This document shows, in pieces, positions 1 to 13,940 of a stretch of 13,940 nt of DNA. The stretch lies in sequence record LR756500.1, one strand, 5' to 3'. Within the stretch, counting starts at the first letter, position 1; the number at the start of each line of letters is the position of its first letter. Under the pieces are notes generated by a model. The model had not been told where the DNA came from. It saw only the letters and a list, made by a program, of their open reading frames with translations, and ran no database searches. The position numbers and the translations under genes are program-made.

Positions 1-423
1 AAACTTTTCTAATGCATCTTTTTTACATAAATTTATTATATATGTTGTCATACATCTTTTATAATTAACCCAAGCTTTTCTATTATTATTTTTTGGTTTA
101 ATTGGTTTAGTTAATTGGGCTAATGGTTTAACTTCAATAATATATTGAACTATGATATCATCCTTTTTAATTTTTGCGTAAAAATCTGGATAATAATGAT
201 GTATTTTTTTATCTAATATATTATAATATGGTATCTTAAATGGTTCAGAAGACCATAACAAAACATCTGGATGTTTATCTAGATAAATACAAAACTTTTT
301 TTCCCAAGAAGATCTATAAATTACTGGTAAAGGACCTACATATTTAGCCTTTTCATTAATTTCATAATAACCTTGTTTATAAAAAGATTTTTTACTAGGT
401 TTTAAATTTTTAATATTCATCAT
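1..423 (-). CDS. gp4: Head completion nuclease, T4 gp4-like (TnsA-N/PD-(D/E)XK fold); runs off the window edge (3'-truncated)
   Basis: Not in the ORF track; translated by hand from ATG ATG at 423/420: (M)MNIKNLKPSKKSFYKQGYY...YVGPLPVIYRSSWEKKFCIYLDKHPDVLLWSSEPFKIPYYNILDKKIHHYYPDFYAKIKK...YIIEVKPLAQL...KKDALEKF. Open to base 1. YRSSWE, WSSE, IPY, H.Y.PDF and IEVKP are gp4-family motifs. Confidence 0.88.
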   Translation of the reverse strand, partial: MMNIKNLKPSKKSFYKQGYYEINEKAKYVGPLPVIYRSSWEKKFCIYLDKHPDVLLWSSEPFKIPYYNILDKKIHHYYPDFYAKIKKDDIIVQYIIEVKPLAQLTKPIKPKNNNRKAWVNYKRCMTTYIINLCKKDALEKF

Positions 424-429
424 ATATTT

Positions 430-437
430 TATATATA
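430..437 (-). promoter_or_regulatory. ATATATA motif upstream of gp4; candidate late promoter core
   Basis: Minus strand reads TTGTATATATAAAATATATG-ATG directly after the terminator. The same core precedes three other genes in the late block. Confidence 0.4.
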
Positions 438-438
438 C

Positions 439-473
439 AAACAATAAAATGGAGATAATTTTAACTATCTCCC
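439..473 (-). terminator. Rho-independent terminator after the gp55/endonuclease unit
   Basis: Minus strand: GGAGATA-GTTAAAAT-TATCTCC (arms at 451-457 and 466-472) followed by ATTTTATTGTTT. It lies about 18 nt downstream of the stop at 491. Confidence 0.75.
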
Positions 474-490
474 TTTATAATTAATCAATA

Positions 491-516
491 TTAAATACTA
501 TAGATTTCTGCATTAT
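491..516. repeat. 26-bp direct repeat, copy 1 (3' end of the endonuclease ORF)
   Basis: ttaaatactatagatttctgcattat matches 2153-2178 at 25 of 26 positions. Confidence 0.95.
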
Positions 517-2104
517 ATTCATATTTAAAATTTCCTGTTCCAAAACATCTATAATATCCTTTATCATGCATTACATCAACTCCAGTCATTAAAGGATCTG
601 CTCCTTCTCTAACCAATTTATCCTTTCTAAACTTGAACCTATTCTCCCTAATTCCATCTACTACCCACCAATAATTTAAACCAGTATGCCCTATATATTT
701 AAAACCTAATTTTGTATATAAATTATCTTGCTCATTTGGTGTCCAATCACAATCAGCATAACTAATAACTCGATTCGGTTCNNNNNNNNNNNNNNNNNNN
801 NNNNNNNNCTTACTAGCACCTCCGATAACTGAGGTATTTAATTTATTAGTAAATCTCATTAATTCATACTTATTATCTTCTGCTTTTTGTCCTAGATTTT
901 TTCTCAACTTACCAAAGGTCATTAATGATACTAACTCATCATTGTAATATAAACCTAATTTAACAGCAGCATTAACATTACCTTGTAAATGGTTCATATT
1001 TAAAAACTCTCGACTATCACTAGAGGACACCTTTTTAATTGTACATTTTCGTGCATAAATACTTTTTTTATTTTTATTTAAAAGATTTAAAATTCTTGAC
1101 TTAACTATATCTTGTTTATTTACACATGAATCTTCCCATATATGTACCAATTTAATGCCCTTAGTTTTAGCTAAAGATGTTTTATTTAAATGGTAATCTT
1201 TAGGTTTTTCTAATTCAGAGTGCCAATAAACTCCATTAAATTCAAATCCTATTTTATTATCAGGAATATAAATATCTATCTCTTTACCATTTAAAATTGT
1301 TCTATCGCGTAAAATATATTTTATATCTAAATTATCTAATATTTCAGTAAAATGTCTTTCTAATCCAATATTAGAATTTGGATTATATGGAGTACATAAA
1401 ATACAAGAATCTATATTATTTGATAATCTATAATTTAATTTTAAATATGAAATTTCATATTCTTTTTTACATTTTTCACAATATAATTTAACTAAACCTT
1501 TATTAAATTTTTTAGTTGTTCCTATACTATAATTTTTAACATCTAATAAATATTTATCTTTTAAATTATTTACTATTTTATTAGTTTTTTTATCTTTTAT
1601 ATTATTAATTATAGTTTTATTTTTCCATGGATTATCTTTACCATATTTATTTATACATGTATTTTTAAATTTATTTGATATTTCTTTAGATTGTAAACTG
1701 TGTTCAACTCCATATCTTTCAACTCTAGTAATTTTCATTTTTTCTTGTACATTACTAAGTTGTGCTACATTTTCAACTCCATATTTTTCAATATTTGTAG
1801 TTTTAGTTTTTTCAAGCTTTGATATCAATATACATTCTCTAGAACATTCCTTTAAATATCCTTTAGATATACTAATAAATCTAGAATTTGGAATTATATT
1901 ACTACAATATTTACAAGTAGGTTTACTTGATATATTATTAATCCAATGATAAGCTTTCTGCCTAAATGAATATGACTTAATATTATTAATTAAGTCATAT
2001 TCATTTATATGTTTTATTACTTCAGGATAATGTAAAGTTAAATATTCTACAGAAAGCCTTTTATATAAAAGTTTATTATTTAAAAAAAATAAATTTCTTA
2101 ACAT
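491..2104 (-). CDS. Putative free-standing homing-endonuclease-like protein: Cys motifs, 23-aa repeats, PD-(D/E)XK/Vsr-like nuclease and C-terminal GNAT (Mom-like) domain, 537 aa
   Basis: CKYC...CSREC and CEKC...CILC motifs; three KYG/RYG repeats; EIDIYIPDNKIGFEFNGVYWHS...HIWED nuclease motif; C-terminal YELMRF..VIGGASK...VISYAD...LYTKLGFKYIG. 27 N at 782-808 keep the frame. Confidence 0.72.
   Translation of the reverse strand: MLRNLFFLNNKLLYKRLSVEYLTLHYPEVIKHINEYDLINNIKSYSFRQKAYHWINNISSKPTCKYCSNIIPNSRFISISKGYLKECSRECILISKLEKTKTTNIEKYGVENVAQLSNVQEKMKITRVERYGVEHSLQSKEISNKFKNTCINKYGKDNPWKNKTIINNIKDKKTNKIVNNLKDKYLLDVKNYSIGTTKKFNKGLVKLYCEKCKKEYEISYLKLNYRLSNNIDSCILCTPYNPNSNIGLERHFTEILDNLDIKYILRDRTILNGKEIDIYIPDNKIGFEFNGVYWHSELEKPKDYHLNKTSLAKTKGIKLVHIWEDSCVNKQDIVKSRILNLLNKNKKSIYARKCTIKKVSSSDSREFLNMNHLQGNVNAAVKLGLYYNDELVSLMTFGKLRKNLGQKAEDNKYELMRFTNKLNTSVIGGASKXXXXXXXXXEPNRVISYADCDWTPNEQDNLYTKLGFKYIGHTGLNYWWVVDGIRENRFKFRKDKLVREGADPLMTGVDVMHDKGYYRCFGTGNFKYEYNAEIYSI
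1604..1810 (-). repeat. Three tandem 23-aa (69-nt) repeats inside the endonuclease
   Basis: aa 99-167: KTKTTNIEKYGVENVAQLSNVQE / KMKITRVERYGVEHSLQSKEISN / KFKNTCINKYGKDNPWKNKTIIN. The sequence ttcaactccatat recurs at 1703 and 1772, 69 nt apart. Confidence 0.85.
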
Positions 2105-2108
2105 TATT

Positions 2109-2138
2109 TATTGTATTTACATTATATGAAATACAATA
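2109..2138 (-). promoter_or_regulatory. Hairpin immediately upstream of the endonuclease start codon
   Basis: Perfect 10-bp inverted repeat TATTGTATTT/AAATACAATA (2129-2138 and 2109-2118) ending 4 nt before the ATG at 2104. Confidence 0.6.
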
Positions 2139-2152
2139 CAAATGTTTAAAAA

Positions 2153-2178
2153 TTAAATACTATAAATTTCTGCATTAT
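2153..2178. repeat. 26-bp direct repeat, copy 2 (3' end of gp55)
   Basis: ttaaatactataaatttctgcattat. The only difference from copy 1 is a synonymous Ile codon (ATT vs ATC). Confidence 0.95.
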
Positions 2179-2527
2179 CACCACCATCTAAACTAAATGT
2201 GCCTGCATACTTTTTAGGATAAATGGTATTCCACCCCTTAGCGAAACCCTTTTTTATAATTTCAGTATAATAAGCAAAAGCATTTTTAGATTTTTCTGGA
2301 TCAAAACTATTCCAGTATTTTAATAAATCTAAATGAGCAAATGACATGCAATCTTTTCTATCTTCTGGATTTTTATATTGCATTCTTCGCGATACTCTTG
2401 TTGTTAATAATATAAGCATATTTTGAGCAGGAGTTGTTAATTTTCCTTGTCCTTTTGACTTAACTATTTCTTCATACAAATCTTTATTTTTAAGATAAAT
2501 ATTATCTTTAAATTTATTTTTTATCAT
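2153..2527 (-). CDS. gp55: Late-transcription sigma factor, T4 gp55-like, 124 aa
   Basis: YLKNKDLYEEI...GKLT...DRKDCMSFAHLDLLKYWNSFDPEKSKNAFAYYTEII matches the gp55-family N(F)DPEKS.NAFAYFTQI motif. Context is T4-like. Confidence 0.85.
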   Translation of the reverse strand: MIKNKFKDNIYLKNKDLYEEIVKSKGQGKLTTPAQNMLILLTTRVSRRMQYKNPEDRKDCMSFAHLDLLKYWNSFDPEKSKNAFAYYTEIIKKGFAKGWNTIYPKKYAGTFSLDGGDNAEIYSI

Positions 2528-2548
2528 AATTTATTTTTATTGGTTAAT

Positions 2549-4402
2549 TTATGCTATTTTTAAATTTTTCTTAACCAACATTTTAACAGGTTTACCTTGT
2601 GATTCAATTACTTTAACTTTGTCAGTATCACCTGATGTTGTATAATCGACTGCATATACGTATACTGTATCACCTACTTTAAATCCAAGCTCAGGTTTTA
2701 AAAGAGTTGCTTCAACATATCCTTGATCTTCTAAACTTTTTGCCTCAGATACATTACCTAGTTGTTGATAAACGTGTTGTAATTTAATTTCTTTATCTTT
2801 CAATTCTTCATCTAAAAGTTTAATAGCTTCAAATAAAGGTTCTCTATTTACAGCTAATTTTGTTGTTTTTTCTAATTCAGATTTTTTCTCTTGTAAGAAA
2901 TTAATTTTATCTATTAAATCACTTTTTTCAATTTCTAATTTAGTTCTAATTTTATTTTCTTCATTTAATTGTTCATGAATAGATTTAGAAATATCAAAAT
3001 TAACCATTTCCTTAACTAAAAGTTTTGCATCTTCTGCGCTTTCAGCCTTAATCAATTCATTTTTTTTCATTGAAGGATTAATCCTATTAACATATAATGT
3101 ATTATCTAATTTAATTAAATTAACCATAACACCTTCATTAATTTTAGAAGAAATGCTAGTTATAAAATCTAATTCTATAATTGTATCAAACTGTTCAACT
3201 AAATACATTAATTGATCAATTTTATACATTTCATCTAAATGAAAAAATCTTGATCTAATTAGATGATTTCTAAAACTTTCACCATTTTTATGATCTACGT
3301 TTTTTCCATTAATTTTAACAGTACCATCTGTTATAGAAATTTCTAATGAATTTTTGTCTTCGAATAAAATAAAACTATTATCTAAAATTTTAAAACTTTG
3401 AAAAGATTTATTAATATTATATAATGTTGGAGATATTTGTGTTGTTTCTTCTATACTATCATTTGATAATGTATAAAATTTATTGCCTAGAGCAAATGTA
3501 ATAGATTTATTTTTTTCATTTACTTCTACTGGTGAATATACTTTTGATACTTTTCCTTCTTCATTACTAATTGTAACTTTTTTATCATTAGAATATGCGT
3601 TAAGAATTACTTTAATTAAAGGTACCCATGAATGTTTTTCTAAAATATAATTTAATCCTTCTGTAATTTCTTTTTCATCTTTTTTAATTAAAAATTCTAA
3701 ATCATTAATTACACTTGAGTAGTATTTTGAATCTTTATTATTTAATGCATATAATGCATTAGAAAGTGCAGCTTTAAATTTATTGTTTTCGAAAATATCT
3801 CTCATTTCACCAATAAATTCTGAAACATTAATTAATTGATTATGAGTTGCTAATTCTTGTAACAACATACTTCCATAATAGAATTCAGGATTACTTTTAA
3901 TATCAGCAATATTTAATCTTTCTGTTAATTTAGCTTTAAGATTTAAATTTTCTGTTTTGTCTATATCTCTTAAACTACTTTGTAAGTCATTTAATTTAAT
4001 GATATATTTCTCAACAATTTTAACCGCAGTTTGAGCACTATAATTTACTCTAGTTTCATCTCCTGCTATTTTTTCTAAACTTTCCTTTAATGTTTTTAAT
4101 TTTAAAGAAAGAGTTGGAATGTTAAATGCATTATCCATTTTATTTAGTTTATTTTTATTATTTGCATCATAGTAATATAAAGGGTTTTCTGATTTTTTAC
4201 CCCAATAATTTTCAACGGCATATATAGATCTATCTCGAGGAACACCCATTCCTCTTAAGATAGAATATACTTGATTAGGTGATCTATGACCGTTATTAAA
4301 TTGATCAACCATCATTTTAAGATTATCTCTACCATCAACATTTTCATAAGGTATACCACCATTAGTATAAACTTGAGTCCATTCATTGATATCTTTTAAC
4401 AT
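2549..4402 (-). CDS. Hypothetical protein, 617 aa, with C-terminal coiled coil and small beta domain; possibly a virion protein
   Basis: Long ORF with an A-rich leader. Heptad-like K/E/L-rich stretch near aa 475-550 and a terminal GFKVGDTVYV...KVKVI segment. No catalytic motif recognised. Confidence 0.8.
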   Translation of the reverse strand: MLKDINEWTQVYTNGGIPYENVDGRDNLKMMVDQFNNGHRSPNQVYSILRGMGVPRDRSIYAVENYWGKKSENPLYYYDANNKNKLNKMDNAFNIPTLSLKLKTLKESLEKIAGDETRVNYSAQTAVKIVEKYIIKLNDLQSSLRDIDKTENLNLKAKLTERLNIADIKSNPEFYYGSMLLQELATHNQLINVSEFIGEMRDIFENNKFKAALSNALYALNNKDSKYYSSVINDLEFLIKKDEKEITEGLNYILEKHSWVPLIKVILNAYSNDKKVTISNEEGKVSKVYSPVEVNEKNKSITFALGNKFYTLSNDSIEETTQISPTLYNINKSFQSFKILDNSFILFEDKNSLEISITDGTVKINGKNVDHKNGESFRNHLIRSRFFHLDEMYKIDQLMYLVEQFDTIIELDFITSISSKINEGVMVNLIKLDNTLYVNRINPSMKKNELIKAESAEDAKLLVKEMVNFDISKSIHEQLNEENKIRTKLEIEKSDLIDKINFLQEKKSELEKTTKLAVNREPLFEAIKLLDEELKDKEIKLQHVYQQLGNVSEAKSLEDQGYVEATLLKPELGFKVGDTVYVYAVDYTTSGDTDKVKVIESQGKPVKMLVKKNLKIA

Positions 4403-4422
4403 ATTAAGACATTTTTTTATAG

Positions 4423-4431
4423 TATATATAT
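4423..4431 (-). promoter_or_regulatory. ATATATA motif upstream of the 617-aa gene; candidate late promoter core
   Basis: Minus strand reads AAATATATATACTATAAAAAAATGTCTTAATATG. Confidence 0.35.
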
Positions 4432-4436
4432 TTAAT

Positions 4437-5672
4437 TTATTTATTCATTTTATTGATATTACACCAATANNNNNNNNNNNNNNNNNNNNNCTTATCTGTA
4501 TCAAGTGGCATACTATAATCGCCCATGAATTGTTTGTAAATATTTATAGCACTATTTATGTCTCGATTTAAATCATTTCCACAATCACATATGTACTGTC
4601 TATCACTTAAATCCAAATCATAATTAATACCTCCACACTTACAACACGTTTTTGAAGTCCATGCTTCATTAACTTTTATAACTTCATTACCCTTTAACTT
4701 ATTCTTATACTCTAAAAGGTGTATAAAAGTTTGCAAATTCCAATTATTCTGCATTTGCCTATTCAAACCCTTAAAATCTGACTTTATATTTTTCTTTAAA
4801 TTCGTTAACTCGCCTATTAAAATCGTTTTATTTTGTTTAGATAAATCTTTACTTACCTTTTGTAAAATTAAATTAGTCTGTGTCTTCTTTTTAGAATAAA
4901 CTTTCTTTAATTTCCTATTTATTTTCTTAAATTTTTTACTTCCCTTCTTTTTAGTATCCCTTTTTGATTTTAATTCATCAATTCTTTTATCTAAAAACTT
5001 TTGATTTTTACTTAAATATTTTGAACTATAAACTAATCCTTTATTATTTTCAACATCATAAACAGCTAACAAATTCTTTTTACCTAAATCAATACTCAAA
5101 ACTTTATTTACATCTATATCCTTTAATTTATCTTCTTTCTTTTCATAAATTATAGAAGCATAATATTTATCATCTTTCTTATAAATCTTTAACTGCTTAA
5201 TTTCTGATTCTTTAGTTTTACTTCTCAAACAAATTAAATGTTTAATTTGCTCTGTATAATCAAGTTTTATTTCTAATTTTCTATAATTTGAATATGATAT
5301 TTTTAAAATATTTTCTTTAATAATAAAATCTTGAGTGTATGATAAAGTGAAAAAATAATCTTTACCTCTAAATTTAGGTGGGTTAGGATTTAAATCTTTG
5401 TTATTTTTAATTAATTTAAAGAAAATAGAATAGTTATTATGCAGAGTCCTTAATATTTCCTTTTTAATATCAAATGTTAAATAATCTGATTTATAATCTT
5501 TTAATTCTTTTTGTTGTTTATAATAAGAAATAAATGTTTTATTTTTTTCATAATGTTCTTTTAATTTACTCAAAAAATGATTATATAATAAACGTCCGTC
5601 ATTAGATATTGAATCAATGATAGAGTGTTGTTCATTATTTAATTTTAATTGTATTTTAAAAGTTAATAACAT
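4437..5672 (-). CDS. tnpB: TnpB-family RNA-guided endonuclease (IS200/IS605/IS607 OrfB, Cas12f-like), 411 aa
   Basis: N-terminal LTFKIQLKLNNEQ...R.LYN; RuvC-I SIDLGKKNL; RuvC-II ILIGELTNL; W....FIHLLEYK; Zn ribbon TSKTCCKCG...YICDCG; RuvC-III RDINSAINI. Confidence 0.93.
   Translation of the reverse strand: MLLTFKIQLKLNNEQHSIIDSISNDGRLLYNHFLSKLKEHYEKNKTFISYYKQQKELKDYKSDYLTFDIKKEILRTLHNNYSIFFKLIKNNKDLNPNPPKFRGKDYFFTLSYTQDFIIKENILKISYSNYRKLEIKLDYTEQIKHLICLRSKTKESEIKQLKIYKKDDKYYASIIYEKKEDKLKDIDVNKVLSIDLGKKNLLAVYDVENNKGLVYSSKYLSKNQKFLDKRIDELKSKRDTKKKGSKKFKKINRKLKKVYSKKKTQTNLILQKVSKDLSKQNKTILIGELTNLKKNIKSDFKGLNRQMQNNWNLQTFIHLLEYKNKLKGNEVIKVNEAWTSKTCCKCGGINYDLDLSDRQYICDCGNDLNRDINSAINIYKQFMGDYSMPLDTDKXXXXXXXYWCNINKMNK
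4451..4469 (-). ncRNA. Stem-loop at the tnpB 3' end; candidate part of an omegaRNA/right end
   Basis: Minus strand TATTGGT-GTAAT-ATCAATA pairs fully with one G-U wobble but has an A-C mismatch on the plus strand. TnpB omegaRNAs overlap the ORF 3' end. Full extent is unknown because 4470-4490 is N. Confidence 0.35.
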
Positions 5673-5687
5673 TAAAAATTTTTTTAT

Positions 5688-5695
5688 TATATATC
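5688..5695 (-). promoter_or_regulatory. GATATATA motif upstream of tnpB; candidate late promoter core
   Basis: Minus strand reads ATATGATATATAATAAAAAAATTTTTAATG, 15 nt from the ATG. Confidence 0.35.
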
Positions 5696-5717
5696 ATATA
5701 ATCATTCTTCATTAGTA

Positions 5718-6602
5718 TTAGGAATTAGGAATATCATCAGAAGGTGTAGCAGTTTCTCTAAAATTTCCATCACCATCAATAGCTGAATCATAATTTGTTA
5801 CTCTTACTCCATAATCAGGTCCTGTTGGCAATAATCCTTCAGTATTATCTATAATAACATGTCCCTGATTAGATAATTGATCTTCTTCTGGAACTATTGA
5901 CATATCACCCATATTATGTTGTAATCCTCCTGTCATATTATTTCCTGCGAAAATTTTCGTACTTTCTTCAAATATTGGTAAAAATGATTTTACAGAAAGA
6001 GAAAAACTTATATTATATGTAATTTTATCTGAATAACTAAAATCAAATAATTGTTCATTATCTAGTGATTCTGGAATTGAAACACTTGCAGCTATTCTAT
6101 AACCTCCTAAATCTACATAAAAACATCTATTTTTATAAAATGATCTCATTGCAGATTCAGTAATTTTTAACATTTCAATATTACTATTACAAATTATTTT
6201 AGTTTCAAATGTTAATTCAATTGGAATAATCATTGTTTCGTAAGAGTATGGAACTAAATTTTTGTCTTCTTTTTCTAATCGTTCCATTCTTACAAATTTA
6301 TTAACTAAAGATCCTGCATCTATATCCATAGATGTTAGATTTATAACACCTCTAGGAACAGTATTATATGTTCCTATAGCATGTTCATTTGTTGGATCTG
6401 CAGTTTCATCATTTAAAAAATTATCTATTAAAAATCTTTCATTTCCAGTAACAGAATAATAAAACGGAACGCCTAAATACTTTTTTTCTTGATCTGAAAT
6501 TTGTGAATATTTTATTTTATCATTTAATTCTGATAGTAATGATACTATAATATATCTTATAACTGAATCATCTTTATTAAATTCGAGATTGTATTTACTC
6601 AT
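5718..6602 (-). CDS. gp15: Tail sheath stabilizer/completion protein, T4 gp15-like, 294 aa
   Basis: VPFYY...ERFL...VPRGVINLTSMDID...IPIELTFETKI...EMLKITE..MRSFY follows the gp15-family pattern (VP..Y, PR, P..L.FEL.I, .QI.EQI.P.F). Confidence 0.7.
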   Translation of the reverse strand: MSKYNLEFNKDDSVIRYIIVSLLSELNDKIKYSQISDQEKKYLGVPFYYSVTGNERFLIDNFLNDETADPTNEHAIGTYNTVPRGVINLTSMDIDAGSLVNKFVRMERLEKEDKNLVPYSYETMIIPIELTFETKIICNSNIEMLKITESAMRSFYKNRCFYVDLGGYRIAASVSIPESLDNEQLFDFSYSDKITYNISFSLSVKSFLPIFEESTKIFAGNNMTGGLQHNMGDMSIVPEEDQLSNQGHVIIDNTEGLLPTGPDYGVRVTNYDSAIDGDGNFRETATPSDDIPNS

Positions 6603-6666
6603 TCTTTTAAATGTATTTGTTATTATATAAAAAAACTAAAAATAGTTTCATATTATTAGCTTTTTT

Positions 6667-6674
6667 TATATATC
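6667..6674 (-). promoter_or_regulatory. GATATATA motif after the terminator, upstream of gp15; candidate late promoter core
   Basis: Minus strand reads CCTTTTTTGATATATAAAAAAAGC; same terminator-then-motif layout as at 430-473. Confidence 0.4.
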
Positions 6675-6703
6675 AAAAAAGGCCCTACTAATGTAGAGCC
6701 TTT
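6675..6703 (-). terminator. Rho-independent terminator ending the replication/recombination block
   Basis: Minus strand: AAAGGCTCTAC-ATTA-GTAGGGCC-TTTTTT, an 8-bp GC-rich stem with one G-U pair plus a U tract, about 23 nt after the gp46 stop. Confidence 0.85.
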
Positions 6704-6726
6704 ATAACTTAAAACTTAAATATTAT

Positions 6727-8403
6727 TTATGTGACTGAAGCAACAATTATATTAGAAAAACCACCATTTTTTTCTATATTTATTTCTACATCAAACATAT
6801 GAGTAGGAAGTGAAGAGTGATTAATGATAAATGTATTTAAATCTATTTCTTTAATAACTTCTCTTAAAACATTTATAATAACATATCTACTATCTCCATC
6901 TAAGCTTGAAAATATTTCATCTAAAAATAAAATATTCAAAGTAGGATATCTAAGTTTTGTTAATTTTATTAAAGCAATAATAATTATAAAATCTGCTTTC
7001 TTTCTTTCTCCAGTACTTAATGATTTAGGATTAATTTTTTCTCCTAAGCTTGTAATGTTAGCATTAAATTTATCATCAAAAATAATGTTAAAAGGTAAAT
7101 GAACTTTTTTAAGTAATGATGAAATATTTCCATTTAAAGCGGGTAATATCATTTTCATTGCAAGATTTTTTATTCCACTATCTTCACCTAAAATTTCTTC
7201 TACTAATTTTAAAAAATAAAATTCATCACTTTTTTCTATTTTATCTTTATGCCTTTCTTGTTCTTTGACTCTTGATTCTTTTATTAAATTTTCTAAATGT
7301 TGAAATTCTTCTCCACTATTTTTCTTATTAACTATTTGGATTAAATCTTTTTTCATATTATCCATATTTGCTTCAATAGAAGAATTTTTAGAAATTATTT
7401 TATGCTGGGCATCTCTTATTTGAATAAATTTTTCTTTTTTATTAATAATTTCTTTTTCGCATTCTTTTATTTCTATTGGTAATATGTTTAATAATTCTTT
7501 ATATGAATTCTTTTTATCTTTATGAAATGATGTAGTTAGATCAGATTCACATTCTGGACATTTATCATTTTCATATAACTTTAATTTATGTTCTATTTTT
7601 TCTAAATCAGATTTCTTTTCATTATATTTCTTCTTTAATTTTTCTGTTATTTTTTCATACTCTTTTAGACTATCATCTACTTTTTTCTTAGCATCTAATA
7701 ATTTAATTTTATCATCTTTTAAAGTTAATAATTTATTTTTGAGTTCTTGTATTTTTTCTTCATTTTTAATATTAGAACTTTTTTGTAAATCATTTAATTT
7801 AGAATTAACTGAGGTAATAGATTGAGTAATTATACCTAATTCTTTTTCATAACTATTAATTTCTTCTTCTACTCCTTTTTTCTTTTCTTTAATTATTTGT
7901 CTCATTTCATTTATAACAGAAAAACCGAATAATCTATCAACAATAGATTTTTTGTCGCCTGGATTCATCGTTATAAATGATTTAAATTCATTAATTGAAA
8001 GAATAATTATATTTTTAAATACATTAAAAGGCATGCCGAAAAATTCGCGTTCCATATAATCTTGAACATTTAATTTTCCAGCTTGATCATATTCTTTATT
8101 ATCAATAAAAACTTTAAATATATTAGGAGATAATCCTCTTTCGATTTCTAAATATTTACCTTTAGAAAATATTTTAATTTTACCCCAAAGATTTTTATTA
8201 ATTCTATTTGGAAGATCTGTTAAATTAACCCCATCAACTTTACCATATAATAAAAATTTAATTACATTAGCGACGGTACTTTTGCCTGCACCATTCACTC
8301 CCGTCAATAGAATCAAGTGACTTTTATCTTCATTGAATTCAATCTTTTGAATTTTATTTCCATAACTAGCAAAATTTTTAAAATGTATACTTAATATTTT
8401 CAT
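6727..8403 (-). CDS. gp46: Recombination endonuclease ATPase subunit, T4 gp46 / SbcC-Rad50-like, 558 aa
   Basis: Walker A GVNGAGKST, coiled coils with a CPEC zinc hook, signature LSTGE, Walker B ILFLDEIFSSLD, H-loop INH. Confidence 0.95.
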   Translation of the reverse strand: MKILSIHFKNFASYGNKIQKIEFNEDKSHLILLTGVNGAGKSTVANVIKFLLYGKVDGVNLTDLPNRINKNLWGKIKIFSKGKYLEIERGLSPNIFKVFIDNKEYDQAGKLNVQDYMEREFFGMPFNVFKNIIILSINEFKSFITMNPGDKKSIVDRLFGFSVINEMRQIIKEKKKGVEEEINSYEKELGIITQSITSVNSKLNDLQKSSNIKNEEKIQELKNKLLTLKDDKIKLLDAKKKVDDSLKEYEKITEKLKKKYNEKKSDLEKIEHKLKLYENDKCPECESDLTTSFHKDKKNSYKELLNILPIEIKECEKEIINKKEKFIQIRDAQHKIISKNSSIEANMDNMKKDLIQIVNKKNSGEEFQHLENLIKESRVKEQERHKDKIEKSDEFYFLKLVEEILGEDSGIKNLAMKMILPALNGNISSLLKKVHLPFNIIFDDKFNANITSLGEKINPKSLSTGERKKADFIIIIALIKLTKLRYPTLNILFLDEIFSSLDGDSRYVIINVLREVIKEIDLNTFIINHSSLPTHMFDVEINIEKNGGFSNIIVASVT

Positions 8404-8678
8404 TTATATTCTTTTAATATTAATAGTATATCATTTAATGCAGCATTATAAGATTTATCTTCATTAGAAGATTCACCCATATATCCATGTCTATATTTTT
8501 CATATATAGATTTTTCTATATCATCAATTATAAATTTAAATATTTCATTTTCTATTAAATTTTTTTTATTTAATTTTAAATTTATTTCTTCATCTCTTCG
8601 TAATGCTCCTTCTATACTATTCCATTCTTTTCCATCTTCTGAAACATATACTTTTAATTCTTTAATTAGTTCTTTCAT
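8400..8678 (-). CDS. Small hypothetical protein, about 92 aa
   Basis: Likely start is MKELIKEL at 8678, right after the upstream stop at 8680, rather than 8708. The TGA stop overlaps the gp46 ATG (ATGA), which suggests translational coupling. Confidence 0.7.
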   Translation of the reverse strand: MKELIKELKVYVSEDGKEWNSIEGALRRDEEINLKLNKKNLIENEIFKFIIDDIEKSIYEKYRHGYMGESSNEDKSYNAALNDILLILKEYK

Positions 8679-8679
8679 A

Positions 8680-9078
8680 TTAATTTGGTATAACAGATTC
8701 AAGATCATTTGCTATAGTTCTTACATTTATATTTTTAACAATTGGAAGAGATGATATAACTTTATCCCAATTTATAGGATAAGTTTCAGCTTTTGATATA
8801 ATAATAAATTCATCATCTTTATATTCATAGTCATCTCCTTTTATAGTCCACCATTTATTGTATTCTGTTGCTACTATACCTGTTTTTGTTACATATTTTA
8901 TATAAAATCCAAATGCGAAGCAATGTCCGTGTTCAATCTTATAAAAATATTCTCCTTTAAATTTAAAAATAGATTTTTGTTCTTCTGTAAGATTTGTTAT
9001 AGCTTCTTGTAATTCTTTTTTTGAATCCTCTTCAGTTACATAAATAAATTTAAATAAATTTTCTTCTTCTTTTTTCAT
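8680..9078 (-). CDS. Hypothetical protein, 132 aa
   Basis: Tightly packed ORF with an A-rich leader 5 nt after the guaC-like stop. Confidence 0.75.
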   Translation of the reverse strand: MKKEEENLFKFIYVTEEDSKKELQEAITNLTEEQKSIFKFKGEYFYKIEHGHCFAFGFYIKYVTKTGIVATEYNKWWTIKGDDYEYKDDEFIIISKAETYPINWDKVISSLPIVKNINVRTIANDLESVIPN

Positions 9079-9083
9079 AATTT

Positions 9084-10154
9084 TTATTTTTTATAACGAT
9101 TTAATGAATTTTCTGTAATAAAAATGAATTCTGTTTCTTCTCTAAATTCTTTAAGATTATTTGTTCCTGAATAGCTCATAGCACTTTTTAAATAATCTGA
9201 AAAATTTTCTATCCATTGAGATAGTGTGTATTCAACTTCTATTAATTTAATAATACCTTCTGAAGTTTTTAATTTAGTATTACCCATTTCTTTTTGTATT
9301 TCTTTGGTACTCATTCCTCTAAACTTTTTATAAAATTTAGTACCACTTTTTAACATAGCACTATAATGTTCCGTATATTGATCAATTTGATCACCAGGTT
9401 CTGTCCAACTATTATATTTTTTATTTCCTATAAAAGTATTTGCTGCACTTTCTAATGCTTTATTAAATATTGAACCTAACATTACATAATCAGCGCCTAA
9501 TGAAAGAGCTGCAATTACATCAGAATATTTTTTCATTCCACCATCAGCTACTATTTTAGTAGTTAAACAAAATTCTTGTTTATGAATAAAACATTCATTT
9601 ATTAATGAAGCCATCGGATATCCAATTTTTGTTTGTTGTGTAGTTAAACAAGCACCACCAAAGCCTATACCGCATCTTACATAATCAGCGCCTGCTCGTG
9701 ATAATTGTATATATGTACGAGGATTTGCTATATTACCGACCATTAATATAAGCTTATCGGTATATACTCTTTTTGCATGTTCAATTACTATAAGTAATTG
9801 ACTCATATGACCATTAGCTATGTCTATTAATACTTTAATTGGTTTTAAAAAAGTAATTGTATGTTTTAAAAATTTTTCTTCAAAATCTTCTAAACTAAAA
9901 GAATACCAAGTATCTAATTCATTGCAAGTGTTTAAAAAATTATCACTATCTTTTCCTCTTGGTAAAATAGTATTTATACCTAAAGATTTATAAATATTAA
10001 TATTTTTTAAATCTATTACATCATACATAGGTGCTGTAAATAATGGAAGATTTCCATTATCATCATTTATGTTTATTTCACTTCTACTTCTTATACTACT
10101 TGTTATAGCAGGCTCTATAAGTATATCATCAAAATCGAATTTTACGTTTTCCAT
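9084..10154 (-). CDS. guaC: IMPDH/GMPR-family oxidoreductase, most likely GMP reductase, 356 aa
   Basis: FDFDDILIEP, LFTAPM, IDIANGH, VGNIA, catalytic loop GIGFGGACLTT..TKIGYP, IVADGG, ALSLGADYVMLGS, FRGMST...TSEG, SAMSYSG. No CBS domains, and no IMPDH-type Arg-Tyr flap dyad seen. Confidence 0.75.
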   Translation of the reverse strand: MENVKFDFDDILIEPAITSSIRSRSEININDDNGNLPLFTAPMYDVIDLKNINIYKSLGINTILPRGKDSDNFLNTCNELDTWYSFSLEDFEEKFLKHTITFLKPIKVLIDIANGHMSQLLIVIEHAKRVYTDKLILMVGNIANPRTYIQLSRAGADYVRCGIGFGGACLTTQQTKIGYPMASLINECFIHKQEFCLTTKIVADGGMKKYSDVIAALSLGADYVMLGSIFNKALESAANTFIGNKKYNSWTEPGDQIDQYTEHYSAMLKSGTKFYKKFRGMSTKEIQKEMGNTKLKTSEGIIKLIEVEYTLSQWIENFSDYLKSAMSYSGTNNLKEFREETEFIFITENSLNRYKK

Positions 10155-10167
10155 ATTTTATTTATTT

Positions 10168-11268
10168 TTAATTATCTTCATCATCATCACTAAAATTGTT
10201 TATAACTTGATGATATAAATCCTCAATTGCTTTTGTTAATTTATCTTTCATTGTAGATTCATACGAAGAACCATCCATATATCTTTTAGCAATACTCATA
10301 ACATTAAAATCTCTAAAATCTGATTCTTCATCAATCATTTGATTTAAATTTTCTTCAGATTCAAATATTTGAGGTTCTATTTTCTTTGTATATTTTTCTA
10401 ATATTGATATTAAACTCGTTAAATTATATTTTGTAACTACTTCACTAGATATGTATAAATCTACAAAATTGTTTTTAACCTTTTCAATTAATTCTTCAAT
10501 TGTTATTTCAAATATATCTCCAATATTAAGTTTTATAAATTGTGGAGAATAAGTATTTTCAAAAAATTCTTCTTTATTATTTTCAAAATCAATTAAATAT
10601 ACTCCTTTTTTATTGTACATATCTGATCTTGTCATTTGATATGGATTTCCAACAAATGTAAAATTATTTTTTTTCTGAGAATAATGAATATGTCCAGAGT
10701 ATATTTTTTTAAAATTTTTAAATGATTCTAATTCTATTCCAACTTCTTGTTTTGATTTTTTATTTAAGTTTATTCCTTTAACTTCAGAATGACAAAATAA
10801 ATAATCCGCTGATACAAAAGTACTTAATGTTTCTACTTCTTGTTCTATATCTTTTCTCCAAGGCATCATTGCTATTCTTTTATTACAAATATTTAATATC
10901 TTTGGTTGTTTATAAATAGTTAAACCTTTTATATTTTTAAGGCAAGATGTCGAAGTTACTTCGTTATCCAGTTTACGGAATATGTCATGATTTCCTATTA
11001 ATAGATGTACTTCAGAAAATATTTCACATAAATCTTCTATTAATTTAATAACAACATCTTGAACGAGAACCTGTATTGTTTGTCTATTATCGAATATATC
11101 TCCTAATATAAAAAGAACATCACCAGGCTTATAATGTTTTTTAACTAATGGAATAAAAAAATTATAAAAATAATCCTTTTGTAATTCTAACCATTCCATA
11201 GAATTACTTCTTAATCCAAAATGTAAATCTGTAATTATAAATGTTCTTTTAATTAAATTGCTATTCAT
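10168..11268 (-). CDS. gp47: Recombination endonuclease nuclease subunit, T4 gp47 / SbcD-Mre11-like, 366 aa
   Basis: Metallophosphoesterase motifs TDLHFG, LGDIFD, GNHD, CHSE and SGHIH; gp46 partner downstream. Confidence 0.93.
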   Translation of the reverse strand: MNSNLIKRTFIITDLHFGLRSNSMEWLELQKDYFYNFFIPLVKKHYKPGDVLFILGDIFDNRQTIQVLVQDVVIKLIEDLCEIFSEVHLLIGNHDIFRKLDNEVTSTSCLKNIKGLTIYKQPKILNICNKRIAMMPWRKDIEQEVETLSTFVSADYLFCHSEVKGINLNKKSKQEVGIELESFKNFKKIYSGHIHYSQKKNNFTFVGNPYQMTRSDMYNKKGVYLIDFENNKEEFFENTYSPQFIKLNIGDIFEITIEELIEKVKNNFVDLYISSEVVTKYNLTSLISILEKYTKKIEPQIFESEENLNQMIDEESDFRDFNVMSIAKRYMDGSSYESTMKDKLTKAIEDLYHQVINNFSDDDEDN

Positions 11269-11273
11269 ATTCG

Positions 11274-11939
11274 TTAGAACAATTTTTTTATTTTTTTTCT
11301 TTCTAAAATATCCGTTTGTTTATCTAATTCCATTACTAATTCATGTTTAAATATATTACTTAAACTACTATAAAATTTATTAGGATAAATATCAAAATAT
11401 TCGGATAGTGTTGCCCATAATTCTAATCTACTATAGCCTTTAGAAATATTTTTTATTATATAACTATAAACAGTATTAATTTGAATTTTATTTAATTTAA
11501 CAGATTTTCCGTTTTCATCTAATTTATTTAAATTACTAAATTCAGATTTTTGAATTAAAGCATGTAATTCATCGTATAATAATTTTTGATGTAAATCATC
11601 ATCAGGATCTGTTGAATCATCATAAGCCGGATCTACTCTAAAATTAAAATTAGAAACAATATCTAATTCTTTTTCTTCATATTTATTATCGAAGATTTTA
11701 TCTGTTTTTGTTCTACCAGTTTTCCATCTATTAAATTTAACCGGTTCCTTTTTCTCTTCTTTAACACCTTCTATATCAGCTTCTATATTAACATCAGCAT
11801 CTGTATCATTTACTACATCAACATCTAATTCTTCTATCATTGATACTTCAATATCTAAATTATTTAATTCTTCTTCTATTTTTTTATCGAAATTATCTAA
11901 TTCATTTTCAAATTGAGTGTATATTTCATCATCATTCAT
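11274..11939 (-). CDS. Hypothetical protein, 221 aa, with a strongly acidic N-terminus
   Basis: Packed between the helicase and gp47 with 12- and 5-nt spacers; D/E-rich first ~65 aa and a helical-looking C-terminal half. Confidence 0.8.
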   Translation of the reverse strand: MNDDEIYTQFENELDNFDKKIEEELNNLDIEVSMIEELDVDVVNDTDADVNIEADIEGVKEEKKEPVKFNRWKTGRTKTDKIFDNKYEEKELDIVSNFNFRVDPAYDDSTDPDDDLHQKLLYDELHALIQKSEFSNLNKLDENGKSVKLNKIQINTVYSYIIKNISKGYSRLELWATLSEYFDIYPNKFYSSLSNIFKHELVMELDKQTDILERKKIKKLF

Positions 11940-11951
11940 ATTACTTTATTT

Positions 11952-13259
11952 TTATATTTCACTACTAGTGATATCACCAGTTTCTTTTAATCTCATAAAA
12001 TTATAATCTATTTCAAATCTACATTTTATTCCTAATCCTTCTCCATCTCTAATTTTTAAAATTTTAAGCCAATATTCATTATTAACATGCATCATTTCAT
12101 CTTGTATAATAGCATAAATTAAATCGCATGTATGAGCTAAACCTGCAGATTCACTGATATGCTCAATTTTAACATCAGTAGAATCCCATCCTGCTTTACC
12201 GATTTGAGTTGCACTAATAACTAATAAATCTCTCTTTACAGCTAATCCTCTTAAATCTTCTGCAATTTGTTTAATTTTTATGTAGGTGTTTTCAGTATTA
12301 GGATTTCTATAATTTGCTAAAATATTTATATAATCTACTATTAAAACATTTACTTTAAAATCTTTAGTTTCTTCTAAATCCTTTAAGTATGCTTCAATAT
12401 CTAAAATACTTGCTTGTGATGTTGGAAATTCTTTTATAATTAAACGGCCTGGAGGCATTACACCTTGAGAAACATTTTGAAGTTTTCTCTTCATGAAATT
12501 TACATCTTTACTTTTAAGATCATATTCATCCATTTTAATATTAAGTAAATTAGCACCTATTCTTTTTGCTACTTTTTTAGCTGACATTTCAGCACTTATA
12601 TAAACAACATTATACCCCTTTTCTACAAAATTTGCTGCATCATTACATAACCAAATACTTTTCCCAATTCCGCTCTGACCACAATAGCAGATTAATGTTT
12701 TTTTATCATATCCACCAGTTCTTCTATCTATAAAATCTTTTCCTGATTGTATTTTAGATAATTTTTCTTGAATATGATCTTCTGCATTAAAAAAATCTAA
12801 TCCTAAATCACTATCAAAATTAACTTTTCCATTTTCATTTAGCATATTAATTGCATTATCTATAATACCATCAACTTTATCAGGTGTAATGCTTTGTAAT
12901 TTAATATATTCAACAGTTTTAATAAGTTGCCTATCAAAATTTCTCCATTTAATCCATGATTCTGAAATACTTTTTAACCATTCAGGATCATATTCATTTA
13001 AATTTGTATCAAAAATTAGATTAATTAATTCATTATCTATTTTATCAGCAAATGTGGATTTTTGTACTAAAAGTTTTATTTGATCTTTTGATGGAACTTC
13101 TTTAAATTTTTCATAGAATTTTTTAGCAATGTCAGCTAAAATATCTAATTCATTATTAGAGAAAAATCCATTATAAAATTTATCAAAGTACTTTGGATTT
13201 TTTAAAGCATTAAGAAAAAATAATTTTTCATAATCTTGAGAATAATTTAAACCTGTCAT
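11952..13259 (-). CDS. gp41: Replicative DnaB-family helicase, T4 gp41-like, 435 aa
   Basis: Walker A GQSGIGKS, YISAEMS, LIVDYINI, LVISATQ, ISESAGL, and KIRDG arginine-finger region. Confidence 0.93.
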   Translation of the reverse strand: MTGLNYSQDYEKLFFLNALKNPKYFDKFYNGFFSNNELDILADIAKKFYEKFKEVPSKDQIKLLVQKSTFADKIDNELINLIFDTNLNEYDPEWLKSISESWIKWRNFDRQLIKTVEYIKLQSITPDKVDGIIDNAINMLNENGKVNFDSDLGLDFFNAEDHIQEKLSKIQSGKDFIDRRTGGYDKKTLICYCGQSGIGKSIWLCNDAANFVEKGYNVVYISAEMSAKKVAKRIGANLLNIKMDEYDLKSKDVNFMKRKLQNVSQGVMPPGRLIIKEFPTSQASILDIEAYLKDLEETKDFKVNVLIVDYINILANYRNPNTENTYIKIKQIAEDLRGLAVKRDLLVISATQIGKAGWDSTDVKIEHISESAGLAHTCDLIYAIIQDEMMHVNNEYWLKILKIRDGEGLGIKCRFEIDYNFMRLKETGDITSSEI

Positions 13260-13297
13260 ATTTTTGTATATTTTAATTTTAATTTATATTGCAAAAT

Positions 13298-13940
13298 TTA
13301 TCCGTTGTTTAATATTTCCTGAAAATATTTAATAGCTTTATCCAATCCTTCATATAAATGTATTTTAGGTTCCCAATTCAATTTTTCTTTAGCTAATGAT
13401 ATATCAGGTTTTCTAACTTTAGGATCATCTTGTGGCAAATCTTTAAATATTAATTTGCCTTTAGTTTCAATTTTTTGCATAACTAAATTTGCTAATTCTT
13501 TTACTGTAAATTCATTAGGATTACCCAAATTAACAGGTCCAATAAAACTATCATCTGATTCCATCATAGCAATTAGACCATTAACCATATCGTCTATATA
13601 ACAAAAACTTCTAGTTTGATGTCCATCTCCGTAAATCGTTATATCTTCTCCTTTTAAAGCTTGTACTATAAAATTTGAAACTACTCTTCCATCCTCTGGA
13701 TCCATCCAAGTGCCATAAGTATTAAATATTCTTACTATTTTAATACGAGTGTTATAAGTTCTATGATGATCCATTAACATAGTTTCTGCAACTCTTTTTC
13801 CCTCATCATAACAAGATCTTATTCCAATAGAATTAACATTACCCCAATATGTTTCAGTTTGAGGATGTTCTAAAGGATCTCCATATATTTCACTAGTAGA
13901 TGTATGTAATAATTTTGCTTTAGTTGACTTTGCTAAATCT
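13298..13940 (-). CDS. NAD-dependent epimerase/dehydratase, UDP-glucuronate decarboxylase (UDP-xylose synthase)-like; 5'-truncated
   Basis: The frame stays open upstream of the track's ATG at 13780: [54 protein letters not shown]. This contains TSE.YGDP, YWGNVN and RSCYDEGKR (YxxxK), followed by [30 protein letters not shown] and [10 protein letters not shown]. Confidence 0.9.

What the first reader, a model, noticed from the sequence alone, without database searches (positions are those of the whole stretch)
491..2178. Endonuclease cassette that shares its C-terminus with the late sigma factor through a 26-bp direct repeat
Seen: 491-516 and 2153-2178 match at 25 of 26 nt, so gp55 ends DNAEIYSI* and the endonuclease ends YNAEIYSI*. 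The repeat is in frame in both genes and the single mismatch is synonymous. The endonuclease ORF has no stop of its own and uses the one in the repeat. Inference: a crossover between the repeats would delete 1,662 bp, leave gp55 intact next to the terminator at 439-473, and release a circle whose nuclease ORF is also intact. The site therefore behaves like an att core that is neutral for both genes. Classical free-standing T4 homing endonuclease genes spread by gene conversion without such duplications, and no integrase is visible. This could be an undescribed way for nuclease cassettes to enter essential genes without damage.
Basis: partly seen in the sequence, partly recalled or inferred. 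Interest (0 to 1): 0.85.

Follow-up and report, generated by a model that had tools for sequence, protein, structure and literature searches.

The report
Homing nuclease sharing gp55's tail
A selfish nuclease gene sits inside the last codons of a huge phage's essential late-transcription factor gene, and a 26-base duplication keeps both genes whole; relatives show the same trick with another nuclease family, a pattern I could find described only in fungal mitochondria.

Summary
Window 491-516 and 2153-2178 match at 25 of 26 bases. It is the only such repeat in the window, and none arose in 200 simulations. Both copies lie in frame at the ends of two adjacent minus-strand genes: a gp55-like late sigma factor and a 537-aa Hef-like (EDxHD, Vsr-fold) homing endonuclease. 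The N run is an exact 27-base mask and is in frame.

The tail ..EIYSI is native to gp55. Orthologues end in ..GIY[ST][IVL], whereas the nuclease's four paralogues in this genome stop 2-6 codons after the conserved FEW/Y motif.

About 130 of 145 related gp55-gp4 loci are empty. Five other contigs carry a GIY-YIG endonuclease at the same place. Its reading frame also lacks its own stop and ends in a 45 to at least 64-base copy of that phage's own gp55 tail.

The best explanation is insertion by break repair, with at least one junction at a microhomology (ATAA here). This is the phage counterpart of the C-terminal duplications left by mobile endonuclease ORFs in fungal mitochondria. An att-like, recombinase-driven cassette is not supported: there is no recombinase, the repeat length and borders vary, and no excision joint was seen. 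A crossover between the copies would nonetheless remove the insert cleanly. Modest evidence (5 synonymous, 0 nonsynonymous changes) suggests the borrowed tail is selected.

The parts
1..420 (-). gp4-like head completion (head closure) gene. Its 5' part lies in the window; the start ATG is at 420-418 by homology with relatives (MNIKN..).
   Evidence: PHROG 218 'head closure', E 5.7e-31. Pfam TnsA-like N domain. It is the gene that directly follows gp55 in about 130 related loci.
441..472 (-). Intrinsic terminator: hairpin 472-451 followed by a T run. A late-promoter-like TATA-rich box and the gp4 start lie further downstream.
   Evidence: Terminator scan. The closest empty allele, L030, has the same layout: stop, hairpin, AT-rich box, gp4.
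491..516 (-). Repeat copy R2: the last 7 codons and TAA stop of the endonuclease ORF. It is the displaced native gp55 tail, still in its native downstream context.
491..2104 (-). Hef-like (EDxHD, Vsr-fold) free-standing homing endonuclease gene, 537 aa. It has no stop codon of its own.
   Evidence: phrog_3339 'homing endonuclease', E 4.5e-110, profile positions 43-534 of 536. DUF7487. PDB 3R3P, I-Bth0305I. Four full-length paralogues elsewhere in the genome.
782..808 (.). Masked stretch of 27 N, equal to 9 codons, in frame within the C-terminal domain of the endonuclease. Not read and not filled.
1091..1366 (-). Vsr-like nuclease domain (residues 247-338). The E, D, N, H and D catalytic positions of the EDxHD family are present: LERH, EIDIY, EFNG, YWHS, WEDS.
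   Evidence: Alignment to 3R3P, E 4.6e-7. Residue roles from PMC3239194.
2105..2152 (-). 48-nt spacer between the gp55 stop and the endonuclease start. It holds a weak hairpin that is not significant.
   Evidence: Fold z-score -1.07. By eye I saw no similarity to the regions upstream of the paralogues.
2153..2178 (-). Repeat copy R1: the last 7 codons and TAA stop of gp55. By analogy with T4 gp55 this is the acidic and hydrophobic C-terminal epitope.
   Evidence: gp55 tails of relatives. The C-terminal clamp-binding epitope of T4 gp55 (PMC2988020).
2153..2527 (-). gp55-like late-transcription sigma factor gene, 124 aa.
   Evidence: phrog_234 'late sigma transcription factor', E 7.3e-13. Weak Sigma70_r2 match below the cut-off. 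More than 170 orthologous loci.
2549..4402 (-). Conserved 617-aa gene upstream of gp55 with no family assignment. It is part of the syntenic block gp15 - ~600 aa - gp55 - gp4 - gp2 - portal.
   Evidence: Synteny in L253 and L254.

Best explanation
A free-standing Hef-like (EDxHD) homing endonuclease gene has been inserted into the 3' end of the essential gp55 gene of a roughly 430-460 kb uncultured phage. The insertion happened by double-strand-break repair, not by site-specific recombination.

The insert carries a fresh copy of gp55's last 7 codons and stop (R1), a 48-nt spacer, and the nuclease ORF. The nuclease ORF was joined two codons before its own natural stop, at a 4-nt microhomology (ATAA), to the displaced native gp55 tail (R2). 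R2 still sits in front of the native terminator and gp4.

The result is that gp55 is complete, the nuclease borrows gp55's last 7 residues and stop, and downstream signals are untouched. The same solution recurs at this site. A GIY-YIG endonuclease lineage in five other phage contigs also lacks its own stop and ends in a copy of its own phage's gp55 tail. There its stop overlaps or abuts the gp4 start, as the gp55 stop does in empty alleles.

Shown: the repeat, the reading frames, the native origin of the tail, the empty alleles, the recurrence, the microhomology at the junction, and the intact catalytic residues.

Inferred: the repair pathway. The proposal is one-sided homing, with homology in gp55 and an illegitimate joint on the other side. 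Spread thereafter would be by ordinary homing, and occasional clean loss would occur by recombination between R1 and R2.
For: The tail is native to gp55. Orthologues end in ..[DE]xxG[IV]Y[ST][IVL]*. The nuclease's paralogues and 56 relatives elsewhere do not.

Empty alleles exist. Of 145 gp55 loci with gp4 downstream, about 130 have a gap of -197 to +52 nt, most often -1. The closest empty allele, L030 (76% nt identity), has gp55, stop, hairpin, gp4, like the R2 flank here.

Junction: ours reads ..GAA TAT AAT GCA.., paralogue p63k reads ..GAA TAT AAA AAA TAA, and gp55 reads ..GGT GAT AAT GCA... The overlap is ATAA.

Recurrence with another nuclease family: L027 has a 60-nt repeat, 54/60, with all 6 differences synonymous. 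L078 has at least 64 nt at 100% identity. L253, L254 and L255 have about 45 nt.

Specificity: among 16,879 + 3,641 same-strand ORF pairs, the only shared C-terminal tails of at least 5 identical residues were these cases and one pair of tandem paralogues.

The nuclease looks active: it is full length against the family profile and its catalytic residues are conserved.

Precedents: one-sided, microhomology-mediated homing in T4 (review PMC2988022 citing Parker et al. 1999). C-terminal duplications flanking mobile endonuclease ORFs in fungal mitochondria, with mostly synonymous differences between copies (PMC3630166; PMC4019555).
Against: No donor or near-identical empty allele was found; the closest relatives are no more than 78% identical in nt. 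The pathway and the direction of the event are therefore inferred.

A 4-nt AT-only microhomology is weak evidence in a genome with 24% GC.

The nuclease's nearest kin are paralogues at other loci of the same genome (58% identity). They are not the Hef-like genes that follow gp55 in L015, L089 and L100 (34-38%). A gp55-linked donor is therefore not demonstrated, and both junctions may be illegitimate.

Cleavage of the empty allele is untested.

Both independent junctions are in frame. The chance of that is 1/9, which may point to selection the model does not require.
Confidence: 0.72

Rival explanations
1. One reading: the 26-bp repeat is an att-like core. The cassette enters and leaves by conservative site-specific recombination through a 1,662-bp circle.
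For: The direct repeats flank the insert exactly, and recombination between them would restore an intact empty allele. A TnpB-like 'transposase' gene lies about 2.3 kb away at 4437-5672.
Against: There is no recombinase in the insert; its only ORF is the endonuclease. Repeat length and borders differ between cases, at 26, about 45, 60 and at least 64 nt, so there is no common core. The copies differ by up to 10%, and the NN/GG difference between them is shared by L254 and L255. Paralogues and 56 relatives have no flanking repeat. No deletion or circle joint was seen in contigs of four runs, though that is a weak test. TnpB-type proteins are RNA-guided nucleases of IS200/IS605 elements, not integrases (my own knowledge).
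Confidence: 0.04
2. Functional capture: the shared tail is more than a scar. The endonuclease keeps gp55's C-terminal peptide because the peptide works on the nuclease. [quoted passage not shown] In addition, or instead, terminating at the native stop may preserve translational coupling to gp4.
For: Two independent junctions (Hef-like and GIY-YIG) are both in frame and both lack their own stop. Orthologous nuclease tails in L254 and L255 differ at 5 codons, all synonymous, against 23 synonymous and 30 nonsynonymous in the nuclease body (p about 0.02). The arrangement has persisted through about 20% nt divergence. In L253-L255 the nuclease stop overlaps the gp4 ATG (TAATG), as gp55's stop does in most empty loci. 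The C-terminal epitopes of T4 gp55, gp33 and gp43 are portable and interchangeable (PMC2988020).
Against: The numbers are small. Synonymous-only differences between R1 and R2 are also expected if both copies simply derive from gp55 alleles. No T4-like clamp gene was found in this genome. No other ORF of the genome, polymerase included, ends in a similar motif. In this window a terminator and 66 nt separate the shared stop from gp4, so coupling cannot be the reason here. Here the tail is only 7 residues.
Confidence: 0.2
3. Artefact or chance: the repeat is a mis-assembly, or a coincidence in AT-rich DNA.
For: The genome has 24% GC and many imperfect AT-rich repeats. The 3' half of the nuclease is fragmented in Logan contigs because of paralogues.
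Against: None of 200 simulations gave such a repeat. The repeat is shorter than a read. The R1 junction is covered by an independent contig with 0 differences. Both copies end exactly on stop codons, in frame. The architecture is found in five other assemblies from other samples.
Confidence: 0.02

Closest known systems
Mobile endonuclease ORFs (mORFs) with carboxy-terminal duplication of the host gene in fungal mitochondria. Examples: Allomyces macrogynus atp6; Glomus atp6, atp9, cox2 and nad3; Phlebia cox2 and atp6.
   Same: The layout is gene core, inserted C-terminus, endonuclease ORF (GIY-YIG or another family), then the displaced native C-terminus. The host gene stays functional. The copies differ mainly at synonymous sites. 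[quoted passage not shown]
   Different: This case is in a phage, not an organelle. The nuclease has its own start after the host gene's stop, and it is the nuclease that reads into the displaced native tail and uses its stop. The duplicated piece is very short (26-64 nt). The nuclease family here is EDxHD/Hef rather than LAGLIDADG. The native remnant is translated rather than silent.
Free-standing homing endonucleases of T4-like phages (Seg, Mob, Hef) and 'intronless homing'.
   Same: A stand-alone nuclease gene lies between conserved genes, is variably present among relatives, has several paralogues per genome, and sits next to an essential gene. Nucleases of different families target the same gene (PMC2988022).
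   Different: The T4 examples lie in intergenic regions, and the review describes no duplication of the neighbouring gene's end (0 occurrences of 'duplication' or 'duplicated'). Here the insertion point is inside the coding sequence and is repaired by a duplication.
One-sided (illegitimate) homing in T4: Parker, Belisle and Belfort 1999, as summarised in PMC2988022.
   Same: Homology on one side only, and a junction at a microhomology on the other. It was proposed as the route by which mobile elements reach new sites.
   Different: That was shown experimentally for the td intron with engineered substrates. Here it is inferred from one natural junction (ATAA).
I-Bth0305I and the EDxHD family, with Hef of phage U5.
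   Same: The nuclease domain is homologous (3R3P, E 4.6e-7) with the catalytic residues conserved. The paper places Hef-type phage endonucleases in this family.
   Different: I-Bth0305I is intron-encoded in recA and has NUMOD DNA-binding modules. This protein is free-standing, with DUF7487 repeats and a roughly 200-aa C-terminal domain. Its target is unknown.
Integrative elements that duplicate the 3' end of their target gene at attL and attR, such as phages and islands in tRNA genes (my own knowledge).
   Same: A direct repeat reconstitutes the 3' end of the target gene, so the insertion is neutral.
   Different: Those elements need a site-specific recombinase and have a fixed core. Neither is found here.

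Membership tests
EDxHD / Hef-like homing endonucleases | Vsr-like nuclease domain carrying the composite E, D, (N), H, D catalytic residues | tested here: met
   3R3P alignment, E 4.6e-7. E (LERH), D (EIDIY), N (EFNG), H (YWHS) and D (WEDS) are present (residue roles).
EDxHD / Hef-like homing endonucleases | Full-length similarity to annotated phage Hef-like proteins | tested here: met
   phrog_3339, E 4.5e-110, over profile positions 43-534 of 536. DNA hits to annotated 'Hef-like homing endonuclease' genes of Tenacibaculum, Campylobacter and Bacillus phages.
Homing endonuclease gene (functional sense) | Presence/absence polymorphism at a fixed site among related genomes | tested here: met
   About 130 of 145 related gp55-gp4 loci are empty.
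Homing endonuclease gene (functional sense) | The enzyme cleaves the allele that lacks the gene and is copied into it | not testable with these tools
   This needs protein and an empty-allele substrate.
T4-type late sigma factor gp55 | Sequence membership | tested here: met
   phrog_234, E 7.3e-13. The Pfam Sigma70_r2 match is only 16.3 bits, below the cut-off. Orthologues are annotated as late sigma in Xanthomonas jumbo phages.
T4-type late sigma factor gp55 | C-terminal acidic and hydrophobic epitope that binds the sliding clamp | tested here: inconclusive
   A conserved C-terminal ..[DE]xxG[IV]Y[ST][IVL] follows a linker of variable length, as described for T4. The motif differs from T4's SLDFLY, and no clamp gene was found.
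mORF-type C-terminal duplication (fungal mitochondria) | An endonuclease ORF flanked by two copies of the host gene's 3' end, with the upstream copy completing the gene | tested here: met
   and for the other loci.
mORF-type C-terminal duplication (fungal mitochondria) | The downstream copy is the native one and the upstream copy is foreign (more diverged from close relatives) | tested here: inconclusive
   R2 lies in the native downstream context. The copies differ at only one synonymous site here, and no relative close enough to polarise the change was found.
Site-specific recombination cassette (att core plus recombinase) | Recombinase gene in or beside the element | tested here: not met
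   The only ORF in the 1,662-bp insert is the endonuclease.
Site-specific recombination cassette (att core plus recombinase) | The same core sequence at independent insertions | tested here: not met
   Repeat lengths are 26, about 45, 60 and at least 64 nt, with different borders. Paralogues have no repeats.
Site-specific recombination cassette (att core plus recombinase) | Excised circle or empty joint in the same population | tested here: inconclusive
   No such joint appeared in Logan contigs of 4 runs, but contigs drop rare variants and no raw reads were available.

The most novel reading that the evidence does not exclude
Tail-sharing is a selected strategy rather than a repair scar. Homing endonucleases of at least two families settle inside the 3' end of gp55 and fuse to gp55's C-terminal peptide. 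By analogy with T4, that peptide is a portable sliding-clamp-binding epitope. The nuclease would then be delivered to clamp-loaded, replicating DNA. By stopping at the native stop, it would also keep expression of the downstream gene intact.
Probability: 0.2. Interest if true: 0.8.

Novelty: new variant of a known kind. Interest (0 to 1): 0.6.

Why it matters
Free-standing homing endonucleases of phages are thought to be confined to intergenic DNA, because an insertion into an essential gene is lethal unless an intron or intein splices it out. This locus and its relatives show a third solution in phages. A short duplication of the gene's end lets the nuclease live inside the coding sequence of an essential transcription factor.

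The solution has arisen with two unrelated nuclease families at the same gene. It has persisted through about 20% nucleotide divergence. It parallels the mitochondrial mORF gene hybrids, which points to a general outcome of break repair with homology on one side.

For practical annotation, shared C-terminal codons between neighbouring genes mark such insertions and give the approximate break point. The short direct repeat also predicts clean loss of the nuclease gene, which matters for the gain-and-loss cycle of these elements. If the borrowed tail is functional, this would be a nuclease that has captured a clamp-binding peptide.

Tried and rejected
1. Excision or circle joints. Logan contigs of four runs from three studies showed no 516-to-2179 joint and no outward joint. 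Only contigs were available, so this is weak. A 227-nt unitig from another study stops exactly at 516, but at depth 2.4; I note it and do not interpret it.

2. Generality within the nuclease family. The four paralogues in the genome, the three Hef-like genes that follow gp55 in L015, L089 and L100, and 56 IMG/VR relatives show no shared tail. The feature belongs to the gp55-gp4 site, not to the family.

3. Other inserts between gp55 and gp4. These are a pentapeptide-repeat gene and several small ORFs in L019, L061, L082/083, L097, L101/102 and L108. None has a tail copy; the best match is 17/24 or lower.

4. A third pair with a shared tail (G000 276174-277805) turned out to be tandem LRR paralogues with 59% identity over their full length, which is ordinary.

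5. Polarising which copy is native. No relative is closer than about 78-82% nt identity.

6. The hairpin in the 48-nt spacer, as a possible regulator, is not significant (z -1.07).

7. Clamp partner. Pfam PF09116 and PF02916 and T4 gp45 found nothing in the genome, and the PF02916 control was silent too. No other ORF ends in a similar motif. I therefore did not run complex prediction.

8. Literature. Four searches found no phage paper that describes a duplication of a host gene's end beside a homing endonuclease. Subscription journals are not covered.

9. Close homologues of the L078 nuclease matched only its N-terminal domain.
Full report
WHAT THE WINDOW IS

The window equals G000:C1:33558-47497 of a 429-kb viral contig. 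It is 100% identical, outside the masks, to LR756500.1, an uncultured 462-kb phage. GC content is 24%. All genes discussed lie on the minus strand. In the direction of transcription the order is:
- a gp15-like tail sheath stabiliser (5718-6602);
- a TnpB-like 'transposase' (4437-5672);
- a conserved 617-aa gene (2549-4402);
- gp55-like late sigma (2153-2527);
- a 48-nt spacer;
- a 537-aa endonuclease gene (491-2104);
- a terminator (472-441);
- gp4-like head completion (420-1).

THE GAP

The window and the genome slice have the same length and differ only at the two N runs. The genome copy of the nuclease gene is one open frame without stops over the same coordinates. The nine X align gaplessly with nine residues in seven homologues. 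The family profile match is continuous. The N run is therefore an exact 27-nt mask, in frame. I masked it in my working copy and did not read or fill it. I also did not fetch the database entry of this protein (P0243), and I left loci L001 and L029, which are the same contig, out of the scripts that read the nuclease-gp55 region.

THE OBSERVATION

It is confirmed in every detail.
- The repeat is 25/26, extending to 28/30, with a spacing of 1,662.
- It is the only repeat of that quality in the window, and none appeared in 200 simulations.
- Both copies end on TAA, in frame. The single mismatch is ATT/ATC, both Ile.
- The nuclease lacks its own stop. Its four full-length paralogues in the same genome stop 2-6 codons after the conserved ..GN[YF]K[FY]E[WY].
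- An independent Logan contig covers 1003-2700 without a difference.

WHOSE TAIL IS IT

It is gp55's. Orthologues in six huge-phage records and in more than 170 metagenomic loci end in a variable linker followed by ..[DE]xxG[IV]Y[ST][IVL]*. No relative of the nuclease carries it.

[quoted passage not shown] It is preceded by a divergent flexible linker and is interchangeable with the C-termini of gp33 and gp43 (PMC2988020). T4 gp55 ends ..SLDFLYEAND and gp43 ends ..SLDFLFG. By position and character the repeat encodes the counterpart of that epitope, but the motif is different. I found no clamp gene in this genome, so this remains an analogy.

WHAT THE NUCLEASE IS

It is a Hef-like free-standing homing endonuclease of the EDxHD (Vsr-fold) family.
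- phrog_3339, E 4.5e-110.
- PDB 3R3P (I-Bth0305I), E 4.6e-7, with the E, D, N, H and D catalytic positions present. PMC3239194 places Hef-type phage enzymes in this family.
- It is full length and probably active.
- Its nearest kin are paralogues elsewhere in the same genome (58% identity). The Hef-like genes that follow gp55 in L015, L089 and L100 are only 34-38% identical and have their own stops. The 3' flank of gp55 has therefore been invaded by this family more than once.

EMPTY ALLELES

Of 145 loci with gp55 and a downstream gp4, about 130 have the two genes adjacent. The most common arrangement is a gap of -1 nt in my coordinates. The closest relative of the window, L030 (76% nt identity), has gp55 ..NEIYSLI*, a roughly 50-nt spacer with a hairpin, and then gp4. 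That is the same layout as downstream of R2 here. R2 with its flank is thus the native 3' context of gp55, and the body of gp55 with R1 is a complete native gene.

RECURRENCE

This is the main new result. At the same place, between gp55 and gp4, five other contigs carry a GIY-YIG/NUMOD3 endonuclease. Its ORF has no stop of its own and ends in a copy of that phage's own gp55 tail.
- L027: 60-nt repeat, 54/60, with all six differences synonymous.
- L078: at least 64 nt, 100% identical, truncated by the contig end.
- L253, L254 and L255: about 45 nt.

These nucleases share a C-terminal DNA-binding half but are unrelated to the Hef-like enzyme. The junction lies before GTISL in L027 and L078, and seven codons later in L253-255. 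In L253-255 the nuclease's stop overlaps the gp4 ATG (TAATG). In L027 it lies 2 nt before the ATG. This reproduces the native gp55/gp4 junction.

A blind scan of 20,520 same-strand ORF pairs, in the genome and all fetched loci, looked for shared C-terminal tails of at least 5 identical residues. It found only these cases and one ordinary pair of tandem paralogues.

MECHANISM

The junction of the nuclease with R2 lies two codons before the family's natural stop. It falls in a 4-nt overlap (ATAA) between a paralogue-like 3' end and the gp55 tail. The left border is at the gp55 stop, plus 0 to 4 nt.

The simplest reading is break repair in which at least one joint was illegitimate. A break occurs in or near the gp55 tail. 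Copying then starts from a template that carries gp55, stop, spacer and nuclease. The new strand is joined to the other broken end at a microhomology, and this duplicates the stretch between the two joints.

'One-sided' homing with microhomology junctions has been shown in T4 (PMC2988022 citing Parker et al. 1999). The same architecture is known from mobile endonuclease ORFs in fungal mitochondria, down to the mostly synonymous differences between copies (PMC3630166; PMC4019555).

Once formed, the cassette has ordinary homology on both sides and can spread by homing. Recombination between R1 and R2 would delete it precisely.

One consequence follows from the sequence itself. Every window of the empty allele shorter than the repeat is still present in the occupied allele. 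Self-protection therefore cannot rest on disruption of a short target at the insertion point. This is as in T4 Seg and Mob enzymes, which cut at a distance and rely on polymorphisms.

THE ATT MODEL

It is not supported.
- There is no recombinase in the insert.
- There is no common core.
- The copies are up to 10% diverged, and the NN/GG difference between them is shared by two diverged phages.
- Paralogues have no repeats.
- No excision joint was seen in contigs (a weak test).

IS THE TAIL ON THE NUCLEASE JUST A SCAR?

Some observations suggest it is not.
- Both independent junctions are in frame.
- L254 and L255 (gp55 82% nt identity, nuclease 80%) show 5 synonymous and 0 nonsynonymous codon changes in the nuclease tail. 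The nuclease body shows 23 synonymous and 30 nonsynonymous (p about 0.02).
- The arrangement has lasted through that divergence.

Against this, the numbers are small. Coupling cannot apply in this window, where a terminator follows the stop. The clamp-binding idea is untested. I rate a functional tail at about 0.2.

Two things remain unexplained. The gp55 tails of L254 and L255 are 42/42 nt identical, although 54 of the other 114 codons differ. Also, the tail copies cluster by genome rather than by copy type between L253 and L254/255. That pattern implies either gene conversion between the copies or re-creation of the duplication on transfer.

VERDICT

It is the work of homing endonucleases and break repair, not of an att system. 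It is a phage version of a phenomenon known from fungal mitochondria. It recurs at gp55 with two nuclease families, and in my searches I found no phage report of it. I class it as a new variant of a known kind and score its interest at 0.6.

Noticed in passing
window 4437-5672 (-): A 411-aa TnpB-like 'transposase' gene (phrog_506, E 7.5e-60) lies between the gp15-like gene (5718-6602) and the 617-aa gene. In relatives L253 and L254, gp15 is followed directly by the ~600-aa gene, so this is a second mobile-element insertion in the same conserved block. It contains the second masked stretch, 4470-4490.
   Followed up: partly
L015 4429-6381; L089 4141-5880; L100 3368-5143: In three other huge-phage contigs, where gp4 does not follow gp55, a Hef-like endonuclease gene sits immediately after gp55. 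It has its own stop and there is no duplication; in L089 the start overlaps the gp55 stop (ATGA). These genes are only 34-38% identical to the window's nuclease. The 3' flank of gp55 looks like a hot spot for this family.
   Followed up: partly
L254 2925-2966 versus L255 378-419: The last 14 codons of gp55 are identical at all 42 nt between two phages whose remaining 114 gp55 codons differ at 54 positions. This suggests a nucleotide-level constraint or a recent conversion of the copy next to the nuclease.
   Followed up: no
G000:C1:276174-277805 (outside the window): Two tandem leucine-rich-repeat genes (278 and 259 aa, 59% identical) share their last 13 residues, ..DIANADDFGFFDN. This looks like an ordinary tandem duplication, but the acidic and aromatic C-terminus is notably conserved at the DNA level.
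   Followed up: partly
G000:C1 25622-27421, 52214-53917, 63042-64985, 207507-208943 (outside the window): There are four further full-length Hef-like endonuclease genes in the same genome, 47-58% identical to the window's. Some overlap their neighbours' starts or stops. Two shorter relatives lie at 120556-121761 and 159814-160827.
   Followed up: partly
L025, L026, L050, L052 5368-5883: In one group of relatives a 171-aa pentapeptide-repeat protein gene occupies the gp55-gp4 gap, with no duplicated tail.
   Followed up: no
window 290-516: In a groundwater run from a different study, a 227-nt unitig matches 290-516 with one difference and ends exactly at the inner border of the repeat. The depth is 2.4, too low to say whether a different sequence follows there.
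   Followed up: no
L253 4888-6833: Another GIY-YIG/NUMOD3 gene (5282-5950) lies between two ORFs that both hit the PolyA_pol family (4888-5328 and 5934-6833). This looks like a nucleotidyltransferase gene split by a nuclease insertion.
   Followed up: no

What the first reader, a model, noticed from the sequence alone, without database searches (positions are those of the whole stretch)
520..1372. Nuclease fused to a Mom-like GNAT domain: a possible one-gene cut-and-protect element
Seen: a PD-(D/E)XK/Vsr-like module (aa ~245-345, EIDIYIP..KIGFEFNGVYWH) is followed by ~180 aa containing ELMRF...VIGGASK and ISYAD...LYTKLGFKYIG. Established: phage Mu Mom is a GNAT-fold DNA adenine-modifying enzyme. 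From memory, Mom-like proteins carry a similar S(F/Y)AD...Y...F.Y.G pattern. Inference: this protein may both modify DNA and cut unmodified DNA, acting as a selfish restriction-modification-like unit or a phage-exclusion factor. The GNAT domain could instead be a repurposed DNA-binding module.
Basis: partly seen in the sequence, partly recalled or inferred. Interest (0 to 1): 0.72.

Follow-up and report, generated by a model that had tools for sequence, protein, structure and literature searches.

The report
Hef-type homing endonuclease with Mom domain
This is a mobile "homing" nuclease gene of a very common phage family, inserted at the end of a huge phage's late-transcription gene. Its tail end really is related to the DNA-modifying enzyme Mom, but the fusion and the cut-and-protect idea are already published, and the evidence here favours an ordinary selfish nuclease gene.

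Summary
ORF 491-2104 (minus strand, 537 aa) carries a Vsr-like/EDxHD nuclease domain (aa 247-343) followed by a GNAT-fold domain (aa 349-530). The nearest relative of that domain, by profile and by fold, is phage Mu Mom. The 27-N gap covers exactly codons 433-441 and is in frame.

The whole protein is a full-length member of the Hef-like homing endonuclease family (phrog_3339, E 4.5e-110). The C-terminal domain family has about 19,000 cluster representatives. Five paralogues sit in this 429-kb phage genome.

The gene is an insertion. Nine related viral contigs have the late-sigma (gp55-like) gene directly next to the head-closure gene. Here a 1662-bp unit lies between them, bounded by a 30-nt direct repeat that duplicates the gp55-like gene's last codons.

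The window's Mom-like domain keeps the equivalents of Mom H58, E108, R111, S124, D149 and Y159 but not the essential R151. Across 112 homologues the Ser and Asp positions vary, while the nuclease residues do not.

Jumbo-phage Mom-nuclease fusions, read as restriction-modification-like, were described by Iyer et al. in 2021. Verdict: a new member of a known kind. What the Mom-like domain does is still untested.

The parts
491..2104 (-). Free-standing Hef-like homing endonuclease gene, 537 aa
   Evidence: ORF listing and translation. phrog_3339 'homing endonuclease', E 4.5e-110, covering aa 35-531. tblastn matches in 430 phage records, several annotated 'Hef-like homing endonuclease'.
1385..2104 (-). 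N-terminal region (aa 1-240), the presumed target-reading part. It holds Zn ribbon 1 (C64, C67, C87, C91; nt 1832-1915), three KYG helical repeats (aa ~100-165; nt 1610-1807) and Zn ribbon 2 (C209, C212, C234, C237; nt 1394-1480).
   Evidence: The Cys residues are invariant or nearly so in 33 homologues, yet mean column identity is only 23%. AF2 model pLDDT 88, pTM 0.57, no PDB fold match. Homologues carry Pfam PF24308, or PF14311+PF05265. The DNA-binding role is inferred by analogy with I-Bth0305I and I-TevI.
1076..1366 (-). Vsr-like / EDxHD nuclease domain (aa 247-343) with E275, D277, E288, N290, H295, H305, K308, E324 and D325
   Evidence: 3r3p (I-Bth0305I), E 5.2e-6. D277, N290 and H295 align with its D196, N208 and H213 (PMC3239194). 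The seven-residue signature (E275, D277, E288, H295, H305, K308, D325) is intact in 103 of 112 homologues, about 93%.
515..1060 (-). Mom-family GNAT-fold domain (aa 349-530), including an insertion with three short helices (aa ~478-520) rich in invariant basic residues (R489, K494)
782..808 (.). Run of 27 N, equal to codons 433-441 and lying in helix alpha3 of the GNAT domain. Left unfilled.
   Evidence: Codon-aligned by arithmetic. It aligns to exactly nine residues, with no indel, in all 44 homologue domains.
487..516 (-). Copy B of the 30-nt direct repeat. It supplies the endonuclease ORF's last seven codons (NAEIYSI), its stop codon and a few following bases.
   Evidence: the repeat finder family D3, 28/30 identical, spacing 1662. 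The 27-mer core occurs only twice in the 429-kb genome. Residues 533-537 are gapped in 35-98 of the 112 homologues, so the ORF runs past the usual family C-terminus.
2149..2178 (-). Copy A of the 30-nt direct repeat: the native 3' end (NAEIYSI, stop) of the gp55-like gene
   Evidence: A C-terminal (G/E)IY(T/S)(I/V)-stop tail is conserved in the gp55-like genes of nine related contigs.
2153..2527 (-). Host gene upstream of the insertion: gp55-like late sigma factor (124 aa)
   Evidence: phrog_234, E 7.3e-13. In L002-L006 and L010 it lies 2-29 nt from the head-closure gene.
1..444 (-). Host gene downstream of the insertion: head-closure (connector) gene, cut by the window edge
   Evidence: phrog_218, E 5.7e-31. 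Synteny in nine related contigs.
451..472 (-). Terminator-like hairpin followed by a T run, just after the endonuclease stop codon
   Evidence: z -3.0.
2092..2154 (-). Spacer hairpin whose outer stem pairs across the endonuclease start codon. It may control translation.
   Evidence: Fold energy -15 kcal/mol, z -2.9. Function inferred only.

Best explanation
**What it is.** A free-standing homing endonuclease gene of the Hef / EDxHD (Vsr-like) class, in a roughly 430-kb T4-like huge phage.

**Insertion.** The 1662-bp repeat unit that holds the gene sits at the very 3' end of the gp55-like late-sigma gene. A copy of that gene's last codons keeps the host gene whole. The endonuclease ORF runs into the second copy and uses its stop codon.

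**Inferred way of working.**
- The variable N-terminal array of two zinc ribbons and KYG helical repeats reads a long target in genomes that lack the element.
- The central Vsr-like domain cuts.
- Recombinational repair from the element-bearing genome then copies the gene in.

**The Mom-like domain.** The C-terminal Mom-family GNAT domain is a fixed, strongly conserved part of this endonuclease family. My best reading is that it grips double-stranded DNA in a target-independent way, using the Mom-type cleft and basic helical insertion, perhaps by holding a flipped adenine. It would do this without installing a protective mark, and it does not serve to protect self DNA.

**Shown versus inferred.** Shown here: the domain identities, the intact nuclease residues, the insertion polymorphism, the repeat and the copy number. 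Inferred: cleavage, homing and the role of the Mom-like domain.

**Sub-confidences.** Mobile Hef-type endonuclease gene, about 0.9. Mom-like domain is not a self-protecting modifier, about 0.55-0.6.
For: **Family.**
- Full-length match to phrog_3339, E 4.5e-110.
- 430 phage records hold relatives, several annotated Hef-like.
- Taylor et al. place Hef-type enzymes in the EDxHD family (PMC3239194).
- Hef of phage U5 cuts nrdB (PMC2988022).
- Hef-like genes occur as several free-standing copies in T4-related phages (PMC3296691).

**Nuclease.** All family-invariant residues are present in the window's protein.

**Mobility.**
- Nine related contigs keep the order orf617 -> gp55-like -> head closure with no endonuclease between the last two.
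- A 30-nt repeat (28/30 identical) bounds a 1662-bp unit, and its core is found only twice in 429 kb.
- The duplicated tail is native to gp55-like proteins.
- There are five paralogues in the genome.

**Mom-like domain.**
- Homology and fold are established.
- The R151 equivalent is Asp in the window and is not conserved in the family.
- The S124 equivalent is Ser in only 76% of homologues, and the D149 equivalent is Asp in 82%, against about 93% for the nuclease signature.
- It is the most conserved region: 56% identity to homologues against 48% for the nuclease domain and 22-34% for the N-terminus, and 69-83% against 49-67% among paralogues. That speaks against a role in choosing the target.
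- Two apparently stand-alone copies turned out to be split endonuclease genes.
Against: **Signs that the domain could still be an enzyme.**
- Many polar residues around the Mom active-site equivalents are invariant in 112/112 homologues: H372, E414, R417 and Y463, plus the G-G-A loop at 428-430 (112, 110 and 110 of 112). That looks more like an enzyme or a specific ligand pocket than a plain DNA clamp.
- The window's own copy and seven paralogues from this phage lineage (the same or a near-identical genome) all keep Ser431 and Asp451.
- An Arg one residue earlier (position 452) in 61 of 112 homologues might stand in for R151 in them.

**Limits of the evidence.**
- No cleavage, homing or modification data exist for this protein.
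- The homologue set was chosen by similarity to the C-terminal domain, which inflates its apparent conservation.
- The hhalign probability is only 49.5%, from low-diversity alignments.
Confidence: 0.6

Rival explanations
1. **Cut-and-protect.** The Mom-like domain is an active adenine modifier that marks the phage's own DNA. The fused nuclease cuts unmarked host DNA or DNA of superinfecting phages. The result would be a one-polypeptide restriction-modification-like or exclusion unit.
For: - The domain is a true Mom relative.
- The window's copy keeps the equivalents of H58, E108, R111, S124, D149 and Y159, as do seven paralogues from this phage lineage.
- The pocket residues are invariant family-wide.
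- The reading was published for jumbo phages (PMC7824862).
- Mom acts on double-stranded DNA and needs only a host-supplied charged tRNA (PMC13219725).
Against: - The essential R151 equivalent is Asp here.
- The Ser and Asp equivalents are lost in 24% and 18% of homologues that still keep the nuclease.
- The gene behaves as an insertion at a conserved gene junction, with a target duplication and five diverged copies. That is homing-gene behaviour.
- In a mixed infection a fused modifier would mark both genomes alike. It could not tell self from target and would work against homing (inference).
- No stand-alone modifier versions were found in the two cases checked.
Confidence: 0.2
2. **Target-specificity module.** The Mom-like domain has lost catalysis and now reads the DNA sequence of the homing site.
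For: - Mom recognises a short sequence context on double-stranded DNA, and its helix-turn-helix-like insertion is modelled in the major groove (PMC13219725).
- An equivalent helical insertion with invariant basic residues is present here.
- Homing endonucleases are built from shuffled DNA-binding modules.
Against: - It is the least variable part of the protein, both between paralogues (69-83% identity, against 49-67% for the nuclease) and across the family.
- Those paralogues sit at different loci and so presumably have different targets. A module that set specificity should differ between them.
Confidence: 0.1
3. **Dimerisation or other accessory role.** The GNAT domain pairs two nuclease domains for double-strand cleavage, as Mom forms W48-dependent dimers. 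Alternatively it acylates something other than DNA, such as a tRNA or a protein.
For: - Mom is a tight dimer (PMC13219725).
- I-Bth0305I works as a dimer on a pseudo-palindromic site (PMC3239194).
- GNAT toxins act on tRNA.
Against: - In I-Bth0305I the nuclease domain dimerises on its own.
- Which residue of the window's protein matches Mom W48 is not settled. The single-sequence alignment pairs it with the invariant Phe at position 367, and the profile-profile alignment shifts the register.
- I did not test this.
Confidence: 0.1

Closest known systems
Hef and Hef-like free-standing homing endonucleases of T4-related and jumbo phages (phage U5 Hef; F-LimIII, VII, VIII and X of LIMEstone1; RaK2, KARL-1 and JC221 annotations; phrog_3339)
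   Same: The same full-length architecture. The match runs over aa 35-531 of the family profile, and tblastn alignments reach aa 526-533, so they include the Mom-like domain. Like them, the gene is free-standing, multi-copy and sits next to conserved genes.
   Different: 30-37% identity to cultured-phage members. This copy sits at the gp55-like/head-closure junction and ends inside a duplicated host-gene tail. No biochemistry exists for it. I could not read the original Hef paper (PMC1275590 is not held), so the link to U5 Hef rests on annotations and on Taylor et al. 2011.
I-Bth0305I, the prototype of the EDxHD (Vsr-like) homing endonuclease family (PDB 3r3p)
   Same: Homologous catalytic domain (E 5.2e-6). 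The equivalents of D196, N208 and H213 are present.
   Different: I-Bth0305I is intron-encoded, 266 aa long, has NUMOD DNA-binding repeats at its N-terminus and has no Mom-like domain. Its D222 aligns with His305 here.
Phage Mu Mom (PDB 8bv8; Pfam PF25680), a Gly-tRNA(Gly)-dependent adenine N6 modifier
   Same: GNAT fold with an extra helical insertion. It is the best structural and profile match. The equivalents of H58, E108, R111, S124, D149 and Y159 are kept.
   Different: About 17% identity. The R151 equivalent is Asp and the Y59 equivalent is Leu. The beta4-alpha3 loop is a glycine-rich V-I-G-G-A-S-K, more like classical CoA-binding GNATs, where Mom has P-R-N-S-E-S-R. The domain is fused behind a nuclease rather than standing alone with a Com-type regulator.
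Jumbo-phage Mom-REase fusions described by Iyer, Anantharaman, Krishnan, Burroughs and Aravind 2021 (Viruses 13:63)
   Same: The same architecture in the same kind of genome. The paper also reports multiple copies per phage (five in PA5oct).
   Different: They read the proteins as restriction-plus-protection systems. The insertion polymorphism and residue losses found here favour homing endonuclease genes. The paper does not mention Hef or Vsr.
Fused type IIG/IIL restriction-modification enzymes such as MmeI (from general knowledge)
   Same: One polypeptide that would both modify and cut, which is the functional analogy behind the cut-and-protect idea.
   Different: Those enzymes carry a SAM-dependent methyltransferase and a target-recognition domain. 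They are cellular defence genes rather than insertions at phage gene junctions. No homology was tested or is claimed.

Membership tests
Hef-like homing endonucleases (phrog_3339) | End-to-end match to the family profile | tested here: met
   E 4.5e-110, aa 35-531 on profile positions 43-534 of 536.
EDxHD / Vsr-like homing endonucleases | Vsr-like catalytic domain with the conserved acidic and histidine residues | tested here: met
   3r3p, E 5.2e-6. E275, D277, E288, N290, H295, H305, K308 and D325 are all present and are conserved in 100 or more of the 112 homologues.
Homing endonuclease genes in general | Presence/absence polymorphism at a conserved site in related genomes | tested here: met
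   Nine related contigs lack the gene between the gp55-like and head-closure genes. A 30-nt duplication bounds the 1662-bp unit.
Homing endonuclease genes in general | Site-specific cleavage of the element-free allele, followed by gene conversion | not testable with these tools
   Needs a cleavage assay on the element-free junction and a co-infection or plasmid homing assay.
Mom family (Pfam PF25680 / phrog_1384) | Significant match to a Mom family profile | tested here: met
   phrog_1384, E 2.9e-7. PF25680 is recorded on many homologues, though not on the window's own database entry. hhalign against the Mom family alignment gives E 1.7e-4, probability 49.5%.
Mom family (Pfam PF25680 / phrog_1384) | GNAT fold with Mom as the closest solved structure, including the extra insertion between the last strands | tested here: met
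Mom family (Pfam PF25680 / phrog_1384) | Catalytic residues R111, S124 and D149 | tested here: met
   R417, S431 and D451 align with them. Family-wide, R is kept in 112/112, S in 85/112 and D in 92/112.
Mom family (Pfam PF25680 / phrog_1384) | Essential R151 | tested here: not met
   It aligns with D453. In the family this position reads S 58, R 32, D 17. R151 is invariant in the 29 Mom sequences aligned.
Mom family (Pfam PF25680 / phrog_1384) | Gly-tRNA(Gly)-dependent modification of adenine N6 in double-stranded DNA | not testable with these tools
   Needs the coupled in vitro assay and nucleoside LC-MS of PMC13219725.
Restriction-modification-like cut-and-protect unit | The modification made by the protein blocks its own nuclease, and unmodified DNA is cut | not testable with these tools
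   No data. The indirect evidence (insertion behaviour, residue losses) leans against it.

The most novel reading that the evidence does not exclude
The Mom-like domain of Hef-type homing endonucleases is an active acyl- or aminoacyl-transferase that writes a mark on adenine at or near the enzyme's own site. Thousands of phage homing endonucleases would then be single-chain modify-and-cut enzymes, for example limiting self-cleavage or off-target cleavage epigenetically. The invariant H372, E414, R417, Y463 and G-G-A pocket, and the Ser and Asp kept in this lineage, leave this reading open.
Probability: 0.2. Interest if true: 0.75.

Novelty: new member of a known kind. Interest (0 to 1): 0.3.

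Why it matters
For this window it matters little. The gene can be annotated with confidence as a Hef-like (EDxHD) free-standing homing endonuclease carrying a C-terminal Mom-family domain.

The wider point is that two literatures describe the same proteins without citing each other. The homing-endonuclease literature calls them 'Hef-like', and Iyer et al. call them 'momylation plus restriction'. The domain family has about 19,000 representative clusters, and its role has never been tested.

Mom's donor (Gly-tRNA(Gly)), its structure and its essential residues are now known (2026). A direct test of whether these domains still modify DNA is therefore feasible. This copy offers a clean predicted target, namely the element-free gp55-like/head-closure junction.

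Tried and rejected
**Searches that found nothing.**
- NCBIfam scan of the whole protein: no family.
- phmmer of the C-terminal domain against PDB sequences: only chance hits.
- hhalign against the single Mu Mom sequence: weak, E 0.044. It improved to 1.7e-4 with a Mom family alignment.
- The N-terminal 245 aa modelled well locally (pLDDT 88), but Foldseek found no PDB match at E <= 0.001. I left it as 'zinc ribbons plus helical repeats, fold not placed'.

**Leads that did not hold.**
- Stand-alone versions of the Mom-like domain: 308 short proteins were found. The two I checked on longer contigs are split endonuclease genes, with the nuclease part just upstream.
- I looked for the same tail duplication at the other four paralogues in the genome. 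None was evident from their C-termini. The repeat finder was not run on them.
- The TAA flagged in one paralogue is most likely its natural stop codon, because a 567-aa ORF is intact.

**Tools or papers not available.**
I used a homologue instead, which confirmed the Pfam name 'PF25680 Mom'.
- The original Hef paper (PMC1275590 / PMID 16257983) is not held.

**Steps deliberately not taken.**
- I ran no complex-prediction job, because I make no binding claim.
- I did not fetch the near-identical record LR756500.1 or the window's own database protein, so as not to read the masked letters. Alignment tools showed what other genomes' homologues hold in those columns, and I transferred none of it to the window.
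Full report
**Setting.** The window has 21-27% G+C, and every large ORF lies on the minus strand. The neighbouring genes are those of a T4-like phage:
- a DnaB-like helicase;
- SbcC- and SbcD-like gp46/gp47;
- a gp55-like late sigma factor;
- a tail-sheath stabiliser;
- a head-closure protein;
- a TnpB-like transposase.

The window is bases 33558-47497 of a 429,198-base virus record rated 96% complete. A 462-kb uncultured phage record, LR756500.1, encodes the same protein at 98.3% identity. I did not open that record, because it is in effect another copy of this genome and the gap letters are not to be looked up.

**The observation.** The finding's coordinates 520-1372 are aa 245-528 of ORF 491-2104 (minus strand, 537 aa), and every quoted motif is there. 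The 27 N at 782-808 are exactly codons 433-441. The frame is open on both sides. All 44 aligned homologue domains from other contigs have nine residues in those columns with no indel. The database entry flagged as the window's own protein also has 537 residues. The stretch is therefore continuous and in frame, and it behaves like a mask of exact length rather than an estimated gap. I left it as X throughout.

**What the protein is.** The whole protein matches PHROG 3339 'homing endonuclease' from end to end (E 4.5e-110, aa 35-531). tblastn finds relatives in 430 phage records. These are mostly jumbo and T4-like phages of Vibrio, Campylobacter, Klebsiella, Acinetobacter and others, and several are annotated 'Hef-like homing endonuclease'.

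The central part (aa 247-338) matches the crystal-structure sequence of I-Bth0305I, the prototype EDxHD/Vsr-like homing endonuclease (3r3p, E 5.2e-6). The authors of that structure had already placed Hef-type phage endonucleases in the family (PMC3239194). In 112 homologues from other contigs, E275, D277, E288, N290, H295, H305, K308 and D325 are each conserved in 100 or more. The seven-residue signature scored is intact in about 93%, and the window's protein has every one of these residues. The nuclease is therefore predicted to be active.

The N-terminal 240 residues hold two four-cysteine ribbons and three KYG helical repeats. The cysteines are invariant or nearly so, but the rest is only 23% conserved. 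The model is locally confident but has no PDB match. By analogy with I-Bth0305I and I-TevI, I take this variable array to be the part that reads the target. That is an inference.

**The C-terminal domain is a Mom relative.** Several lines of evidence agree.
- Taken alone, aa 345-537 hit PHROG 1384 'Mom-like DNA modification protein' (E 2.9e-7).
- Many homologues carry a precomputed hit to Pfam PF25680. That family covers all Mu Mom relatives and is named 'Mom'.
- With a 45-sequence alignment, the domain models at pLDDT 92.8.
- Foldseek puts the Mom crystal structure 8bv8 first at E 6e-8 (TM 0.61/0.52), and ordinary GNAT acetyltransferases follow at 2e-4 and weaker.
- Profile-profile comparison with 29 Mom sequences gives E 1.7e-4, with probability only 49.5% because both alignments have low diversity.

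That profile-profile alignment pairs residues as follows:

| Window residue | Mu Mom residue |
|---|---|
| H372 | H58 |
| E414 | E108 |
| R417 | R111 |
| S431 | S124 |
| D451 | D149 |
| D453 | R151 |
| Y463 | Y159 |

According to the 2026 study of Mom, R111, S124 and R151 are essential, D149 is important, the helical insertion is required, and the donor is Gly-tRNA(Gly) acting on double-stranded DNA (PMC13219725). The window's domain thus keeps most of the Mom active site but not R151.

**The gene is an insertion.** Nine related viral contigs (L002-L010) keep the order orf617, gp55-like gene, head-closure gene.
- In six of them the last two genes lie 2-29 bases apart.
- None has an endonuclease between them.
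- In the window the same two genes are separated by the endonuclease gene.

A 30-nt direct repeat (28/30 identical) lies at 487-516 and 2149-2178, with a spacing of 1662 bases. Its 27-nt core occurs only at these two places in the 429-kb genome. The repeat consists of the last seven codons (NAEIYSI), the stop codon and a few following bases of the gp55-like gene. A (G/E)IY(T/S)(I/V)-stop tail is conserved in the gp55-like genes of all nine relatives, so this tail belongs to the host gene.

The endonuclease ORF reads into the second copy and ends there. Its last five residues extend beyond the usual C-terminus of its family. This is what one expects of a homing cassette that lands in the end of an essential gene and carries a replacement end for it.

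The genome holds five paralogues of the nuclease-plus-Mom part, 61-71% identical to this one. All are intact ORFs packed between other genes. Multiple free-standing Hef-like copies are described for T4-related phages (PMC3296691). Hef of phage U5 is reported to cut nrdB (PMC2988022).

**What the Mom-like domain does.** This is the open part, and the evidence pulls in two directions.

Against a Mom-type protective enzyme:
- The R151 equivalent is Asp here and is not conserved in the family.
- The S124 equivalent is Asn, Asp or Gly in 24% of homologues, and the D149 equivalent is replaced in 18%. Those same proteins keep their nuclease residues.
- A fused modifier acting in a mixed infection would mark donor and recipient genomes alike, which would hinder homing. 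This is an inference.

Against a plain target-reading module:
- The domain is the best conserved part of the protein. Identity to homologues is 56%, against 48% for the nuclease and 22-34% for the N-terminus.
- Among paralogues the figures are 69-83% against 49-67%.
- The homologue set was picked by similarity to this domain, which inflates its figure somewhat.

For a specific pocket:
- H372, E414, R417, Y463 and the G-G-A loop at 428-430 are invariant or nearly so.
- R489 and K494 in the helical insertion are also invariant.
- The window's copy and seven paralogues from this phage lineage all keep Ser431 and Asp451.

My best reading, at about 0.55-0.6, is a target-independent DNA-engaging module derived from Mom, which may hold a flipped adenine and which helps the nuclease act. 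I give an active modify-and-cut enzyme about 0.2.

**Comparison with what is known.** The architecture is published. Their text mentions neither Hef nor Vsr. The homing-endonuclease papers that I searched for these terms mention neither Mom nor acetyltransferase, so the two descriptions have not been joined in the library I could search.

The domain family is very large: 19,210 representative clusters at E <= 0.001 and 9,050 at 1e-30. In the best 150 the domain ends within a few residues of the C-terminus, typically in proteins of about 430-700 aa. Two apparently stand-alone copies proved to be split endonuclease genes.

**Verdict.** The gene is a new member of a known kind, an ordinary though nicely documented homing endonuclease insertion. 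The general question of what the Mom-like domain does in these enzymes is real and can now be tested, but it is not specific to this window.

Noticed in passing
window 1963-2007: A perfect 19-bp inverted repeat with a 7-nt loop lies inside the endonuclease's 5' coding region (aa ~33-47). The RNA fold is -21.3 kcal/mol, z -9.3. The arms occur nowhere else in the 429-kb genome. Its purpose is unknown. It could be a brake on translation or transcription of the endonuclease, or a recognition hairpin for another element.
   Followed up: partly
window 2092-2154 (minus strand): A hairpin in the 48-nt spacer between the gp55-like stop codon and the endonuclease start codon pairs across the start codon (-15 kcal/mol, z -2.9). 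It resembles the translational control reported for T4 homing endonuclease genes; that comparison is from memory.
   Followed up: partly
window 4437-5672 (minus strand): A TnpB-like (IS200/IS605 OrfB-type) transposase gene of 411 aa (phrog_506, E 7.5e-60). It has its own 21-N masked stretch near the 3' end. It is a second kind of mobile nuclease gene, about 2.3 kb from the homing endonuclease.
   Followed up: partly
G000:C1 25628-26524, 52214-53101, 63048-63935, 207513-208391 (loci L013-L016): Four further intact paralogues of the endonuclease (478-647 aa), each packed between same-strand genes and sometimes overlapping them by a few bases. Their C-termini differ and show no obvious host-gene tail duplication.
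   Followed up: partly
L007 and L008 4346-4882; L009 3749-4628: In three of the nine related contigs the gp55-like and head-closure genes are 0.5-0.9 kb apart instead of adjacent. No similarity to the endonuclease was found there, so something else may occupy the same junction.
   Followed up: no
proteins P0011 (936 aa), P0119 (753 aa), P0032 (582 aa): Unusual relatives. P0011 has two copies of the Mom-like domain (aa 259-438 and 755-934). P0119 has a GIY-YIG homing endonuclease part in front of a complete Hef-like protein. P0032 has NUMOD-type modules and a Mom-like domain but no recognisable Vsr-like signature.
   Followed up: partly
window 9084-10154 and 13298-13939 (minus strand): Auxiliary metabolic genes in the phage: a dehydrogenase-family gene (phrog_9582, E 2.3e-54) that by eye looks like IMP dehydrogenase or GMP reductase, and a nucleotide-sugar epimerase/decarboxylase-like gene (phrog_540, E 2e-38) cut by the window edge.
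   Followed up: no
window 2549-4402 (minus strand): A 617-aa ORF with no PHROG match is nevertheless conserved and syntenic upstream of the gp55-like gene in all nine related contigs (26-44% identity).
   Followed up: no
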